Shown piece after piece: positions 1 through 38,344 of a DNA stretch of 38,344 nucleotides. A model generated the notes under the pieces. That model had not been told where the DNA came from. It was given only the letters and a program-made list of their open reading frames with translations, and made no database searches. Source of the DNA: a virus (lineage: Duplodnaviria; Heunggongvirae; Uroviricota; Caudoviricetes). Where the stretch lies: IMG/VR virus record IMGVR_UViG_2740892016_000005. One strand, given 5' to 3'. The number at the start of each line of letters is the position of its first letter. Within the stretch, counting starts at the first letter, position 1. Both the position numbers and the translations under genes were made by a program.

Positions 1-216
1 TATTCAAAACAGATTCGTTCAGCAATTGAAGACGGTGTAGTGGAACCGCATGAGAAGACAGCAATTAACGACGAGCTGTACCTCTCAATTTCGAAGCTGC
101 AGGAGCATGCAGCACTGGTCTACAAAATTTTTTGCATTTCAGAAAATAATGACGCCCGCGAGTGTGCAGCTCCGGGCGCCGTGGCGTGTCGTGACTGTGG
201 AGAAACTAACGCATGA
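1..216 (+). CDS. Hypothetical early-region protein, 5' end truncated by window edge
   Basis: Frame 1 is open from base 1 to TGA at 214-216 (71 codons, no in-window start). C-terminus ...[17 protein letters not shown] is Cys-rich. Its stop overlaps the ATG of the next ORF (ATGA). Confidence 0.3.
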
Positions 217-551
217 ACAGTTTAACAACACACTACCGTCGCTCGCAACTGATTGCGCTTCCTGTACCGGGTGGAAAAGCGAAGGTGGAGTATTGCTATG
301 CAGTAAATGTACCAGGTGGCAGGGTAATTGTAACCCACAGCTTTGCAGAGTGGGCTGTGGGTGATTTCAACCGGCAAAAGGAGACAGTCCTTTGCGACAA
401 GTTAACCGCTGGTTCAAAGATCACTACGGAGTACCCGTCAGAGTCATTCGTTGGGAGCCGGAAACACAACGGGTTATCTACCTCCGCGAAGGCTATGAGC
501 ATGAATGCTTCAGTCCGCTCGAACAGTTTCGTCGTAAATTCAGGGAAATAG
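213..551 (+). CDS. Hypothetical protein
   Basis: 112-aa ORF; ATG overlaps the upstream stop and the ORF ends 10 nt before the replication-gene ATG (operon-like packing). No motif recognised; Ser-rich C-terminal half. Confidence 0.35.
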
Positions 552-560
552 AGGTCGGTC

Positions 561-1502
561 ATGAGCACTAAATTAACCGGCTATGTATGGGATGGTTGCG
601 CAGCGTCAGGCATGAAATTATCCAGCGTGGCAATTATGGCACGCCTGGCTGATTTCAGTAATGACGAAGGTGTGTGCTGGCCATCAATTGAAACCATTGC
701 CCGTCAGATTGGCGCGGGGATGAGTACCGTCAGAACGGCTATCGCACGGCTGGAAGCAGAAGGCTGGTTAACGCGTAAGGCGCGTCGCCAGGGTAACCGC
801 AATGCGTCGAACGTCTATCAGCTTAACGTTGCAAAGCTTCAGGCTGCGGCACTTTCTCAACTGTCAGATTCTGACCCGTCAAAATCTGACACATCAAAAT
901 CTGACCCGTCAAAATTTGATGCGTCGAAATCTGGCAAAAAAGCGGGTTTTCACCCGTCAGAATCTGGCGGGGATCCGTCAGTAAAATCAAAACATGATCC
1001 GTCAGATAAAAAACCTTCTCGTCCGGACGCTTCGCAACCGGACACGCAGAAGGCTGAACAGGATTTTTTAACTTGCCATCCTGATGCGGTTGTATTCAGC
1101 CCTAAAAAGCGCCAGTGGGGAACGCAGGATGATTTGACCTGCGCACAGTGGCTCTGGAAAAAAATCATCGCCCTGTACGAGCAGGCCGCCGAATGTGACG
1201 GCGAGGTGGTTCGTCCCAAAGAACCGAACTGGACAGCCTGGGCAAACGAAATTCGCCTGATGTGTGTGCAGGATGGTCGTACTCACAAACAAATCTGCGA
1301 GATGTACAGCCGCGTCAGCCGCGATCCGTTCTGGTGCCGTAACGTGCTTAGCCCGTCGAAGCTGCGGGAAAAATGGGATGAGCTTTCCCTGCGCTTATCG
1401 CCGTCCGTAAGCACGTACACCGAAAAACGCGAAGACCCGTACTTCAAAGCCAGTTACGACAACGTGGACTACAGCCAGATCCCGGCAGGATTCAGGGGGT
1501 GA
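561..1502 (+). CDS. Replication initiation protein, lambda O-like architecture (N-terminal HTH domain, repeat linker, C-terminal domain)
   Basis: 313 aa, RBS agagg upstream. N-terminal HTH-like region (SSVAIMARLADFSNDEGVCWPSIETIARQIGAGMSTVRTAIARLEAEGWL). Central DPSKSD-type peptide repeats are encoded by ~15-bp DNA iterons, as in lambdoid O genes. Assignment by architecture and position, not by search. Confidence 0.6.
   Translation: MSTKLTGYVWDGCAASGMKLSSVAIMARLADFSNDEGVCWPSIETIARQIGAGMSTVRTAIARLEAEGWLTRKARRQGNRNASNVYQLNVAKLQAAALSQLSDSDPSKSDTSKSDPSKFDASKSGKKAGFHPSESGGDPSVKSKHDPSDKKPSRPDASQPDTQKAEQDFLTCHPDAVVFSPKKRQWGTQDDLTCAQWLWKKIIALYEQAAECDGEVVRPKEPNWTAWANEIRLMCVQDGRTHKQICEMYSRVSRDPFWCRNVLSPSKLREKWDELSLRLSPSVSTYTEKREDPYFKASYDNVDYSQIPAGFRG
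862..1013 (+). repeat. Iteron-like direct repeats (candidate replication origin) inside the initiator gene
   Basis: About six tandem 15-bp units of the form CCGTCAAAATCTGAC at 862-935, plus three degenerate spaced copies (CCGTCAGAATCTGGC, CCGTCAGTAAAATCA, CCGTCAGATAAAAAA) up to 1013. Confidence 0.5.
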
Positions 1503-1504
1503 TT

Positions 1505-1993
1505 ATGAGTCTTTTGAATGACGTTCAGAAATTCATTGAAGCCCATCCGGGGTGTACTTCCGGAGACATTGCGGATGCTTTTGCAGGTTACTCACGGCAG
1601 CGCGTTCTGCAGTCAGCAAGCAAGTTACGTCAGAGTGGTCGTGTGGCTCACCGTTGTGAAGGGGATACACGCAGACATTTCCCGCGCCTGACTGAGAGAG
1701 CGCAGGAGGCGGAACCGCAACCAGTTCGTGAAACCAGACCTGTGCGCAATTTCTATGTCGGCACTAACGACCCGCGGGAGATTTTGTGCCTGACCCGCCA
1801 GGCTGAAGAACTGGAGTCCAGGGGCTTATACCGTCGTGCTGCAACCGTGTGGATGGCGGCATTCCGTGAAAGCCACTCCCAGCCAGAACGAAACAATTTT
1901 CTGGCGCGTCGTGAGCGGTGCTTACGGAAAAGCAGCAAGCGCGCTGCATCGGGTGAAGAGTGGTATCTGTCAGGGAATTACGTGGGGGCTTAA
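1505..1993 (+). CDS. Putative transcriptional regulator with PerC-like C-terminal motif
   Basis: ORF 1499..1993 trimmed to ATG 1505 (RBS gggggtga; GTG at 1499 overlaps the upstream stop). Motif LESRGLYRRAATVWMAAF resembles the PerC/Pch-family signature as recalled from memory; the N-terminal region looks winged-helix-like. Confidence 0.5.
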   Translation: MSLLNDVQKFIEAHPGCTSGDIADAFAGYSRQRVLQSASKLRQSGRVAHRCEGDTRRHFPRLTERAQEAEPQPVRETRPVRNFYVGTNDPREILCLTRQAEELESRGLYRRAATVWMAAFRESHSQPERNNFLARRERCLRKSSKRAASGEEWYLSGNYVGA

Positions 1994-2646
1994 TGAGTAA
2001 TAAATATTGCCAGGCGCTGGTGGAGCTGCGGAACAAACCAGCCCATGAACTGAAGGAAGTGGGCGATCAGTGGCGCACGCCGGACAACATTTTCTGGGGA
2101 ATTAACACCCTGTTTGGCCCGTTTGTTCTGGATCTGTTTACTGACGGTGATAACGCCAAATGTGCCGCGTATTACACGGCGGAAGATAACGCGCTGGCGC
2201 ATGACTGGTCAGAACGTCTTGCGGAGCTTAAAGGTGCTGCCTTTGGTAATCCCCCATACAGCCGCGCCAGTCAGCATGAGGGGCAATACATCACCGGCAT
2301 GCGTTACATCATGAAACATGCCAGTGCCATGCGTGATAAGGGCGGGCGCTATGTTTTCCTGATCAAAGCTGCCACCAGCGAAGTGTGGTGGCCGGAAGAT
2401 GCGGACCATATTGCTTTTATTCGCGGGCGTATTGGTTTTGAACTGCCTGCCTGGTTTATCCCGAAGGATGAGAAGCAGGTGCCGACAGGCGCTTTCTTCG
2501 CTGGTGCTATTGCTGTTTTCGACAAGACCTGGAAGGGACCGGCAATCAGCTACATCGGGCGCGATGAACTTGAGGCATGTGGTGAAGCCTTTCTGGTGCA
2601 GGTTCGCCAGCAGGCAGAAAAACTGGTCAGGGAGATGGCGGCATGA
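1993..2646 (+). CDS. Phage Dam-like DNA N6-adenine methyltransferase
   Basis: ATG 1993 overlaps the upstream TAA; ORF track extends to 1960. NPPY catalytic motif (GNPPYS); overall resemblance to phage Dam family proteins of lambdoid nin regions. Confidence 0.8.
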   Translation: MSNKYCQALVELRNKPAHELKEVGDQWRTPDNIFWGINTLFGPFVLDLFTDGDNAKCAAYYTAEDNALAHDWSERLAELKGAAFGNPPYSRASQHEGQYITGMRYIMKHASAMRDKGGRYVFLIKAATSEVWWPEDADHIAFIRGRIGFELPAWFIPKDEKQVPTGAFFAGAIAVFDKTWKGPAISYIGRDELEACGEAFLVQVRQQAEKLVREMAA

Positions 2647-2969
2647 CGACGTTAACTCAATGCCAGCAGCAGGTGCTGGATATGCTGATTTCTTATCAGA
2701 AAGAACGTGGCTTCCCGCCAACCAATCAGGAGGTGGCAACCATGCTGGGATACCGTTCAGTGAATGCAGCGGTAGAACATCTTCGCGCACTGGAGAAAAA
2801 AGGCGTCATCACGATAAAGCGTGGCGTGGCCCGGGGCATCACGCTTCATACCGCGGTGAAGGACGACGACAGCGAGGCGGTCGGGATTATCCGCTCACTG
2901 CTTGTCGGTGAGGAAAACGCCAGGCTGCGTGCAGCCCACTGGTTACATGAGAGGGGCCTGAAAGTATGA
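2643..2969 (+). CDS. LexA N-terminal DNA-binding-domain-like protein lacking the S24 peptidase domain
   Basis: 108 aa; LTQCQQQVLDMLISYQKERGFPPTNQEVATMLGYRSVNAAVEHLRALEKKGVITIKRGVARGITL aligns by eye with the E. coli LexA N-terminal domain ([55 protein letters not shown]...). No Ser/Lys protease domain follows. ATGA overlap with Dam stop. Confidence 0.6.
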   Translation: MTTLTQCQQQVLDMLISYQKERGFPPTNQEVATMLGYRSVNAAVEHLRALEKKGVITIKRGVARGITLHTAVKDDDSEAVGIIRSLLVGEENARLRAAHWLHERGLKV

Positions 2970-3355
2970 AGCTGATCCTGCCTTTTCCGCCCAGCGTGAA
3001 CACGTACTGGCGACACCCCAACAAAGGGGCGTTTGCTGGTAAGAGTCTGATAAGCGCGGCGGGGCGAAAATTCCAGAGCGCGGCGTGCGCAGCAATAGTT
3101 GAGCAGTTACGTCGTCTGCCGAAACCAACGTCGGCACCTGCTTCAGTGGAGATCGTGTTGTTTCCTCCGGATAACCGGATCCGCGATCTGGACAACTATA
3201 ACAAGGCGCTGTTTGACGCCCTGACCCACGCGGGGGTGTGGGAAGACGACAGTCAGGTGAAAAGAATGCTGGTGGAGTGGGGACCGGTTATCCCGGAAGG
3301 GAAGGTCGAGATCACTATCAGTAAGTATGAGAAACCGGCGGGTGCAGCCGCCTGA
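2966..3355 (+). CDS. rusA: RusA-family Holliday junction resolvase
   Basis: 129 aa; LPFPPSVNTYWRH...RDLDNYNKALFDALTHAGVWEDDSQV matches the RusA pattern (PWPPSNNRYYRH...[26 protein letters not shown]). ATGA overlap with upstream gene. Confidence 0.85.
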   Translation: MKLILPFPPSVNTYWRHPNKGAFAGKSLISAAGRKFQSAACAAIVEQLRRLPKPTSAPASVEIVLFPPDNRIRDLDNYNKALFDALTHAGVWEDDSQVKRMLVEWGPVIPEGKVEITISKYEKPAGAAA

Positions 3356-3374
3356 TTAAGAGGAGAAACGAAGT

Positions 3375-4184
3375 ATGAATAATCTGATGGTCATTGATGG
3401 TATTGAAGTTCGTCGTGATGCTTATGGGCGTTACAGCCTGAACGATCTGCATCGCGCAGCAGTAGCATCTGGTGCAAATGCCAGAACCAAGGAGCCAGGA
3501 AAGTTTCTTTCCAGCCAACAAACTGTTGAGCTTGTTCATGAGTTGACCAACACCCAGAATTTGGGTGTTGACCCGGTGAGTGTGATTCATGGGGGAAATG
3601 AACGGGGAACGTATGTCTGCAAAGAACTGGTGTATGCCTATGCAATGTGGATCAGCCCGTCATTCCATCTGAAGGTGATCCGTACTTTCGATATGGTAAC
3701 CAGCACACCGGAAAAATTATCCGGGCAGGCTGCTGACAAGATGCAGGCTGGCGTGATCCTGCTGGACTTTATGCGCCGGGAGTTAAACCTGTCTAACTCT
3801 TCAGTGCTTGGTGCCTGTCAGAAACTCCAGGAGGCTGTTGGCTTACCGAATCTGGCACCGCGCTATGCCATTGATGCTCCTGCTGACGCGCCTGATGGCT
3901 CAAGCCGCCCCACGCTGTCACTGAGTGCACTGCTGAAGCAGTATGGTATCCGCCTGACAGCTAATCAGGCATATCACCAGATGGTGAAACTGGGGATCGT
4001 CGAGCAGCGCGAACGATACAGTCGTACCGCGATTAACAACATCAAAAAATTCTGGTCGCTGACAGCGAAAGGCTGCATGTTCGGCAAGAACATCACCAGT
4101 CCCGCAAATCCGCGCGAGACGCAGCCGCATTTCTTCGAATCCCGATTCCCTGAGCTGTTAAAGCTGCTCGATACCGTTCATTGA
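3375..4184 (+). CDS. KilA-N domain protein (antirepressor-like)
   Basis: 269 aa; N-terminal region (IDGIEVRRDAYGRYSLNDLHRAAVASG...) fits the KilA-N DNA-binding domain; RBS aggag upstream. Confidence 0.7.
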   Translation: MNNLMVIDGIEVRRDAYGRYSLNDLHRAAVASGANARTKEPGKFLSSQQTVELVHELTNTQNLGVDPVSVIHGGNERGTYVCKELVYAYAMWISPSFHLKVIRTFDMVTSTPEKLSGQAADKMQAGVILLDFMRRELNLSNSSVLGACQKLQEAVGLPNLAPRYAIDAPADAPDGSSRPTLSLSALLKQYGIRLTANQAYHQMVKLGIVEQRERYSRTAINNIKKFWSLTAKGCMFGKNITSPANPRETQPHFFESRFPELLKLLDTVH

Positions 4185-4185
4185 G

Positions 4186-5181
4186 GTGACCGTGAGAGCA
4201 CTACTGACCCCTGAAATTGCCCCGCGTATGGGGATCGTATTGTTCAGGCCTGGTTCAGAGCTGATGCCCCTGTTTATGCAGGGGCGTGTCCTGCTGGAGC
4301 CTGAGCCGGAAAGTTATTCATCTTTCGCCAGTGGTGCCGTTCCGGCGGCATCACAACCGCTGGCGGATGATCCTGCCGTTCGGGCCGTGTTCCGCAATGA
4401 GGCAGTGATCCGTCGTGCTGGTGGCGTGGAATGTCTTGAAAGCTGGTTACTTCGTGAAAAGGGCTGCCAGTGGCCTCATTCCGACTGGCACAGCGAGAAC
4501 ATGACCACAATGCGACACGCTCCGGGCGCAATCCGTCTGTGCTGGCACTGCGATAACCAGCTGCGCGATCAGTTCACGGAACGGCTGGAATCAATGGCAA
4601 CGGATAACTGTGCCCGCTGGGTGTTGTCTGTTGTGCGTCGGGATCTCGGTTTTGATGACAGTCACGTTGTGACAATGCCGGAACTGTGCTGGTGGCTGGT
4701 TCGTAATGACCTGGCGGGTGCCTTGCCGGAAAGTGCAGCCCGTAAGGCACTGAGATTACCGAAGCCTGTTGTGCCGTCTGTCACCCGGGAAAGTGACCTT
4801 GTTCCTTCGGTTCCTGCCACCAGCATCATCCAGGATAAAGTGAAAAAGGTGCTGGCGCTGAAAGTGGATCCGGAGTCGCCGGAGTCTTTTATGTTACGCC
4901 CAAAACGTCGCCGCTGGGTTAACGAAAAGTACACGCGCTGGGTTAAGACACAGCCGTGTGCATGTTGTGGAAAGCCTGCTGATGATCCCCACCACCTGAT
5001 AGGTCACGGTCAGAGGGGAATGGGTACAAAAGCGCATGACCTCTTTGTGTTGCCTTTGTGCAGAAAGCATCACGACGAGCTGCATGCGGATACCGTGGCA
5101 TTTGAAGAGAAGTATGGCTCCCAGCTGGAGCTGATATTTCGTTTTATCGATCGTGCGCTGGCAATAGGCGTGCTGGCCTGA
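4186..5181 (+). CDS. DUF968-like phage protein with C-terminal Cys/His (HNH-like) motif
   Basis: 331 aa with GTG start. C-terminal [18 protein letters not shown]...[12 protein letters not shown] resembles HNH/DUF968-type metal-binding motifs found in nin-region proteins. Start codon uncertain. Confidence 0.5.
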
Positions 5182-5198
5182 TTTTGTGGAGGAAGTTG

Positions 5199-5570
5199 AT
5201 GCGTGATATTCAAATGGTTCTTGAACGTTGGGGGGCATGGGCGGCTAATAATCATGAGGATGTGACCTGGTCGTCCATTGCTGCCGGTTTTAAGGGATTA
5301 CTTCCTTCAAAAGTAAAATCCCGTCCGCAATGTTGTGACGATGACGCGATGATCATTTGCGGGTGCATGGCCCGTCTGAAAAAGAACAACAGCGATTTGC
5401 ACGATTTATTAGTAGATTATTATGTAGGTGGTATGACGTTTATGGCGCTTGCCCGTAAACATGGGCGTTCTGATTGCTGGGTTGGGCGCTTATTGCAAAA
5501 GGCAGAAGGCATCATTGAAGGTATGTTGATAATGTTAGAAATAGAATTGGAAATGGACTCAAATATCTAG
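5199..5570 (+). CDS. Q: Late-gene antiterminator Q (phage 21/82-type)
   Basis: ORF 5184..5570 trimmed to ATG 5199 (RBS ggagga). Product [57 protein letters not shown]... matches Q proteins of E. coli lambdoid prophages as recalled; position immediately before the late region. Confidence 0.8.
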
Positions 5571-5697
5571 AAAGATATTTTATGAGTATCTGGATTTTTA
5601 ATTTGTATTGTTAGCATGAAATTAAGGAGGGTGGACTGTTTGTGCTTTATATTAATGTTTTTGTGGGGATTTAATAACCACTGATTTATTTGAGGGT

Positions 5698-5735
5698 GGC
5701 GCTAATGTACAAGGTTTTTAGTAATTAGCGCCTGC
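5698..5735 (+). promoter_or_regulatory. Perfect 9-bp inverted repeat followed by a T-rich tract; candidate tR'-like terminator or protein-binding site
   Basis: GGCGCTAAT ...17 nt... ATTAGCGCC, then TGCTGGTTTGTTATTTTATTTTGC; lies ~130-165 nt downstream of Q. Confidence 0.3.
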
Positions 5736-5742
5736 TGGTTTG

Positions 5743-7194
5743 TTATTTTATTTTGCTTACTATATTTGTAATAAGTGGGTCAAATTTCTCATCAATAATT
5801 TCAATATATTTTTTTATTGCTAAAGTTCTAATTACTTCCTCCTCACATTCTGCTTCTTTAGCAATTGCTTGAGTGTAATTGTGATGATCACTAATCCCTT
5901 CCTTTTTTATTAACCAATCAAAATCAATATGATACTCCTTGTAGAGGAATTTTTTTACTTCCTCATGTTGAAATACTTCTACTTCTGGTGGCCTATTGCC
6001 AGGGAAAGAAAATAAATCATCTTTAATGTTTTCTCCAACATCTGCATCTCTTACGGCAATAACATTAAGGCCTGCTTTCTTGAATACCTCGACTGCTTGT
6101 CGGACTGCATCTTTATCTCCAATATCAGTGATTTGAATGGATTTAAGAATGTCTCTCCGCTTTGCTCTAATTACTTCACTAAGTAAAACTTTTGCAAACT
6201 GGTCTTCTACGCAAATATGCAGCCCTTTAAACTGCCCATCAGACAGTATTGATCTCACATGAGTTGTTGAAATTCCATCTTTGATATAGACACCAGTCTG
6301 ATCTCTAATAAGTAATTTTCGTGCATCAGGAGGTAAAGCATTTAATATCACACTTGAGTGTGTTGATAATATTATTTGATGTTTTCTACGTTGACATACT
6401 TCCATTAAATATTTTGCAAATTCATACTGTGCGCTTTCATGAAGAGATGTTTCTGGTTCTTCTAGTACGAAAAGACTTTGCTCTGGAGCTGTTTCAAGCA
6501 TATCAACCGTATAAAGAACTCTTCCTTCGCCAAACCCCATGTTATTTTCAGAATAAGAATACCCAAGTCTTTCAACAATACCAATTTCTGAACGACGTGC
6601 TCTATGAGAAATTCCTTGGAATGCGATATCATCATATGGATGACCTATTATTTTTGCCATCTTCAATATTACTGAATGGTCGACGCTTCTTCTCTCTGTT
6701 AAATCAAAGTCTTTACCGCCATAAACACTTATATCTCTACGTTCTACTTTTGGAATATAGACAGTAAAACCAATGTAAAAACAGTGTCTTTCTGGTTGTC
6801 TTTTATATCCAGACCAAGAAGACTTTATGCGAGTGACAGTCACATCTTGTGTTTTCGTTGAATCATTTGTTTCATATTTATAAATGACACTGGCGTCATT
6901 ATCGAAAGGGGCTGGATCGGCTTTAGATACAGGGAAAAAATCTTTAATATATAATCTCTTATATTCACGGGCTGTAACTGGTTTTTTATATGCGCATATT
7001 GCTAACTGCCCAAGAGTGCTTTTCCCAGCGCCGTTTAGCCCTGATATTGCAGTTACCGGAAAATTTATATTTAATGTTAGTTTTTTTATTCCTCGAAATC
7101 CATTTATCTCTAGACTTTTAATTACGGAGCCAAAGTTTGAGTATCTATTTTTATCAAAGTACATGCATTTTAGTATATTTTTTATGTCTGACAT
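5743..7194 (-). CDS. ABC-type (AAA_15/21-like) ATPase with C-terminal TOPRIM-like domain; OLD/PARIS-like candidate defence nuclease
   Basis: 483 aa. Walker A GLNGAGKST; Walker B/D-loop SLFVLEEPETSLH; H-loop ILSTHSS; C-terminal acidic motifs LHICVEDQ and VIAVRDADVGE consistent with TOPRIM. Gene is AT-rich relative to flanks; RBS aggaaag; own promoter-like signals. Confidence 0.85.
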   Translation of the reverse strand: MSDIKNILKCMYFDKNRYSNFGSVIKSLEINGFRGIKKLTLNINFPVTAISGLNGAGKSTLGQLAICAYKKPVTAREYKRLYIKDFFPVSKADPAPFDNDASVIYKYETNDSTKTQDVTVTRIKSSWSGYKRQPERHCFYIGFTVYIPKVERRDISVYGGKDFDLTERRSVDHSVILKMAKIIGHPYDDIAFQGISHRARRSEIGIVERLGYSYSENNMGFGEGRVLYTVDMLETAPEQSLFVLEEPETSLHESAQYEFAKYLMEVCQRRKHQIILSTHSSVILNALPPDARKLLIRDQTGVYIKDGISTTHVRSILSDGQFKGLHICVEDQFAKVLLSEVIRAKRRDILKSIQITDIGDKDAVRQAVEVFKKAGLNVIAVRDADVGENIKDDLFSFPGNRPPEVEVFQHEEVKKFLYKEYHIDFDWLIKKEGISDHHNYTQAIAKEAECEEEVIRTLAIKKYIEIIDEKFDPLITNIVSKIK

Positions 7195-7244
7195 TTTTTA
7201 TCTTTCCTGATATGAATGAGAGTTATCTTTAGAAAAACAATAAA

Positions 7245-7273
7245 TTTATAACATTTAGAGATGTATTCATCAA
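7245..7273 (-). promoter_or_regulatory. Sigma70-like promoter for the ATPase gene
   Basis: On the minus strand: -35 TTGATG, 17-bp spacer, -10 TATAAA, about 45 nt upstream of the ATG at 7194. Confidence 0.4.
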
Positions 7274-7458
7274 TGATTGGGTAAATATCGTGCATTTGTT
7301 GTTTTAAAATCAACCAAGAATGATTTTTATAATTATGTCAATTGCCTTATTATCAATATGGTAATGTTTTCTCAATCTAATTATTGCGGGGAATATATTA
7401 TTTACAATCGTAAATAATCAGATATGCTCTCAAGAGTGGTTACTTCGCCACACAACTT

Positions 7459-7484
7459 AAACCCGCCGTCGAGCGGGTTTTTTT
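7459..7484 (+). terminator. Intrinsic terminator
   Basis: AAACCCGC-cgtcga-GCGGGTTT stem-loop (8-bp stem) followed by a run of 7 T. Confidence 0.6.
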
Positions 7485-7606
7485 GTACCTGTAAACCTGG
7501 TGCAGTACGGTAAACACGCTGGTGGTCGTGAATACTGACTTTTTATCTTGCTGGCTTTTTAGACAAGAGTTATTGGTATGTCATGTTAACCAGAAGGAAA
7601 AAAGAC

Positions 7607-7801
7607 ATGCTAAAACAGCAAGATATGACAGAAACGGCGAAAGTTGTTTTTAATGAATTAAGCATCGAACCGGCAACAGTCGGGGAGATTGCACAAAACA
7701 CATATCTTTCACGCGAACGCTGTCAGTTAATACTGACCCAGTTGGTTATGGCGGGGCTGGCAGATTACCAGTTCGGCTGTTACAGACGCCTTCAGCAATG
7801 A
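7607..7801 (+). CDS. Small hypothetical protein, possibly winged-helix
   Basis: ORF 7583..7801 trimmed to ATG 7607 (RBS aagga); 64 aa; no motif firmly recognised. Confidence 0.4.
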   Translation: MLKQQDMTETAKVVFNELSIEPATVGEIAQNTYLSRERCQLILTQLVMAGLADYQFGCYRRLQQ

Positions 7802-7950
7802 AGGACTTTTAATTTGTGAAAATGGGCGGCTGGTGGGTGTTGGTAGCACCTGCCAGCCATTCGCTCATGCTTACTGGTCACAAGCGAACCACGGCCCACT
7901 GCTTTAGCGCAAAAGCAGAGTGAGCCTACCAGAGTTACGCTTACTGATCC

Positions 7951-17368: not shown

Positions 17369-17388
17369 GGCCCGTAAGGGCTTTTTTT
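17369..17388 (+). terminator. Hairpin plus T-run after the capsid gene
   Basis: GGCCC-gtaa-GGGC followed by TTTTTTT; short stem, so possibly a partial terminator. Confidence 0.45.
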
Positions 17389-17431
17389 GTACCTGAAATC
17401 AGCCCCTGAACGGGGCTGTGCGGAGACAGTT

Positions 17432-17755
17432 ATGGCAAAGAATTTTGTAGAAGAAGGAAAAACGGTGGCGATTGTTGCCAGTGCAGCCATCAGCAGCGGA
17501 GATCTGGTGCAGGTGGGCGATGTTTTTGCGGTGGCGCTGACCGATATTCCACAGGGTGAAACAGGCGACGGCATGACCGAAGGTGTGTTTATGCTGCCTA
17601 AGCTGAAAACGGATGACATGAAAACGGGTAAGAAGGTTTATCTGAAGTCCGGAAAAGTTCAGCTGACTAACAGCGGCTCTGATCCGCTGGTCGGGGTTGT
17701 CTGGACAGATGCTGGAACCAGTGCAGAAGAAGTGCCGGTAAAACTCAATGTCTGA
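17432..17755 (+). CDS. Small head-associated protein (possibly DUF2190-like decoration or connector protein)
   Basis: ORF 17387..17755 trimmed to ATG 17432 (RBS ggag); 107 aa; assignment by position and vague family resemblance only. Confidence 0.45.
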   Translation: MAKNFVEEGKTVAIVASAAISSGDLVQVGDVFAVALTDIPQGETGDGMTEGVFMLPKLKTDDMKTGKKVYLKSGKVQLTNSGSDPLVGVVWTDAGTSAEEVPVKLNV

Positions 17756-18023
17756 TCCCTTTTCCCGGCTGGCAGCGCGTATGGATGCTATCACGGTCAG
17801 AAAGATGGGAAAGACAGCCTCGATTAATGATGTCGATATGACTGTGATCCCGGGAGAAACACTGGCAGAGCTGAATGCTCTGTCCGGACCTGCGGTCTCT
17901 CTGGTGGTGTTTTCTTCGGGATACCGCCCACGGCGCGGGGATCGCGTTGTTTATGACGGACAACAATGGACGGTCACACGGCATGAACGCTTTAACGGTA
18001 AGCCAATGATCTTTATTGAGTAA
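17748..18023 (+). CDS. Head-tail connector, gpFII-like
   Basis: 91 aa; YRPRRGDRVVYDGQQWTVTRHERFNGKP resembles the lambda FII C-terminal region (RQLRRGDTLTIGEENFWVDRVSPDDGGS). Confidence 0.6.
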   Translation: MSDPFSRLAARMDAITVRKMGKTASINDVDMTVIPGETLAELNALSGPAVSLVVFSSGYRPRRGDRVVYDGQQWTVTRHERFNGKPMIFIE

Positions 18024-18034
18024 AGAGGTGTGGG

Positions 18035-18625
18035 ATGAAGGGGCTTGAGAATGCCATCCGCAATCTGAACAGCCTTGATACCCGTATGGTGCCACAGGCC
18101 AGCGCATGGGCGATAAACCGTGTGGCACAGAAAGCGGTCTCGGTTGCCACCCGGCAGGTTGCCGGGAATACCGTTGCGGGAGATAACCAGGTGAAAGGGA
18201 TCCCCCTGAAACTGGTACGTCAGCGTGTCCGGGTGTTTAAAGCCAGTCCGTCAGGAAAAATGACGGCCAGGATCCGCGTTAACCGGGGCAATCTGCCCGC
18301 CATCAAACTGAACACAACACGGCGGCGTGCTGGTGAAGGACTGAGAGTGGGAAAATACTTTTTCCGGGGGGCATTTGTTCAGCAACTGGCGAATGGCCGC
18401 TGGCATGTTCTGAGGCGTCTTCCTGAAGCGCGTTTTGCAACAGGGCATGACCATCAGGGCAGGCCAAGAAAAAATCGTCTTCCTGTGGAGGTAGTGAAAA
18501 TCCCGCTGTCCGGACCGCTGACACAGGCATTTGAAGATGCCCGCGACCGCATCATTGCTGCGGAAATGCCGAAACAGCTGGGGTATGCACTGAAACAACA
18601 ACTGAGGTTATGGCTGACCCGATGA
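18035..18625 (+). CDS. Z: Tail completion protein Z
   Basis: 196 aa; aligns by eye along its length with lambda gpZ (MKGLENAIRNL...RIRVNRGNLPAIKL...QQLANGRWHVLRR...VVKIPLSGPLTQAF...LGYALKQQLR). Confidence 0.8.
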   Translation: MKGLENAIRNLNSLDTRMVPQASAWAINRVAQKAVSVATRQVAGNTVAGDNQVKGIPLKLVRQRVRVFKASPSGKMTARIRVNRGNLPAIKLNTTRRRAGEGLRVGKYFFRGAFVQQLANGRWHVLRRLPEARFATGHDHQGRPRKNRLPVEVVKIPLSGPLTQAFEDARDRIIAAEMPKQLGYALKQQLRLWLTR

Positions 18626-19023
18626 ACCGACATACACAAATCCGCCAGGTCGTACTGGCACGCCTTCGGGAACAGTGTGGAGACAGCGCCACGTTTTTTG
18701 ACGGGCTTCCGGCATTTGTTGATGCGCAGGAACTGCCTGCCGTGGCGGTGTGGCTGAGTGATGCTCAGTACACCGGAAAAATGACGGATGAAGATGACTG
18801 GCAGGCTGTTCTGCATATTGCTGTCTTCATCCGGGCACAGGCACCGGATTCAGAGCTGGATACGTGGATGGAGAGCACCATTTTCCCGGCCCTGAATGAT
18901 GTACCGGCACTTTCCGGACTCATCGACACCCTGATCCCACTCGGTTTTAACTATCAACGTGATAATGAGATGGCCACCTGGGCGATGGCGGAAATCACGT
19001 ACCAGATCACGTACACGAATTAA
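18622..19023 (+). CDS. U: Tail terminator protein U
   Basis: ORF 18610..19023 trimmed to ATG 18622 (ATGA overlap with Z stop); ATFFDGLPAFVDAQELPAVAVWLSDAQYTG...PDSELDTWMES matches lambda gpU. Confidence 0.8.
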   Translation: MNRHTQIRQVVLARLREQCGDSATFFDGLPAFVDAQELPAVAVWLSDAQYTGKMTDEDDWQAVLHIAVFIRAQAPDSELDTWMESTIFPALNDVPALSGLIDTLIPLGFNYQRDNEMATWAMAEITYQITYTN

Positions 19024-19033
19024 GGAGGTGGCA

Positions 19034-19777
19034 ATGACCACACCAAATCCACTGGCAAAGACGAAAGGTGCGGGGACGACGTTCTGGATGTATACCGGCA
19101 ACGGCGACGCATTTGCGAACCCTTTGTCGGACACTGACTGGCTGCGTCTTGCGATGGTGAAGGATCTGCAACCTGGCGAAATGACCGCTGATGCAGAAGA
19201 TGATACTTATCTCGATGATGAAGATGCAGACTGGAAAACGACAACCCAGGGGCAGAAATCAGTCGGTGATACTTCGGCGACGCTGGCCTGGCGTCCGGGT
19301 GACAGCGGGCAGAAAAAACTGGTTCAGTTGTTCGACTCCGGTGAAGTCTGCGCGTTTCGTATCAAATATCCCAACGGTACTGTTGATGTTTTCCGTGGCT
19401 GGCTGAGTTCACTGGGTAAAACCATTGCCTCAAAAGACGTGATGACCCGCACTGTGAAAATCAGCGGTGTGGGGCGTCCGTATCTGGCAGAGGAAGGCAC
19501 TGAAACAGTGAGCGTTACCGGGCTGACGGTGGCACCGGCATCTGCCAGTGTAAAAGTGGGAGCAACCACCACGCTGACCTTTACAGTAAAACCTGACGGA
19601 GCCAGTGACAAAGCGATCAGTGTGCATTCGTCAGATCCACAGACTGCCACGGTGACCCTGAACGGGCTTGTAGCCACGGTGAAAGGCGTGAAGCAGGGCA
19701 GTGTCAGCATTGTGGGCATGACCGCTGACGGGAATTTTGTGGCTGTGGCTGCGGTGACTGTCAGCGCCGCAGGTTAA
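19034..19777 (+). CDS. V: Major tail protein V with C-terminal Ig-like domain
   Basis: ORF 18959..19777 trimmed to ATG 19034 (RBS aggaggtg). Strongly lambda gpV-like (GAGTTFWMYTGNGDAFANPLSDTDW...YLDDEDADW...NGTVDVFRGW...). Confidence 0.9.
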   Translation: MTTPNPLAKTKGAGTTFWMYTGNGDAFANPLSDTDWLRLAMVKDLQPGEMTADAEDDTYLDDEDADWKTTTQGQKSVGDTSATLAWRPGDSGQKKLVQLFDSGEVCAFRIKYPNGTVDVFRGWLSSLGKTIASKDVMTRTVKISGVGRPYLAEEGTETVSVTGLTVAPASASVKVGATTTLTFTVKPDGASDKAISVHSSDPQTATVTLNGLVATVKGVKQGSVSIVGMTADGNFVAVAAVTVSAAG

Positions 19778-19797
19778 CAGGACGATACTCATCATTT

Positions 19798-19821
19798 GCC
19801 CCGGTTATCCGGGGCTTTTTT
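19798..19821 (+). terminator. Intrinsic terminator after the major tail gene
   Basis: GCCCCGG-ttat-CCGGGGC followed by TTTTTT. Confidence 0.55.
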
Positions 19822-19834
19822 GCAGGTGGAGAAC

Positions 19835-20224
19835 ATGATGTTTCTGAAACAGGGCACGTTTAATTATGAAAAACAGTCCGTGGTGCTCAGTGAGCTGTCC
19901 GGGCTGCAGAGAATTGAATATCTGGCGTTTGTTCAGCAGCGAACGGCAAAGTTTGATGCCGGTGAGGGAGAACTGCCGGAGGCTGAACGACAGATTGCTT
20001 TTCTGCGGATGGGGATGGATATCAATGCCTGGCTGGTTTCCCGCTCACTGTGGAATGCGGATCAGTCTAAGGATGTAGAGACGCTTTGCGCATCCGTTAT
20101 TACAACATGGTCGTATGATGCCCTGGGTGCGGGGGCGGAGATGGTTCTGTCGCTGAGCGGTATGGGGGCCATTGATAATGCCGGGGATGATGAGCATGAG
20201 GCGCTGACGCCGGAAAAGTCCTGA
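19835..20224 (+). CDS. G: Tail assembly chaperone G
   Basis: ORF 19796..20224 trimmed to ATG 19835 (RBS aggtggag); begins MMFLKQ like lambda gpG (MFLK...); contains LSELSGLQRIEYLAF. Confidence 0.8.
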   Translation: MMFLKQGTFNYEKQSVVLSELSGLQRIEYLAFVQQRTAKFDAGEGELPEAERQIAFLRMGMDINAWLVSRSLWNADQSKDVETLCASVITTWSYDALGAGAEMVLSLSGMGAIDNAGDDEHEALTPEKS

Positions 20225-20562
20225 CGCGGGAAATGCAGTTTGTCATGCGGCTTGCCCGGGAGTTCCGGCGGGCAGACTGGCGGCGGATGCTGTCGGAAAT
20301 GTCGGCCACTGAGCTTGGTGAGTGGGGCGATTATTTCCGGATGCAGAGCTTCAGTGATGTGTGGATGGATGCGCAGTTTGCCTCGCTGAAGGCATTGATC
20401 GTGAGAATGGTGTCCGGCAGCAGTGATGCTGCGGTGGCTGATTTCAGCCTTTTACCGGAAGAGAACGGGATACCGGAGCGAACGGACGAAGAACTGATGC
20501 ATCTTGGGGAAGGTATTTCCGGAGGTGTGCGTTATGGACCAGATAGCCAACCTGGTCATTGA
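20212..20562 (+). CDS. T: T-frame extension of the tail assembly chaperone (G-T fusion by programmed -1 frameshift)
   Basis: The -1 frame is closed by TGA at 20197-20199 and open from 20200 to 20562, so a shift must occur at 20200-20224. The only slippery-like heptamer there is GGAAAAG at 20212-20218 (lambda uses GGGAAAG). The T frame overlaps the tape-measure start. Confidence 0.6.
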   Translation, partial: GKVLTREMQFVMRLAREFRRADWRRMLSEMSATELGEWGDYFRMQSFSDVWMDAQFASLKALIVRMVSGSSDAAVADFSLLPEENGIPERTDEELMHLGEGISGGVRYGPDSQPGH

Positions 20563-23500
20563 TTTGGGGATTGATGCGGCAGAGTTTAAAAATGAAATCC
20601 CCCGTATCAAAAACCTTCTGAATGGTGCAGCCAGCGATGCAGAACGGTCTTCTGCCCGTATGCAGCGTTTTATGGAGCGTCAGACTCAGGCCGCCCGGCA
20701 GACAACGCAGGCGGCGTCTTCGGCTGCAACAGCCGCATCCGTCCATGCGCAGACGGTGGAGAAGAACGCACAGGCTCATGAACGCATGGCCCGCGAGGTG
20801 GAGAAAACCCGCCAGCGCATGGAGGTGCTGAGCCAGAAAATGCGCGAGGAACAGGCGCAGGCCATGGCTCTGGCGGAGGCTCAGGATAAAGCGGCTGCTG
20901 CGTTTTATCGTCAGATTGACAGTGTGAAACAGGCCAGTGCGGGTCTGCAGGAATTACAGCGTATTCAGCAGCAGATCCGACAGGCCAGAAACAGTGGCGG
21001 GATTGGTCAGCAGGATTATCTGGCGCTGATTTCTGAGGTTACGGCGAAAACCCGTGTTCTTACACAGGCTGAGGAAGAGGCTACCCGACAGAAAGTGGCG
21101 TTTATCCGTCAGCTTAAAGAGCAGGCAACCCGCCAGAATCTTTCTTCTTCTGAGTTGCTTCGTGCTAAGGCTGCCCAGCTGGGGGTAAGCAGTGCTGCAG
21201 AAGTGTATATCCGCAAAATGGAGCAGGCAGGAAAAGCCACGCATTCGCTGGGGCTGAAAAGTGCAGCGGCCCGTCAGGAGATAGGCGTTCTGATAGGTGA
21301 ACTGGCCCGCGGAAATTTAGGTGCGCTGAGGGGATCCGGAATAACGCTGGCTAACCGTGCCGGGTGGATAGACACATTGATGTCACCGAAAGGCATGATG
21401 CTTGGCGGGGTTATTGGCGGTATTGCCGCGGCTGTCTATGGTCTGGGTAAAGCCTGGTATGACGGTCAGAAGGAGGGGGAAGAATTTAACCGCCAGCTGT
21501 CGCTGACGGGGCATTATGCCGGAGTCACTGCCGGGCAGCTGTGGACGCTCAGTCGTGCTATTTCCGGGAATGGTATCACGCAACATGCTGCAGCCGGTGC
21601 GCTGGCTCAGGTGGTGGGGAGTGGTGCATTTCGTGGAAACGATATCGGTATGGTGGCGAGAGCTGCCGCACAGATGGAGCGATCGGTTGGCCAGTCGGTC
21701 AGCGATACCATAAATCAGTTTAAGCGGCTGAAGGATGATCCTGTAAATGCCGCGAAGTCTCTGGACAATGAGCTGCATTTTCTTACTGCCACTCAGCTTG
21801 AGCAGATACGCGTCCTTGGAGAGCAGGGGCGGTCCAGTGATGCGGCACGGATAGCCATGTCTGCACTGGCAGAGGAAACCGGTCGGCGTACTGCGGATAT
21901 TGATAATAACCTCAATGCGCTGGGCAGTACGCTGCAAACTTTGTCTGACTGGTGGAAGCAGTTCTGGGATGCGGCCATGAATATTGGTCGTGAAGATTCG
22001 CTGGATGCGCAGATTGCCACTTTGCAGGAGAAAGTGTCGCGGGCGAAAAGACTCCCCTGGACGGCATCATCTTCTCAGGTTGAATACGATCAGCAGCGTC
22101 TTAACGATCTTCAGGAGAAAAAACGCCAGAAGGATTTGCAGGATGCAAAAGAGCAGGCAGAGCGGAATTATCAGGAGCAACAGAAACGCCGTAATGCTGA
22201 AAATGCTGCACTGAACCGGATGAATGAAACGGAAGCTGCACGACATCAGCGTGAAATTGCGCGTATTAATGCCATGCAGTACGCCGATCAGGCTGTCAGG
22301 GATGCGGCGATACAACGTGAAAATGAACGTTACGAGAAAGCCCTGGCATCCGGTAAGAAAAAAACACGCGAAACCCGTAATGATGAGGCCACCCGGTTAT
22401 TGCTGCAGTACAGTCAGCAACAGGCACAGGTGGAAGGACAGATTGCTGCTGCAAGACAGTCAGCAGGCATTGCCACTGAAAAGATGACAGAAGCGCATAA
22501 ACAGCTTCTGGCTCTGCAGCAGCGCATCAGCGATCTGGACGGGAAAAAACTGACGGCAGATGAAAAGAGTGTGCTGGCCCGTAAAGATGAACTGATTCAG
22601 GCACTGACGCTGCTGGATGTAAAACAGCAGGAGCTTCAGAAACAGACGGCACTCAACGATCTGAAGAAAAAAACAATTCAGCTGACCAGTCAACTGGCTG
22701 AAGAAGAGCGCGCTCAGCGTCAGCAACATGACCTGGATATCGCCACGGTTGGTATGGGTGATCAGCAGCGGCAGCGATATCAGGTACAACTGAGTCTTCG
22801 CCAGAAATACCAGCAACAGCTGGAGCAGTTGAGGCGGGATAGTGAGCAGAAAGGGACATATAACACGGATGACTACAGAAAGGCCGAGCAGGCGCTGACG
22901 GAGAGCCTGAACCGACAACTGAATGAGAATCGCCGTTACTGGCAACAGCTTGAAATTGCTCAGGGTAATTGGAAAAACGGAGTCCTGCGTGCACTCCAGA
23001 ATGTCACTGAGAATGCGGATAACACAGCCGGGACAGTGGAACAGTTGTTCACGTCTGCGTTCAGTAGCATGAGTGACTGGCTGGCGACATTCTGTACTAC
23101 AGGCAAACTCAATTTCAAATCTTTTACTTCTTCTGTGCTGTCAGATATGTCCAGAATCATGGCTCAGATAGCTTTAATGAAAGCGGTAAAAGGCATTGCT
23201 TCCGCGCTGCCTTTTGATTTTGTAGCCAATGCTGATGGCGGTGTTTATCAGTCGGCTGATTTGAGTCGCTACAGTGGCACGGTGGTTAACCGTCCGACGT
23301 TTTTTGCTTTTGCAAAAGGCGCGGGTGTGATGGGGGAAGCTGGACCTGAAGCCATTCTGCCACTGCGTCGTGGTGCTGACGGTAAGCTGGGGGTTGTGGC
23401 GGATATTGGTGGTTCAGGTATGGCGATGTTTGCCCCGCAGTACAACATCGAGATCAATAACGATGGCACGAACGGGCAGATAGGTCCGGCTGCCCTGAAG

Positions 23501-23590
23501 GTGGTTTATGACCTTGGGAAAAAAGCGGCAGCGGACTTTATGCAACAGCAGGCCCGTGATGGTGGTCGGTTAAGTGGAGCATATCGGTAA
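20534..23590 (+). CDS. H: Tail tape measure protein H
   Basis: ORF 20504..23590 trimmed to ATG 20534 (RBS ggaggtg); ~1018 aa, coiled-coil and Q/A/R-rich, with the conserved C-terminal region typical of lambda H. Confidence 0.9.
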   Translation: MDQIANLVIDLGIDAAEFKNEIPRIKNLLNGAASDAERSSARMQRFMERQTQAARQTTQAASSAATAASVHAQTVEKNAQAHERMAREVEKTRQRMEVLSQKMREEQAQAMALAEAQDKAAAAFYRQIDSVKQASAGLQELQRIQQQIRQARNSGGIGQQDYLALISEVTAKTRVLTQAEEEATRQKVAFIRQLKEQATRQNLSSSELLRAKAAQLGVSSAAEVYIRKMEQAGKATHSLGLKSAAARQEIGVLIGELARGNLGALRGSGITLANRAGWIDTLMSPKGMMLGGVIGGIAAAVYGLGKAWYDGQKEGEEFNRQLSLTGHYAGVTAGQLWTLSRAISGNGITQHAAAGALAQVVGSGAFRGNDIGMVARAAAQMERSVGQSVSDTINQFKRLKDDPVNAAKSLDNELHFLTATQLEQIRVLGEQGRSSDAARIAMSALAEETGRRTADIDNNLNALGSTLQTLSDWWKQFWDAAMNIGREDSLDAQIATLQEKVSRAKRLPWTASSSQVEYDQQRLNDLQEKKRQKDLQDAKEQAERNYQEQQKRRNAENAALNRMNETEAARHQREIARINAMQYADQAVRDAAIQRENERYEKALASGKKKTRETRNDEATRLLLQYSQQQAQVEGQIAAARQSAGIATEKMTEAHKQLLALQQRISDLDGKKLTADEKSVLARKDELIQALTLLDVKQQELQKQTALNDLKKKTIQLTSQLAEEERAQRQQHDLDIATVGMGDQQRQRYQVQLSLRQKYQQQLEQLRRDSEQKGTYNTDDYRKAEQALTESLNRQLNENRRYWQQLEIAQGNWKNGVLRALQNVTENADNTAGTVEQLFTSAFSSMSDWLATFCTTGKLNFKSFTSSVLSDMSRIMAQIALMKAVKGIASALPFDFVANADGGVYQSADLSRYSGTVVNRPTFFAFAKGAGVMGEAGPEAILPLRRGADGKLGVVADIGGSGMAMFAPQYNIEINNDGTNGQIGPAALKVVYDLGKKAAADFMQQQARDGGRLSGAYR

Positions 23591-23919
23591 TGGAGACGTT
23601 TCACTGGAAAGTGCGCCCGGATATGAATGTGGTATCAGAGCCGAAAGTGGTGACAGTGAAGCTGGGCGATGGTTATGAACAGCGTCGTGCGGCGGGACTG
23701 AATAACCAGTTGTCGACTTACAGCGTGACGATACGTGTTCGTAAATGTGAACACCCATCTTTAAAAGCCTTTCTGGAACGGCACGGTGGCGTCCGCGCAT
23801 TTCAGTGGACGCCACCTTATGACTGGAAGCCGATCAGGGTGGTTTGTCGTAAATGGTCGGCAAGCGTGGGGGCGTTGTGGGTAACCATAACGGCAGATTT
23901 TGAACAGGTCGTGGCATAG
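23590..23919 (+). CDS. M: Minor tail protein M
   Basis: 109 aa; lambda gpM-like throughout (METFHWKVRPDM...GDGYEQR...TYSVT...HGG...WTPPYDWKPI...FEQVV). Confidence 0.9.
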   Translation: METFHWKVRPDMNVVSEPKVVTVKLGDGYEQRRAAGLNNQLSTYSVTIRVRKCEHPSLKAFLERHGGVRAFQWTPPYDWKPIRVVCRKWSASVGALWVTITADFEQVVA

Positions 23920-23928
23920 GAGGCTCTG

Positions 23929-24627
23929 ATGCAGGATATTCCACAGGAAACACATCATGAGACGACACGCCTCACTCAGTCAGCCCAGGTGGTGCTCTGG
24001 GAAATCGATCTGACAGAGGTCGGTGGTGAACGTTATTTTTTCTGTAATGAGCAGAACGAAAAAGGTGAGCCGGTTACCTGGCAGGGGCGGCAGTATCAGG
24101 CATACCCCATTCAGGGGACGGGATTTGAACTGAACGGCAAGGGCAGTGCTGCCCGTCCGACACTGACGGTTTCTAACCTGCACGGAATGGTCACCGGGAT
24201 GGCGGAAGACCTGCAGAGTCTGGTCGGCGGAACGGTGGTCAGGCGTAAGGTTTACGCCCGTTTTCTGGATGCGGTGAACTTCGTCAACGGAAACAGTGAC
24301 GCCGATCCGGAGCAGGAGGTGATCAGCCGCTGGCGCATCGAGCAGTGCAGCGAACTGAGCGCGGTCAGTGCCTCTTTTGTACTGTCCACGCCGACGGAAA
24401 CGGACGGTGCTGTTTTTCCGGGGCGCATCATGCTGGCTAATACCTGCACCTGGACCTATCGCGGTGATGAGTGCGGTTATCACGGTCCGGCTGTCGCTGA
24501 TGAATATGACCAGCCGACGTCCGATATCACGAAGGATAAATGCAGCAAATGCCTGAGTGGTTGTAAGTTTCGCAATAACGTCGGCAACTTTGGCGGCTTC
24601 CTTTCCATTAACAAACTTTCGCAGTAA
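23929..24627 (+). CDS. L: Minor tail protein L
   Basis: 232 aa; almost identical to lambda gpL as recalled, including the C-terminal Cys cluster. Confidence 0.9.
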   Translation: MQDIPQETHHETTRLTQSAQVVLWEIDLTEVGGERYFFCNEQNEKGEPVTWQGRQYQAYPIQGTGFELNGKGSAARPTLTVSNLHGMVTGMAEDLQSLVGGTVVRRKVYARFLDAVNFVNGNSDADPEQEVISRWRIEQCSELSAVSASFVLSTPTETDGAVFPGRIMLANTCTWTYRGDECGYHGPAVADEYDQPTSDITKDKCSKCLSGCKFRNNVGNFGGFLSINKLSQ

Positions 24628-24631
24628 TCCC

Positions 24632-25375
24632 ATGACACAGACAGAATCAGCGATTCTGGCGCACGCCCGGCGATGTGCGCCAGCGGAGTCGTGCGGCTTC
24701 GTGGTGAGAACGCCGGAGGGGGAAAGATATTTTCCCTGCGTGAATATCTCCGGTGAGCCGGAGGCGTATTTCCGGATGTCGCCGGAGGACTGGCTGCGGG
24801 CAGAGATGCAGGGTGAGATTGTGGCGCTGGTCCACAGCCACCCCGGTGGTCTGCCCTGGCTGAGTGAGGCTGACAGGCGGCTGCAGGTGCAGAGCGATTT
24901 GCCTTGGTGGCTGGTCTGCCGGGGTGAGATTCATAAATTCCGCTGTGTGCCACATCTTACCGGGCGGCGCTTTGAGCACGGGGTGACGGACTGTTACACG
25001 CTGTTCCGGGATGCTTATCATCTGGCGGGGATTGAGATGCCGGATTTTCATCGCGGGGATGACTGGTGGCGTCACGGTCAGAATCTCTATCTGGATAATC
25101 TGGAGGCCACAGGGCTGTATCAGGTGCCGTTGTCAGCGGCGCAGCCGGGCGATGTGCTGCTGTGCTGTTTTGGTTCATCGGTGCCGAATCATGCCGCCAT
25201 TTACTGTGGTGACGGCGAGCTGCTGCACCATATTCCTGAACAACTGAGCAAACGAGAGAGGTATACCGACAAATGGCAGCGACGCACACACTCCCTCTGG
25301 CGTCACCGGGCATGGCGCGCATCTGCCTTTACGGGGATTTGCAACGATTTGGCCGCCGCATCGACCTTCGTGTGA
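24632..25375 (+). CDS. K: Tail assembly protein K (MPN/JAB plus NlpC/P60 domains)
   Basis: ORF 24557..25375 trimmed to ATG 24632; near-identical to lambda gpK as recalled (MTQTESAILAHARRCAPAESCGFVV...HSHPGG...). Confidence 0.9.
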   Translation: MTQTESAILAHARRCAPAESCGFVVRTPEGERYFPCVNISGEPEAYFRMSPEDWLRAEMQGEIVALVHSHPGGLPWLSEADRRLQVQSDLPWWLVCRGEIHKFRCVPHLTGRRFEHGVTDCYTLFRDAYHLAGIEMPDFHRGDDWWRHGQNLYLDNLEATGLYQVPLSAAQPGDVLLCCFGSSVPNHAAIYCGDGELLHHIPEQLSKRERYTDKWQRRTHSLWRHRAWRASAFTGICNDLAAASTFV

Positions 25376-25920
25376 AAACGGGGGCCGAAGCCATCCGGGC
25401 GCTGGCCACACAGCTCCCGGCGTTTCGTCAGAAACTGAATGACGGCTGGTATCAGGTGCGCATTGCCGGGCGTGATGCAGGTGAAACCGAATTATCTGCC
25501 CGTCTTAATGAGCCGCTGGCAAATGGTGTCGTGATCCATATCGTGCCGCGTCTGGCGGGAGCTAAAAGTGGCGGTGTATTTCAGGTGGTGCTGGGGGCGG
25601 CGTTGATTGCGGTGGCATGGTGGAACCCTGTGGGCTGGCTGGGTGCCGCGGCTGTATCGGGCATGTATGCGGCAGGGGCCAGTATGATCCTGGGCGGTGT
25701 GGCGCAGATGCTGGCACCGAAAGCCAGGACGTCCACGGCAGCCAGTACAGATAACGGCAAACAGAACACCTATTTTTCCTCACTGGATAACATGGTTGCT
25801 CAGGGCAATGTTTTGCCTGTTCTGTACGGTGAAATGCGTGTGGGGTCGCGGGTGGTTTCTCAGGAGATCAGCACGGCAGACGAAGGGGACGGTGGTCAGG
25901 TTGTGGTGATTGGTCGCTGA
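25273..25920 (+). CDS. I: Tail assembly protein I
   Basis: 215 aa; N- and C-terminal regions near-identical to lambda gpI as recalled; overlaps the K 3' end as in lambda. Confidence 0.9.
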   Translation: MAATHTLPLASPGMARICLYGDLQRFGRRIDLRVKTGAEAIRALATQLPAFRQKLNDGWYQVRIAGRDAGETELSARLNEPLANGVVIHIVPRLAGAKSGGVFQVVLGAALIAVAWWNPVGWLGAAAVSGMYAAGASMILGGVAQMLAPKARTSTAASTDNGKQNTYFSSLDNMVAQGNVLPVLYGEMRVGSRVVSQEISTADEGDGGQVVVIGR

Positions 25921-25980
25921 TGCAAAATGTTTTATGTGAAACCGCCTCCGGGCGGTTTTGTCGTTTATGGAGCATGACGA

Positions 25981-28900
25981 ATGGGTAAAGGCAGCAGTAA
26001 GGGGCATACCCCGCGCGAAGCGAAGGATAACCTGAAATCCACGCAGTTACTGAGTGTGATCGATGCCATCAGCGAAGGGCCGATTGAAGGTCCGGTGGGT
26101 GGATTAAAAAGCGTGCTGCTGAACAGTACACCGGTGCTGGACAGTGAGGGGAATACCAACATCTCCGGTGTCACGGTGGTGTTCCGGGCAGGTGAGCAGG
26201 AGCAGACACCGCCGGAGGGATTTGAATCCTCCGGTTCCGAGACGGTGCTGGGTACGGAAGTGAAATACGACACGCCGATCACCCGGACCATCACGTCTGC
26301 AAACATCGACCGTCTGCGCTTTACCTTCGGTGTGCAGGCACTGGTGGAAACCACCTCAAAGGGTGACCGGAATCCGTCGGAAGTCCGCCTGCTGGTTCAG
26401 ATACAGCGTAACGGTGGCTGGGTGACAGAAAAAGACATCACCATTAAGGGCAAAACCACGTCGCAGTATCTGGCCTCGGTGGTGGTGGATAACCTGCCGC
26501 CGCGACCGTTCAATATCCGGATGCGCAGGATGACACCGGACAGCACCACAGACCAGCTGCAGAACAAAACGCTCTGGTCGTCATACACCGAAATCATCGA
26601 TGTGAAACAGTGCTACCCGAACACGGCACTGGTCGGCGTGCAGGTGGATTCGGAGCAGTTCGGCAGCCAGCAGGTGAGCCGTAATTATCATCTTCGCGGG
26701 CGCATTCTGCAGGTGCCGTCGAACTATAACCCGCAGACGCGGCAATACAGCGGTATCTGGGACGGGACGTTTAAACCGGCATACAGCAACAACATGGCCT
26801 GGTGTCTGTGGGATATGCTGACCCATCCGCGCTACGGCATGGGGAAGCGTCTCGGTGCGGCGGATGTGGACAAATGGGCGCTGTATGTCATCGGCCAGAA
26901 TTGCGACCAGTCGGTGCCGGATGGCTTTGGTGGCACGGAGCCGCGCATCACCTGTAATGCCTACCTGACCACACAGCGTAAGGCGTGGGATGTTCTCAGT
27001 GATTTCTGCTCGGCGATGCGCTGTATGCCGGTATGGAACGGGCAGACGCTGACGTTCGTGCAGGACCGACCGTCGGATAAGGTGTGGACCTATAACCGCA
27101 GTAATGTGGTGATGCCGGATGATGGCGCGCCGTTCCGCTACAGCTTCAGCGCCCTGAAGGACCGCCATAATGCCGTTGAGGTGAACTGGATTGACCCGGA
27201 TAACGGCTGGGAGACGGCGACAGAGCTTGTGGAGGACACGCAGGCCATTGCCCGTTACGGTCGTAACGTCACGAAGATGGATGCCTTTGGCTGTACCAGT
27301 CGGGGGCAGGCACACCGCGCCGGGCTGTGGCTGATTAAAACAGAACTGCTGGAAACGCAGACCGTGGATTTCAGCGTCGGCGCAGAAGGGCTTCGCCATG
27401 TACCGGGCGATGTTATTGAAATCTGTGATGATGACTATGCCGGTATCAGCACCGGTGGTCGTGTGCTGGCGGTGAACAGCCAGACCCGGACGCTGACGCT
27501 CGACCGTGAAATCACGCTGCCATCCTCCGGTACCACGCTGATAAGCCTGGTTGACGGAAGTGGCAATCCGGTCAGCGTGGAGGTTCAGTCCGTCACCGAC
27601 GGCGTGAAGGTAAAAGTGAGCCGTGTTCCTGACGGTGTTGCTGAATACAGCGTATGGGGGCTGAAGCTGCCGACGCTGCGCCAGCGACTGTTCCGCTGCG
27701 TGAGTATCCGTGAGAACGACGACGGCACGTATGCCATCACCGCCGTGCAGCATGTGCCGGAAAAAGAGGCCATCGTGGATAACGGGGCGCACTTTGACGG
27801 CGAACAGAGTGGCACGGTGAACGGTGTCACGCCGCCAGCGGTGCAGCACCTGACCGCAGAAGTCACTGCAGACAGCGGGGAATATCAGGTGCTGGCGCGC
27901 TGGGATACGCCGAAGGTGGTGAAGGGTGTGAGCTTTATGCTTCGCCTGACCGTGGCAGCGGATGACGGCAGTGAGCGGCTGGTCAGCACGGCCCGGACGA
28001 CGGAAACCACATACCGCTTCAGGCAGCTGGCGCTGGGAAGCTACAGGCTGACAGTCCGGGCGGCAAATGCCTGGGGGCAGCAGGGCGATCCTGCATCGGT
28101 ATCGTTCCGGATTGCCGCACCGGCAGCGCCGTCGCGGATTGAGCTGACGCCGGGCTATTTTCAGATAACCGCCACGCCCCATCTTGCCGTTTATGATCCG
28201 ACGGTACAGTTTGAGTTCTGGTTCTCGGAAAAGCGGATTGCGGATATCAGGCAGGTTGAAACCACAGCCCGCTATCTTGGCACGGCGCTGTACTGGATAG
28301 CTGCCAGTATCAATATCAAACCGGGCCATGATTATTATTTTTACATCCGCAGTGTGAACACCGTTGGCAAATCGGCATTCGTGGAGGCTGTCGGTCGGGC
28401 GAGCGATGATGCGGAAGGTTACCTGGATTTTTTCAAAGGCCAGATAACCGAATCCCATCTCGGCAAGGAGCTGCTGGAAAAAGTCGAGCTGACGGAGGAT
28501 AACGCCAGCAAACTGGAGGAGTTCTCGAAAGAGTGGAAGGACGCCAACGATAAATGGAATGCCATGTGGGGCGTCAAAATTGAGCAGACCGAAGACGGCA
28601 GGCATTATGTCGCGGGGCTTGGCCTTAGTATGGAGGATACGGAGGAAGGCAAACTGAGCCAGTTCCTGGTTGCCGCTAACCGTATCGCGTTTATTGACCC
28701 GGCAAACGGGAATGAAACGCCGATGTTTGTGGCGCAGGGTAACCAGATATTCATGAACGAAGTGTTCCTGAAGTATCTGACGGCTCCCACCATTACCAGT
28801 GGCGGCAATCCGCCGGTATTTTCCCTGACACCGGACGGGCGGCTGACGGCGAAAAATGCCGATATCAGCGGTAACGTGAATGCGAACTCCGGGACGCTCA

Positions 28901-29379
28901 ATAATGTCACGATTAACCAGAACTGTCGGATTCTGGGAAAACTGTCTGCCAACCAGATTGAAGGTGATATTGTCAAAACGGTGGGAAAAGCCTTTCCGAG
29001 AAATGGCAGTTATGCCAGCGGTACAATAACGGTCACTGTGTACGATGACCAGGCTTTTGACCGTCAGATAGTAATCCCACCCGTTCTGTTTCGCGGTGGT
29101 AAGCATGAAAACTTCAACAGCAACAACCAACAGTCATACTGGTATTCAACCTGTAAGCTGCAGGTGCTGAAGAACGGACAGGAAATCTTTCAGCAACCCG
29201 CGACGGATGTCAGCAGGGTATTTTCATCCGTCATTGATATGCCTGCCGGACACGGTCATGTCACCCTGACTTTCAATGTTTCTTCATATGGTGCTAATAA
29301 CTGGACGCCAACGACCAGTATCAGCGACCTTCTTGTTGTCGTGATGAAGAAATCAACAGCCGGTATCAGTATCAGTTGA
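25981..29379 (+). CDS. J: Tail tip / host specificity protein J
   Basis: 1132 aa; lambda gpJ-like over most of its length; C-terminal ~150 aa diverge from lambda J as I recall it. Confidence 0.95.
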
Positions 29380-29446
29380 ATTTTATAACCCCAATACGGG
29401 CACCAGAAATGGTGCCTTTTTTATTGCAGAAAAGCGAGAGGTAATT

Positions 29447-30046
29447 ATGCGTAAATTATGTGCTGTTATTCTGTCTGCAGTAGTCTGGCTGGTCGCCGCT
29501 GGTACGCCAGCGAGTGCAGCAGAGCATCAGTCCACACTAAGCGGCGGGTATCTTCAGTCCCATACTGATATGCCCGGCAACGATGACCTGAAGGGCATTA
29601 ACGTGAAATACCGTTATGAATTTACGGACACGCTGGGGCTGGTGACGTCATTCAGTTATGCCAATGCCAAAGATGAGCAAAAAACGCATTACAGCGATAC
29701 CCGCTGGCATGAAGATTCAGTGCGTAACCGCTGGTTCAGCATGATGGCGGGGCCATCTGTACGCGTGAATGAATGGTTCAGTGCTTATGCGATGGCGGGT
29801 ATGGCTTACAGCCGTGTGTCGACCTTCTCCGGGGATTATCTCCGCGTAACTGACAACAAGGGGAAAACGCACGATGTGCTGACCGGAAGTGATGACGGTC
29901 GCCACAGCAACACGTCTCTGGCGTGGGGGGCTGGCGTGCAGTTTAACCCGACCGAATCCGTGGCCATTGACCTTGCTTATGAAGGTTCCGGCAGTGGCGG
30001 CTGGCGCACTGACGGGTTCATCGTGGGTGTTGGTTATAAATTCTGA
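29447..30046 (+). CDS. lom: Lom/Ail-family outer-membrane beta-barrel protein
   Basis: 199 aa; signal peptide and C-terminal GYKF; matches lambda Lom. Confidence 0.9.
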   Translation: MRKLCAVILSAVVWLVAAGTPASAAEHQSTLSGGYLQSHTDMPGNDDLKGINVKYRYEFTDTLGLVTSFSYANAKDEQKTHYSDTRWHEDSVRNRWFSMMAGPSVRVNEWFSAYAMAGMAYSRVSTFSGDYLRVTDNKGKTHDVLTGSDDGRHSNTSLAWGAGVQFNPTESVAIDLAYEGSGSGGWRTDGFIVGVGYKF

Positions 30047-30073
30047 TTAGCCAGGTAACACAGTGTTATGACG

Positions 30074-30099
30074 GCCCGCCGGTTCAGGCGGGCTTTTTT
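30074..30099 (+). terminator. Intrinsic terminator after lom
   Basis: GCCCGCC-ggttca-GGCGGGC followed by TTTTTT. Confidence 0.6.
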
Positions 30100-30110
30100 G
30101 TGGAGTGGAT

Positions 30111-32468
30111 ATGGCAGCAGTAAAAATCTCAGGTGTGCTGAAAGATGGTGCGGGAAAACCAATACAGAACTGCACTATTCAACTGAAGGCAAAGCGTAAC
30201 AGCACTACGGTACTGGTCAACACGGTGGCCTCTGAAAATCCGGATGAAGCCGGGCGTTACAGCATGGATGTTGAGTATGGCCAGTACAGCGTCACCCTGC
30301 TGGTTGAAGGTTTTCCGCCTTCACATGCCGGGACCATTACCGTCTATGAAGGTTCCAGACCAGGTACGCTGAATGATTTTCTCGGTGCCATGACGGAAGA
30401 GGATGTCATGCCGGAGGCATTGCGCCGTTTTGAGGAAATGGTGGAAGAAGCGGCACGCAACGCCGAAGCCGCCTCTCAGAGCGCAGCGGCGGCAAAGAAA
30501 TCCGAAACTGCAGCGGCATCATCGAAGAACGCGGCGAAAAGCTCAGAAACGAATGCAGCTAACAGCGCCCAGGCGGCAGCGGCCTCGCAGACTGCATCGG
30601 CAAACTCCGCGACAGCAGCCAAAAAATCAGAAACCAACGCGAAAAATAGCGAGACAGCCGCAAAGACGAGCGAAACCAACGCAAAGTCCAGCCAGACGGC
30701 AGCGAAGACCAGCGAAACGAATGCCAAAGCCAGTGAAACTGCGGCGAAAAATAGCCAGAATGCAGCAGCCGAAAGCGAGAGCGCGGCAGCCGGTTCTGCG
30801 ACTGCAGCAGCTGGATCAGCAACTGCTGCGGCTAACAGCCAGAAAGCAGCGAAGACGAGCGAAACTAACGCAAAGTCCAGCCAGACGGCAGCGAAGACCA
30901 GCGAAACGAATGCCAAAGCCAGCGAAACTGCGGCGAAAAACAGCCAGGATGCAGCAGCCCAAAGCGAGAGTGCCGCAGCTGGTTCTGCAACAGCGGCAGC
31001 TAATAGCCAAAAAGCTGCAAAAACCAGTGAAACTAACGCAAAGACGAGTGAAACAAAAGCAGCAGCCAGCGAGACAGAAGCAACGTCAGCCGCAACAAGA
31101 GCAGAGAATGCAGCCCGGATTGCAGAAGATGCCGCTGATCCTGCTTCTGTCCCTCCGCTTCCTGATATCTGGCTACCCTTGAATGATTCTCTGGAAGCGA
31201 TAACAGGGTATGCCCCGGGCTATAAAACAATAACCATCGGCAGTGATGAAATAACAATGCCTGTTAATGGCATATGCCAATTTAGCCGGGCTTCATCTGC
31301 AACGTATATTGATAAGTCCGGGCATATTACCGTGGCAGGGAATAACGTTCCTCGTTTTGAAAAATATGGTTTGCTGATAGAGAATCAGCGAACAAACATG
31401 TTCGTAAATAGTTTTAATCCTGATGCGTGGAATAAAAGCGGTGGTATATCTGTAACATCATCAACAGATGAATTTGAGTTTAAATATGGACGTTTCACAG
31501 TAGGAAGTGAGATAGCAGGAACGACAACAGGGAGAAATATATGCACAGTTGCTGGTAATAAAGGCATAGATGTGACTGGCGATGATCAGTACAGTAAAGG
31601 TCCGTATGTTACCGCGTCGTTCAGGGTAAGAAGTGATCTCAATGTTCGCGCACGTATCCGTTTTGAACGGTATAACTCGGAAGGATACACTTTCCTTTGT
31701 GACGCCTATTTGTCATTACAGACTCATGAACTACAAATTACGGGTGGTAATGCCCAGCTATTAACAGCAAACTTTGAAATCGACCCTGGTAGTGGATGGA
31801 TATATTTTCAGGCAACACTGAAATGTCTGCCAGAATGGGGAATGGTTGGTACGCAGCTGCAAATTGCAGCCGACAGAGCAGTGGGGGCTTTTGCAACAGG
31901 TGACTGGATAGAAGTAACCACCCCGCAATTCGAGTATGGTGCTTGTGCAACTTCCTTTATCATAACGACAACAGAGCCAGCGACTCGTGCATCAGATTTA
32001 TGTAAATTTCCGCTGATGAAAAATATGTATACCATGCCTTTTACGTTCATGGTGGAAGTCCATAAAAACTGGTTTATTTCTCATAATGCTGCACCGCGTG
32101 TCATTGATTCAGAAAATCACCAGTCCGGAGGCCCATTTATTATGGGGTTTGGTTCTTCTGGAACTATCAGTCAGGATGGTTATTCGTATTGCGATATAGG
32201 CGGGGCTAACCGGCGTGTATATGAGTCATGCGGAGTAAGAGATCTCGTTATGGGATTCAGGGTTAAGGCTGACGGCATGACATGCTCATTTGCAAATAAG
32301 CATATAAGCACAGAAACAAAAACAGTATGGAAATATATTCGTGAAGCTGCCGTGATTCGTATTGGGGGGCAAACGACGACAGGATTGCGACACCTTAATG
32401 GTCATATAAAAAATCTCCGTTTCTGGAACAGAGCATTGTCAGATACGCAGCTTAAGGAATACGTATAA
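30111..32468 (+). CDS. stf: Side tail fibre protein (Stf-like) with repetitive shaft and divergent distal domain
   Basis: ORF 30105..32468 trimmed to ATG 30111 (RBS ggag). N-terminus lambda Stf-like (MAAVKISGVLKDGAGKPIQNCTIQLKAKRNSTTV...); Ala/Ser/Thr-rich repeats; C-terminal part AT-rich and not lambda-like. Confidence 0.85.
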   Translation: MAAVKISGVLKDGAGKPIQNCTIQLKAKRNSTTVLVNTVASENPDEAGRYSMDVEYGQYSVTLLVEGFPPSHAGTITVYEGSRPGTLNDFLGAMTEEDVMPEALRRFEEMVEEAARNAEAASQSAAAAKKSETAAASSKNAAKSSETNAANSAQAAAASQTASANSATAAKKSETNAKNSETAAKTSETNAKSSQTAAKTSETNAKASETAAKNSQNAAAESESAAAGSATAAAGSATAAANSQKAAKTSETNAKSSQTAAKTSETNAKASETAAKNSQDAAAQSESAAAGSATAAANSQKAAKTSETNAKTSETKAAASETEATSAATRAENAARIAEDAADPASVPPLPDIWLPLNDSLEAITGYAPGYKTITIGSDEITMPVNGICQFSRASSATYIDKSGHITVAGNNVPRFEKYGLLIENQRTNMFVNSFNPDAWNKSGGISVTSSTDEFEFKYGRFTVGSEIAGTTTGRNICTVAGNKGIDVTGDDQYSKGPYVTASFRVRSDLNVRARIRFERYNSEGYTFLCDAYLSLQTHELQITGGNAQLLTANFEIDPGSGWIYFQATLKCLPEWGMVGTQLQIAADRAVGAFATGDWIEVTTPQFEYGACATSFIITTTEPATRASDLCKFPLMKNMYTMPFTFMVEVHKNWFISHNAAPRVIDSENHQSGGPFIMGFGSSGTISQDGYSYCDIGGANRRVYESCGVRDLVMGFRVKADGMTCSFANKHISTETKTVWKYIREAAVIRIGGQTTTGLRHLNGHIKNLRFWNRALSDTQLKEYV
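30490..31090 (+). repeat. Tandem coding repeats within stf
   Basis: Short KTSETNAK-type units plus two long near-identical copies of ~188 bp (about 30660-30847 and 30848-31015). Confidence 0.7.
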
Positions 32469-32737
32469 TGCGGGATATAACATTACGGTTCGATAACAGA
32501 GAACAGTTTAACGCAATTGTATATGACAGTGGCCTGTTCAGTCTTGAAGAAGAAAACGGGGTTCTTGTTGATGTTATTGGCTGCATTATCGATTACGAGG
32601 AGCCAGAAAACGAAAGATGTACAGGCATTGATCGCGGTGGTTTTTTCGTAAACATGAGGATTGTTGATAGCAGTAAAAACATATCTTCTTTAATGCCTTT
32701 CATTACGACAGATCAGCATGTAAGGACATGGGCTTAA
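32468..32737 (+). CDS. Hypothetical protein (tail-fibre accessory?)
   Basis: 89 aa; ATG overlaps the stf stop (TAATG); no motif recognised. Confidence 0.45.
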   Translation: MRDITLRFDNREQFNAIVYDSGLFSLEEENGVLVDVIGCIIDYEEPENERCTGIDRGGFFVNMRIVDSSKNISSLMPFITTDQHVRTWA

Positions 32738-32749
32738 TGGAGTAAGACA

Positions 32750-33433
32750 ATGGTTACAAAAACAGTAATTCCGGGAGACATCACCACGCTAAAGGGAGAT
32801 ATTTCCTCAATTAACGGAAAAGTATCAACGCTTCAGACTGAGATGACCAGTGCAAAGCAGGATATCAGCTCCAGATACACAAAAACTGAAGTTGATAATA
32901 AGCTGAAAAACAAAGTGGAAGTGAACGATCTGGAAAGTGGTCGTTATGGCGGAGATTTTTATCCACTGACAGGTCGTGAAGCGTTTTATTTATGGAATTT
33001 GGCCACGACTACAGCGGCGGCAAACCTTTATCTTAATCCTGACCCTGCAATTTCGTCTGTGCTGCGGTCAACATCGTCTATCCGCTATAAACATTCAGTA
33101 GAGACGATAGATTCAGAGCACGCCGATCTCATTTTCAAGATGCGCCCTGTGTGGTACAGGTCGCAATGCGAAAATGACAGGCGCGATTGGGGATTCTATG
33201 GATTGATTGCCGAGGAAGTAGGAGAAATTGCCCCCCAGTTTGTACACTGGCGATCAGCTAACGAAGATGATGCACCGGAAGCTATTTCCAGCAATGGCCT
33301 TGTTGCCGAAGGTGTAATGTACGAACGTCTGGTTGTTCCACTGATTCACCATATCCAGAAACTGACTGAAAGAGTTGATGAACTTGAGTCAGAATTGAAG
33401 TTGTTATCAACTTCCCGAAGCGATATCGGATAA
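32750..33433 (+). CDS. Short tail fibre/spike-like protein with C-terminal S74-type intramolecular chaperone domain
   Basis: 227 aa; C-terminal ~120 aa (SSIRYKHSVETID...DLIFKMRPVWY...GFYGLIAEEVGEIAPQFV...VMYERLVVPLIHHIQKLTERVDELESELKLL) follow the pattern of endosialidase-type autoproteolytic chaperone domains. Confidence 0.7.
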   Translation: MVTKTVIPGDITTLKGDISSINGKVSTLQTEMTSAKQDISSRYTKTEVDNKLKNKVEVNDLESGRYGGDFYPLTGREAFYLWNLATTTAAANLYLNPDPAISSVLRSTSSIRYKHSVETIDSEHADLIFKMRPVWYRSQCENDRRDWGFYGLIAEEVGEIAPQFVHWRSANEDDAPEAISSNGLVAEGVMYERLVVPLIHHIQKLTERVDELESELKLLSTSRSDIG

Positions 33434-33443
33434 AGGAGGAGTA

Positions 33444-33731
33444 ATGGATATAACACCTTTTCTTCATGCGCTTTGTGCTGTGGCTGCGCAGGTACTGATT
33501 GGTCTTTTTACCGGAAACTGGGCTTACGGGGCGATAGCCGGTTGTACATTCTTCATTGCGCGGGAACACACCCAGGCAGAATATCGCTGGATTGAAATGT
33601 TCGGGCATGGCAAGCGGATTAACATGCCGTGGTGGGGCGGTTTTGATCCACGTGCATGGGATGTGGCAAGTCTGATGGATTTTGCGGTGCCGGCGGTGGC
33701 GTGTCTGCTGGTCTGGCTGTTTATCCGTTAA
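33444..33731 (+). CDS. Small integral membrane protein, function unknown
   Basis: 95 aa; strong RBS aaggagg; predicted hydrophobic segments at both ends (LCAVAAQVLIGLF, AVPAVACLLVWLFI). Confidence 0.5.
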   Translation: MDITPFLHALCAVAAQVLIGLFTGNWAYGAIAGCTFFIAREHTQAEYRWIEMFGHGKRINMPWWGGFDPRAWDVASLMDFAVPAVACLLVWLFIR

Positions 33732-34096
33732 ACATAAAAAGCCGCAGCAACTTGTCGTGGCAGAATACTGCGGCTGGCTGGTGAACTTCCGATAATTTGA
33801 TTATTAAATAATTTCCAGCTGTTATTGATTTTACGTATTTTTTGTATGGGAGAATTTGCACCTCCTCCCATCGACCATCTATGACTGTATGCCACTATCT
33901 ATAGGACTACTATGTGCCAGAAACGGATATTACTGTGTATGGTTAATTCTGCCTGTCAAATAACTTACGTTCATCAAATAATCGAAATTATGACTTAGCT
34001 CAACAATTAGGTTTAGCATGGGGTCATATGACTAGAGTGCAGCGACTTGCTGCAATAATTTAATAAGAATAAAAAATGCCAACTTATGCTAATTAA

Positions 34097-34302
34097 GGCG
34101 GTAATTCGGGAATAGTGTTTTATGAGATTACTCCCGATGTTATCACAGTACAGTTTAAAGATGGATGGAAATACGTTACGATTCTACAAAACTGGGTGCT
34201 TCAACGGTCTCTAAGATGAAAGAGTTAGCCCAGGATGGGCATGGACTAAATAGTTTTATTAGTAGTGTGGTTAAGAAAAATTTCTCACGTAAATACCTTT
34301 AA
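34097..34302 (+). pseudogene. Degraded KTSC-domain-like gene remnant (no start codon, apparent frameshift)
   Basis: Frame A gives GGNSGIVFYEITPDVITVQFKDGWKYVT, resembling the KTSC core (YD...L.V.F.nG..Y.Y). A different frame continues ...ASTVSKMKELAQDGHGLNSFISSVVKKNF. No ATG in frame after the upstream stop. Confidence 0.25.
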
Positions 34303-34532
34303 TTTTAATTGAGGGTGGTAAGGACTATCACCCTCATAATTCTTCACCATTCAATCAAGAGCAATTCAAGGCGATTTGTTCTTATTGTACATGGTCAGTT
34401 AGTTAGCACTTCGTAATTTATTGAATAGAAGACTTTTGGAACAGCATCTGCACTCGTGCTTATCGCCCGGCAGACTTAGCCAGAATAGTCTCGAGCATTT
34501 CTGGTTCGTTGCCTTTAGCTGTATCAATATTT

Positions 34533-36311
34533 TCACCCCCTAGATCTTGCTGAAAGCTCATCTTTATAAGCCATTCTTGGCGTGTAAAAATTATGGAATG
34601 CCTTACCTATTGCACCATTGAAAAGCTTAAGCAATGGTTTATTGCTCCCTGCGTTTAAAATATTCCTCATTGCTATACCAGGGTATGGATCTATGTAATA
34701 TATTTGTTTGATCCCTAATTGATACGCTTTTTTAGAACATAATTCACAAGGGCTTGCTGTTGTGAACAAAAAACCATTCTGTATACCAACGCCACCATAC
34801 TTAGATATTTGTAAGAAAGCATTCTCTTCAGCATGAAGTGATCTTGTAAAAACTTGATTAGCGTTAGATTTTATTTTGTCAATAATAGCAAACTCATCAT
34901 CATTTAACTTATGTTCGACCCGTAGATCTTCTTTGTATTTATCATCAAGGATATTATTCCATTCTGTTTTAAAACAAAATGGAGCTCTCATTCCTTTATT
35001 TTTAACATCTAAAAAAATAATCTTAGTGCTATCTATTTTTCGAATGAAACTATTTTCGTTCTTTTCGAATTCAGAGTAAGCAATATCATCAATCCCCTCA
35101 GACAAATCAAACCTATCCCTTAAAGAGCAAGGAACTTGACCACTTGGTACATCATTCCAACCAATAGACTTAATTGAAAATGAACTATCAGATACTGCAG
35201 CGCCTACCTGCCTGGATATACAACCAGAGTTCAACTTAGCTGTATATGCTATCTGCATGCAACGTTCAACATTTGATGGAGTTATTATACCAGGACGCTT
35301 CATTAATGAAGTGAATTTAATTAATTGATTAGCCAATCCTGAGTACCGACAAACAACATTTTCCTCTTCCGGATTCTCAACATAGATGTCTGATATTTCT
35401 AAACAAGACTGTATATTCTGATATATATATGATGACTTCTCATCCAAAGATGATTTACGGTATTCTTTTGCATCAATATCTTTTATCTCAGCATCAGTTA
35501 AACCTTGTTCTCTAAGCCTTTGATGCCTGTAATGCTCTTCTGTAGAAACAGCCATTAAATAAAATGATGAGTATCTATCTTGGAAGTATGTTGCTTCGAA
35601 CGGATTTCTTATAGCATCAATAACTATATAAATAGGTTTCTTTTCTCCAGTTTTTGTGTTCTTTTCTTTTGCTAAGGTTCTTAATCTTTGAATTATATCA
35701 TTTATTTTTTTAGGAAGAAAAAAACCATGGAAATCATCACTAAATGAACTGTCATGGTACATCCCACTAGATCTATAATTATTACCTATAGCTTGATATA
35801 GCTTTATATAGTCAGCCTTGTTCTTAAATATGGATTTAATTTGTGTATTCGCTTTTATTAGATATTCATTTATGAATTTTATCTTATCATCTATATCATG
35901 ATCAGAGCTTTCATCTTTAGCTTTAATTTCTTTTAGTATAGATTCAAGATCATTAACTGTTGACTCTAGGACTCTTTGGTCATTACCTAACTCCGTCACT
36001 TCCCGAATAAATTTATTCAGCTTACCATCAAAGTCCTTTGATAAACACAATGTCAGTATGGAACTTGCTTGTATTTTTATAAATGGAACCCATGACACGG
36101 AAAAATATTTAAATAGAACCCGCTCTTTTCTTTCTTCATTCGACTTAGGGTAATCACCGTTAAATAGAGAATGCTTTATCTCACTTGATTCTGATGACAG
36201 TATATTAGAAACTGTTGAACAGCCTGACCCCGTCCTCCCTGTTAATCCTATAATTAGGAAATCATCATCTTCACTATATATTTTACTCAGTGCGTCATTA
36301 TAAAAACCCAT
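34533..36311 (-). CDS. P-loop NTPase / dCMP-deaminase fusion protein; AvcD/DCD-like candidate nucleotide-depletion defence
   Basis: 592 aa. N-terminal deviant P-loop GLTGRTGSGCST; C-terminal deaminase motifs ERCMQIAYTAKLNSGCISRQVGAAV, HAEENA and PCELC (zinc ligands). AT-rich; RBS ggag; own promoter-like -10. Confidence 0.9.
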   Translation of the reverse strand: MGFYNDALSKIYSEDDDFLIIGLTGRTGSGCSTVSNILSSESSEIKHSLFNGDYPKSNEERKERVLFKYFSVSWVPFIKIQASSILTLCLSKDFDGKLNKFIREVTELGNDQRVLESTVNDLESILKEIKAKDESSDHDIDDKIKFINEYLIKANTQIKSIFKNKADYIKLYQAIGNNYRSSGMYHDSSFSDDFHGFFLPKKINDIIQRLRTLAKEKNTKTGEKKPIYIVIDAIRNPFEATYFQDRYSSFYLMAVSTEEHYRHQRLREQGLTDAEIKDIDAKEYRKSSLDEKSSYIYQNIQSCLEISDIYVENPEEENVVCRYSGLANQLIKFTSLMKRPGIITPSNVERCMQIAYTAKLNSGCISRQVGAAVSDSSFSIKSIGWNDVPSGQVPCSLRDRFDLSEGIDDIAYSEFEKNENSFIRKIDSTKIIFLDVKNKGMRAPFCFKTEWNNILDDKYKEDLRVEHKLNDDEFAIIDKIKSNANQVFTRSLHAEENAFLQISKYGGVGIQNGFLFTTASPCELCSKKAYQLGIKQIYYIDPYPGIAMRNILNAGSNKPLLKLFNGAIGKAFHNFYTPRMAYKDELSARSRG

Positions 36312-36361
36312 AAAATCTCCAGTAATAATGAAGGATTTAAAATAAAAAGCTCTACTTAGAT

Positions 36362-36400
36362 GTTTTTATTATATAAAATACATCTCCATTCTTCATTAGT
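36362..36400 (-). promoter_or_regulatory. Promoter-like region for the deaminase gene
   Basis: Consensus -10 TATAAT on the minus strand (36369-36374) about 55 nt upstream of the ATG; -35 poor. Confidence 0.3.
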
Positions 36401-37295
36401 ATATTACGAATCTGCAACTTTCACACACGATTTTTCATCGGATGTACTAATATTAGCAAGCGGAGCTTTCTTTTCCCAGACAGCTTCCATCCGCTGCATC
36501 GCGGCAACCCGTGCGTAGCCGATGTCGATTAAGTAATACATCACCCAGAGATACTCCCGTAACCTAAATCATCTTCAAAACGATATATATCTCTGACTTT
36601 CACGTATAGTACGACATCTCGCGGCACATGGCATACACGGACTCTTAAGCCACCTTAATCGCCTGATTCAGGGAATTCACTGCAGGCTTCTACTGCTCCA
36701 GCCCAGTTTGTTTTAACTCCTGCTCAACCTGAGTCAAAGCTGTACTAACTGATTTTTTGTCTGTCTCAGTCATGTTGCCGGAAGCACTGTCCAGCTCACG
36801 GATAACACCACTGGGCTTGTATTTGAAATCGCGTGACTATGAGCATTACGATCTTGATCCGCTGCACTGGAAGGATTATTACGACGTGTGGTTAACCCAG
36901 CAAAGGGCATTCTGAGGACTTGTGACGCAATCTACTGTCTTACCGTCTGGTGGAGATATTCCTTGCGATGCGCAAGAAGTTTAAAGGTGTCATTCCACCC
37001 AATAAATTCTGACCTGTTTCCAATTGATTAACACACTGTAAAGCGAGTAATGCCCCACGTCTGTATCACAATTGCTAACTTCCGTTTCTCGCACAGAGAG
37101 GACCTTCAGTTCAGTCCGATGGTCTGCTCTGTGCCAAAAGCGGACGTTAAGCTTACCAACTCATATTTTAAGGTCATAGGTGCGTATAAACGAAGTGCCG
37201 CGCTTAGGAGTAGTGAATTTACAGACTTACAAAATCATTTATTTCAGGCCAATTTATGTAATGGCATAATCAGGTTGGTGAAAGAGAGGGCGGAA

Positions 37296-37880
37296 ATGGA
37301 TAAAAAATTTAAAAATCAGATAGTAGATAGCGATATTGCACTTTTATTGCTTAAACACAGGAAGGCTCGCAATTTGACTGTAACAGAGCTTGCTCAACGA
37401 TCGGGCGTCAGTCAGGCCATGATTAGTAAGATTGAACGAGGCATCTCCAGCCCTAGTGCAACTATCCTTAGCCGCCTGGCCAACGCCATGAATGTAACGC
37501 TATCTAAACTCTTTGCAGAGCTTGAGCAACATCAGAATTCCCTGGTTCGTGTTGCTCATCAGCAACAGCACTGGACGGATGAGCAATCAGGCATCACCCG
37601 TTGGTCTTTGTCTCCTGCGGGGGCATGCCCGGAACTGATCAAAGTTGAAATCCCTGCAATGGGTGAGCTGACGATACCCGCCTCCGCAAATGAGCATCTT
37701 TCCGGGCAAACGCTTTGGATGATGAGTGGCAGCCTTGATTTTCGAGTCAAAAATCAGACCCATCATTTACGTGCCGGTGACTGTCTTGCCCTTACCTTTG
37801 CAAGCGAGTACCAAATGAGCAATCCAGATAGTGAGCAGAGCTGTTCTTACATCGTGGCTTTTAGCCAAAAAAATCAATGA
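37296..37880 (+). CDS. XRE-family HTH transcriptional regulator with C-terminal cupin domain
   Basis: ORF 37050..37880 trimmed to ATG 37296 (RBS gagagggcgg). HTH LTVTELAQRSGVSQAMISKIERG; C-terminal beta-rich cupin-like region. Probably host-encoded. Confidence 0.7.
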   Translation: MDKKFKNQIVDSDIALLLLKHRKARNLTVTELAQRSGVSQAMISKIERGISSPSATILSRLANAMNVTLSKLFAELEQHQNSLVRVAHQQQHWTDEQSGITRWSLSPAGACPELIKVEIPAMGELTIPASANEHLSGQTLWMMSGSLDFRVKNQTHHLRAGDCLALTFASEYQMSNPDSEQSCSYIVAFSQKNQ

Positions 37881-37900
37881 TATCTTCTTTGCCACATTGG

Positions 37901-38344
37901 TTACATGTTATTGGCCATTCTCAGATGCAACAAGGGGTATGGCCTTCCCTGATTATCCAGCTCGGAACGCCCTGATACCTGAAAACCCATATGCTGATAA
38001 AACCCTACAGCCTGCTGGTTTTGTTCATTTACATCAACGCTTAGCTCTGGATGCAGCGCCAGTGCATGAGAGATCAAACGTTTTCCGACGCCAAGTCCGC
38101 GAGCAGAGCCTGCTACAAAAAGTGCCTCCAGATGCCCCTCATGCAAAAACATAAATCCTAGCGGTTGGTCATCCTGATTTGTTGCAACCCATACAGGAGT
38201 TTCTGAGAAAAAGCCGATAACTTCTTTTTCGATTTCTTGTCGGTCATGACCTGTAAGAAAGTCGTGGGTAGCATCCACTGAACTCTTCCAGATTTGTATG
38301 ATCTCTGATGCTTCAGATGGTCGTGACATTCTGATATCTAACAT
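37901..38344 (-). CDS. GNAT-family N-acetyltransferase
   Basis: 147 aa; acetyl-CoA-binding motif region ARGLGVGKRLISHAL; the start codon abuts the window edge, so the true 5' end may lie outside. Divergent from the regulator gene. Confidence 0.75.
   Translation of the reverse strand: MLDIRMSRPSEASEIIQIWKSSVDATHDFLTGHDRQEIEKEVIGFFSETPVWVATNQDDQPLGFMFLHEGHLEALFVAGSARGLGVGKRLISHALALHPELSVDVNEQNQQAVGFYQHMGFQVSGRSELDNQGRPYPLLHLRMANNM

Follow-up and report, generated by a model that had tools for sequence, protein, structure and literature searches.

The initiator gene and its surroundings

The DNA analyzed here, referred to as the window, is a stretch of 38,344 nucleotides from a prophage. To the left of the window, this prophage encodes int, an xis-like gene, yfdT, yfdR, yfdQ, yfdP, and cI. 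The rightward order is cro, ymfL, an open reading frame (ORF) at 213–551, an ORF of the DUF4222 family, the gene of the replication initiator, a PerC-type regulator gene, and the gene for Dam, after which come genes for a LexA-DNA-binding-domain protein, RusA, a KilA-N protein, a DUF968 protein, and Q. The genes around the initiator and the parts of the initiator itself are as follows.

1–571, plus strand: upstream genes, namely, the 3' end of ymfL (cII-like; 1–216), the ORF at 213–551, and an overlapping DUF4222 ORF (392–571); features of a loader are absent
561–1502, plus strand: initiator gene, 313 amino acids (aa), from the family shared by SfII orf41 and the YfdO lineage of CPS-53
561–872, plus strand: N-terminal winged-helix DNA-binding domain, aa 1–104, of the HTH_36 type and not the Phage_rep_O type
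867–1037, plus strand: DNA of the disordered interdomain linker, aa 103–159, with SDPSK-type pentapeptide repeats (from pLDDT and translation)
1044–1394, plus strand: C-terminal helical domain, aa 162–278, homologous to its counterparts in lambda O and phi80 gp15
1395–1499, plus strand: disordered C-terminal tail, aa 279–313 (35 residues), ending in a DnaT-type IPAGFRG (nucleotides 1479–1499)
1493–1498, plus strand: AGGGGG, the Arg-Gly codons of the tail and the Shine-Dalgarno sequence of the next gene (ATG at 1505)
1499–1993, plus strand: winged-helix and PerC/ANR-type regulator gene (PF06069, E = 7.5e-9; NCBIfam ANR, E = 4e-5), not a loader
1993–2646, plus strand: phage Dam methyltransferase gene (PF05869, E = 1e-45)

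The initiator has two domains, the first of which is predicted to bind DNA. Residues 23 to 70 match PF13730 (HTH_36; E = 4e-11), the AlphaFold2 model of this N-domain consists of helices and a wing, and its Foldseek matches are MarR-like winged helices. In the AlphaFold2 model, pLDDT falls below 50 in the linker (residues 103–131 and 133–159), reaches 88 to 96 over the confident helical fold of aa 162–278, and ranges from 45 to 65 in the tail. The C-domain shares 36% identity with lambda O (E = 4e-26) and also matches phi80 gp15 (E = 2e-25). O-type initiators are known to be modular, with an HTH N-domain joined to varied C-terminal modules that include the DnaT C-terminal domain (PMC5509034). 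The same study describes DopC and DopE as domesticated lambda O and P genes (Brezellec et al. 2017, PMC5509034); unlike the initiator examined here, DopC is chromosomal, has no iterons, and is paired with a P-derived partner.

The locus departs from the lambdoid O-type pattern in that a cotranscribed P, DnaC-like, or DnaB-like partner gene does not lie directly downstream. The Pfam matches listed above identify the next two genes as those for a regulator and a methyltransferase, as the original prediction had it. No helicase, loader, or primase is present in the RefSeq annotation of the whole prophage or in that of the complete SfII genome in GenBank. tblastn searches of the prophage and of SfII with E. 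coli DnaC, phage DnaC, lambda P, phi80 gp14, and three other P-family proteins gave no match, and the sole Walker A motif found in a scan from int to Q belongs to an OLD-like nuclease encoded on the other strand at 5743–7194 of the window. The absence of a recognizable loader gene after the initiator, proposed earlier from the window alone, is therefore borne out by annotation, tblastn, and Walker A scans alike. Since neither the prophage nor SfII has a loader, the alternative offered at the same time, namely, a partner encoded to the left of the window, is refuted; a search of the ORFs at 1–551 and of the upstream DNA for loader motifs likewise found none.

Two possible sources of a loader were considered and ruled out. 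A hidden loader in the ORFs at 1–571 or farther left is excluded by the same annotation, tblastn, and Walker A results. The PerC-like downstream gene is not a consistent companion, given that the genes found after solo initiators vary (PerC, Dam, MT-A70, DUF977, and ParB-like) and that initiator-DnaC pairs, as in locus L109, can likewise be followed by small winged-helix genes of this kind.

Viable phages, among them the relative SfII (orf41), share the module at 97 to 98% DNA identity; in both SfII and SfIV, the gene order is the same and a loader is likewise missing. Further relatives are the E. coli prophages CPS-53 (yfdO/yfdN) and e14 (ymfL region). About half of the complete E. coli genomes that we searched had a match to the module, and in about a fifth of those searched the match covered most of the 3-kb query.

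An iteron array within the initiator gene

The origin features lie inside the initiator gene and are given below without a strand.

861–968: iteron array, six copies of CCGTCARAATCTGAC (13 to 15 bp) starting at 861, 876, 891, 906, 921, and 954, each with a GTCAnA/TnTGAC dyad
936–953: A-tract/T-tract spacer GCAAAAAAGCGGGTTTTCAC between iterons 5 and 6, kept in homologues from other genera (by-eye alignment of nine origins)
972–1019: right-hand part of the origin, a candidate unwinding region with two GATCCGTCAG half-repeats in an AT-rich patch

Tandem Repeats Finder reported a 15-bp array at 870–933, with 4.3 copies of the consensus TCTGACCCGTCAAAA. When up to two mismatches were allowed, CCGTCARAATCTG had 11 matches in the 38-kb window, 8 of them within 861–970; the expectation is 1.86 matches per whole window, and 11 was reached in 0 of 100 shuffles. 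On the plus strand, the first five iterons keep a 15-bp period, and the sixth stands apart. The first and last copies are near-palindromes that match the minus strand too. The array falls within ORF 561–1502 and encodes aa 101–151, a segment that is disordered in the AlphaFold2 model, which agrees with the original prediction that it encodes the interdomain linker. The span proposed earlier for the repeats, 862–1013, was also approximately right, the iterons beginning at 861 and the half-repeats ending at 1010.

Directly right of the iterons, the sequence from 980 to 1019 has a GC content of 30%, and this adjoining AT-rich patch is a candidate unwinding region. The half-repeats GATCCGTCAG(T/A)TAAA occupy 972–986 and 996–1010, 24 bp apart. 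Each contains a GATC site (972–975 and 996–999), and the pair is conserved in homologous origins. The phage Dam methyltransferase may be linked to these two sites.

DnaA boxes near the origin were sought and rejected as a component: none occurs within 204–3374, and their number in the whole window is at chance level. Single iteron-binding winged-helix initiators that rely on host DnaB-DnaC are familiar from plasmids (pSC101 RepA, R6K pi, and RK2 TrfA), whose origins normally need DnaA boxes too. The origin described here differs in having none in that span, and the proteins are unrelated by sequence.

We gathered 80 loci encoding the C-domain type of this initiator from one-genome-per-species data and compared arrays, tails, and next genes in 74 species-level related initiators. 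A first scan of IMG/VR with the C-domain alignment had returned near-identical loci only, with no added diversity. Nearly all of the 74 carry a tandem array at the equivalent, linker-coding place. The array sequences vary, several repeating every 22 or 23 bp, and the phi80-type arrays match the annotated gp15 binding sites. The iteron motif of the window recurs inside the gene solely in loci with an N-domain identity of 72% or more, and elsewhere in the loci it is essentially missing. Its carriers belong to Escherichia, Pantoea, Providencia, and Proteus, and they retain it despite C-domain identities anywhere from 46 to 99% and differing tail classes. L091, with a C-domain of 96% identity and an unrelated N-domain, lacks the motif. 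Across these genera, the layout of iterons, A/T-tract spacer, last palindromic copy, and two GATC half-repeats is kept. Judged by these comparisons, iteron sequence goes with the N-terminal winged-helix domain in different genera and not with the C-domain, and the in-gene copies in the linker DNA are predicted to be cognate to that domain.

All six copies in the window share one reading frame and encode a pentapeptide repeat. The array might accordingly be a mere SDPSK protein linker, with the true origin elsewhere, or the module might be a decayed remnant that no longer replicates. The latter would suit this particular copy of the prophage, which looks defective, with a frameshifted integrase gene and an internal stop in a capsid gene. 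We nevertheless consider both versions very improbable. Each unit is dyad symmetric and matches both strands, the array sequence covaries with the DNA-binding domain, and the 22- and 23-bp periods at the equivalent place in relatives cannot encode a peptide repeat. In addition, inducible phages hold the module nearly unchanged, and the origins of lambda and phi80 share the layout. On the comparative evidence, we take the repeats to be iterons and not merely a repetitive linker.

The resemblance to lambda O with ori-lambda and to phi80 gp15 extends to an origin within the gene, iterons in the linker DNA, and an AT-rich region to the right. The lambda and phi80 iterons are annotated at the equivalent place in their genes, and both origins are experimentally defined. 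Together with the C-domain homology and the arrays in relatives, this shared site upholds the earlier description of the locus as a classic lambdoid ori arrangement. The systems differ in four ways. The N-domains of lambda O and phi80 gp15 are of the PF04492 (Phage_rep_O) type, whereas that of the initiator here is HTH_36. Lambda and phi80 have four iterons at a spacing of about 20 to 23 bp, in contrast to six at 15 bp. Their initiator genes are followed by P or gp14, and the one in the window by neither. Finally, lambda O ends in NTDWIYGVDL, whereas the initiator described here ends in IPAGFRG after a disordered tail.

A DnaT-type peptide at the C terminus

The last nine residues of the initiator, SQIPAGFRG, and of E. 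coli DnaT, SQIPPGFRG, are identical at eight positions; in DnaT, too, the motif, of the form (S/D)xIPxGFRG, comes after a flexible segment. BLASTP aligned the two proteins over the last 9 residues only. In a profile-profile comparison, the tail alone aligned (33 columns, E = 2e-5), and the globular domains did not. The three-helix DNA-binding domain of DnaT (PF17948) is absent from the initiator, and BLASTP revealed neither the N-terminal oligomerization domain of DnaT nor its acidic PriB-binding linker. Because the DnaT domains are missing and the resemblance is confined to the tail motif, the database label “primosomal protein I” is misleading.

The motif is strongly conserved on both sides of this comparison. 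We retrieved DnaT orthologues with 71% or more identity to the E. coli protein; IPxGFRG is the C terminus of almost all of them, whereas a few add two residues (GFRGAK), and one has GLRG. The initiator homologues compared, 73 proteins with identities as low as 56%, have a variable stretch and, after it, invariant P308, G310, F311, and R312. One large subclade of initiators has VNHISEPDTEIPPGFRG, compared with VNTVSEPDSQIPPGFRG in DnaT. When the codons of the tail were compared with those of dnaT, 26 to 33 of 42 first and second positions were identical, as were 5 to 13 of 21 third positions. With third positions scrambled to this degree, the likeness has been kept by selection at the peptide level, and the idea that the tail was lately acquired as DNA from the dnaT gene of the host can be discarded.

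Part of the conservation may nonetheless lie in the DNA. In 48 distinct junctions between the initiator and the next gene, the tail arginine is encoded by the rare codon AGG in 42 and the following codon is GGG in 40, placing AGGGGG 6 to 7 nt before the next start. These two codons double as a ribosome-binding site, and so the “RG” of the motif may be kept partly at the DNA level. The origin and the initiator could then be as described above while the tail is a by-product of a DNA-level junction (Shine-Dalgarno sequence, stop, and start) and of a recombination joint, the helicase being brought in through the O-type C-domain or by another route. SfV orf39 is what an in-gene 3' mosaic joint would be expected to produce: its last 24 residues are identical to those of the initiator, and the downstream genes are shared as well, on a protein that differs in N-domain specificity, in its repeats, and in an unrelated C-domain. 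It also lacks a loader. Several features of the tails are at odds with this explanation, which we think unlikely. In two lineages (L093 and L103), the arginine is kept as CGT or CGC outside an AGGGGG context. The glycine, isoleucine, and proline codons vary synonymously while the residues stay, and the motif persists in L099 to L101, where the next gene starts 40 nt away. A junction by-product would also leave unexplained why the motif is retained in chromosomal DnaT and why lambda-type tails occur only with P and DnaT-type tails never do, an association described in the following section.

Tail class and the type of helicase loader

We compared tail class with the identity of the next gene in clusters, defined at 80% identity, of species-level loci with an O-type C-domain. 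Where the tail is of the lambda type (..NTDWxYGV..) or of the WNxxEAWE type (..WNSPEAWENTL), a Phage_lambda_P gene comes next in all 14 clusters (PF06992, E = 3e-58), and its start overlaps the stop codon of the initiator gene. DnaT-type tails are followed by P in none of 13 clusters; a DnaC homologue is found in 2, located 2 nt downstream and 48% identical to E. coli DnaC, and a loader is absent in the other 11. The association between tail class and P has a Fisher P value of 5e-8, computed on clusters that are related and thus not phylogenetically independent. C-domains about 70% identical to each other carry different tails, in agreement with the presence or absence of P, and P comes next in three of three initiators that combine a DnaT-type C-domain with a P-type tail.

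The converse comparison started from the loader. We found 80 IMG/VR loci (L168 to L247) with a phage DnaC and recovered the upstream gene at 79 of them. All 79 end in PxGF[R/K]G, in the fuller form PDxx(I/V)PxGF(R/K)G, and they fall into three unrelated C-domain types, namely, a true DnaT domain (45% identical to residues 85–179 of DnaT), the type of lambda O, and that of SfV orf39. These initiator-DnaC modules, of which Escherichia phage vB_EcoS-613R10 provides an example, have the same tail motif as the initiator in the window, and some share its O-type C-domain at 42 to 47% identity over most of the protein. They differ in encoding their own DnaC homologue 2 nt past the tail, which the window phage does not. 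The same order is found on the host chromosome, where dnaT lies immediately upstream of dnaC. In L261, a GFRG tail is directly followed by a 3' remnant of dnaC, an arrangement that suggests how solo initiators arise. The DNA that encodes the tail is physically continuous with the beginning of the next gene; a tail and its loader, dnaC included, could therefore move as a single mosaic unit.

Initiators upstream of more distant DnaC-like loaders (31 to 44% identity to E. coli DnaC) have other C termini: PEGWA, LPDWMRGEDE, EIPSWARD, and STNFNW. These ends, which differ from GFRG, count against a reading in which the tail and DnaC belong together.

The partner of the tail could also be DnaB or another host factor rather than DnaC. 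The motif is that of DnaT, a member of the PriA-PriB-DnaT preprimosome, and DnaT residues 154–179 contribute modestly to cooperative binding of single-stranded DNA; the tail might thus recruit DnaB itself, or PriA/PriB with the restart primosome at an origin R-loop or D-loop. We hold this, too, to be improbable, about as much so as a junction by-product. Cryo-electron microscopy places PriA on the DnaT C-domain and PriB on the acidic linker, not on the tail. Moreover, the tail class tracks the type of the next loader gene (DnaC versus P), and such tracking is hard to explain with DnaB, PriA, or PriB as the partner, since none of these differs among the hosts.

From these comparisons, we infer that the tail docks DnaC-DnaB; if it does, a solo initiator would use the host complex. 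The original prediction had proposed that the C-terminal domain might recruit host DnaC/DnaB directly. Direct recruitment is favored by the comparative evidence, which also indicates the tail, a part that the prediction had not noticed.

A model for initiation without a phage loader

In our model, dimers of the winged-helix N-domain would bind the six dyad-symmetric iterons, and the C-domains would hold the bound initiators together in an O-some-like complex, which would destabilize the adjoining AT-rich, GATC-containing stretch. The flexible IPxGFRG tails would then capture host DnaB6-DnaC6, most likely via DnaC, by the peptide that, as we propose, DnaT too uses to pass DnaB-DnaC on to the restart primosome. 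The phage would need no P or DnaC gene of its own. YfdR, from the same phage family, binds DnaA and inhibits the DnaA-DnaB interaction (PMC4776307), which would free the host helicase-loader complex for the phage; its gene is among those left of the window in this prophage. Overall, we consider it reasonably likely that positions 561–1502 serve an SfII/SfV/CPS-53-type lambdoid prophage as replication origin as well as initiator gene and that the IPxGFRG tails of the initiator capture host DnaB-DnaC.

A broader reading extends beyond this locus. The tail may be a portable, loader-specific adaptor, with lambda-type tails serving P-type loaders and DnaT-type tails serving DnaC, whether from the phage or from the host. 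We put forward only tentatively, as somewhat less probable than the reading of the locus itself, that the C-terminal peptide of these initiators is a docking tag shuffled independently of the C-domain and that IPxGFRG is the missing element by which DnaT and loader-less phages capture DnaB-DnaC.

Several parts of this picture are not new. The origin-in-gene layout is classical, and save for its DnaT-type tail, the element is a lambdoid origin of an ordinary and very common kind. The module is already contained in published phage genomes, labeled “O protein family,” “replication protein,” or “primosomal protein.” A 2006 review by Weigel and Seitz reportedly classifies loader-less replication modules, and to our knowledge the contact between lambda O and P is structurally unresolved. 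We found no description of the DnaT-type tail or of a rule linking tail to loader in the literature searched. The SfII paper names orf41 to orf45 a “replication module” and does not analyze the origin, the missing loader, or the tail (PMC3851460). Every solved structure lacks DnaT residues 154–179, the conserved last 26 of the protein, and the published accounts give its mode of DnaB-DnaC recruitment as unknown (PMC13377028, PMC4132743), a view still found in structural work from 2026. The authors of the preprimosome structure favor the N-terminal domain of DnaT as the recruiter of DnaB-DnaC, a proposal that counts against the tail in that role.

The DnaT-type tail gives a specific, testable hypothesis for helicase recruitment, including that by DnaT itself. 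It offers one short peptide as the candidate contact through which PriA-PriB-DnaT would hand DnaB-DnaC over to a stalled fork. The homologues provide natural swap experiments, in which one C-domain occurs with different tails and different C-domains occur with one tail, and the 0.9-kb fragment of origin plus initiator is a simple, self-contained test system. If the docking-tag reading is true, the host dnaT-dnaC operon would be laid out like a phage cassette of initiator tail plus DnaC, and the loss of a phage dnaC, as in the L261 remnant, would be a route to solo initiators. For the phages themselves, recruitment by the tail would explain how a prophage module common in E. coli replicates with a single replication gene.

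Possible loader loss and further initiator classes

Two further groups of comparison loci stand out. The first is another class of O-type initiators, homologs with a lambda O-type C-terminal domain, found in Proteus, Providencia, Sodalis, Edwardsiella, and Morganella (L112, L114-L124, L126, L128, and L129); its members are extended at the C-terminus by about 60 residues (..AWRGIWQQVAEQ..). In these loci there is neither a downstream loader gene nor a DnaT-type tail, the C-terminal GFRG peptide of the window's initiator; therefore, this class may represent a second route to loader-less replication. In the second group, L249-L252, the initiator genes precede DnaC-like loaders that are more divergent, some with zinc-ribbon N-extensions, and the initiators carry other aromatic tails (PEGWA, LPDWMRGEDE, EIPSWARD, and STNFNW). 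These may be additional tail-loader pairs. In the comparison locus L261, a GFRG-tailed initiator is immediately followed by remains of two loader genes (L261:3977-4596): a 3' remnant of dnaC, covering amino acids 173-242, and a P gene of which the 3' half is present. The arrangement looks like the scar of loader loss or replacement.

The end of the window's initiator gene also has a second function: the rare Arg codon AGG and the adjoining GGG (1493-1498) form the Shine-Dalgarno sequence for the gene that follows. Codons play the same double role at the host dnaT-dnaC junction (AGA GGG TAA).

Origin GATC sites and phage Dam

Two features point to a possible layer of origin regulation:

972-975 and 996-999, GATC pair spaced 24 bp apart, within the AT-rich region on the right-hand side of the origin
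1993-2646, dam, phage Dam methyltransferase gene, 1 kb downstream of the origin

Both GATC sites are conserved in all nine same-specificity homologs, the initiators that share the iteron motif and a similar N-terminal domain, which span four genera. Given this pair and the phage-encoded Dam, it is possible that origin firing is under Dam/SeqA control.

Neighboring genes and state of the prophage

Upstream of the initiator, two annotated ORFs, one or both of which may be genuine, overlap in different frames:

213-551, equivalent of SfII orf40 (phrog_1170)
392-571, DUF4222 protein in the RefSeq annotation (PF13973, E 8.6e-19)

The present prophage copy is probably defective, since its integrase is frameshifted (L001:2343-3462, in the locus that includes DNA left of the window) and an internal stop lies within the prohead protease/major capsid fusion gene (L248:4031-6058, about 15318-17345 in the window). 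The sole Walker A motif of the early region belongs to a nuclease that is probably a defense moron:

5743-7194 (-), OLD-like ATP-dependent nuclease, 483 aa, between Q and the lysis genes

Left of the window, the same prophage carries a yfd cluster:

L001:3734-6308, yfdT, yfdR, a YfdQ-family gene, and yfdP

YfdR binds DnaA and inhibits the DnaA-DnaB interaction (PMC4776307); this may help a loader-less phage to compete for the host helicase.

Follow-up and report, generated by a model that had tools for sequence, protein, structure and literature searches.

An open reading frame in a lambdoid prophage of Escherichia coli is best explained as a functional accessory gene of the prophage, one that encodes a LexA-type DNA-binding domain extended by a conserved helical tail. 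The gene, referred to here as the lexA-like gene, occupies positions 2643..2969 on the + strand of a window of 38,344 nucleotides, the whole stretch of DNA that was analysed (IMG/VR record IMGVR_UViG_2740892016_000005). It starts with ATG, encodes 108 amino acids, belongs to PHROG 362 and is identical to RefSeq WP_000210173.1. The protein descends from the N-terminal domain of LexA and would work like that domain, with the binding itself putative. As for its role, we assign a probability of roughly 40% to a delayed-early, uncleavable and tail-dimerised LexA-type protein that would re-occupy SOS-type operators once the LexA of the host has been destroyed.

Domain architecture and predicted structure

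The winged helix-turn-helix domain covers residues 1-68 (2643..2846, +) and is homologous to LexA residues 1-69. Residues 1-65 match the Pfam profile PF01726 (LexA_DNA_bind) over its full length (positions 1-65 of 65, E 2.9e-19), with a score of 69 bits and a cut-off of 23.7. In phmmer, the alignment with residues 2-70 of E. coli LexA (1lea and 1jhh) is gapless at ∼50% identity, and the E value against 1lea is 7e-16. The recognition helix was located by the alignment with LexA at residues 39-52, SVNAAVEHLRALEK (2757..2798, +), and the recognition-helix string RSVNAAVEHLRAL falls inside the gapless stretch, opposite its LexA counterpart.

Structure prediction gives the same picture. The AF2 model, for which the input alignment contained 14 family members, has a mean pLDDT of 80.5 and a pTM of 0.55, and the winged helix is composed of three helices and two strands (H6-22, H28-35, H40-52, E56-58, E66-68). 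The top Foldseek match of the model is the LexA-DNA complex 3jso_B, which superposes with an rmsd of 1.0 Å over 68 columns at 50% identity, a likeness well above anything expected by chance. An earlier note, made from the letters of this DNA, had claimed that the protein mirrors the winged helix-turn-helix of LexA with its recognition helix, and the complete PF01726 match, the identity to LexA and the superposition all confirm this. Past the winged helix, the model predicts a low-confidence linker (residues 71-75) and then a helical hairpin of residues 74-87 and 93-103 (2862..2951, +), which occupies the place of the S24 domain. The tail is predicted with a block pLDDT of 87 for residues 81-100.

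The Pfam search found no match to Peptidase_S24 in the protein, which stops at residue 108. Because the downstream rusA gene starts 4 bases before the lexA-like stop, a decayed protease domain has no room. The same note's description of a chain of ∼108 residues in which a short helical tail replaces the S24 peptidase domain therefore holds, on the Pfam result, the rusA overlap and the AF2 helices. The NCBIfam equivalog model for LexA, TIGR00498, aligned over positions 1-91 of 203 only and reached 67.8 bits against a cut-off of 110.95. Since the protein has no S24 domain and stays below this cut-off, it is not a LexA; its RefSeq product name in E. coli Z247 is 'LexA family transcriptional regulator'. 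PADLOC returned no defence-system membership for the protein. With the domain for the Ser119/Lys156 protease, dimerisation and RecA* contact absent, there is no inactivation by the route that LexA follows.

The C-terminal domain of LexA serves dimerisation, self-cleavage and the interface with RecA*, and dimerisation-defective LexA cannot bind its targets (PMC3159453). The isolated N-terminal domain of LexA is reported to keep SOS-box binding and repression, hence the need for its removal by ClpXP (PMC10584840). The tail of the phage protein, a conserved amphipathic hairpin of ∼35 residues, is a candidate replacement for the lost dimer interface. Its hydrophobic pattern (I82/I83/L86/L87/A93/A97/W100/L101) is kept in the family alignments down to 38-47% identity. 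Proteins that lack S24 and carry two tandem LexA_DNA_bind domains also exist, which fits the need for two such domains per operator.

A MAFFT alignment sets the stretch LLVGEE (LLAGEE in most family members) opposite VAAGEP of LexA, around Ala84-Gly85. This stretch is predicted to be helical in the AF2 model, the motif is lost in more distant relatives, and a catalytic domain that could use it in cis is absent. The idea that the tail preserves the A84-G85 site of LexA as a pseudo-substrate was considered and dropped, as AGE is not conserved in distant relatives.

Genomic setting

A prophage in E. coli Z247 (NZ_CP021207.1) that adjoins tRNA-Thr and proA matches the window at 100% identity, and the element is a lambdoid prophage integrated at thrW of this strain. 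The rightward gene run encodes, in order, a replication-initiator-like HTH protein, a PerC-family protein, Dam, the lexA-like protein, RusA, a KilA-N protein, a DUF968/HNH protein and the antiterminator Q. Directly upstream of the lexA-like gene is the gene for the phage Dam methyltransferase (1960..2646, +; Pfam Dam, E 1.1e-45), and directly downstream is rusA (2966..3355, +; Pfam RusA). Overlaps of four bases (ATGA) join the gene to its neighbours at both ends, the dam stop with the lexA-like start at 2643-2646 and the lexA-like stop with the rusA start at 2966-2969. The gene lies between the replication genes and Q and is translationally coupled to its neighbours, and there is no noncoding DNA beside it.

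The neighbourhood is conserved to different degrees in relatives. Adjacency to rusA is kept in SfV, in mEp390 (47% amino acid identity), in Citrobacter (64%) and in Salmonella (86%), and 73 of the 80 viral contigs bearing this rusA allele contain the lexA-like gene. The dam gene is optional, with PerC immediately upstream of the lexA-like gene in SfIV and in a Citrobacter prophage. SfIV has a rusA pseudogene next to an intact lexA-like gene, and Klebsiella phage ST846-OXA48phi9.1 has a DinI gene two genes upstream of it. Sister prophages without the lexA-like gene indicate that it is dispensable. As the gene lies in a mosaic module and has no adjacent intergenic DNA, its product, as a trans-acting factor, is most simply seen as aimed at ever-present targets, for example the SOS boxes of the host.

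Distribution and conservation of the family

The profile of PHROG 362 ('transcriptional repressor') matches residues 1-108 over positions 1-106 of 106 (E 5.4e-59). The protein is a full member of this catalogued and uncharacterised PHROG 362 / SfV Orf42 family, and the gene is not new. It was found in 2233 of 5426 complete E. coli genomes (∼41%) at 95-100% nucleotide identity, in at most 4 copies per genome, and in 50 phage records. Copies with 96-100% identity are carried by SfV (orf42), SfII, SfIV, mEp460, cdtI, 1720a-02 and phages encoding Stx2a, Stx2c and Stx2k. The original SfV record annotates orf42 as 'unknown'. A 'pham 237' with pfam01726 as its only domain was described in 15 Stx phages by Pinto et al. 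2021 (PMC8136144), and it is probably the same family. The 'bully phage' 1720a-02 also carries the gene, and the paper on that phage credits its interference to Cro. Full-text literature searches returned no functional or experimental study of the PHROG 362 / SfV Orf42 family.

Homologues of 104-108 amino acids are present in Salmonella, Citrobacter and Hafnia. A profile search against 1.8 billion representatives added further proteins of ∼105-135 amino acids, which share 38-47% identity and match through the tail. Compared with its Salmonella orthologue, the gene has a dN/dS of 0.137 overall, 0.043 in the winged helix and 0.27 in the tail. From these sequence ratios, the gene is judged to be real and under purifying selection, most strongly in the recognition domain.

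DNA-contact residues

LexA contacts DNA through Ser39, Asn41, Ala42, Glu44 and Glu45 (PMC3091678). Four of these five residues are kept in the alignment with the phage protein (S39, N41, A42 and E45), and the fifth, E44, is replaced by V. The protein also has P40V relative to E. coli LexA. Among tail-bearing relatives, the residue at position 44 of the family alignment is hydrophobic or small and never Glu; the true LexA fragments aligned with them retain Glu-Glu. The Citrobacter branch additionally changes A42, A43 and E45. The replacement of E44 and these further changes suggest that specificity may have drifted, and not uniformly across the family. S39, N41, A42 and E45 are kept throughout the E. 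coli/Shigella/Salmonella subfamily, and the helix YRSVNAAVEHLRALEKK is identical in 70 of the 72 viral-contig copies that were scored.

SOS boxes in the prophage and its relatives

SOS boxes were scored with a position weight matrix of 25 E. coli boxes, and all bit scores given here are approximate. The exact motif CTGT-N8-ACAG occurs once in the window, at 7961-7976 (0.37 expected by chance). It lies within the box TACTGTAAAAATAAACAGTG (7959..7978, no strand), which spans codons 3-9 of an ORF for an N6/N4 DNA methyltransferase (7951..9003). Ahead of this ORF come the Q gene, a promoter-like site (7401-7428) and a terminator (7459-7480). The box scores 22.6 bits, compared with a median of 20.3 for known boxes and a maximum of 20.2 in 200 shuffles. 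Its sequence makes it a candidate operator that host LexA, and possibly the lexA-like protein as well, would bind. A scan with the 20-mer SOS consensus at up to 3 mismatches gave no match, the box at 7959-7978 having 4 mismatches. For CTGT...ACAG palindromes with spacings of 0-20, no spacing was enriched in the window. CTGT and CAG of the methyltransferase box are invariant, synonymous third positions included, in 9 phages of 5 genera (Escherichia, Klebsiella, Citrobacter, Hafnia and Morganella) with 70-99% DNA identity.

A second box, TACTGTTTTTATATACAGTA, scores 26.8 bits and lies within the cI-like repressor gene of the prophage, ∼0.9 kb beyond the left end of the window. Its reverse complement equals the umuDC operator. 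The cI box is kept at 21-25 bits in mEp460, 1720a-02, Salmonella ST64B, Klebsiella P7641 and Escherichia phage Flotzy, and the linker residues that it encodes vary. In SfIV, a box of 23.3 bits falls in the intergenic promoter region that precedes kilA-N, and the lexA-like gene lies 440 bp upstream of this box. A scan of the prophage for SOS boxes had been proposed in the earlier note, and it did turn up conserved boxes, at the methyltransferase ORF and in cI. We also considered an SOS-inducible transcript that the cI box would drive and that would encode a C-terminal fragment of CI. This was dropped, since the in-frame Met is not conserved (Ile in ST64B) and a simple scan showed no promoter.

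A survey of the 80 viral contigs that carry this rusA allele covered 1.35 Mb of flanking DNA and counted 57 boxes with scores of 17 bits or more; 49 of the 80 contigs had at least one. Nearly all of the 57 are cI and methyltransferase boxes, so this contig sample is heavily redundant by descent.

The boxes and the gene occur independently of each other. Phages without the lexA-like gene (phiP27, Stx2a_14040, LLS, phiNP, ST64B, P7641 and Flotzy) conserve the methyltransferase and cI boxes just as well, and three contigs have a boxed cI and rusA and no lexA-like gene. Citrobacter prophages and mEp390 carry the gene, and no box was seen in the 9-10 kb examined per locus. Strict co-occurrence of the gene with phage SOS boxes is therefore rejected. 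Because the boxes are also present in phages without the gene, they do not depend on it and are primarily sites for host LexA, to which the gene comes as an optional extra. All 10 phages among the matches listed whose cI is at least 92% identical to that of this prophage carry the lexA-like gene, and this association may be linkage by descent. In a group of phages wired to LexA-type operators, a phage-encoded LexA domain is meaningful, and its own use of the boxes stays putative.

Explanations for the function of the gene

In the reading that we favour, the lexA-like gene would be a delayed-early gene that is read rightward from the early promoter during induction or infection. The hairpin would provide the dimer contact, and the dimer would bind operators of the CTGT-N8-ACAG type, which would include the SOS boxes of the host and the LexA operators of the phages themselves. 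Without self-cleavage and without a ...VAA end, the protein would outlast host LexA. Repression could then be re-imposed in lytic growth, on host SOS functions, on LexA-controlled modules of rival prophages, or on LexA-gated genes of the phage itself. The earlier note had suggested an uncleavable LexA mimic that occupies SOS boxes and tunes host SOS or prophage induction. The uncleavable part stands, in that the helix is of the LexA type and the domain for protease, dimerisation and RecA* contact is absent; occupancy of SOS boxes and tuning are a proposal only. Judged on sequence evidence, the mimic is plausible though unproven, with odds somewhat short of even.

Further doubt attaches to a phage-encoded 'SOS off-switch', in which a RecA-insensitive LexA paralogue, borne by prophages of ∼40% of E. 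coli strains, would re-silence the SOS regulon after its own prophage has been induced; we consider this possible and rather unlikely. Its targets would be the host SOS boxes, the operators in cI, in the methyltransferase gene and in the kilA-N promoter, as well as, in rival prophages, the antirepressors under LexA control. If true, such a switch would influence the timing of lysis, the competition of prophages with one another and SOS-dependent mutagenesis.

The main rival is a LexA-derived regulator, activator or repressor, that has its own diverged phage operator and no direct effect on host SOS. The GIL01 protein gp6, which has a palindrome of its own and activates a late promoter (PMC6182141), is a precedent, and the systematic replacement of E44 together with the variation of residues 42-45 among tail-bearing relatives points the same way. 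A new dimer module could moreover alter the spacing of half-sites, and the gene and the SOS boxes each occur without the other. However, the E. coli/Shigella/Salmonella proteins retain four of the five contact residues, with one helix sequence in nearly all scored copies; no CTGT...ACAG palindrome of another spacing is over-represented in the window; and there is no adjacent noncoding DNA to hold a linked operator. Late control, the task that gp6 would suggest, is already explained by the Q antiterminator, the promoter-like site and the terminator, and no palindrome placed like that of gp6 at a late promoter was identified. We rate this rival as a possibility on the unlikely side. The computational evidence cannot distinguish binding to SOS boxes from a private specificity.

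It is improbable that the protein has a role other than transcriptional regulation, be it as a DNA-binding partner that targets or modulates RusA, Dam or the DUF968/HNH nuclease, or as a nucleoid-associated protein. Such a role would account for the invariant adjacency to rusA and the translational coupling across homologues of 47-100% identity, and for the DNA-metabolism proteins encoded by the remaining genes of the block. Yet the lexA-like gene is intact beside the rusA pseudogene of SfIV, dam is optional, and purifying selection is strongest on the domain for sequence-specific recognition.

A functionless remnant in decay, left over from the capture of lexA or from a LexA-like phage repressor, would explain the resemblance to a truncated LexA and a TIGR00498 alignment that reaches residue 91 and so takes in the hinge and the place where LexA is cleaved, but the conservation data exclude such a relic or pseudogene: dN/dS is 0.14, the length is constant at 104-108 amino acids, the tail is conserved down to 38% identity, the full-length PHROG profile itself has 106 positions, and the gene is intact in ∼41% of E. 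coli genomes with a frame that overlaps both neighbours precisely. The probability left over belongs to functions beyond the mimic, the regulator with a diverged operator, the accessory protein and the remnant.

The family has long been catalogued, is very common and is annotated by homology only. Should binding of SOS boxes prove true, nearly half of the sequenced E. coli strains would carry a damage-proof LexA, with serotype-converting phages of Shigella and Stx2a/Stx2c/Stx2k phages among the carriers, and the LexA(Ind-) alleles made in the laboratory would have an equivalent in nature. This would bear on SOS mutagenesis, persistence, the induction of Shiga-toxin phages and the competition of prophages in polylysogens. 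With a private operator instead, the protein would join GIL01 gp6 as a second and independent example of phages that re-use the LexA domain as a regulator of their own.

Comparison with known systems

The protein resembles the LexA(1-84) fragment (1lea, 3jso) in its fold, in ∼50% identity over residues 2-70 and in a near-identical recognition helix. Unlike this fragment, it is the product of a separate phage-borne gene, it has E44V and P40V, and it carries a helical hairpin of 35 residues. Its C-terminus reads ...GLKV, as opposed to the ...VAA left by cleavage of LexA at Ala84. The ...VAA end is reportedly the ClpX tag (Neher et al. 2003).

Non-cleavable LexA mutants give an SOS-non-inducible state. 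By functional analogy, the phage protein is like the LexA3 G85D and S119A mutants (1jhf, 1jhh), LexA-type repressors that RecA* cannot inactivate. These mutants differ in that they keep the C-terminal dimerisation domain and wild-type affinity for the operator, and they are laboratory alleles and not phage genes.

Other mobile elements encode proteins that damp SOS or the inactivation of LexA, namely GIL01 gp7, DinI and PsiB (PMC4551915, PMC6182141). The lexA-like protein shares with them its origin in a mobile element; gp7, DinI and PsiB, however, bind LexA or RecA and not DNA, and are unrelated to it in sequence.

A parallel in design is gp6 of GIL01, a tectivirus of Bacillus thuringiensis. 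It is a truncated LexA homologue with 44% identity to the host LexA domain, and it binds a non-LexA palindrome, GaCACAnnTGTGaC, at about -43.5 of the late promoter P3 and activates P3 (PMC6182141). It is the only characterised phage-encoded truncated LexA homologue cited, and it does not bind LexA boxes (PMC6182141). Both proteins are phage-encoded LexA winged helices without an S24 domain, and gp6 is expressed early in the lytic programme (PMC6182141). They differ in that gp6 derives from Bacillus LexA and has no helical tail, whereas the lexA-like protein derives from enterobacterial LexA, has a tail and contacts of the CTGT type, and belongs to a Q-controlled lambdoid phage. The gp6 family of betatectiviruses has a conserved K38, and residue 38 of the lexA-like protein is R, a comparison made with the published description of gp6. 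Being closest to E. coli LexA (50% identity) and having R38, the lexA-like protein was probably captured independently of gp6, as far as gp6 can be compared by its description.

SOS boxes within coding regions

A strong SOS box lies at 7959-7978 of the window, within the first codons of the late-region ORF 7951..9003, which encodes an N6/N4 DNA methyltransferase. A LexA-type operator sequence here overlaps the beginning of a gene that lies downstream of the late antiterminator gene Q. Synonymous sites in this box are conserved across phages of five genera, and the box is retained alike in phages with and without the lexA-like gene. The untranslated region 5' of the methyltransferase gene is also conserved and contains an inverted repeat, CTGCTTT-AGCGCA-AAAGCAG (7899-7918), which is mostly kept in an alignment of nine phages and may be a structural element of the RNA or the DNA.

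A near-perfect box of 26.8 bits (all scores are approximate; median of known boxes, 20.3) is located in the same prophage to the left of the window, ∼915 bp from its start, in the linker-coding part of a cI-like repressor gene (14799-14818 of the Z247 locus, NZ_CP021207.1 4258798-4258817). Its reverse complement matches the operator of umuDC. The cI homologues of mEp460, 1720a-02, ST64B, Klebsiella P7641, and Flotzy retain the box, while the linker that it encodes varies among them. A simple scan found no sigma-70-like promoter at this box.

SOS boxes and SOS-related genes in related phages

In SfIV (NC_022749.1), whose rusA is broken by a stop codon, the intergenic box TACTGTATTTATGAACAGTA (23.3 bits, 32639-32658) directly precedes the kilA-N gene gp44. 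Because the box is located just upstream of the gene, control of gp44 by LexA is suggested, and the gene product may be antirepressor-like. Four viral contigs contain a fourth recurrent box, TACTGTTTATGCATACAGCA (22.2 bits), which lies downstream of rusA at a distance of ∼3.6 kb, at positions 14026 (L038), 5497 (L043), 14026 (L082), and 12708 (L102). In Klebsiella phage ST846-OXA48phi9.1 (locus L011), the stretch 1-969 includes a DinI gene two genes 5' of the lexA-like homologue. The same locus has a box of 21.8 bits (3994-4013) just 5' of a hypothetical gene that points leftward and is flanked by Q and the holin gene. Within the window, the weaker SOS-like site CAATGGTTACAAAAACAGTA (32748-32767) overlaps the ATG of ORF 32750..33433, which contains a Peptidase_S74 chaperone domain; its score of 14.5 bits is no higher than those that shuffled sequence attains.

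Candidate defence genes

Between Q and the promoter-like site at 7401-7428, and in the opposite orientation, is an inserted gene for a 483-aa AAA_15/AAA_21 ATPase (5743..7194, minus strand), named 'ATP-dependent nuclease' by RefSeq. In PADLOC, the ATPase scores best against HEC-04, a candidate defence protein (E 5e-47), and is probably a moron with an anti-phage defence role. At its right end, the prophage encodes, also on the minus strand, a 592-aa protein with a P-loop and a cytidine/dCMP deaminase domain (34533..36311). The dCTP-deaminase defence model of PADLOC hits this protein at E 2e-127, and its gene is a nucleotide-depletion defence gene.

Tandem LexA domains

Five proteins (P0127, P0129, P0137, P0141, and P0143) carry two LexA_DNA_bind domains in tandem and lack the S24 domain; one of the five is also fused to a PTPS domain. 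They resemble 'single-chain dimers', in which two LexA domains are joined covalently.

Follow-up and report, generated by a model that had tools for sequence, protein, structure and literature searches.

The window, the whole 38,344-nt stretch of DNA analysed here, carries the tail module of a lambdoid prophage of the mEp460/cdtI type, in which the tail genes follow the order V, G, T, H and each gene has its own Pfam match. Positions 19780–20600 are 98–100% identical to phages mEp460, mEp460_4F5, PhiR47_1, Tritos, HannyBb and cdtI. G and T are overlapping reading frames between the genes for the major tail protein and the tape measure protein; these frames, gene H and the signals discussed around the G–T junction are all on the plus strand. 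The V homologue, encoding the major tail protein, occupies 19034–19777 and matches the lambda tail tube protein family (PF16461) together with an Ig-like Big_2 domain. Gene G, for the tail assembly chaperone, runs from 19838 to 20224 and encodes 128 amino acids with the C-terminus ALTPEKS; an alternative ATG lies at 19835, and the 19838 start is based on the MFLK N-terminus of G homologues. Its product is a homologue of lambda gpG, with a match to Phage_TAC_2 (PF06894, E=1.8e-39) that covers 121 of 129 residues, and the T frame encodes a gpT homologue, since the −1-frame segment 20200–20559 matches Phage_tail_T (PF06223, E=5.1e-15). Gene H, encoding the tape measure protein, extends from 20534 to 23590, with matches to TMP_2, TMP_4 and Tape_meas_lam_C; its start agrees with the mEp460 annotation and overlaps the end of T (20534 versus 20562).

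Two further features of this region are recorded as side observations. The 57-nt gap between V and G (V ends at 19777; G starts at 19835 or 19838) contains, at 19798–19821 on the plus strand, a strong hairpin resembling an intrinsic terminator (GCCCCGG TTAT CCGGGGC, then TTTTTT), and a terminator is marked at the equivalent place in the records of both mEp460 and N15; this hairpin may lower the transcription of G, T and H relative to V. A long open reading frame, also on the plus strand, spans 15126–17345, with up to 739 amino acids from the first possible start, and our impression from its translation is of a head protease of the ClpP type fused with a major capsid protein.

The T frame lies at −1 relative to G, and the two stop codons that bound the overlap define where a ribosome could pass from one frame to the other. 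The 3′ end of G reads GAG GCG CTG ACG CCG GAA AAG TCC TGA, with the stop TGA at 20222–20224, and the −1 frame, closed by a TGA at 20197–20199, is open from 20200 to 20562 (GGC GCT GAC GCC GGA AAA GTC CTG ACG at its beginning). A shift must therefore take place within the 25 nt from 20200 to 20224. This overlap contains the heptamer G_GAA_AAG at 20212–20218, in the X_XXY_YYZ phase and two codons before the G stop, which reads Glu-Lys in the 0 frame and GGA AAA (Gly-Lys) in the −1 frame; inspection of the 25 nt revealed no other slippery pattern. Both the limits of the shift and the heptamer as its sole candidate were part of the original prediction, and both are borne out by this reading. G_CCG_GAA was also considered as a shift site and rejected, as tRNA-Pro would face a first-position mismatch. 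The predicted GT fusion has 241 amino acids, 127 from G through the Lys of AAG (20216–20218) and 114 from the T frame, whose segment after the shift (20218–20562, 114 codons and a stop) begins with the re-read G at 20218. By a rough estimate, the chance of finding one in-phase GGAAAAG in a given overlap of 25 nt is about 1 in 1000. GGAAAAG by itself is nevertheless common in the window, with 13 copies versus 5.9 expected, and the case must thus rest on comparison and conservation.

We therefore turn to the relatives of G, of which 191 loci from viral and genome collections yielded 27 distinct G 3′ junctions; further scans of the collections with the G of lambda and of two other loci (L092 and L090) added hardly any new diversity. 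The junction sequence CGGAAAAG is unchanged in 24 of the 27, down to 39% identity in G. All relatives with 100% to 54% protein identity, from prophages of E. coli, Shigella and Salmonella, end in CCG GAA AAG (T/C)CC TGA, and the 15 codons upstream of this conserved junction are hypervariable and unalignable. Two relatives at 42% and 39% identity retain GCG GAA AAG, and three at 35% have CCG GGA AAG TCT TAG, so that the canonical heptamer of lambda falls on precisely these codons. The smallest overlap among the relatives is 19 nt (L098, L105 and L107), where the stop corresponding to 20197–20199 is nearer, so that the shift is confined there to the five codons T TCG CCG GAA AAG TCC.

The choice of codons points in the same direction. 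Across 15 diverse G genes there are 20 columns with an invariant, degenerate amino acid, and only three of these use a single codon; the GAA and the AAG of the heptamer are two of the three, AAG being the minor Lys codon in E. coli (0.24; PMC3296357). Furthermore, the base preceding GAA is G in all cases, whether it belongs to a Pro codon (CCG), an Ala codon (GCG) or a Leu codon (CTG or TTG), and this constancy across differing codons argues that the first position of the heptamer matters. On these comparisons, we conclude that CGGAAAAG is under strong purifying selection at the level of its exact nucleotides.

A rival notion is that the locus is a decayed remnant of a cryptic prophage without any recoding, or that RNA polymerase, and not the ribosome, slips on the run of A's. 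Many E. coli prophages are indeed defective, and the site does contain A4. However, the same junction is present in mEp460, cdtI, Tritos and HannyBb, which are inducible or plaque-forming phages, and it is found with the site intact in 1,844 of 5,426 complete E. coli genomes; four A's, moreover, are far too few for transcriptional slippage. We find this explanation, in either form, hardly credible, and it is a slip of the ribosome within the overlap that is pursued below.

Extending the comparison to the whole family places the heptamer in a broader context. A search of 1.84 billion cluster representatives with the G profile yielded 116 proteins, 65 of them full-length (representatives at 50% identity), which can be classed by their C-termini. 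The class ending in EK followed by 0–6 residues makes up 46 of the 65, with five ending in AK, four in GK (the lambda cluster included), three in PK and seven in another motif or none. DNA was examined for 12 representatives (seven EK, two GK, two AK and one PK) and for an additional EK relative (L274). All eight EK junctions read NNG_GAA_AAG, both GK junctions G_GGA_AAG and both AK junctions A_GCA_AAG, and the single PK case has C_CCA_AAA. With EK in 46 of 65 representatives and GAA AAG in eight of eight EK junctions, G_GAA_AAG is thus the norm of the gpG family, and lambda's GGGAAAG is the minority form. Other shift sites occupy the homologous position at the 3′ ends of G in L109, L091 and L108 and in L282, L283 and L287; these alternatives comprise G_GCA_AAA directly before TAG, A_GCA_AAG and C_CCA_AAA, and where G_GCA_AAA abuts the TAG, tRNA-Lys possibly slips in the P site at the stop codon.

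The T side of the junction is equally informative. The −1 frame across the heptamer reads Gly-Lys in every clade, and similarity to lambda T and to all relatives begins right after this Gly-Lys, with VLTREMQFVMRLAREF in the window and VFDGELSFALKLAREM in lambda. When the predicted GT fusion was used as a tblastn query, every relative listed gave an alignment in two pieces. No start codon of the T frame was found to be conserved across clades. In the mEp460 record and in RefSeq PGAP annotation, T is a gene of its own, without a join, that begins at an ATG at 20233–20235; this ATG lies 8 nt past the G stop, so a stand-alone T protein made from it, for example by reinitiation after termination at the TGA at 20222, has to be considered. 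Against this, neither the Salmonella/Gifsy-2 clade nor lambda has the ATG in its T frame, conservation starts upstream of it, at the heptamer, and it has no properly spaced Shine–Dalgarno sequence because GGGAA directly abuts it. In lambda, the G part is said, from the work of Xu and colleagues in 2013 and 2014, to be required for binding H. As the ATG at 20233 is not conserved, a stand-alone T is not a conserved feature of these phages, and the fusion at the heptamer is. Judged from the sequence comparison, this ATG is probably not a functional T start, and we regard a separate T protein as quite improbable compared with a fusion made by frameshifting.

Comparison with known systems starts with lambda, whose G/GT pair is an established programmed −1 frameshift (Levin, Hendrix, Casjens 1993; Xu, Hendrix, Duda 2004, 2013, 2014; as cited in PMC5009743). 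The window resembles lambda in the V-G-T-H order, in the Pfam families of G and T, in the Gly-Lys of the −1 frame and in the homologous position of the shift, which precedes the G stop by a few codons; neither has an obvious stimulatory structure. Every feature of the lambda-type G/GT frameshift that can be judged from sequence is found in the window. There are two differences. First, the lambda heptamer is G_GGA_AAG (TCT GCG GGA AAG TGT), on the other hand that of the window is G_GAA_AAG, so that the P site would hold tRNA-Glu with a G-U pair in the middle in the window and tRNA-Gly with a third-position wobble in lambda. Second, the G stop follows two codons past the site in the window and six in lambda, the G tail of the window being the shorter.

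Closer precedents exist for the heptamer itself. Phage N15 has an identical GGAAAAG at the homologous position in genes 14/15, and its GenBank record marks GGAAAAG with a misc_feature, 'slippery sequence for -1 translational frameshift'. The Gifsy-2 junction (ACG CCG GAA AAG TCC TGA) is the same as that of the window, and the T homologue in its record is labelled 'part of G+G' frameshift hybrid protein'. Phage phi80 has GCG GAA AAG at the homologous position. N15 and phi80 differ from the window in their GCG codon, in a longer, lambda-like tail (ending in PSPVS) and in a G identity of about 36%. Given the N15 and Gifsy-2 annotations, the heptamer and its role are already on record, and the site in the window is an ordinary, previously recorded case of the conserved tail-chaperone frameshift.

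More distant systems share parts of the site. In eukaryotic RNA viruses, sites of the form G_GAN_NNN have the same G_GA first part as the window, in different hosts and on different ribosomes, and G_GA is a recognised exception to the identity of XXX in several of these viruses (PMC5009743, PMC4645344). The PRFect motifs of actinobacteriophages, GGGGGAA and CCCGGAA, carry GAA as the second (A-site) codon, unlike the window; for the chaperone frameshifts of these phages, a move of tRNA-Glu from GAA to GGA with a G-U pair has been proposed (PMC10885494). In the open-access literature accessible to us in which GGAAAAG occurs together with frameshifting, there was no discussion of phage tails and no value for its efficiency in vivo, and the supplement of Bock et al. 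2019 contains no G_GAA_AAG variant, second-position changes lying outside its sample.

Taken together, the comparative data (conservation of the site, homology of the T frame and the annotation of relatives) support the original prediction of a programmed −1 frameshift between G and T, and we consider it very probable that the fusion arises by a −1 slip of a small fraction of ribosomes at G_GAA_AAG, with both tRNAs re-pairing and a low ratio of GT to G as the outcome. Most ribosomes translating G (19838–20224) would stop at the TGA at 20222 and release gpG, and a small fraction would slip back one base at 20212–20218 and read the T frame to 20562, yielding the 241-residue GT. In the A site, tRNA-Lys (mnm5s2UUU) would move from AAG to the fully cognate AAA. 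In the P site, tRNA-Glu (mnm5s2UUC) would move from GAA to GGA, keeping Watson–Crick pairs at positions 1 and 3 with G-U in the middle, and Peng et al. 2019 describe this re-pairing likewise (PMC6924986); the G-U re-pairing that had been predicted for the P-site tRNA is correct, with the middle position as its place. If the roles known from lambda carry over, GT would bind H, the tape measure protein, through its G part and recruit V, the major tail protein, through its T part, and the purpose of the site would be to keep GT scarce relative to G. In lambda, about 96% of ribosomes stay in the 0 frame (PMC3296357), and the G:GT ratio of about 30:1 matters (PMC3296357, PMC5009743).

The low efficiency that we infer for the site has some support in vitro. 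In a reconstituted E. coli system with wild-type EF-G, AUG GAA AAG gave mainly the 0-frame product and served as the unfavourable control versus G GGA AAG (PMC6924986), which suggests that the intrinsic slipperiness of the site is probably low and fits the suggestion, made with the prediction, that this would be a lower-efficiency shift site. The description of the site as non-canonical holds in one respect and fails in another: the first three bases of the heptamer are G_GA and not identical, which departs from a strict X_XXY_YYZ, but the site is no oddity, being annotated in N15 and forming the majority heptamer of the gpG family. Its second half is of the regular kind, as YYY is A in A_AAG (20215–20218) and the A-site tRNA can re-pair cognately from AAG to AAA, which is the most favourable case in E. 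coli.

A rival reading makes do without the first half. A shift at the same place could come from tRNA-Lys slipping alone on A_AAG, as in the NNA_AAG class of hexanucleotides that is documented in E. coli (PMC5009743), with no productive re-pairing of tRNA-Glu to GGA. In E. coli, no tetramer is more prone to shifting than A_AA.G, but A_AAG alone, without a stimulator, stays near background (PMC4066793). Some members of the family have A_GCA_AAG, in which the P-site tRNA is unable to re-pair, so that P-site re-pairing is not always needed. On the other hand, the G before GAA stays the same whether its codon is for Pro, Ala or Leu, and GAG never takes the place of GAA, which would be unexpected if A_AAG were all that mattered. 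The invariant G and GAA thus favour a tandem slip on the heptamer over a slip of tRNA-Lys alone, tempered by the A_GCA_AAG members, and we think a slip of tRNA-Lys alone unlikely. The tandem slip at G_GAA_AAG is retained as the preferred reading in what follows.

For stimulators, dnaX of E. coli provides a comparison. Its A_AAA_AAG site shares the A-site event of the window, with tRNA-Lys moving from AAG to AAA, and the wild-type site shifts at high efficiency, about 80% (PMC6787027). dnaX has a strong upstream Shine–Dalgarno sequence and a downstream stem-loop, whereas the window has an SD-like element that is weak and lacks generality, and no hairpin is conserved there. Downstream, the RNA fold of 20212–20320 is not better than that of shuffled sequences (MFE z=−0.92). 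A consensus fold of nine sequences likewise did not surpass shuffles and gave no conserved helix near the site, a stem-loop or pseudoknot of the dnaX type 5–9 nt downstream being absent; what it did give is a weak structure (−8.7 kcal/mol) with little covariation, beginning over 30 nt downstream.

Upstream, a Shine–Dalgarno-like GAGG at 20198–20201 ends 10 nt upstream of the heptamer, a spacing as in dnaX, and GAGG or GGAGG recurs 10–11 nt before the heptamer in two clades, that of the window and that of Salmonella. [quoted passage not shown] GAGG is absent from N15, phi80 and others despite their having the same heptamer, and a Glu at this position is conserved family-wide, lambda included (GAG CCT); the motif, a candidate for a weak stimulator, is thus not supported as a general signal. 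The codon GAG at 20198–20200, the fifth upstream of the P-site codon, is common to the window, the Salmonella clade, L090, L092, L091/L108 and lambda; nearby Glu codons are mostly GAA, unlike this one, and N15 and phi80 have GAA there. In sum, the fold and anti-Shine–Dalgarno analyses yielded no convincing stimulator for G_GAA_AAG.

The site is of mild interest beyond this prophage, in that the gpG family most often shifts, with no evident stimulator, at a sequence used by biochemists as a poorly slippery control. One may speculate further, with considerable doubt, that G_GAA_AAG, although in vitro work regards it as all but non-slippery, predominates among the G–T sites of lambda-like phages and is possibly their ancestral form, and that a useful level of GT is reached either through an unrecognised stimulator (the nascent peptide, the NCG codon in the E site or a weak upstream Shine–Dalgarno sequence) or because the P site in vivo tolerates the middle G-U pair of the mnm5s2U-containing tRNA-Glu. 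In that case G_GAA_AAG should be added to the rules for bacterial heptamers, and this clade of phages would depend on the 2-thiouridine pathway through both of the slipping tRNAs. The efficiency of GGAAAAG relative to GGGAAAG bears on what P-site mismatch is tolerated when a few per cent of frameshifting suffices.

There is also a consequence for annotation, as RefSeq and most phage records of this very common type of prophage give T as an independent gene from an internal ATG and omit the GT fusion, which concerns 1,844 of 5,426 complete E. coli genomes. In one RefSeq locus annotated by PGAP (L275, 734–1063), G and T are separate genes without a join, T starting from the ATG equivalent to 20233, and the lambda RefSeq record NC_001416 itself lists G and T apart and omits GT. 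Two proteins in the protein database, P0026 (215 aa) and P0044 (212 aa), are in-frame G–T fusions with both PF06894 and PF06223. They are deletion variants that lack the tail of G and the shift site, and we set them aside as evidence since they are uninformative on the shift; whether natural or products of assembly, such variants would make GT only. Finally, two metagenome-assembled genomes, one labelled Bacillota (L084) and one labelled Proteobacteria, from soil (L087), carry a G that is 93–96% identical to the E. coli prophage gene, and their taxonomic labels are unlikely to be correct, contamination during binning being the probable cause.

Follow-up and report, generated by a model that had tools for sequence, protein, structure and literature searches.

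How a tandem array arose in the shaft of a side tail fiber gene, and whether it still changes the length of the fiber, is the question raised by a prophage locus in the 38,344-nt stretch of viral DNA analyzed here (IMG/VR record IMGVR_UViG_2740892016_000005; hereafter, the window). An earlier note, made from the sequence alone, had described two near-identical ~188-bp units in tandem, at about 30660-30847 and 30848-31015, and had proposed that such an array is prone to slippage and recombination and may vary fiber length between relatives.

A lambda-type side tail fiber gene carries the array

The region 30111..32468 (+) is assigned to a lambda-type side tail fiber gene (stf) of a lambda-like Escherichia coli prophage. 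Its product counts 785 aa from the ATG at 30111 (the ORF opens at a GTG at 30105), and RefSeq places stf at the same coordinates, 30111-32468 (CDS WP_061089081.1). The assignment relies on the N-terminal collar (attachment) domain PF08400, which together with the start of the helical region spans 30117..30506 (+; Pfam E = 2.2e-66), on the location of the gene directly downstream of J (25981-29379) and lom (29447-30046), and on the BLASTP match of the protein to lambda orf-401 (E = 4e-86), which has gaps of 7, 7, and 14 aa and reaches into the rod. The N terminus is also matched by PDB entry 9e7m, covering residues 2-94 of Ur-lambda gpStf (phmmer E = 6.8e-49), and a match to phrog_1419 (“tail protein”) spans the product end to end. 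The distal part (31146..32468, +), presumably receptor binding, corresponds to phrog_1419 and phrog_5939 and contains an NF048003 “phage head spike fiber” domain (aa 422-627, nt 31374-31991, +; NCBIfam E = 1.7e-12); AlphaFold2 models a beta-rich structure at about aa 440-610 of this part with a pLDDT of 80 to 94. Two genes that travel with this distal module follow at 32468..33433 (+), one for a phrog_1361 protein of 89 aa and the other for a protein of 227 aa that contains a chaperone domain of the Peptidase_S74 type. The same downstream gene order is found in PhiR55_1, 2G7b, IdasGreatGrand, CFT073, and others.

The Stf proteins of lambda and Ur-lambda resemble the one studied here in gene position (J, lom, stf), N-terminal domain, and the AAKTSETNA motif. 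In Ur-lambda, Stf trimers assemble on a collar where the tail tube meets the tail tip (gpV/gpM) and speed up adsorption (PMC12617516). However, lambda lacks the 63-aa u1/u2 pair described below; its own internal duplication comprises 70 aa (ten heptads) and is older and ~60% identical. The distal half of lambda Stf resembles gp37, binds to OmpC, and is assembled with the help of Tfa, whereas that of the window Stf is of the NF048003 type and comes with other accessory genes. The prophage fibers EPclA-D (Ghosh et al., PLoS One 2012, PMC3368898) likewise have PF08400 followed by an Ala/Ser-rich heptad region (PfN-PCoil), but differ by their collagen (Gly-X-Y) and PfC domains. Stf yielded no Pfam match to collagen or PfC and has just 3 Gly in the 229-aa rod; lacking a collagen (Gly-X-Y)n domain, it was not counted among these collagen-like fibers. 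Membership in PF03406 (Phage_fiber_2 repeat) was also rejected, with no match in Stf at E values up to 0.01.

The shaft is an unbroken heptad rod

The shaft forms a rod of ~31 unbroken heptads with the consensus x-S-E-T-A-A-K (30456..31139, +; aa 116-343). In the heptad table, Ala occupies core position a in 30 of 31 heptads and Ser core position d in 29 of 31, and Fourier analysis gave peaks at 7.0 and 3.5 residues. Repetition is hierarchical, from the 7-aa heptad through a 14-aa AAKTSETNAKxSxT motif (42-nt period) to the 63-aa unit; the intermediate level bears out the short KTSETNAK-type repeats reported earlier. The AlphaFold2 monomer contains a continuous helix at aa 102-289, although at low confidence (pLDDT of 50 to 75, falling after about aa 286). 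For the full-length monomer, the mean pLDDT was 52, and the last 170 residues were left unmodeled because the homologues in the alignment are all ≤602 aa.

By sequence similarity, the rod is the homologue of residues 102-393 of Ur-lambda gpStf, a proximal trimeric coiled coil according to cryo-EM/cryo-ET density and segment-wise AlphaFold3 modeling (PMC12617516), and of the published PCoil domain. Circular dichroism reported in PMC3368898 shows PfN-PCoil of an E. coli prophage fiber to be alpha-helical. By homology to these two proteins, the rod would be a trimeric coiled coil, to which each 63-aa unit should add ~9 nm (~17 to 18 nm for u1 and u2 together). An Ala/Ser core is unusual for a coiled coil and counts against such a structure. 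Residues 34-227 of the L-shaped tail fiber of phage T5 (PDB 8hqz chain d) showed weak similarity to rod aa 151-346 (E = 1.3e-5, weakening to 8e-4 when the rod was searched by itself). This low similarity, possibly an effect of composition, suggests that an Ala/Ser-rich heptad segment of the same kind may occur in another siphophage side fiber. Other PDB matches to the rod, to RNA polymerase II CTD heptads (YSPTSPS) and depolymerase fragments with E values of 1e-4 to 1e-2, were discarded as periodic low-complexity artifacts, not homology.

Two tandem units of nine and eight heptads

Within the rod, unit u1 (30657..30845, +; aa 183-245) comprises 189 nt, that is, 63 aa or nine heptads, and is followed by unit u2 (30846..31013, +; aa 246-301) with 168 nt, 56 aa, and eight heptads. 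A tandem repeat can be read in any register, and these bounds, set in the protein register, lie within 3 nt of those proposed in the earlier note. Tandem Repeats Finder (TRF) delimited an array at 30648-31001 with a period of 189 and 1.9 copies (score of 603; 90% matches without indels), with period-42 and period-21 arrays nested within the stf repeat region, and a repeat search of the window returned the 189-nt pair at a spacing of 189 along with a family of ten 21-nt-phased copies. The second unit had been said to lack a 21-bp sub-repeat. Indeed, u2 is short by one GSATAAA heptad of exactly 21 nt, a gap that can be placed anywhere within unit positions 125-156. The corresponding sub-repeat pair of u1 (GSATAAA GSATAAA), present as a single copy in u2, maps to 30786..30833 (+) and is evident both as a TRF period-21 array (30786-30826) and as the 21-nt alignment gap. 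This difference is fixed throughout the lineage with this distal module and is no private slippage event. The longest identical run between u1 and u2 spans 56 nt (30678..30733, +; partner at 30867-30922) and is a likely substrate of unequal recombination or slippage. Right after u2, alignment to the unit heads revealed a further AAKTSETNAKTSET motif, the start of a third degenerate copy, which is succeeded by the last rod heptads (31014..31055, +; TRF period-21 array at 31017-31083).

Self-comparison by offset placed the best 168-nt ungapped identity within the array, 90.5%, at offset 189, versus 52 to 68% at all other multiples of 21 and ≤44% at out-of-phase offsets. Heptad-codon block shuffles (n = 2,000) yielded a mean identity of 63.0% with a standard deviation of 2.6 and a maximum of 73.2%. 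The observed value is thus >10 standard deviations above the shuffles, and the tandem structure goes beyond low-complexity composition.

Rod length varies mostly in whole heptads around exchangeable distal modules

Shaft lengths of homologous proteins fell into classes 157, 164, 185, 199, 206, 234, 248, 255, and 262, all congruent to 3 modulo 7, which cover 79 of the 85 protein clusters sharing the linker; these clusters, all ≤602 aa as listed and many labeled partial at the source, served for shaft lengths and not for full-length comparison. Off-phase classes 183, 194, 250, and 258 are represented by one cluster each. The same distal clusters were found with several shaft lengths, and this association of one distal module with several rod lengths suggests that rod length is loosely constrained. 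Variation of PCoil domain length in multiples of seven was already published in 2012 (PMC3368898), and the array is an ordinary, largely documented way for side fibers to vary in length. Our literature search found no explicit description of the nine-heptad tandem unit, and the passages of PMC3368898 found with search terms mention neither this unit nor its one- and three-copy hybrid derivatives.

A mosaic junction is located at the end of u2 (30995..31005), where near-identity to the stf genes of the 2G7b, ev207, and CFT073 type ends and beyond which the distal modules differ. Megablast matches stop at query position 897 (window position 31001) and at position 602 of a query starting at 30400, and protein comparison was also used to set the junction. 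The 2G7b/ev207/Tritos group has the proximal 897 nt, including both units, in common with the window stf, whereas in 2G7b-type genes u2 is complete (63 aa) and the distal module is a different one. The stf genes of PhiR55_1, PhiR47_1, and PhiR11_1 match the window stf along their entire length at 97 to 98% identity and likewise have a 63+56 array. It could be argued that the nine-heptad unit is a selectable length module, one to three copies of which (~9 nm each) would tune side-fiber reach beyond the J fiber, with selection matching the rod to the distal module and to the host surface layer (O-antigen or capsule). Such a role, which we regard as doubtful, would explain why the window-type distal module always comes with a 63+56 rod.

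Hybrid units record unequal recombination between u1 and u2

Comparison among related prophages uncovered relatives with one, two, or possibly three units, along with single-heptad differences inside units, in keeping with the proposed variation of fiber length. Single-unit arrays occur in four complete E. coli genomes (CB209, MSB1_4I, FFFEB2, and AVS0655). Phage IdasGreatGrand also has a single unit, a hybrid that starts with a u1 head and crosses over to a u2 tail between unit positions 115 and 126. Its diagnostic sites 6 to 115 are all of the u1 type, position 3 alone having the A of the u2 copies, and at least 14 u2-specific nucleotides lie beyond position 126; very few differences separate its head from the u1 that LD67-1 and the window have today, or its tail from modern u2. 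The reciprocal hybrid, with a u2 head and a u1 tail, is the middle one of three units in locus L014, with a crossover between positions 21 and 78 that falls inside the 56-nt identical stretch (30678..30733). This possible three-copy allele is one 8-kb contig of an IMG/VR draft assembly, for which mis-assembly between two prophage stf genes is the alternative explanation; a search of complete E. coli genomes found no three-copy array, the best 25 being two-copy without exception. An independent loss of a single heptad in u1 was found in locus L061.

The hybrid units show past unequal recombination between u1 and u2, and the one- and three-copy hybrid arrays have the sequence makeup that would be expected of unequal crossing-over. 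The polarity could be the opposite, with the one-copy allele ancestral, the two-copy array derived, and the IdasGreatGrand unit looking chimeric because u1 tails and u2 heads diverged later. A single unit must indeed have been duplicated at some time, and some shafts (class 157) are shorter and lack the unit. However, this order of events is less parsimonious, as it needs u1 tails and u2 heads to diverge afterwards, and it accounts poorly for the abrupt switch from u1 to u2 characters in the IdasGreatGrand unit, for the likeness of its head to modern u1 and of its tail to modern u2, which fits a recent recombinant, and for the reciprocal-type hybrid in L014. We thus hold it to be unlikely and favor unequal recombination within an existing two-copy array.

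The two-copy array appears old and stably inherited

Copies of u1 are 95 to 99.5% identical across six genomes, and 63-aa-type u2 copies are 94 to 97% identical among themselves, versus 84 to 88% between u1 and the 63-aa-type u2 copies and 89 to 91% between u1 and the window's own u2, in which the head is of the u2 type and the tail is u1-like in protein and diverged at synonymous sites. The u1s of different prophages group with one another, and so do the u2s. In the window, the two units differ by 13 synonymous and 2 nonsynonymous changes. Of 115 substitutions, 73 lie at codon position 3 of stf. Since many prophages have orthologous copies of each unit, and u1 differs from u2 by ~9 to 16%, mostly at synonymous sites, the two-copy state is old and stably inherited rather than the state of a fast-slipping locus. 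The claim that the array is prone to slippage and recombination thus stands insofar as hybrid units attest to past unequal u1-u2 recombination, but, given the orthology and divergence of the units, the array is not hypervariable.

The window matches the complete chromosome of E. coli Z247 at 100% identity, and all 40 listed full-length matches from complete E. coli genomes (out of 131 records with at least 80% of the gene covered) have a span of 2,364 nt, as do the full-length matches of phages PhiR55_1 and PhiR47_1; the array is therefore not an assembly artifact. An actively unstable (contingency-type) locus, in which frequent copy-number change diversifies fiber length quickly in populations, would draw on the 56-nt exact run, sufficient for RecA-dependent or slippage events, on the varying copy and heptad numbers among relatives, and on short-read assemblies that often end in u1 (partial proteins of 222 to 236 aa represent 325 to 444 member sequences each). 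Yet these contig breaks reflect assembler limits, not biology, and frequent turnover would homogenize copies that are instead orthologous and diverged (~9% in the window). The 63+56 arrangement is identical in the 40 listed full-length matches, 19 IMG/VR loci, and 25 window-type protein clusters, and unit lengths that are multiples of 3 nt make on/off switching impossible. Instability of this kind is very improbable, and stable inheritance with occasional change remains the preferred reading. A phase-variable repeat was rejected as well, since every unit length (21, 42, 189, and 168 nt) is divisible by 3 and every examined allele is in frame. We also rejected a diversity-generating retroelement: where the u1 and u2 heads differ, the base in u1 is C, A, C, T, T, A, and G in turn, and the 43 genes annotated in the window include no reverse transcriptase.

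Overlapping reading frames and compositional bias

The earlier note had also pointed to long shadow ORFs in other frames and on the other strand. Five are present, namely, a 259-aa ORF in the +1-shifted frame (30403..31182, +), a 146-aa antisense ORF that shares its wobble positions with stf (30476..30916, −), and three more short antisense ORFs (30559-30822, 30816-31010, and 31033-31257, −). Pfam searches returned no match for the first two or for the two short ORFs that were tested. Synonymous-to-nonsynonymous counts were 71:39 in the stf frame, 21:89 in the +1 frame, and 53:54 in the antisense frame of 30476-30916. In the rod, T is found at 0% of stf codon positions 2 and 7% of positions 1, and the absence of T at position 2 renders the +1 frame unable to form a stop codon. 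These ORFs are by-products of compositional bias.

That one of them, e.g., the antisense ORF at 30476-30916, is a real overlapping gene, selection on which partly conserves the repeats, is scarcely credible. This ORF is open for 146 codons, 139 of which encode residues identical to a RefSeq “hypothetical protein” of CFT073 (WP_011076512.1), and its 53:54 count is the least bad among the non-stf frames. However, wobble sharing with stf inflates apparent synonymy by itself, and the stf frame still scores better; openness follows from the scarcity of T at stf positions 2 and 1; translation gives low-complexity strings, hydrophobic or of Arg/Gln/Pro, that match no Pfam family; and the CFT073 annotation lies inside an intact stf ORF of 799 aa that was wrongly split. 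Lambda orf206b is an analogous case. Finally, the idea that the duplication is an assembly artifact (an expanded or collapsed repeat) or mere low-complexity Ala/Ser/Thr/Lys/Glu composition can be dismissed. In its favor, Ala and Ser account for 83 and 38 of 229 aa, and 21-nt periodicity extends all through the region. Against it, identity at offset 189 reaches 90.5% when shuffles peak at 73%, the copies differ at ~9% of sites so that reads place uniquely, and the identical structure recurs in many complete genomes and phage isolates that were sequenced independently.

Origin of the array and implications for side tail fibers

Collectively, these findings make it very probable that a block of nine heptads (189 bp, 63 aa) in the Stf coiled-coil rod was duplicated in tandem and in frame, and that this duplication is old, kept by selection, and occasionally changed by unequal recombination or slippage. 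The rod would link the tail-gripping N-terminal collar domain to an exchangeable distal receptor-binding module. The duplication would have arisen once, before the present E. coli prophage lineages split, and both copies would since have been held under purifying selection on the protein. Since exact runs of up to 56 nt are still common to u1 and u2, unequal homologous recombination or replication slippage may occasionally drop or gain a whole unit, giving rise to one-copy and perhaps three-copy alleles with hybrid units. The same process would drop or gain single 21-bp heptads, one of which was probably lost from u2 in the window lineage. Nearly all surviving changes are of whole heptads, preserving the coiled-coil register. 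Changes in units may alter the reach of the side fiber, with whatever effect on adsorption this has, and would leave attachment and receptor binding untouched. The repeated motifs also mark the place where differing distal modules join the conserved proximal part.

The understanding of tail fibers is unchanged by these results, and their importance is mainly practical. The array is a clean, small example of unequal crossing-over with reciprocal hybrid products in a structural repeat. It explains the mishandling of stf genes by short-read assembly, in which contigs end in u1, and by automatic annotation; in CFT073, EC28, and YL03, intact stf ORFs are annotated as a pseudogene plus a “head spike fiber” protein. 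As a register-preserving site for changes of rod length and distal module, it would be useful for engineering chimeric lambda Stf proteins for delivery vectors.

RESULTS

The window, a lambdoid prophage whose head, tail, and lysis modules resemble those of lambda, is identical to positions 4259713-4298056 of the Escherichia coli Z247 chromosome (NZ_CP021207.1). Its 785-aa ORF at 30111-32468 (+; open from GTG 30105) follows J (25981-29379) and lom (29447-30046), and this location, together with three protein matches, identifies it as the side tail fibre gene, stf, as the earlier note had assigned it. Specifically, the first ∼130 residues match PF08400 ("prophage tail fibre N-terminal"; Pfam, E = 2e-66), residues 3-95 match the Ur-lambda gpStf collar domain, the structure of which is solved (PDB 9e7m; E = 7e-49), and residues 3-273 align with lambda orf-401, the N-terminal half of Stf (BLASTP, E = 4e-86), with sole gaps of 7, 7, and 14 residues. 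N-terminal domain, gene position, and rod thus place the protein in the lambda Stf family. Its distal half is unlike that of lambda and has an NF048003-type domain. Lambda carries tfa after stf; the window instead has genes for 89-aa (phrog_1361) and 227-aa proteins (32468-33433, +), which always follow the window-type distal module. The 227-aa protein, the C terminus of which matches both the Peptidase_S74-type intramolecular-chaperone domain and the C termini of long tail fibre proteins (phrog_3299, phrog_454), could be a small fibre in its own right or an assembly factor replacing lambda Tfa.

The stf rod consists of ∼31 consecutive heptads (residue 116 to ∼343; consensus x-S-E-T-A-A-K) without stutter. 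Of the two core positions, which lie four residues apart, the first is Ser in 29 of the 31 heptads and the second is Ala in 30, with Fourier peaks at 7.0 and 3.5 residues. In Ur-lambda gpStf, cryo-EM/cryo-ET density and segment-wise AlphaFold3 modelling together placed the collar at residues 1-91, a linker at 92-101, and a proximal trimeric coiled coil at 102-393 (PMC12617516). The "PCoil" following PF08400 in E. coli prophage fibre proteins is an Ala/Ser heptad region, alpha-helical by circular dichroism, with length varying by multiples of seven (PMC3368898).

Within the rod, heptads (21 nt) build a 14-aa AAKTSETNAKxSxT motif (42 nt), which in turn builds a 63-aa unit (189 nt). Tandem Repeats Finder placed a 1.9-copy array of period 189 at 30648-31001 (90% matches; score, 603), plus nested arrays of periods 42 and 21, and a second repeat search agreed with this picture. 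In protein register, the first unit, u1 (30657-30845, +; aa 183-245, 63 aa), reads AAKTSETNAKSSQTAAKTSETNAKASETAAKNSQNAAAESESAAAGSATAAAGSATAAANSQK; the second, u2 (30846-31013, +; aa 246-301, 56 aa), has the same sequence except for one N-to-D and one E-to-Q substitution and the lack of one GSATAAA heptad, which is the missing 21-bp sub-repeat described in the earlier note. The AlphaFold2 monomer forms one unbroken helix (residues 102-289) across u1 and most of u2 at pLDDT 50 to 75 (whole-protein mean 52), the low confidence expected for a single chain of a fibre. A coiled coil rises ∼0.148 nm per residue; u1 and u2 would add ∼9.3 and ∼8.3 nm, respectively, to a rod of ∼34 nm.

The best 168-nt ungapped self-identity, computed at every offset, was 90.5% at offset 189, 52 to 68% at all other multiples of 21, and at most 44% out of phase, whereas 2,000 shuffles of heptad-codon blocks averaged 63.0% (SD, 2.6; maximum, 73.2%). 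Since the value at offset 189 exceeds all shuffles, low-complexity composition alone was rejected as the source of the repeat, and the tandem duplication that had been proposed stands. An assembly artefact was also discarded: among the 131 records covering at least 80% of stf, all 40 full-length matches listed in complete E. coli genomes span 2364 nt, as do those in phages PhiR55_1 and PhiR47_1.

To date the duplication, units were compared among the window, phages 2G7b and IdasGreatGrand, and strains CFT073, EC28, LD67-1, and YL03. Across genomes, u1 copies are 95 to 99.5% identical, 63-aa-type u2 copies are 94 to 97% identical to each other, and window u2 is 90.5 to 91.7% identical to the latter. 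Unit u1 shares 84 to 88% identity with 63-aa-type u2 and ∼89 to 91% with window u2. Because u1 and u2 copies are more alike across genomes than u1 is to u2, the duplication must be older than the split of these prophages and has been stably inherited; this orthology also excludes a recent slip as the origin of the pair. Codon changes between u1 and u2 in the window (13 synonymous versus 2 nonsynonymous) indicate purifying selection on the protein in both units. In most relatives, u2 has its full 63 aa and the tail GSASAAAASATASANSQK. In the window lineage, it has 56 aa and the tail GSATAAANSQK, the DNA of which is no simple deletion derivative of other u2 copies. Near-identity to 2G7b/CFT073-type genes ends with u2, at 31001, where another distal module takes over, which marks the repeat also as a mosaic junction between a conserved proximal part and an exchangeable distal part.

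The suggestion that such arrays may vary between relatives was borne out, with one, two, and probably three units found, besides losses of single heptads. A pattern scan of IMG/VR retrieved two-unit arrays at no fewer than 120 loci, whereas single-unit arrays occur in the complete genomes CB209, MSB1_4I, FFFEB2, and AVS0655. The single unit of IdasGreatGrand is, at the nucleotide level, of u1 type at positions 6-115 and of u2 type at 126-189, with at least 14 u2-specific bases; in its head, only position 3 has a u2-type A. Such a pattern is what unequal crossing-over in a two-copy parent leaves when it deletes 189 bp. The same approach revealed one three-unit array, on L014 (an 8-kb contig from a draft assembly), with a middle unit that joins a u2 head to a u1 tail, reciprocally to IdasGreatGrand, the crossover lying inside a 56-nt run identical between u1 and u2. 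Each of the 25 top matches among complete E. coli genomes carries two units. The three-copy allele is regarded as probable. In another lineage, L061, a different heptad is gone, from u1.

Shaft length, taken as the distance between the PEALRRFE and LPD[IV]W[IL]P motifs in 120 protein clusters, fell into classes of 157, 164, 185, 199, 206, 234, 248, 255, and 262 residues with the common linker, all congruent to 3 modulo 7. These classes comprise 79 of the 85 clusters with this linker, off-phase classes having one cluster each. The window-type shaft is always 249 (one partial sequence, 250), a one-residue offset due to a different linker. Identical distal clusters are found on rods of several lengths, a pattern that speaks for repeated changes in length or recombination between shaft and distal part, and against rod length being strictly matched to the receptor-binding module. 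Part of the heptad array was also found on the 106-kb plasmid NZ_OZ369158.1 and at 109 plasmid places, in "phage head spike fiber" genes of E. coli plasmids that are possibly phage-plasmids; the rod module is thus not confined to chromosomal lambdoid prophages.

As also noted earlier, the repeat region carries shadow ORFs, i.e., long ORFs in other frames and on the other strand: 30403-31182 (+, +1-shifted frame; 259 aa), 30476-30916 (−; 146 aa), and three shorter antisense ones. Ala makes up 36% of the rod, Ser 17%, and Thr 12%, and T is absent at position 2 and only 7% at position 1 of its codons, so stops are impossible in the +1-shifted frame and rare in antisense. Of 115 substitutions that separate the window from six relatives, 73 are at the third stf codon position, and synonymous-to-nonsynonymous counts are 71:39 in the stf frame, 21:89 or worse in four other frames, and 53:54 in the antisense frame sharing the wobble position with stf, as geometry predicts. 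None of four shadow products tested matched Pfam, and neither these searches nor the substitution ratios gave evidence of coding function in the overlapping ORFs. The CFT073 antisense ORF is nevertheless listed as a RefSeq protein (WP_011076512.1; 139 of 146 residues identical to the window's), and a short sense ORF in CFT073 is likewise annotated as a hypothetical protein. Lambda orf206b (L009 1248-1868, −), a long-annotated hypothetical gene at the equivalent antisense position opposite the Stf coiled-coil region, is probably also a shadow ORF that arises from composition.

In CFT073 (L004 2210-4609), EC28 (L005 2210-4585), and YL03 (L007 2212-4611), stf is open for 799, 791, and 799 codons, yet RefSeq/PGAP splits it into an N-terminal "pseudogene, missing C-terminus" and a "phage head spike fiber domain-containing protein," which looks like a systematic annotation artefact of the repeat-rich rod. 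Many database "partial" Stf proteins (P0085, P0089, P0094, P0100, and P0103), standing for hundreds of member sequences each (444, 325, 326), terminate within u1 or shortly ahead of it, at 204 to 236 aa; the 189-bp duplication, or else stf copies common to several prophages, evidently interrupts short-read assembly.

Elsewhere in the window, a ClpP-like prohead protease/major capsid fusion gene (15318-17345, +) flagged as a RefSeq pseudogene ("internal stop") translates as 676 codons without interruption; an annotation problem, rather than a defective prophage, may lie behind the flag. A 592-aa "hypothetical protein" at the prophage end (34533-36311, −) matches the PADLOC dCTPase (dCTP deaminase) anti-phage defence model (E = 2e-127), a Pfam cytidine/deoxycytidylate deaminase domain and, weakly, AAA_18, and is likely a prophage-borne defence gene. 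Finally, a gene for an "ATP-dependent nuclease" (5743-7194, −) separates the Q antiterminator gene from the lysis genes and is probably a defence moron: its product matches HEC-04, a candidate defence model of PADLOC (E = 4e-47), and the AAA_15/AAA_21 ATPase domains that typify OLD/Gabija/PARIS-like systems.

DISCUSSION

The stf duplication is confirmed and its initial interpretation was correct; the feature itself is ordinary. The proposed proneness of the array to slippage and recombination held in part: hybrid units and residual identity of up to 56 nt speak for it, but the pair is old and stably inherited, and the relatives compared gave no evidence of rapid within-lineage variation. Evidence was likewise lacking for frame switching or DGR-type mutagenesis at the stf array. 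The coiled-coil nature of the rod (PMC12617516, PMC3368898) and its length polymorphism in multiples of seven (PMC3368898) have been reported before. New here are the delineation of a nine-heptad unit, the finding that u1 and u2 are each orthologous from prophage to prophage, the reciprocal hybrids as a record of unequal crossing-over, and the annotation and assembly artefacts caused by the repeat.

In the best-supported reading, the rod would be a spacer built by successive in-phase tandem duplications, the 63-aa pair representing one such event, fixed long ago; lambda has its own older ten-heptad duplication. In-phase change is favoured by both 21-nt periodic homology (mutation) and coiled-coil register (selection), with shares inseparable here. 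The residual identity, up to 56 nt exact, would allow rare unequal recombination or slippage, the products of which would survive if the heptad register is kept.

Follow-up and report, generated by a model that had tools for sequence, protein, structure and literature searches.

A mosaic lambda-type side tail fibre with an exchanged, likely polysaccharide-binding lectin module

The side tail fibre gene stf of the tailed virus IMGVR_UViG_2740892016_000005 (the window is the whole stretch of 38,344 nucleotides that was analysed) probably encodes a mosaic fibre, in which a portable lectin module likely to bind polysaccharides is exchanged as a cassette. The distal 439 residues of Stf are a three-part module of a neck, a CBM-like jelly roll and a LamG/ConA-like jelly roll, and the AT-rich exchanged cassette, ~2.2 kb in length and reaching from about 31200 to about 33433, comprises the distal part of stf and two more genes. 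The locus contains the following features:

30105..32468, + strand: stf, side tail fibre gene, in the gene order J-lom-stf
30117..30506, + strand: lambda-like virion-attachment domain (residues 5-134), Pfam PF08400 phage_tail_N
30465..31148, + strand: Ala/Ser/Thr-rich repeat shaft (residues 121-348), low-complexity, from the alignment with lambda orf-401
30648-31061, + strand: tandem duplication in the shaft, 189 nt (63 aa), found by Tandem Repeats Finder
31149..31409, + strand: conserved neck (residues 349-435), PLPDIWLPLNDSL...GLLIENQRTN, from an alignment of 54 homologues
31410..31943, + strand: jelly roll 1 (residues ~436-613), CBM-like beta-sandwich of the GTA head-spike-fibre family, variable in sequence
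31944..32465, + strand: linker (TPQFEYG..TRASD) and C-terminal LamG/ConA-like jelly roll (residues ~614-787)
32468..32737, + strand: orf89, small protein, overlapping stf in TAATG and translationally coupled, PHROG 1361, function unknown
32750..33433, + strand: orf227, short second fibre-like protein, Pfam Peptidase_S74
33444..33731, + strand: orf95, conserved right flank of the cassette, PHROG 1443, function unknown

The stf frame starts either at GTG 30105, giving 787 residues (mechanical ORF), or at ATG 30111, giving 785 residues (RefSeq) and agreeing with the MAVKISG start of lambda; residue numbers used here are those of the 787-residue version. The C-terminus reads ...IKNLRFWNRALSDTQLKEYV*, as quoted in the first-pass annotation except that the true reading frame ends one residue further. 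Nested reading frames within stf, including those on the opposite strand, are short (55-80 residues), an Rfam search of 29000-36500 returned no match, promoter-like sites are rarer than expected by chance, and a convincing internal terminator was not found.

How far does the resemblance to lambda extend? Residues 5-134 match PF08400 well above the gathering threshold (222.4 bits, cutoff 26.6), and the profile of this domain matches the PDB chain 9e7m_Ta, named just 'Tail fiber protein', with E = 7e-16. At the DNA level the likeness to lambda amounts to 82% identity and stops at 30463, corresponding to residue 120. The protein alignment with lambda orf-401 runs from residue 5 to about 290, its shaft portion consisting of low-complexity Ala/Ser/Thr repeats, in which Tandem Repeats Finder detected a period of 189 with 1.9-2.1 copies and 83-90% matches. 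Beyond about residue 290 no resemblance to lambda Stf is left, as had been proposed for the distal part of the gene: a BLASTP comparison of Stf with the C-terminal half of the lambda fibre, orf-314, gave a best E of 1.2 and thus no match. In addition, no tfa-like reading frame downstream of stf was found in the ORF list, the RefSeq annotation, Pfam or PHROG.

Within the distal module the neck is the best-conserved segment among the 54 homologues, and many of 2,087 related protein clusters have only the neck in common. Jelly roll 1 is matched by the NCBIfam model NF048003 GTA_spike_fiber (48.2 bits, cutoff 36; residues 424-629, profile positions 1-181 of 182), and a PDB profile search of Stf found Rcc01080 with E = 2e-11. 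The PDB entry of Rcc01080, 6TB9, resolves residues 2-10 alone (PMC7296036) and was therefore discarded as structural evidence, so that the homology of jelly roll 1 is supported by sequence and prediction and not by an experimental structure. In the C-terminal jelly roll the middle (residues 669-748) is variable and the final strands are conserved. The last 50 residues of Stf match the end of Laminin_G_3 (PF13385) with E = 4e-4 and 21.0 bits, a score below the gathering threshold of 27.6 that covers only profile positions 102-150 of 151. Among homologous C-terminal domains, 29 of 35 are matched by the same model at E <= 0.01 (best 4.3e-13), and the profile of the domain matches botulinum-toxin Hc-N and pentraxin chains in the PDB. 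The lectin-like end recognised in the first-pass annotation is borne out by these matches; the single LamG-type domain assumed there is replaced by a neck and two different jelly rolls. An origin of the two jelly rolls by tandem duplication was considered and rejected, as hhalign finds no relation between them (probability 0.1%). A monomer AlphaFold model computed with the 54-sequence alignment reached a pLDDT of 89.3 and a pTM of 0.86 and superseded an earlier model (32 homologues of ~50% identity, pLDDT 57) in which the C-terminal domain was unusable. The modelled C-terminal jelly roll is a curved two-sheet beta-sandwich, the fold that defines the ConA-like superfamily, and the best structural matches of the module are domain 4 of AbnA, BoNT Hc-N, CBM40, CBM4/22 and pentraxins, all of them non-catalytic carbohydrate-binding or lectin domains. 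When only the C-terminal 173 residues served as query, a word-indexed search for homologues retrieved just 12 proteins, chiefly fragments. Across the 54 homologues both jelly-roll cores are variable and the neck, the linker and the last strands are conserved, and such variability within a conserved frame is, judged from the alignment, the pattern expected of specificity-determining surfaces.

In all 8 loci examined, from lambdoid as well as T5-, T1- and rV5-like phages, a homologue of orf89 is found immediately 3' of the module. Searches for its fold or family yielded nothing in NCBIfam, a sub-threshold match of 13.8 bits to an unrelated family in Pfam, and a best E of 0.32 in the PDB. orf89 is a candidate partner of the fibre and probably an assembly factor. 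In the next gene product, orf227, a conserved N-terminus (MVTKTVIPGDITTLK) is followed by a coiled coil, and the C-terminus is formed by an S74 intramolecular chaperone (Peptidase_S74, 26.9 bits, cutoff 22) with the Ser-x4-Lys motif at S109/K114 (SIRYK; reference S-D-x-x-x-K). Homologues of 224-227 residues and 55-62% identity occur in many Drexlerviridae; BASEL annotators call this short S74 protein 'putative lateral tail fiber chaperone' and not a fibre. The N-terminus M[VAT]TxTxIPxDIxxLK is kept in 6 of 6 second-fibre proteins with bodies that are unlike each other, and orf227 is without the ~350 residues that hold the Gp12-like RBD1 and the T5-like RBD2 in Gp24, the distal fibre of phage IrisVonRoten. 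Once the S74 chaperone has removed itself by self-cleavage, the N-terminal peptide of orf227 probably docks on the Stf module to form a short branch. The second fibre gene is absent from the lambdoid alleles ev243 and 23CRST044, so branching would be optional.

Comparison of alleles indicates that the module was exchanged between phages. The N-terminal domain is 88-98% identical in lambdoid phages and 22-34% identical in T5-, T1- and rV5-like phages, whereas the identity of the distal module is 35-61% whatever the phage type; its LamG domain shares 61% identity with the one of the myovirus EdH4 and just 42% with the one of the lambdoid phage of E. coli 405. Identity of the N-terminal domain thus tracks phage type and identity of the distal module does not, in agreement with the recombinational swap claimed in the first-pass annotation, albeit the exchanged unit is larger than claimed there, reaching ~1 kb past the stf stop and including two extra genes. 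Homology breakpoints lie at residues 120, 211 and 299, the latter two being secondary ones in the shaft (30737 and 31001). On the right the conserved flank starts at 33443, and orf95 has 90-94% nucleotide identity in all lambdoid alleles compared, the cassette between it and the stf N-terminal part being different. Exchange of the cassette would occur by recombination within the 5' part of stf or the shaft repeats on the left and within orf95 on the right. A query reaching from lom to orf95 matches 4,946 of 5,426 complete E. coli genomes, mostly in the lom/stf-N stretch only, and the distal module is present in 141 of the 5,426; it also occurs in cultured PhiR phages, with a near-identical Stf in PhiR55_1 and PhiR11_1. 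The lectin-fold outer half is, by these sequence comparisons, common to T5-, T1- and rV5-like phages and represents real but ordinary shuffling of tail-fibre modules.

The composition of the gene breaks at nearly the same place. GC content is 0.549 before and 0.428 after a maximum-likelihood change point at 31221 (log-likelihood gain 21.8), which falls within the neck of the distal module, 31 nt from the position 31190 at which the first-pass annotation had let an AT-rich segment begin; its proposed end at 32468 does not hold, as the low-GC block continues through the next two reading frames (GC 0.396 and 0.446) to about 33433 and GC returns to 0.528 only from 33444. Could this break, in a gene that is clearly not of uniform composition, merely be a by-product of the amino acids encoded, with an Ala/Ser/Thr shaft rich in GC beside an ordinary globular domain and no horizontal exchange? 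GCN and ACN codons do inflate the GC content of the shaft (0.563, with a GC3 of just 0.482), and the GC content of 0.43 of distal stf lies within the normal spread of the window (z = -1.6 relative to its other segments of 1279 nt). However, GC3 drops as well, from 0.525 in residues 1-120 and 0.482 in the shaft to 0.359 in the distal 439 codons (overall from ~0.50 to 0.36), so amino-acid content alone is insufficient to explain the decrease. Moreover, the low-GC block extends over three genes, its end coinciding exactly with the return of inter-allele homology (33443), the module is AT-rich in all phage backgrounds looked at, and the exchange is seen independently in the homology breakpoints and in the sharing across phage families. 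The by-product explanation is already contradicted by the inter-allele and cross-phage identity patterns, and we give it hardly any credence.

How would such a mosaic fibre act? The lambda-type N-terminal domain (residues 1-120) would anchor Stf, presumably a trimer, at the tail tip, the repeat shaft would act as spacer, and the portable distal module would stand in for the gp37-like tip and the Tfa chaperone of lambda. The module would bind surface polysaccharide, O-antigen or capsule, in a reversible and multivalent manner, so that virions would accumulate at the cell surface before J meets its outer-membrane protein. This likely function would give the module a role in receptor binding, and besides binding it may serve as branch point for a second fibre. 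That the module is an enzyme of jelly-roll fold, a glycanase or lyase degrading capsule or O-antigen, instead of a passive lectin, appears improbable to us: the top structural matches are non-catalytic, no catalytic family was matched in Pfam or NCBIfam, and the near-invariant residues are found in the neck, in the linker between the two domains and in the last strands of LamG, with none in a jelly-roll cleft. The experimentally studied relative, the head-spike fibre of RcGTA, is likewise reported to be a binder (PMC10218006), with capsular polysaccharide bound by experiment (PMC7296036, PMC10218006). Less easily dismissed, though still less favoured, is a reading that gives the distal module a mainly structural role, as an adaptor or branch point for a separate distal fibre, here orf227, with the true receptor specificity, a model proposed for Gp22/Gp24 of IrisVonRoten (PMC11990801) and LtfA/LtfB of DT57C (PMC4728585). 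The N-terminal peptide that second fibres keep despite differing bodies would fit such a socket, as would PhiR11_1, in which Stf is 99% identical, yet the second fibre is another one (346 residues), the swap setting in directly behind the first 44 nt of its gene. But orf227 would retain only ~108 residues after S74 cleavage, with ~48 residues separating the coiled coil from the cleavage site, too small a body for RBDs as seen in Gp24. Furthermore, a second fibre is missing from ev243-type alleles, in which the module and orf89 are both present, and hypervariable jelly-roll cores fit ligand-binding surfaces better than a pure adaptor. The lectin reading of the module thus remains preferred, and the two ideas can be combined: tentatively, and against the odds in our estimate, lambdoid E. 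coli prophages may carry a branched Stf, in which the lectin module is both glycan binder and socket for a swappable second fibre and the 227-residue form represents either a minimal version, a 'plug' or stub, or a chaperone that has become detached and acts in trans. We know of no lambda-like phage for which a branched Stf was shown experimentally. If this were true, specificity would be divided on a single virion among three parts that can each be swapped on their own, namely the tip J, the lectin module of Stf and the branch.

Side-fibre tips set the O-antigen and capsule types that are reachable by temperate phages, and they are the parts exchanged in the engineering of lambda particles for targeted delivery (PMC11338833). 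The allele described here is a natural fusion of a lambda-type N-terminus and shaft with a lectin module also used by T5-, T1- and rV5-like phages, and it offers usable natural junctions in Stf at residue 120, at about 211, at about 299 and in the neck. As near-identical Stf proteins exist in the cultured phages PhiR55_1 and PhiR11_1, binding specificity is directly measurable. The current view of tail-fibre mosaicism is not changed by the swapped tip, and the same cassette type was already described in IrisVonRoten.

Compared with lambda (Ur-lambda), the locus is alike in the position of stf after J and lom, in the DNA of the N-terminal domain and in the Ala/Ser/Thr-rich shaft; only lambda has the T4 gp37-like C-terminal half orf-314 and the Tfa chaperone, and in their place are found the neck, the CBM-like and LamG-like jelly rolls, orf89 and orf227. 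The C-terminal domain is akin to the ConA-like/Laminin_G_3 domains of AbnA, BoNT Hc-N, CBM40 and pentraxins, this allele differing in a sequence score under the Pfam threshold. Homology to Rcc01080/GhsB of RcGTA (NF048003; PDB 6TB9) reaches from the neck motif (R.S.ATY...PR...GLLIE..TN) via jelly roll 1 to the TRA.D linker, where the profile match stops at residue 285 of its 325; Rcc01080/GhsB differs in being a single subunit located on capsid pentons, to which an N-terminal Leu-Gly repeat attaches it. LtfA/LtfB of DT57C/DT571/2, L-shaped fibres that target O-antigens (Golomidova et al. 2016, PMC4728585), are alike at the level of concept: a tail-fixed proximal fibre bears a separately encoded second fibre via a short conserved N-terminal segment. 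LtfA was rejected as closest relative as it ends in its own S74 chaperone (PMC4728585), which Stf does not, and has another distal region; the IrisVonRoten type fits better. In this Tequintavirus (Bas32; Humolli et al. 2025, PMC11990801), which overcomes the O16 O-antigen, the locus encodes Gp22, described as a proximal fibre from whose end a 'galectin-like' domain protrudes, the small Gp23, and Gp24, a T-shaped distal fibre described as attached at that domain. The N-terminus of Gp22 is T5-type and LtfC-dependent (34% identity over 38 residues) and not phage_tail_N, and the second fibre has 574 residues with two RBDs, whereas the one described here has 227 and is almost bodiless. The C-terminal ~440 residues of Gp22, however, are ~52% identical to residues 349-787 of Stf (neck 60%, jelly roll 1 44%, LamG 55%, in near-full alignments), and they are likewise followed by a homologous gene of ~90 codons and an S74-ended second fibre starting with MVTKTVIPxDITxLK.

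The GC content of the side tail fibre gene stf drops near position 31200 from about 0.56 to 0.39-0.44 in a sliding profile, and a two-segment likelihood fit taking in stf and the next two ORFs places the break at 31221 (GC 0.549 upstream, 0.428 downstream; log-likelihood gain 21.8). The genes concerned are:

30105/30111-32468, plus strand: stf, side tail fibre protein Stf (787 aa)
32468-32737, plus strand: orf89
32750-33433, plus strand: orf227
33444-33731, plus strand: orf95

GC3 declines as well, from 0.525 (aa 1-120) through 0.482 in the Ala/Ser/Thr shaft to 0.359 in the distal 439 codons, so amino-acid content alone does not explain the drop and the composition change described within stf by the first-pass annotation is real. 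The extent it assigned, 31190-32468, stands as an AT-rich block and is too narrow at its right edge, as low GC runs on through orf89 (0.396) and orf227 (0.446) and first returns at orf95 (0.528). A GC of 0.43 is no outlier within the heterogeneous window (z = -1.6), and homologous modules are AT-rich in all phage backgrounds examined (GC 0.40-0.45, GC3 0.28-0.39).

DNA similarity to lambda covers J up to 28913 as well as the lom end and stf up to 30463, and none was found further. Lambda orf-401 aligns with Stf from aa 5 to about 290, the shaft portion being Ala/Ser/Thr low-complexity sequence, and lambda orf-314 (C-terminal half of Stf) found no match in our Stf, which ends in ...IKNLRFWNRALSDTQLKEYV; the claimed loss of lambda likeness thus holds. 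The J gene is 95% identical to lambda DNA only up to 28913 (about aa 977 of 1132) and its last ~155 codons (28913-29379) lack lambda identity, so that J, too, is non-lambda in its C-terminal receptor-binding part. This breakpoint lies near aa 964, a natural gpJ junction used in engineering (PMC11338833). LamB is probably not the receptor of this phage. On either side of lom there are strong terminator-like hairpins, each with an 8-bp GC-rich stem and a T run behind it, one immediately past J (29398-29417) and one immediately ahead of stf (30073-30094), as expected for a moron-type insertion.

How is the distal part of Stf distributed among phages? In tblastn searches of phage genomes, aa 5-114 are 85-92% identical to lambdoid and Stx phages, while aa 349-787 match at 33-52% identity the lateral tail fibres of T5-like phages (IrisVonRoten, Es2, phiAPCEc03, phA11), T1-like Drexlerviridae (Tuinin, rolling, Phunderstruck) and rV5-like myoviruses (EdH4, JLBYU08), and further VogelGryff (58 kb) and the lambdoid ev243 and Lambda_ev087. 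Region-by-region identities indicate that the N-terminus tracks phage type and the distal module does not, which bears out the proposed recombinational swap; the LamG domain shares 61% identity with that of myovirus EdH4, 55% with that of T5-like IrisVonRoten and only 42% with that of lambdoid E. coli 405. A query from lom to orf95 was matched in part by 4,946 of 5,426 complete E. coli genomes, mostly just in lom and the beginning of stf as far as ~30463, and the distal module is present in only 141. Additional breakpoints lie at 30737 and 31001, in the shaft repeats or where these end, and similarity restarts at 33443, the orf95 start, at 90-94% in all alleles compared. The shaft contains a 189-nt (63-aa) tandem duplication (30648-31061; 83-90% identical) made up of sub-repeats of 21 and 42 nt, and such repeats probably serve as sites of recombination and length variation. 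The orf95 product (PHROG 1443, hydrophobic N- and C-termini) keeps its identity in lambdoid alleles irrespective of the preceding cassette, and orf95 marks the right recombination flank. Past the tail-fibre genes, a very AT-rich stretch (GC 0.33) encodes on the minus strand (34533-36311) a protein of 592 aa, labelled hypothetical in RefSeq, whose N-terminal region is P-loop/AAA-like and which ends in a cytidine/dCMP deaminase domain. With a PADLOC dCTPase match of 424 bits and an NCBIfam 'anti-phage dCTP deaminase' score of 370.8 bits, slightly below the cutoff of 400, this protein probably represents an anti-phage dCTP deaminase carried by the prophage.

Pfam searches with whole Stf returned phage_tail_N (aa 5-134) and no other domain. 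PHROG 1419 matches over the full length, indicating that the architecture is that of an established phage family. With a shallow alignment AlphaFold gave a poor model (pLDDT 57); a second one, using 54 homologues down to ~26% identity drawn from an exhaustive representative search (2,087 related clusters at E <= 1e-3), reached pLDDT 89.3 and pTM 0.86. As modelled, the distal module reads as three parts:

Stf aa 349-435, plus strand: neck
Stf ~436-613, plus strand: CBM-like jelly roll
Stf ~614-787, plus strand: conserved linker and LamG/ConA-like jelly roll

No relationship between the two jelly rolls was detectable. Neck, linker and last strands are conserved across the 54 homologues and both jelly-roll cores are low in conservation, as expected if these carry specificity-determining surfaces. 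NCBIfam NF048003 'phage head spike fiber domain' scores above cutoff at aa 424-629, and a profile from homologues matched the RcGTA head-spike fibre Rcc01080 at E = 2e-11; since Rcc01080 is visible in that PDB entry only at residues 2-10, this match is sequence homology only. The RcGTA protein itself has been shown to bind capsular polysaccharide (PMC7296036, PMC10218006). Near-identical Stf copies carry two RefSeq names, 'prophage tail fiber N-terminal domain-containing protein' and 'phage head spike fiber domain-containing protein', the latter misleading for a tail fibre. The C-terminal 172 residues, searched alone, give a Pfam Laminin_G_3 match that falls short of the gathering score (21 bits, E = 4e-4) and is confined to the last third of the profile, and 29 of 35 homologous C-terminal domains match Laminin_G_3 at E <= 0.01 (best 4e-13), in agreement with the lectin-like end suggested earlier. 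PDB matches to the profile of this domain are botulinum-toxin Hc-N, pentraxins and an adhesion-GPCR pentraxin domain. Among viral models, Foldseek recovered the complete module in the tail fibres of rolling, EdH4 and NBEco002 (TM 0.87-0.92) and in many uncultured-virus proteins annotated ConA-like.

The orf89 start overlaps the stf stop codon (TAATG), and a homologue lies directly 3' of the module in 8/8 loci from four phage groups; searches of Pfam and PDB found no known family or fold for it. The orf227 N-terminus, MVTKTVIPGDITTLK, is kept in six second-fibre proteins with bodies of 224 to 580 aa, and orf227 contains a coiled-coil-like stretch and a Peptidase_S74 intramolecular chaperone with its Ser-x4-Lys motif (S109/K114). 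PhiR11_1 shares 97.5% identity across stf, orf89 and the initial 44 nt of the orf227 gene, beyond which a different 346-aa body follows, ending at orf95. In this cultured phage a 346-aa second fibre (7561-8601 there) takes the place of the 227-aa one (32750-33433) behind a 99% identical Stf, and E. coli 405 combines this 346-aa type with another Stf module. Many Drexlerviridae carry the short form, annotated by some as a putative lateral tail fibre chaperone, and ev243-type alleles have module and small gene without a second fibre.

We consider it likely that the distal module is a lectin-type tip that would bind polysaccharide, acquired within an AT-rich cassette of ~2.2 kb moving between phage families; on this reading orf89 would act as an assembly partner and orf227 would form a short branch that is optional. 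A main role of the module as adaptor for the second fibre is possible though doubtful, and this role overlaps with that of a lectin tip. An enzyme is improbable, and a pure composition artefact, which the falling GC3 argues against, more improbable still. The first-pass annotation was right in observation and interpretation, with coordinates that stop too early at the right end.

The swapped module adds one more case to the familiar mosaicism of tail fibres, and Stf modularity has already been exploited for engineering (PMC11338833). Branched fibres were first inferred for LtfA/LtfB of DT57C (PMC4728585); the cryo-EM map of this phage resolves LtfA only in its N-terminal part, and LtfB attachment via LtfA is an indirect inference in that study (PMC10713586). 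In IrisVonRoten of the BASEL collection, which is able to overcome the O16 O-antigen, the proximal fibre Gp22 bears at its C-terminus a protruding 'galectin-like' domain, a possible additional RBD, and the T-shaped distal fibre Gp24 attaches to Gp22 (PMC11990801). Judged by its genes, the cassette described here has exactly the same layout.

Follow-up and report, generated by a model that had tools for sequence, protein, structure and literature searches.

Intramolecular chaperone domains act on the polypeptide that lies N-terminal to them, and their cleavage serves as a folding sensor (PMC3742443). In MYRF, where the catalytic dyad is S578/K583, the C-terminal fragment starts at the catalytic serine, as it does in endosialidases (PMC3742443). 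Among phage side fibres, Gp24 of the Tequintavirus IrisVonRoten (Bas32) has been described as a distal fibre of T shape that ends in an intramolecular chaperone (Humolli et al. 2025, PMC11990801). The proximal fibre of this phage has a galectin-like domain, and AlphaFold-Multimer models attach Gp24 to it (PMC11990801). T5 pb1 and DT57C LtfA are L-shaped fibres with a C-terminal intramolecular chaperone, as PMC11990801 relates from Garcia-Doval et al. 2015.

Here we describe a much shorter protein encoded in the window, by which we mean the whole 38,344-nt stretch of viral DNA that was analysed. A sequence-only reading had taken this 227-aa ORF for a fibre-like protein made mostly of an S74-type chaperone domain, possibly a second fibre or a trans-acting folding module. 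In the literature on virion proteomics, in-trans chaperone activity and ECOR-induced PhiR phages, we found no published characterisation of the short protein. We propose, with a probability of roughly 0.6, that its product fills the third slot of a mobile cassette, as the distal subunit that follows Stf and a ~90-aa protein.

Gene order and conservation of the 227-aa ORF

The fibre region of the window has the gene order J, lom, stf, orf89, 227-aa ORF and orf95, with the following features:

25981–29379: J
29447–30046: lom
30105–32468, plus strand: stf, proximal side tail fibre, 787 aa from the GTG at 30105 (the RefSeq start is the ATG at 30111)
32468–32737, plus strand: orf89, small conserved cassette protein (89 aa) between stf and the 227-aa ORF
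32739–32742, plus strand: Shine-Dalgarno (SD) sequence GGAG of the 227-aa ORF, read from the sequence, 7 nt before the ATG
32750–33433, plus strand: 227-aa ORF, putative precursor of a minimal distal fibre subunit, from its ATG start to and including the TAA stop
33444–33731, plus strand: orf95, 95-aa hydrophobic protein (PHROG 1443, unknown function)

The stf stop and the orf89 start overlap by 1 nt (TAATG), and spacers of 12 nt (with GGAG) and 10 nt (with AGGAGG) precede the 227-aa ORF and orf95, respectively. No terminator-like site follows the stf/orf89, orf89/227-aa ORF or 227-aa ORF/orf95 junctions; the sole plus-strand site of this kind in the window lies inside stf. In most cassettes of this type, orf89 and the gene after it share one frame, 9 or 12 nt apart, with no further in-frame stop (window 32735–32752 and the equivalent junctions in loci L002, L004, L007, L009, L093, L096 and L097). 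This arrangement is probably a conserved SD spacer. A read-through fusion of orf89 with the S74 ORF was considered and set aside, as the Met and the SD sequence are conserved and the KarlJaspers and KarlBarth cassettes are out of frame.

The 227-aa ORF is a real gene under purifying selection. By Megablast, 746 of the 5426 complete E. coli genomes carry it, E. coli B REL606 among them, and the ORF was intact (227–234 aa) in 80/80 related IMG/VR loci. Homologues of the same architecture (221–269 aa, 56–61% identity) occur in ~45 lytic T1-like phages (Drexlerviridae, Tempevirinae), with dS saturated between the lambdoid and the lytic Drexlerviridae short forms. Pairwise dN/dS among lambdoid alleles ranged from 0.15 to 0.35 for aa 1–108 and from 0.05 to 0.23 for the chaperone domain. 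A gene remnant was rejected in view of the ORF's own SD sequence and ATG, the uniformly intact loci, the conservation in lytic phages and dN/dS values well under 1.

Pfam and PADLOC searches returned no match for orf95. A homologue (90% identical in mEp460_4F5) trails the stf module in many lambdoids, e.g. phage 21, mEp460 and ev207, with or without the S74 gene. Just downstream of the tail-fibre operon, the prophage accessory region encodes a 592-aa anti-phage dCTP deaminase (34533–36311, minus strand; PADLOC dCTPase, 424.5 bits; NCBIfam antiphage_deaminase, 370.8 bits, slightly below the cut-off of 400). Further on lie an HTH-domain protein with weak PADLOC HTH_VI and RmrA N-terminal matches (37050–37880, plus strand) and an acetyltransferase (37901–38344, minus strand). 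An integrase pseudogene comes next in the RefSeq record, which makes this region the variable end of the prophage.

Chaperone domain, stalk and tip of the encoded protein

The protein can be divided into the following parts:

32750–32794, plus strand: N-terminal anchor, aa 1–15 (MVTKTVIPGDITTLK), a proposed docking peptide, delimited by invariant residues and a common motif
32780–32908, plus strand: coiled-coil stalk, aa ~11–53, from heptads, AlphaFold2 (AF2) helices and indel phasing
32930–33073, plus strand: predicted mature tip, aa 61–108 (LESGRYGGDFYPLTGREAFYLWNLATTTAAANLYLNPDPAISSVLRST; ~48 aa), from conservation and homology to Stf ends
33074–33430, plus strand: S74 intramolecular chaperone domain, aa 109–227 (119 aa), from Pfam PF13884, AF2 and Foldseek
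33074–33091, plus strand: predicted autocleavage site and dyad, Ser109 (33074–33076) to Lys114 (33089–33091), from S-x4-K spacing and conservation

By sequence and predicted fold, the 227-aa protein is a member of the S74 family. Pfam Peptidase_S74 (PF13884) matched aa 109–165 over profile positions 1–57 of 58 with 26.9 bits (cut-off 22 bits), which upholds the earlier assignment of the C-terminal ~120 aa to an S74-type chaperone domain, here delimited to 119 aa; PHROG 3299 matched the protein at E = 6e-132, well past what chance would give. The predicted Ser/Lys dyad context (SSIRYK) and GLIAEEV-type motif were both found, at aa 109–114 and 151–157. Ser109 and Lys114 have the family's S-x4-K spacing at the domain start and are invariant in an alignment of 77 homologues, together with R106, S107, T108, R132, G151, A154, E155, E156 and Y191, and the cleavage motif VLRSTSSIRYKH was found in 80/80 IMG/VR loci. 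The two invariant arginines, R106 and R132, are candidates for the conserved oxyanion-stabilising arginine of the family. The S-x4-K spacing is that of the dyads in MYRF (S578/K583) and in endosialidases; the bond expected to be cut joins Thr108 to Ser109. The predicted mature part (aa 1–108) agrees with the ~100 aa estimated previously.

The AF2 monomer has pLDDT >90 over aa ~110–227. Its terminal helix (191–226) carries L205, V209, L212, L216 and L219 with a/d-type spacing, in keeping with the terminal coiled coil read from the sequence. The best Foldseek matches in the PDB were all intramolecular chaperone domains, namely those of MyRF (7dc3, E 3e-5), endosialidase (3gw6) and GA-1 (3gud), and phmmer aligned chain 8hqz_d of an L-shaped tail fibre with aa 103–216. 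When the 77-sequence alignment was used as a profile against the PDB, most of the signal came from upstream repeats in the longer homologues, which matched Bdellovibrio fibre-like proteins, and nothing was gained for the short protein. The chaperone module is common to the 3653 representative protein clusters that matched at E ≤ 0.001; in an exhaustive search it was almost always C-terminal, in proteins of 240–1284 aa.

The stalk has heptad a/d positions at I11, L14, I18, I21, V25, L28, M32, A35 and I39, and AF2 places helices at aa 12–40 and 45–53. Stalk length differences among homologues are all multiples of 7 aa (7, 14, 28 or 35), which, together with the heptad pattern, argues for a structural coiled-coil stalk; the tail-needle coiled coil of P22 gp26 is also weakly similar. 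Within the tip, G64, G68, F70, P72, L73, T74, A78 and Y80 form an invariant set specific to the short family, and aa ~85–108 are conserved in nearly all 77 homologues. AF2 confidence was low to moderate over the tip (pLDDT 43–71), which we attribute to the monomer alone having been modelled, and the model was poor for aa 56–110. No recognisable receptor-binding domain was found in the mature part (aa 1–108). Residues ~38–227 (38/42–217/227) share 57–61% identity with the final ~190 aa of P0237 (735 aa) and P0239 (958 aa), which are side fibres made of a single chain and carry phage_tail_N and Phage_fiber_2 domains; the tip is homologous to the last mature residues of both. From this match to Stf ends, the window protein amounts to the common anchor joined to the module that ends ordinary Stf fibres.

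The third gene of a mobile fibre cassette

The two genes preceding the 227-aa ORF have homologues across a broad range of phages. Stf consists of an N-terminus matching Pfam phage_tail_N (222 bits), an Ala-rich repeat shaft and a globular C-terminal region of ~440 aa, and contains an NCBIfam GTA_spike_fiber domain at aa 424–629 (48.2 bits). Identity is 47% over 761 aa with bas32_0022, the 796-aa proximal fibre of IrisVonRoten, and 42% with the lateral tail fibre of PeterMerian. Its C-terminal 437 aa matched 218 phage records spanning Drexlerviridae, Dhillonvirus, Queuovirinae, Vequintavirinae-sized genomes and T5-like phages. The long Ala/Ser/Thr-rich shaft (30400–31200, plus strand; SETNAK.S.TAAK-type units) gives rise to long ORFs that are spurious, both in its other frames and on the minus strand. 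The orf89 product shares 31–33% identity with the 92-aa genes of IrisVonRoten, PeterMerian and mEp460 (33% with bas32_0023, 92 aa). A search with orf89 only gave 4 near-identical matches, and a profile of cassette homologues was required for the wider set of 331, with lengths of 92–114 aa among the 120 matches listed; examples lie at 6710–6988 in L007, 6296–6574 in L093 and 4293–4571 in L094. No fold or function could be assigned to this ubiquitous ~90-aa protein, which could be the true adaptor or chaperone of such fibres.

The order stf, ~90-aa gene, S74 gene recurs in the induced lambdoid phages PhiR55_1, PhiR49_1 and IdasGreatGrand, and likewise in PeterMerian, KarlJaspers, IrisVonRoten, KurtStettler, HMD-P4 and a 60.8-kb metagenomic contig; the S74 gene was the third of the trio in every case examined. 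Among the IMG/VR loci, the ~90-aa gene precedes the ORF in 80/80 and Stf is present in 78/80. All third-slot proteins open with a common anchor motif, M-x-T-x-T-x-I-P-x-D-I-x-x-L-K, beyond which they diverge. The short family shows no variation at M1, T3, T5, I7, P8, D10, I11, T12, L14 and K15. The anchor is present in all short forms and in the third-slot proteins of PhiR11_1 (346 aa), HMD-P4 (333 aa), KurtStettler (510 aa), IrisVonRoten (Gp24, 574 aa) and KarlBarth (98 aa). Gp24 begins with MVTKTVIPTDITKLK and the window protein with MVTKTVIPGDITTLK, their first 8 residues being identical. The gap between the end of the Stf C-terminal domain and the start of the motif is 285–294 nt in at least 16 phage records, matching the ~90-aa gene in length. 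By gene order, homology and anchor, the 227-aa gene belongs to a cassette of the IrisVonRoten type. The cassette is mobile, occurring in lambdoid prophages, Drexlerviridae, Queuovirinae, Dhillonvirus and T5-like phages.

Several records with this cassette deserve separate mention. In the induced phage PhiR47_1 (L005, 4351–5391), a third gene of the 346-aa type is split into 294-aa and 37-aa ORFs by an apparent frameshift within the S74 domain. Coliphage-type Stf, ~90-aa and anchor cassettes were also found in OR848352.1, OR849447.1 and OR847733.1 ('Listeria phage LM 4-...') and in MG065676.1 and MG065652.1 ('Campylobacter phage'), which are probably mislabelled or contaminated entries.

Conservation of the N-terminus together with exchange of the distal part classically marks a receptor-binding subunit that docks. 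In PhiR11_1, Stf is 98.7% identical to that of the window and orf89 is the same, whereas the 346-aa third protein diverges completely after ~22 residues and continues as a T5-like receptor-binding domain that has an S74 domain of its own; BLASTP aligned nothing beyond the anchor, the S74 domain included. Mature lengths in the third slot range from 105–108 aa (PeterMerian, window) to 463 aa (IrisVonRoten). We hypothesize that the 227-aa precursor trimerises from its C-terminus via the S74 domain (aa 109–227), which would set the register of the tip (aa 61–108) and of a three-stranded coiled coil (aa ~11–53). After folding, Ser109/Lys114 would cut the Thr108–Ser109 bond and the chaperone trimer would be discarded. 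The mature 108-aa trimer would then dock by its anchor (MVTKTVIPxDIxxLK) onto the distal end of Stf, directly or via orf89, and give the side fibre a short tip or branch at its end; presence of the trimer in the virion and any receptor are part of this proposal. The gene would represent a near-minimal allele of a slot that is filled elsewhere by 333–574-aa fibres with large receptor-binding domains. The second fibre suggested by the sequence-only reading is retained in this refined form, as the distal subunit of a three-gene cassette whose anchor is common to larger distal fibres.

The same reading had placed the gene where tfa is expected after stf in lambda. That description was imprecise: the gene directly after stf is orf89, and what holds is that the whole stf–tfa module has been exchanged for another module. 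The 227-aa ORF, orf89 and orf95 had no match to Tfa families in Pfam, PHROGs or NCBIfam. A tfa-like place at the end of a fibre operon that encodes no Tfa-family protein is what would be expected if the S74-trimerised protein were a trans-acting assembly factor, nucleating or clamping the C-terminal end of the Stf trimer through its anchor and coiled coil and functionally replacing lambda Tfa, whether or not it remained in the virion. The missing receptor-binding domain fits this view, and so does sequence conservation. Between lambdoid and T1-like cassettes, identity is 58–61% for the S74 protein, 38–42% for Stf and 31% for the ~90-aa protein. The S74 protein is the most conserved member, as expected of a general assembly factor; a specificity determinant would not usually be so conserved, and a role in assembly or structure would fit as well. 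BASEL GenBank records moreover label the S74 gene of PeterMerian and KarlJaspers 'putative lateral tail fiber chaperone', but the 510-aa KurtStettler protein bears the same label, which therefore probably echoes the Pfam name 'Chaperone of endosialidase'. Several observations speak against action in trans. Domains of this type are described as acting on their own N-terminal polypeptide (PMC3742443), and a pure chaperone would not need the invariant cleavage site or the conserved mature part, both of which are under purifying selection. Nearly the same Stf is paired in PhiR11_1 with a third protein alike only in its anchor. In mEp460_4F5, ev207, ev243, ev017 and Lambda_2E9, a homologous Stf and the ~90-aa gene are followed by orf95 with no third gene; as these lambdoids are viable, the third gene is accessory. 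The tip and chaperone module also end ordinary single-chain Stf proteins. The trans-acting folding module raised in the sequence-only reading is for these reasons disfavoured, and we regard an assembly factor acting in trans as unlikely.

Absence of the third gene from some lambdoids, and the larger proteins that fill the slot elsewhere, could instead indicate a degenerate stub, i.e. what a deletion left of a larger distal fibre, now lacking its receptor-binding domain and persisting as a passenger or mere socket filler. That lambda side fibres are dispensable in the laboratory also speaks for this reading. A stub is nevertheless hard to reconcile with a short architecture kept between lambdoid prophages and lytic Drexlerviridae across saturated dS, with the intact ORF in every IMG/VR locus, with the low dN/dS of the mature part and with the block of invariant tip residues that only the short family has; compact-genome lytic phages, too, retain the gene. 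We therefore consider decay an improbable explanation.

The stronger constraint on the chaperone half than on the mature half might be taken as a sign that one cleavage product has a non-structural role, e.g. the mature trimer as a regulatory cap that covers the end of the fibre up to its release; work cited in PMC11990801 proposes transient 'chaperone caps' at the fibre tips of other phages. Constraint on the chaperone domain is, however, expected from its folding and catalytic role alone, and such a role seems very unlikely. It is also unlikely that the mini-protein is an S74-driven trimeric clamp or cap instead of a receptor binder. In that reading the self-removing chaperone domain would build a tiny coiled-coil trimer, and the anchor of this trimer would act in trans on the Stf end to lock the Stf trimer or mask the docking socket, the clamp or cap being interchangeable with true distal fibres. 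If true, a normally cis-acting folding domain would power a trans-acting factor of fibre assembly or regulation.

A distal third-slot subunit, our preferred reading, would clarify a gene carried by roughly every seventh complete E. coli genome and by many lytic coliphages, where its current labels vary between 'hypothetical', 'tail fiber domain-containing' and 'lateral tail fiber chaperone'. Anchor and cassette together offer a simple annotation rule for distal side-fibre subunits in lambdoid, T1-like, T5-like, Dhillonvirus and Queuovirinae phages. The anchor junction is a natural plug-and-play point for engineering side-fibre specificity, and the minimal allele would be a handy small model for chaperone-domain-driven folding and autocleavage.

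Comparison with known fibre systems

The closest counterpart is the Gp22–Gp23–Gp24 cassette of IrisVonRoten (bas32_0022, 0023 and 0024), with the same three-gene order and homologous Stf and orf89 proteins. Like Gp24, the window protein has the anchor (MVTKTVIP.DIT.LK) and an S74 end, and the alignment between them is limited to the anchor (aa 1–28) and the S74 region (aa 105–219), with 27% identity outside the anchor. Gp24, however, is a 574-aa protein with a Gp12-like RBD1, a T5-like RBD2 and a 463-aa mature part, whereas the window protein has a 108-aa mature part and neither RBD, and is not one of the T-shaped, dual-RBD fibres.

Other systems share its parts in different arrangements. The single-chain lambdoid Stf proteins P0237 and P0239 end in the same tip and S74 module with an identical cleavage motif, but there the module is fused to a phage_tail_N and Phage_fiber_2 shaft, whereas in the window it has a gene to itself and brings a docking anchor of its own. 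T5 pb1 and DT57C LtfA (PDB 8hqz chain d) resemble it at the cleavage site (TSGIEYK vs TSSIRYK in the window), in the GVIAEE/GLIAEE motif and in a common 'YTKTEVD' shaft motif; these fibres attach to the tail collar and exceed 1000 aa, about five times the size of the window protein. The K1F endosialidase (3gw6), the GA-1 neck appendage (3gud) and the MYRF ICA (7dc3) share the predicted fold, the Ser/Lys dyad and the C-terminal helix. Their domains serve to fold large clients, either triple-beta-helix or enzymatic domains, or to release a transcription factor; the client of the window S74 domain, by contrast, would be a coiled coil and tip of ~100 aa. With lambda Stf–Tfa, the locus shares the neighbourhood J, lom, stf and the general task of producing a side fibre, but it has no sequence or profile similarity to lambda Tfa (Caudo_TAP), and folding is expected in cis and not via a separate chaperone. 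The published RBPseg atlas already contains a 'coiled-coil N-terminus plus S74' fibre class (TC7). The window protein is a near-minimal example of a known fibre class, which is not conceptually surprising and leaves current concepts of fibre assembly unchanged.

Follow-up and report, generated by a model that had tools for sequence, protein, structure and literature searches.

Does the AT-rich open reading frame near one end of a lambda-like Escherichia coli prophage encode an anti-phage deoxycytidylate deaminase of the AvcD/DCD type and, if so, is the protein a typical or a divergent member of that family? To address these questions, we analyzed the entire stretch of viral DNA on which the gene is located (IMG/VR record IMGVR_UViG_2740892016_000005, 38,344 nucleotides), hereinafter the window, along with the homologues of the encoded protein.

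Gene and domain architecture

An earlier note on this DNA described a 592-aa minus-strand protein encoded at positions 34533..36311, and the list of open reading frames in the window contains exactly this frame, which starts with an ATG and is preceded by a GGAG Shine-Dalgarno sequence at 36317-36320. The corresponding RefSeq entry, WP_061089084.1, is labelled "hypothetical protein". The strong AT-richness pointed out in the same note is evident as well, the GC content of the gene being 32.8% vs ~50-60% across most of the prophage, for which the GC content is ~52-55%. For an uninterrupted frame of 1.8 kb in DNA with 33% GC, with HMM E-values as low as 1e-127, chance can be dismissed.

The predicted fold of the protein consists of two domains. 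The N-terminal, nucleotide-kinase-like domain (aa 1 to ~340; 35292..36311, minus strand) carries a sizeable helical insertion (aa ~82-221), along with the segment YIVID232, which resembles a Walker B motif; the C-terminal domain (aa ~347-592; 34536..35273, minus strand) is a zinc-dependent dCMP/dCTP deaminase. This arrangement, a kinase-like domain followed by a C-terminal zinc cytidine/dCMP deaminase in a protein of more than 350 aa, is the one by which DCD proteins are recognized.

Family assignment

The PADLOC profile PDLC02373 (dCTPase) matches aa 8-585 of the protein (E=2.2e-127, 424.5 bits), and the NCBIfam model NF041025, "anti-phage dCTP deaminase", is covered end to end (model positions 1-437, E=9e-111, 370.8 bits). 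Pfam detects dCMP_cyt_deam_1 at aa 347-539 (E=2.5e-12) and gives a weak match to AAA_18 at the P-loop. A blastn search for distant matches in E. coli genomes led to the dCTP deaminase of E. coli AW1.7 (WP_045268677.1, locus L019), which has been experimentally validated as an anti-phage enzyme (Tal et al., "Antiviral defense via nucleotide depletion in bacteria", bioRxiv 10.1101/2021.04.26.441389) and is 38% identical to the query protein over the full length. The AvcD/DCD architecture proposed in the earlier note thus holds at each level of comparison, namely, family HMMs, to which the deaminase domain is clearly related, full-length similarity to a validated enzyme, the predicted two-domain fold, and conservation of the essential residues. 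The protein belongs to the known AvcD/DCD anti-phage family, for which the mechanism and the carriage on mobile elements are already established, and is not a novel type of system; PADLOC would call the gene directly. There is no structure of an AvcD/DCD family member in the PDB copy that we searched, and our literature search retrieved no AvcD structure.

The score against NF041025 nevertheless falls short of the equivalog cutoff of that model (370.8 vs 400 bits), which is a curation threshold rather than a biological feature. Relatives of the protein score from 385.6 bits (P0052) and 391.5 bits (P0005) to 401.1 bits (P0090) and 449.2 bits (the AW1.7 enzyme); P0052 is below the cutoff yet is named "anti-phage dCTP deaminase" by NCBI. 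The label "hypothetical protein" assigned by RefSeq/PGAP to the query is explained by the score below the cutoff.

The P-loop of the N-terminal domain is a deviant Walker A motif, G25-RTGSGC31-ST33 (36213..36239, minus strand), in which Cys replaces Lys; C31 is invariant in the alignments. The earlier note correctly stated that the canonical lysine is missing, but this feature is not peculiar to the protein: 118 of the 120 homologues listed, out of 4,569 detected at E<=1e-5, carry the signature G[RQ]TGSGCS. In the AW1.7 enzyme, the G29A/C30A substitutions in this "nucleotide-binding motif", at positions that align to G30 and C31 of the query, abolish both defence and dCTP depletion (Tal et al., bioRxiv 10.1101/2021.04.26.441389), and in Vibrio cholerae AvcD, where the equivalent position is Ser52, the S52K substitution inactivates the protein (Hsueh et al., bioRxiv 10.1101/2021.03.31.437871; PLoS Pathog 2023, PMC10511110). 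Given this spread of the motif and the effects of these mutations, the deviant P-loop is a hallmark of the family and not a sign of divergence.

The deaminase motifs, HAE and PCxxC, noticed previously by eye are present in full. The catalytic H493-A494-E495-E496 segment (34824..34835, minus strand) supplies a zinc-ligand His and the proton-shuttle Glu, and P521-C522-E523-L524-C525 (34737..34751, minus strand) supplies the remaining motif with its zinc ligands; both are invariant in the alignments, and the HAE-X28-PCXXC spacing equals that of V. cholerae AvcD (H382/E384...C411/C414). Two additional invariant cysteines, C364 and C395, delimit a stretch (35127..35222, minus strand) that was aligned with the AW1.7 enzyme and T4 dCMP deaminase. 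These residues correspond to C19/C49 of the T4 protein and to C370/C401 of AW1.7, where the "zinc-binding" mutants C370A and C401A lose defence (Tal et al., bioRxiv 10.1101/2021.04.26.441389). All residues that are essential according to the published mutagenesis are conserved in the 592-aa protein.

A divergent sublineage in Enterobacterales

Only four clusters, formed at 90% identity, contain proteins with more than 57% identity to the query, the rest of the homologues being at most 57% identical. The nearest, P0001 (96% identity, on a metagenome contig), includes the query itself along with members from E. coli, Yersinia enterocolitica and Proteus terrae; P0002 (90%) is encoded on a Rep3/TraM plasmid, P0003 (71%) is chromosomal, with flanks of 40% GC, and P0004 (59%) comes from Morganella morganii.

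The members of these clusters have in common an insertion, aa 453-478 of the query (26 aa; 34878..34955, minus strand), that is absent from the 116 more distant homologues. The insertion (26-27 aa across the subclade) is located between the CFKxEYN and NQVxTRSLHAEE motifs, just upstream of the catalytic helix, and is predicted to be helical with low to moderate confidence (pLDDT 43-74). In addition, six residues are replaced in alignment columns with conservation of 97% or more in the other homologues (D299N, R306I, H488F, H550N, L575F and L589R). The combined signature of the insert and the six substitutions characterizes the query and P0001-P0004 and is found in almost none of the other 116 listed homologues. 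Because of these replacements, H488F and H550N among them, and of the insert adjoining the active site, the substrate range or the regulation of the subclade enzymes could differ from those of other family members.

The dN/dS values for the deaminase are 0.090 against the copies at loci L012 and L011 (the latter plasmid-borne), 0.068 against L005 and 0.084 against L009, and 54 of the 78 differences from the L012 coding sequence are at third codon positions. This strong purifying selection (dN/dS 0.07-0.09) indicates that the subclade is a coherent, functional sublineage. Scans of genome and metagenome contigs yielded only distant relatives (37-48% identity) or fragments, and no new loci of the subclade. 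The question left undecided in the earlier note, whether the protein is a typical or a divergent member, thus receives a split answer: it is divergent in its NCBIfam score, the insert and the six substitutions, and typical in its P-loop.

Prophage context and cassette boundaries

The deaminase gene is located past the J, lom and tail-fibre genes, on the opposite strand. Judging from the breakpoints revealed by genome comparison at the junction described below, the deaminase cassette makes up the terminal ~2.6 kb of the prophage, in agreement with the cargo position distal to the tail fibres that had been claimed for it. The prophage encodes no other nucleotide-metabolism gene; its integrase is frameshifted and its capsid gene has an internal stop, and it is probably defective. 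As a separate observation, the same prophage carries a second defence candidate, HEC-04.

The distribution of the gene is patchy (6 of the 5,426 complete E. coli genomes) and associated with mobile elements and defence islands, as is characteristic of DCD systems; the plasmid-borne copy adjoins a type II RM system, and further copies reside at non-phage chromosomal sites. The DNA homology with the plasmid copy (87% identity) covers 34541-36440 of the window, that is, from the stop codon to 129 nt before the ATG, and then ends abruptly; with L012, it spans 34519 to 37039, and with the 71% and 59% relatives, it starts at the ATG. These alignments delimit the mobile unit as the gene together with a leader of about 129 nt.

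On the 3' side, the cassette is bounded by a 220-bp block (34300..34520) containing a hairpin (34310-34336). This block recurs, with 92.7% identity, in the early region of 28 other E. coli lambdoid prophages, where it is located just 3' of reverse-oriented cargo; in SCU-113, the cargo codes for an Old-type nuclease of 626 aa (PADLOC Old, E=1.3e-55), and in another strain, it is a remnant.

The right-hand junction of the prophage (37076..37149), as seen in genomes with and without the deaminase module, is marked by a 32-nt imperfect inverted repeat with the core GTCTGCTCTGTGCCA at 37122-37136. In genomes that carry the HTH and acetyltransferase genes without the deaminase, the match to the window starts at 37122 and extends rightward, whereas in other deaminase-bearing genomes it runs up to 37147 and diverges beyond; the three junction types have in common the core GTC[T/C]GCTCTGTGCCA (37122-37136) within the inverted repeat. 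A 145-nt segment that covers the left arm of the repeat (36981-37125, minus strand) has an RNA fold with z=-2.84. The single Rfam match at the junction, to a palindromic miRNA model, was considered spurious. The search for attR detected no repeat of at least 12 nt of the tRNA-Thr 3' end and no left-end copy of the junction core, and the right boundary of the prophage is therefore defined by comparative breakpoints only.

The upstream region and the question of an RNA antitoxin

The leader that travels with the gene (36312..36440, minus strand) includes, besides the Shine-Dalgarno sequence, a -10 element, TATAAT (36368-36373), and a weak -35 element, ATGAAG (36391-36396), both identified by eye; this -10 would give a 5' UTR of roughly 50 nt, and a consensus promoter scan called none upstream of the gene. 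The leader is the sole upstream DNA in common with the plasmid-borne copy and is 92-97% identical to that of L012, where neutral sites differ by 8-17%. Upstream of it lies a prophage-specific non-coding spacer (36441..37121, minus strand). A small ORF within this spacer (36564-36773) has decayed, being interrupted here by three in-frame stops, whereas L012 retains it intact (69 aa); the 12% divergence of this ORF from L012 displays no third-position bias, which is indicative of neutral evolution. Closer to the gene, 92 nt upstream, lies an ORF-like stretch of 45-46 codons (36404-36544, minus strand) that other assemblies annotate as a gene.

In V. cholerae, AvcD is controlled by AvcI (DifV), an RNA of 152-174 nt that is encoded immediately 5' of avcD on the same strand, is co-transcribed with it and inhibits AvcD post-translationally, as it also does in three tested homologues; it initially drew attention as a small "ORF", and homologues show no conservation of its sequence. 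Decay of AvcI after phage-induced transcription shut-off leaves AvcD active, and the mutations E123K, A126T, K201R, K511E and Q514R render V. cholerae AvcD insensitive to AvcI (Hsueh et al. 10.1101/2021.03.31.437871; PMC10511110).

The locus could, by analogy, be a full AvcID type III toxin-antitoxin system in which a labile sRNA, encoded on the same strand either between 36312 and ~36544 or across the 5' end of the coding sequence, inhibits the deaminase until transcription shut-off causes the RNA to decay and frees the enzyme. This reading would refine the principal explanation rather than replace it, and we regard it as possible although, on balance, somewhat doubtful. It is favoured by the position and apparent small "ORF" character of known AvcI RNAs, whose unconserved sequences would escape homology searches; the 45-46 codon stretch has the same orientation as the deaminase gene, the proximal ~230 nt upstream are about twice as conserved as neutral sites in the comparison with L012, and about 836 nt of non-coding DNA accompany the gene in two E. 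coli contexts. The proximal ~230 nt, 36404-36544 included, are the only candidate location for an AvcI and a possible one. Against this reading, the upstream DNA in common with the 90% identical plasmid copy amounts to 129 nt, promoter included, which is less than the 152-174 nt of a minimal AvcI, and the 71% relative is separated by only 60 bp from the preceding gene and by 82 bp from the next one. No upstream DNA is in common with the 71% and 59% relatives, and the upstream regions of the query and AW1.7 are not similar. An Rfam scan of 33400-38344 at E<=1 gave no antitoxin RNA match, there being no Rfam family for AvcI, and the fold of the leader RNA is not unusual in either copy (z=-0.3 here, +1.0 in the plasmid copy); when the leader and five further upstream segments were folded, nothing stood out close to the gene (z -0.3 to +0.7). 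Thus, Rfam, homology and folding searches identified no AvcI-like RNA antitoxin upstream of the gene, a result to be read with the lack of AvcI sequence conservation among the validated systems.

A different and rather unlikely possibility is that the subclade, with its insertion, the joint loss of the two histidines (H488F, H550N) and the D299N/R306I pair, is a regulatory variant of AvcD that lacks AvcI, in which case the insertion could serve within the enzyme itself for autoinhibition or for sensing phages. Under that reading, the minimal cassette of the 129-nt leader and the gene could act as a truly one-component system for nucleotide depletion and move between prophage, plasmid and chromosome.

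Proposed mechanism and alternative explanations

The most likely product of the gene, which the prophage carries as a "moron", is a functional anti-phage deoxycytidylate deaminase of the AvcD/DCD type that consists of a single polypeptide. The present analysis shows the architecture, HMM membership, essential residues, predicted fold and purifying selection, as well as the location of the gene in a mobile cassette and among prophage cargo; the substrates, trigger and protection are those expected from published homologues, to which the protein is at most 38% identical. Under this scenario, a promoter belonging to the gene would drive its expression in the lysogen, in the direction opposite to that of the late operon, and in a healthy cell the enzyme would be kept inactive. 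Shut-off of host transcription by a lytic phage would activate it, and the zinc deaminase domain (H493/E495/C522/C525) would convert dCTP and dCMP to dUTP and dUMP. The kinase-like domain with its GSGC loop would be required as well, probably for nucleotide binding or regulation rather than for phosphotransfer. The ensuing collapse of the dC pool would stall phage DNA replication and so protect the lysogen and the resident prophage. Induction of the prophage itself is not expected to trigger the enzyme because a lambdoid phage depends on the host RNA polymerase.

Three alternative explanations are disfavoured. The closest solved structures are those of metabolic dCMP deaminases, including phage enzymes (T4 1vq2, S-TIM5 4p9c and PBCV-1 7fh4), which might suggest a gene that serves the phage as T4 Cd or ComEB does, by increasing dUMP/dTTP during lytic growth, with no role in defence. 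Such a function is, however, very unlikely: the ComEB equivalog model TIGR02571 reaches only 36.6 bits vs a cutoff of 219.45, with aa 488-543 alone matching, and the protein has the diagnostic trait of the defence family, a kinase-like domain that contains the GSGC loop and is fused to the deaminase. Furthermore, the gene occupies a moron position and reads against the late operon of a prophage otherwise devoid of nucleotide metabolism, the cassette is found also beside the plasmid RM system and at non-phage chromosomal sites, and no close relative of the deaminase was detected in 50,697 sequenced phage genomes. The same proximity to dCMP deaminases, which head the lists of sequence and structure neighbours alike, leaves a scant chance that the protein is a polymorphic toxin or TadA-like enzyme that edits DNA or RNA instead of free nucleotides; the mobile unit is a single gene with no secretion, targeting or immunity partner, the Pfam matches are only weak, and the homologues act on dCTP and dCMP (Tal et al. 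10.1101/2021.04.26.441389; Hsueh et al. 10.1101/2021.03.31.437871; PMC10511110).

Decay of the gene within a defective prophage would be in line with the integrase frameshift and the internal stop in the capsid gene, the sub-threshold NCBIfam score, and the fact that some deaminase copies in other strains are split or truncated. A non-functional relic is, nonetheless, highly improbable given the uninterrupted frame, the full set of catalytic residues and a dN/dS that stays at 0.09 even in the comparison with the 96% relative, with the excess of third-position differences noted above; the adjacent small ORF, unlike the deaminase, is clearly decayed. An active defence enzyme remains the preferred explanation.

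Implications

The new findings are modest and consist in the delineation of a divergent, under-annotated, Enterobacterales-restricted sublineage with an insert and substitution signature, in a compact cassette with no evident RNA antitoxin at the end of a lambdoid prophage; our literature search retrieved no specific report of AvcD/DCD in such a lambdoid arrangement. This sublineage of a validated defence family, which is represented in E. coli (including ExPEC blood and CSF isolates), Yersinia, Proteus and Morganella, is currently labelled "hypothetical protein" or, generically, "dCMP deaminase", and because the scores are just under the NCBI equivalog cutoff, defence inventories that use RefSeq product names miss it. 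The locus provides a clean case of a lambdoid prophage with nucleotide-depletion immunity as a terminal moron, beside the HEC-04 candidate, and the tight edges of the cassette, together with the 3' block that also flanks Old-nuclease cargo, show the swapping of defence genes between lambdoid phages. Given that the canonical RNA antitoxin is not evident, the subclade could also reveal how AvcD enzymes are kept off.

Comparison with known systems

The most distant of the characterized relatives are the stand-alone dCMP deaminases (T4 Cd, 1vq2; Streptococcus mutans, 2hvv; cyanophage S-TIM5, 4p9c; PBCV-1 bi-DCD, 7fh4), metabolic enzymes of 130-190 aa under allosteric regulation by dCTP/dTTP that have no fused kinase-like domain, whereas the query is a two-domain protein of 592 aa. 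The AvcID system of V. cholerae (VC0175 AvcD plus the AvcI sRNA), compared by published residue positions, is similar to the query in the kinase-like P-loop domain without the Walker A lysine, the HAE-X28-PCXXC active site and carriage on mobile elements, and deamination of both dCTP and dCMP would be expected for the query by analogy. The differences are the length of AvcD (532 vs 592 aa) and the defining RNA antitoxin, AvcI, which was not identified at the query locus.

The validated enzyme of E. coli AW1.7 passes the NF041025 cutoff (449 bits) whereas the query (371 bits) does not; it has His at the position equivalent to F488 of the query, which also has the 26-aa insert, and it is carried by a tRNA-Phe island rather than at the end of a lambdoid prophage, with an unrelated upstream region. 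In other respects, the two are closely comparable. The proteins are collinear over the full length (38% identity, E=4e-123), with the same kinase-like plus deaminase architecture, the GRTGSGC loop, the cysteines equivalent to C370/C401, and the NQVxTRxLHAEENAFLQ and TTASPCELC motifs common to both, and in AW1.7, as here, the enzyme is encoded by a single AT-rich gene (33.8% GC) on a mobile island, in that case one with an integrase and tRNA-Phe.

Probable defence genes in the prophage and the thrW region

In addition to the 592-aa AvcD/DCD-type deaminase, the lambda-like prophage encodes a 483-aa protein annotated as "ATP-dependent nuclease" (window 5743-7194, minus strand) that matches the PADLOC HEC-04 model (E=3.9e-47) and is also recognized by models of the ATPase-Toprim/AriA/GajA type. 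The nuclease gene lies in an AT-rich patch (GC 0.36-0.40), with the Q antiterminator gene on one side and the lysis genes on the other, and is oriented opposite to the phage operons. It is likely a second defence moron that resides in the same prophage as the deaminase.

Directly downstream of the right end of the window, the host record contains a further island (locus L001, 16575-25676; record 4298586-4307687). Besides a fragment of an integrase, it carries all of a type I restriction-modification (RM) system (hsdR/M/S) as well as the toxin-antitoxin pair AbiEi/AbiEii. With this island, the strain's thrW region forms a stacked defence locus.

The prophage itself is probably defective, yet its defence cargo is intact. 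In the RefSeq annotation, the ClpP-like protease/major capsid gene, a capsid/protease fusion (window 15318-17345), contains an internal stop, and the integrase gene, located outside the window (record 4253055-4254174), is frameshifted. Two DNA methyltransferase genes on the plus strand (window 1993-2646 and 7951-9003), one for a phage N-6-adenine methyltransferase and the other annotated "DNA-methyltransferase", may represent anti-restriction or epigenetic cargo. A 95-aa hydrophobic ORF that follows the last gene with a tail-fibre domain (window 33444-33731, plus strand) is retained in all contexts of this prophage and has no match in PADLOC.

Boundaries of the deaminase cargo and of the prophage

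Directly 3' of the deaminase stop codon is a 220-bp block (window 34300-34520) that includes a hairpin (34310-34336) and recurs, at 92.7% identity, in 28 other lambdoid prophages of E. coli. In those prophages the block is part of the early region and is found on the 3' side of different reverse-oriented cargo. The neighbouring cargo is a 626-aa Old-type nuclease in strain SCU-113 and a remnant in Es_ST80. The block looks like a common cassette boundary or a terminator that serves cargo exchange.

The right prophage junction contains a 32-nt imperfect inverted repeat (window 37076-37149; 78% complementary) with the core GTCTGCTCTGTGCCA, which is common to three different junction types; a search of the left end found no matching copy. 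The adjoining 145-nt stretch (36981-37125, minus strand) has a folding z of -2.84. The candidate roles of the repeat are an att site, a terminator or a recombination hotspot. An Rfam miRNA match on both strands at this junction was judged to be spurious.

Relatives of the deaminase

A deaminase copy 90% identical to that of the prophage is encoded on a Rep3/TraM plasmid contig (locus L011, 1692-7611), directly following a type II RM module of two methylases and a BpuJI_N/NOV_C endonuclease; this segment is a plasmid-borne mini defence island. In several E. coli (including ST131) and Morganella strains, the deaminase gene occurs as a pair of neighbouring ORFs or in truncated form (cluster members P0123/P0127, P0149, P0152 and P0159/P0160), yielding products of about 200 + 340 aa or a 344-aa "dCMP deaminase". 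These broken copies suggest recurrent inactivation, as would be expected if a defence gene is costly or toxic to its host. Small E. coli plasmids of 4.6 kb (matches H82-H84) code for proteins with the annotation "anti-phage dCTP deaminase"; these proteins align solely to residues 216-576 of the prophage deaminase, with ~28% identity, and appear to be a shorter form that lacks the first ~215, P-loop-bearing residues.

Follow-up and report, generated by a model that had tools for sequence, protein, structure and literature searches.

What lies directly 5′ of the deaminase gene near the right end of this E. coli prophage, and does any of it still serve a purpose? The region in question, positions 36312-37050 of the window (the whole 38,344-nucleotide stretch of DNA that was analyzed), had been read in a preliminary description as gene decay at the prophage/host boundary (attR region) or, alternatively, as the site of a small regulator or antitoxin-like RNA for the neighboring deaminase.

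Prophage setting of the deaminase gene

The window matches the chromosome of E. coli Z247 (NZ_CP021207.1) at 100% identity, with window position 1 corresponding to record position 4259713, and comprises most of a lambdoid prophage, running from replication genes to head, tail, and tail-fiber genes. The left end of the prophage is a tRNA-Thr gene (thrW) adjoined by a frameshifted integrase gene, and the whole element measures ~45.6 kb between thrW repeats. The deaminase gene is sited between the tail-fiber genes and attR in the orientation opposite to that of its neighbors, and it is AT-rich (~26 to 40% G+C versus 42 to 55% in the flanks).

34533-36311, minus strand: AvcD-family anti-phage dCTP/dCMP deaminase, 592 aa (PADLOC and Pfam)

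The encoded protein combines an N-terminal P-loop NTPase/kinase-like domain with a C-terminal cytidine/dCMP deaminase domain, the architecture of an AvcID toxin. It matched the PADLOC dCTPase model (E = 2.2e-127) and the Pfam families dCMP_cyt_deam_1 (E = 2.5e-12) and AAA_18, and it shares 37.5% identity with another E. coli protein, whose annotation reads "anti-phage dCTP deaminase." The second E. coli dCTP-deaminase locus that we compared, from strain TW10598, is also placed at a prophage end. Elsewhere in the window, the small ORFs at 34115-34302 were considered as a frameshifted KTSC-domain gene, a candidate that was rejected because Pfam gave no support.

A mobX pseudogene upstream of the deaminase

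RefSeq annotation is empty between the deaminase gene and the helix-turn-helix (HTH) gene. The preliminary description had put every ORF in 36312-37050 below 60 aa, and a listing of all ORFs of at least 20 aa bore this out: the longest ORFs were two on the plus strand, of 52 aa each (36360-36518 and 36757-36915). By itself, a stretch of 739 bp without a 60-aa ORF is nothing unusual. All three of the short fragments that had been named in this region were found again in their places:

36404-36544, minus strand: fragment MYYLIDIGYARVAAMQRMEAVWEKK..., 46 aa from a GTG start and 45 aa from an ATG start
36690-36773, minus strand: fragment MTETDKKSVSTALTQVEQELKQTGLEQ, 27 aa (ORF listing)
36757-36915, plus strand: fragment ending ...YEHYDLDPLHWKDYYDVWLTQQRAF, 52 aa, of which 36838-36915 had been described (ORF listing)

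When two 194-aa plasmid MobX proteins were compared with the region by tblastn, they aligned with E values of 1e-43 and 2e-38 at 66 to 76% amino acid identity, in an alignment that spans MobX residues ~46-176 and runs through two frames. The 27-aa fragment corresponds to MobX aa ~57-83 and the 45-aa ORF to aa 132-176. Because the two minus-strand fragments jointly align to MobX at this identity and significance (66 to 76%, E = 1e-43), we conclude from their sequences that they are parts of one mobX pseudogene and not chance ORFs. At the DNA level, E. coli genomes and plasmids were searched with high sensitivity, and 36353-36806 proved to match a gene carried by small mobilizable plasmids. Matches spanning 36353-36806 at 67 to 78% identity were present in 266 plasmids, mostly mobilizable or conjugative, in which the gene is annotated as "mobilization protein MobX," as hypothetical, or, by mislabeling, as "tRNA modification GTPase." Every one of the plasmid matches stops sharply at 36806, and therefore the first ~45 codons of mobX were lost at a breakpoint.

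36352-36806, minus strand: mobX pseudogene (a pSC101-type plasmid mobilization accessory gene), MobX residues ~46-194 with the 5′ end gone (tblastn and DNA matches)

On the plasmids, mobX lies directly downstream of the MobA/MobL relaxase gene, with traD near; pSC101-type plasmids carry mobA, mobX, and traD (PMC10376468). The relic was found outside any such module, and beyond 36806 there was no plasmid match. What is left of the gene is interrupted by in-frame stops at 36690-92 (TAG), 36645-47 (TAA), 36600-02 (TGA), and 36564-66 (TAG), by a first frameshift near 36546-36550 and a second near 36390, and by a premature TAA at 36404-06. The region of the original C terminus (...YIIK plus stop) falls at 36352-54, and a less decayed copy on Logan contig L007 aligned to MobX residue 193, with the C terminus ...IIK. 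With ~45 codons absent, four in-frame stops, two frameshifts, and the premature TAA, no intact frame of ~194 aa is present, and the relic is therefore filed as a pseudogene.

Beyond the breakpoint lies DNA of a different kind.

36807-37075, no strand assigned: non-coding filler within the cassette, holding the plus-strand fragment ...YEHYDLDPLHWKDYYDVWLTQQRAF (cassette copies)

The first ~17 codons of the plus-strand 52-aa ORF, a third of its length, are antisense to the mobX relic. Neither this fragment nor 36807-37075 as a whole had a match in plasmids (including by tblastn), phages, Pfam, NCBIfam, or PHROGs, and a search of 5.8 billion proteins with the fragment returned ORFs of the same cassette only. 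No parent gene was found for the fragment, and nothing marks it as more than a chance ORF. Across the interval, no tRNA, RNA family, or terminator was found.

Cotransfer of the relic and the deaminase gene

To compare flanks, we used contigs carrying close relatives of the deaminase (90 to 96% amino acid identity). Copies of the cassette were found in E. coli, Proteus, and Yersinia prophages, in Logan contig L007, and in Rep3 plasmids. Upstream of the deaminase gene, homology to the window extended to the following limits (window coordinates, from flank comparison):

36440: Rep3 plasmid copies
36894: Yersinia enterocolitica P2-like prophage copies (L021-23)
37039: Logan contig L007 copy
37098: Proteus terrae prophage copies (L018-20)
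37147: other E. coli prophages (SF-468 and others)

Downstream, homology to the prophage-lineage copies ended within a few nucleotides of one place.

34519-34532, no strand assigned: fixed downstream end of the mobile cassette, 11 to 14 nt past the deaminase stop (flank comparison)

The downstream limit was 34519-34522 in every prophage-lineage copy (L007, Proteus, and Yersinia); in the Rep3 copies it was 34541, a position that still falls within the gene, close to its 3′ end. The 3′ end of the cassette is fixed, whereas its 5′ end varies from copy to copy. The filler at 36807-37075 recurs in three of these groups, with homology reaching 37039 in L007, 37098 in Proteus, and 36894 in Yersinia. 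These boundaries indicate that the mobX relic and the AvcD-family deaminase gene move as one cassette. With a chromosomal homologue 71% identical to the deaminase, the ORF alone is shared, and the gap to its upstream gene is 60 nt. A genome-contig search with the deaminase returned only relatives at 43 to 44% identity, useless for flank comparison. Comparison of the deaminase 5′ DNA with plasmids and phages gave no match and no donor plasmid, and no plasmid with an intact mobX beside this avcD was found.

Neutral drift of the distal relic and conservation of the block next to the deaminase gene

A seven-way alignment showed three lesions common to all prophage-lineage copies: the TAG at 36564, one frameshift, and the loss of the 5′ part. 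Further lesions are specific to lineages: three extra stops in E. coli; deletions of 85 bp and 11 bp together with new stops in Proteus; a single nucleotide lost from an A-run in Yersinia; and 1-nt and 4-nt deletions in L007. Across the five prophage-lineage copies, the fractions of variable columns were as follows:

Relic 36476-36806: 0.162 (38/234)
avcD four-fold degenerate sites: 0.16 (28/175)
avcD codon position 1: 0.054
avcD codon position 2: 0.020
Upstream block 36312-36475: 0.049 (8/163)

The relic at 36476-36806 varies like the four-fold degenerate sites of avcD, and its distal part therefore drifts neutrally. Variation is also near neutral at 36792-36881 (~0.14 of columns), and 36807-36894 drifts at a rate similar to that of the distal relic. 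Counting against a neutral relic, a ~450-bp pseudogene kept through ~0.1 substitutions per site is somewhat long-lived for bacteria. The block between the distal relic and the deaminase gene (36312-36477) is ~3-fold more conserved than neutral and includes an invariant run of 56 nt at 36422-36477 (position-corrected probability, ~0.03); pairwise divergences agree with this contrast in rates.

36312-36477, minus strand: conserved ~165-nt upstream block, overlapping the final ~40 codons of the relic (column variation)

We think it most likely that these ~165 nt hold the promoter and leader of the deaminase gene. The assignment draws on conservation and on motifs read by hand: a Shine-Dalgarno sequence, GGAG, at 36320-36317; a perfect TATAAT at 36373-36368, which is built from the former mobX codons Y-I-I-K; TATACT at 36403-36398; and TTGCTA at 36459-36454. 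Two observations count against it. A sigma-70 consensus scan of 36000-37400 found no minus-strand promoter, and the 165 conserved nucleotides, with an invariant 56-nt run far upstream of the best −10 hexamer, exceed a minimal promoter and leader. When compared with the Rep3 copies, moreover, the 129-nt leader is hardly better conserved than the four-fold sites (0.15 to 0.18 versus 0.20 to 0.22).

RNA and peptide readings of the conserved block

In characterized systems, AvcI (DifV) is encoded directly 5′ of avcD on the same strand, and the two are cotranscribed. Its minimal size is 152 to 174 nt in V. cholerae, its transcript in V. parahaemolyticus is ~280 nt, no sequence is common between species, and it was first noticed as a small hypothetical ORF (bioRxiv 10.1101/2021.03.31.437871; PMC10511110). 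In an AvcID system, the RNA acts as a direct inhibitor of the deaminase, and the toxin becomes active once the RNA is lost at transcription shut-off. By analogy, the ~165 nt 5′ of the deaminase gene could encode an AvcI-like RNA antitoxin that the 3′-terminal part of the mobX relic would have supplied by exaptation; such an RNA would bind and inhibit the deaminase and be lost when an infecting phage stops host transcription. The adjoining deaminase belongs to the AvcD/dCTPase family; the conserved block matches the reported position, strand, and size of AvcI; its ~3-fold conservation over neutral would fit a functional RNA; and a 169-nt fold marginally beats shuffled sequences (z = −1.99, 6/200) and fits all five prophage-lineage copies. 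We nonetheless regard an AvcI-like RNA as unlikely, and several lines of evidence argue against it. RNAalifold, run on seven or five sequences, gave no compensatory pair and a positive covariation term, on copies that vary too little for a proper test; exact-pattern scans of viral and metagenome contigs added near-identical E. coli copies only. Fold z-scores of single sequences were −0.53 for 146 nt, −1.99 for 169 nt, −1.55 for the mobX relic, and +0.70 for 36807-37075.

The upstream element was also not retained with the toxin across close homologues at 90% (Rep3), 71%, and 59% identity. The Rep3 copies, whose deaminase is 90% identical, share 129 nt only, and the predicted closing helix has no 5′ strand in them; no similarity was seen in the 60-nt gap upstream of the chromosomal homologue at 71% identity, and the 59% homologue shares nothing upstream. 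Within the conserved block itself there is an indel of 3 to 10 nt, and neither a promoter nor a terminator was predicted around it. The block had no Rfam match, and an Rfam search of 36000-37400 at E values up to 10 returned spurious symmetric miRNA matches on a palindrome and a weak Enterococcus sRNA match only. The region upstream of the TW10598 dCTP-deaminase showed no similarity to the block, a result that is expected because AvcI RNAs share no sequence. A promoter and leader are the simpler account of the conservation. In its broader form, the idea that the dead mobX 3′ end was exapted as an AvcI-type antitoxin or as another cis- or trans-acting RNA regulator of a divergent AvcD clade seems to us quite improbable. 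If true, it would explain why ~165 nt are kept while the rest of the relic decays, and it would show type III antitoxin RNAs arising de novo from pseudogene transcripts.

A protein-level function for the same DNA is very unlikely. Here the C-terminal remnant of MobX would still yield a peptide regulator or antitoxin, either from the 45-aa ORF or from a 26- to 31-aa core, MQRMEAVWEKKAPLANISTSDEKSCV. An ORF of 26 to 31 aa with this core is open in 5/5 prophage-lineage copies, the core covers the segment most conserved between the two compared plasmid MobX proteins, and three of the few substitutions at the 5′ end of the core ORF are synonymous. However, the 45-aa ORF is not conserved, since Proteus and L007 have deletions that remove its start; SF-468, Yersinia, and the other copies place the stop differently; and the Rep3 copies retain just six codons. 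No Shine-Dalgarno sequence was read before the internal ATGs, and no family match was found in Pfam, PADLOC, NCBIfam, or PHROGs. The 56-nt run without any synonymous change likewise points to constraint at the nucleotide rather than the protein level. The deaminase promoter and leader remain our preferred reading of the conserved block.

Position of the prophage end and of the cassette junction

A 48-bp exact repeat of the 3′ end of thrW is located at positions 7565-7612 of record L001, equivalent to window positions 38814-38861, and an integrase pseudogene follows it directly. The repeat is ~1.8 kb to the right of the interval and ~470 bp beyond the end of the window; within the window, no thrW core was detected with up to three mismatches. 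With the repeat (attR) at 38814-38861, the interval 36312-37050 is therefore interior cargo. The preliminary interpretation thus survives in one part and fails in the other. Gene decay is real, the minus-strand fragments being parts of one disrupted gene whose lesions vary by lineage; its placement at attR is contradicted by a boundary that lies elsewhere, past the window end.

Immediately to the right of the interval, one cargo cassette gives way to another:

37076-37149, no strand assigned: 74-bp imperfect palindrome, the junction of cargo cassettes (DNA hairpin of −18.3 kcal/mol, z = −4.26)
37122-38344, no strand assigned: next cargo cassette, in a block that continues to window-equivalent 38568 (homology to E. 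coli M19)
37296-37880, plus strand: XRE-HTH/cupin regulator (Pfam HTH_3 and Cupin_2)
37901-38344, minus strand: GNAT acetyltransferase (Pfam GNAT)

The crossover between SF-468-like and M19-like sequence falls in the right arm of the palindrome, at 37122-37147, with a shared core at 37122-37136, GTCTGCTCTGTGCCA. Over its 1,447 bp, the block 37122-38568 shares 98.8% identity with E. coli M19, and a second palindrome-arm motif closes it. In SF-468, the space between these two landmarks is taken up by a different block, of 2.9 kb, after which 320 bp up to the thrW repeat are common to SF-468 and Z247. In phage Evi, the HTH-GNAT pair lies between the replication genes and Q. Palindromes related to this one (~80% identity) were found in 328 E. 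coli chromosomes, in the vicinity of the same island, and in P2-like phages, in one of which they are situated between cargo genes. The 37122 core was sought at the other prophage end and was absent there; 37122-37147 is therefore no att core. Compared sequences point instead to a cassette-swap crossover at 37122-37147, outside the interval. Two further candidates for this site were rejected. The core "...GCTCTGTGCCA" was considered as a tRNA end, and a tRNA/tmRNA scan of the window and its flanks found none. An integron attC-like identity was considered for the palindrome, whose right end, GTTAAGC, fits GTTRRRY; however, the crossovers fall in the arms and not at G/TT, and the SF-468 copy is without the motif.

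An eroded prophage/host junction (attR region) is accordingly extremely unlikely as an account of the interval: although the interval is distal to the last tail-fiber genes, where lambdoid b-region/attR DNA is expected, and the homology breakpoint with deaminase-free genomes is ~70 bp to its right, at 37122, the window has no thrW core and the repeat is at 38814-38861, Z247 and SF-468 share the 320 bp adjoining the repeat with different cassettes between, phage Evi carries the HTH-GNAT pair seen to the right as cargo of its own, and the deaminase takes the entire interval with it into unrelated prophages and contigs. We conclude that the gene that decayed here came from a plasmid and entered together with the deaminase; it was not a gene of the phage or the host worn down at a junction.

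A model for the origin of the interval

The account that we consider probable is that the interval is interior prophage cargo, made up of a dead mobX gene and filler that evolve neutrally in the distal part, with the proximal ~165 nt kept as a promoter and leader. An AvcD-type deaminase gene would once have followed mobX at a distance of ~40 nt, presumably on a small mobilizable plasmid. A piece of DNA that began at mobX codon ~46 and ended shortly after the deaminase stop would have been captured as a moron cassette and would since have passed among the plasmids and prophages of several Enterobacterales. The mobX gene would have lost its first ~45 codons and then gained stops and frameshifts. 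The distal two-thirds of the relic, at 36478-36806, and the 270 bp beyond it are functionless and subject to neutral drift, whereas 36312-36477 would have been kept because it holds the promoter, 5′ leader, and ribosome-binding site of the deaminase gene.

For annotation, ~455 bp that are blank in RefSeq should read as a mobX pseudogene, and the right end of the prophage belongs at the thrW repeat beyond the window. The locus is also a small, clean example of a defense gene that carries a plasmid-derived fossil among plasmids and lambdoid, P2-like, and Proteus prophages. The mobX fossil serves as a built-in ruler of the neutral rate, and it exposes the constrained element of ~165 nt before the deaminase gene. 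That block is the part worth following up, for the question of how AvcD-family enzymes that have no recognized AvcI are silenced. Apart from it, the finding is real but ordinary.

Comparison with known systems

The relic shares 66 to 76% identity with the MobX family (for example WP_023281055.1, with the product name "mobilization protein MobX," and WP_039052609.1, annotated as hypothetical) over residues ~46-176. It differs from mobX of pSC101-type (MOBQ) plasmids in being prophage-borne, with no mobA, traD, or oriT adjoining, and in evolving at the neutral rate, as a pseudogene and no working member of the family. With the AvcID type III toxin-antitoxin and dCTP-deaminase defense systems (Hsueh et al.; Tal et al.), the locus has in common an AvcD-family deaminase carried on a mobile element and a conserved non-coding block of AvcI-like size directly 5′ of it on the same strand. 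In contrast to those systems, an RNA here would be a candidate only, with no covariation in the alignments, the upstream block is not common to the nearest homologues, and the upstream sequence is the relic of a plasmid gene.

As in phage morons and the variable regions of prophages (the lambda b region and the P2 tail-fiber/sheath hotspot), the cargo sits between tail-fiber genes and attR. Like other phage cargo cassettes, neighboring cassettes here are exchanged between related prophages, and the same cassette is found in the cargo of Proteus and Yersinia prophages. The locus differs from typical morons in that the deaminase cassette drags along ~760 bp of non-functional plasmid-derived DNA, and from other cargo cassettes in that its right boundary lies repeatedly in the 74-bp palindromic repeat.

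Distribution and annotation of the deaminase cassette

The following unit recurs in an unassigned contig (L007), in comparison sequence L008, and across L018-L027, which comprise Proteus, Yersinia, and Rep3 plasmid sequences:

34519-37098: AvcD-family deaminase cassette

Among complete Escherichia coli genomes, only 6 of 5426 carry it. The cassette is located after the tail-tip J gene region in a Proteus terrae prophage and between the portal and gpA genes in a Yersinia enterocolitica P2-like prophage, and small Rep3 plasmids also bear it. Every prophage-lineage copy ends downstream at 11 to 14 nt past the stop codon; the upstream end differs among these copies.

An upstream frame that stays open for 34 additional codons gives the deaminase of the Rep3 copies (L024-L027) an annotated length of 625 aa. 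Since these copies have the same conserved ATG and Shine-Dalgarno sequence as the 591/592-aa forms, the extension is probably an annotation artifact. The RefSeq (PGAP) annotation contains no features across the ~1 kb at 36312-37295; the mobX pseudogene is clearly recognizable, yet it is not annotated.

Other prophage genes and ends

Further loci, within the window and beyond it, were noted:

33732-34532: AT-rich stretch of about 800 bp (35 to 40% G+C) from the last tail-region gene to the deaminase, with two small overlapping ORFs at 34115-34219 and 34165-34302
5743-7194, minus strand (opposite to its neighbors): 483-aa ORF
L004 18056-19175 (prophage left end, outside the window): integrase adjoining thrW, annotated as frameshifted
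L001 7625-7828 (right-flank record): second integrase, truncated, just beyond attR

The AT-rich stretch contains no ORF of at least 60 aa. Its two small ORFs, which have no match in Pfam, look like one frameshifted gene. The 483-aa ORF matches the ATPase domains AAA_15, AAA_21 (AbiEii-like), and DUF2813, and is possibly a second defense moron of the same prophage. Together, the frameshifted integrase at thrW and the truncated integrase past attR suggest tandem thrW islands and that the prophage may have lost the ability to excise.

A palindrome at cassette boundaries

The boundaries of cargo cassettes are sites of an imperfect palindrome of ~75 bp, which matches no Rfam family (the neighboring HTH-GNAT cassette is listed last):

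37076-37149: imperfect palindrome, AACTTCCGYTYCTCGC...GCTCTGTGCCAAARGCGGACGTT
about 33905-33935: partial copy
L003 5403-5485, L029 4001-4074, and L030 2501-2580 (comparison sequences): further copies
37296-38344, continuing to window-equivalent 38568: XRE-HTH/cupin regulator and convergent GNAT acetyltransferase (HTH-GNAT)

In the window, the palindrome divides the deaminase cassette from HTH-GNAT; in E. coli M19 it flanks HTH-GNAT, and in the tail-fiber/sheath region of P2-like phage 899 it stands between a pair of cargo genes. Its arms contain crossovers among Z247, SF-468, M19, and Proteus sequences, suggesting from sequence comparison that the palindrome is a hotspot for cassette exchange. 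HTH-GNAT is itself a two-gene mobile cassette. A segment of a chromosomal island in M19 matches it at 98.8% identity, and Escherichia phage Evi carries the same gene pair between its replication genes and Q (L033 2995-4208).
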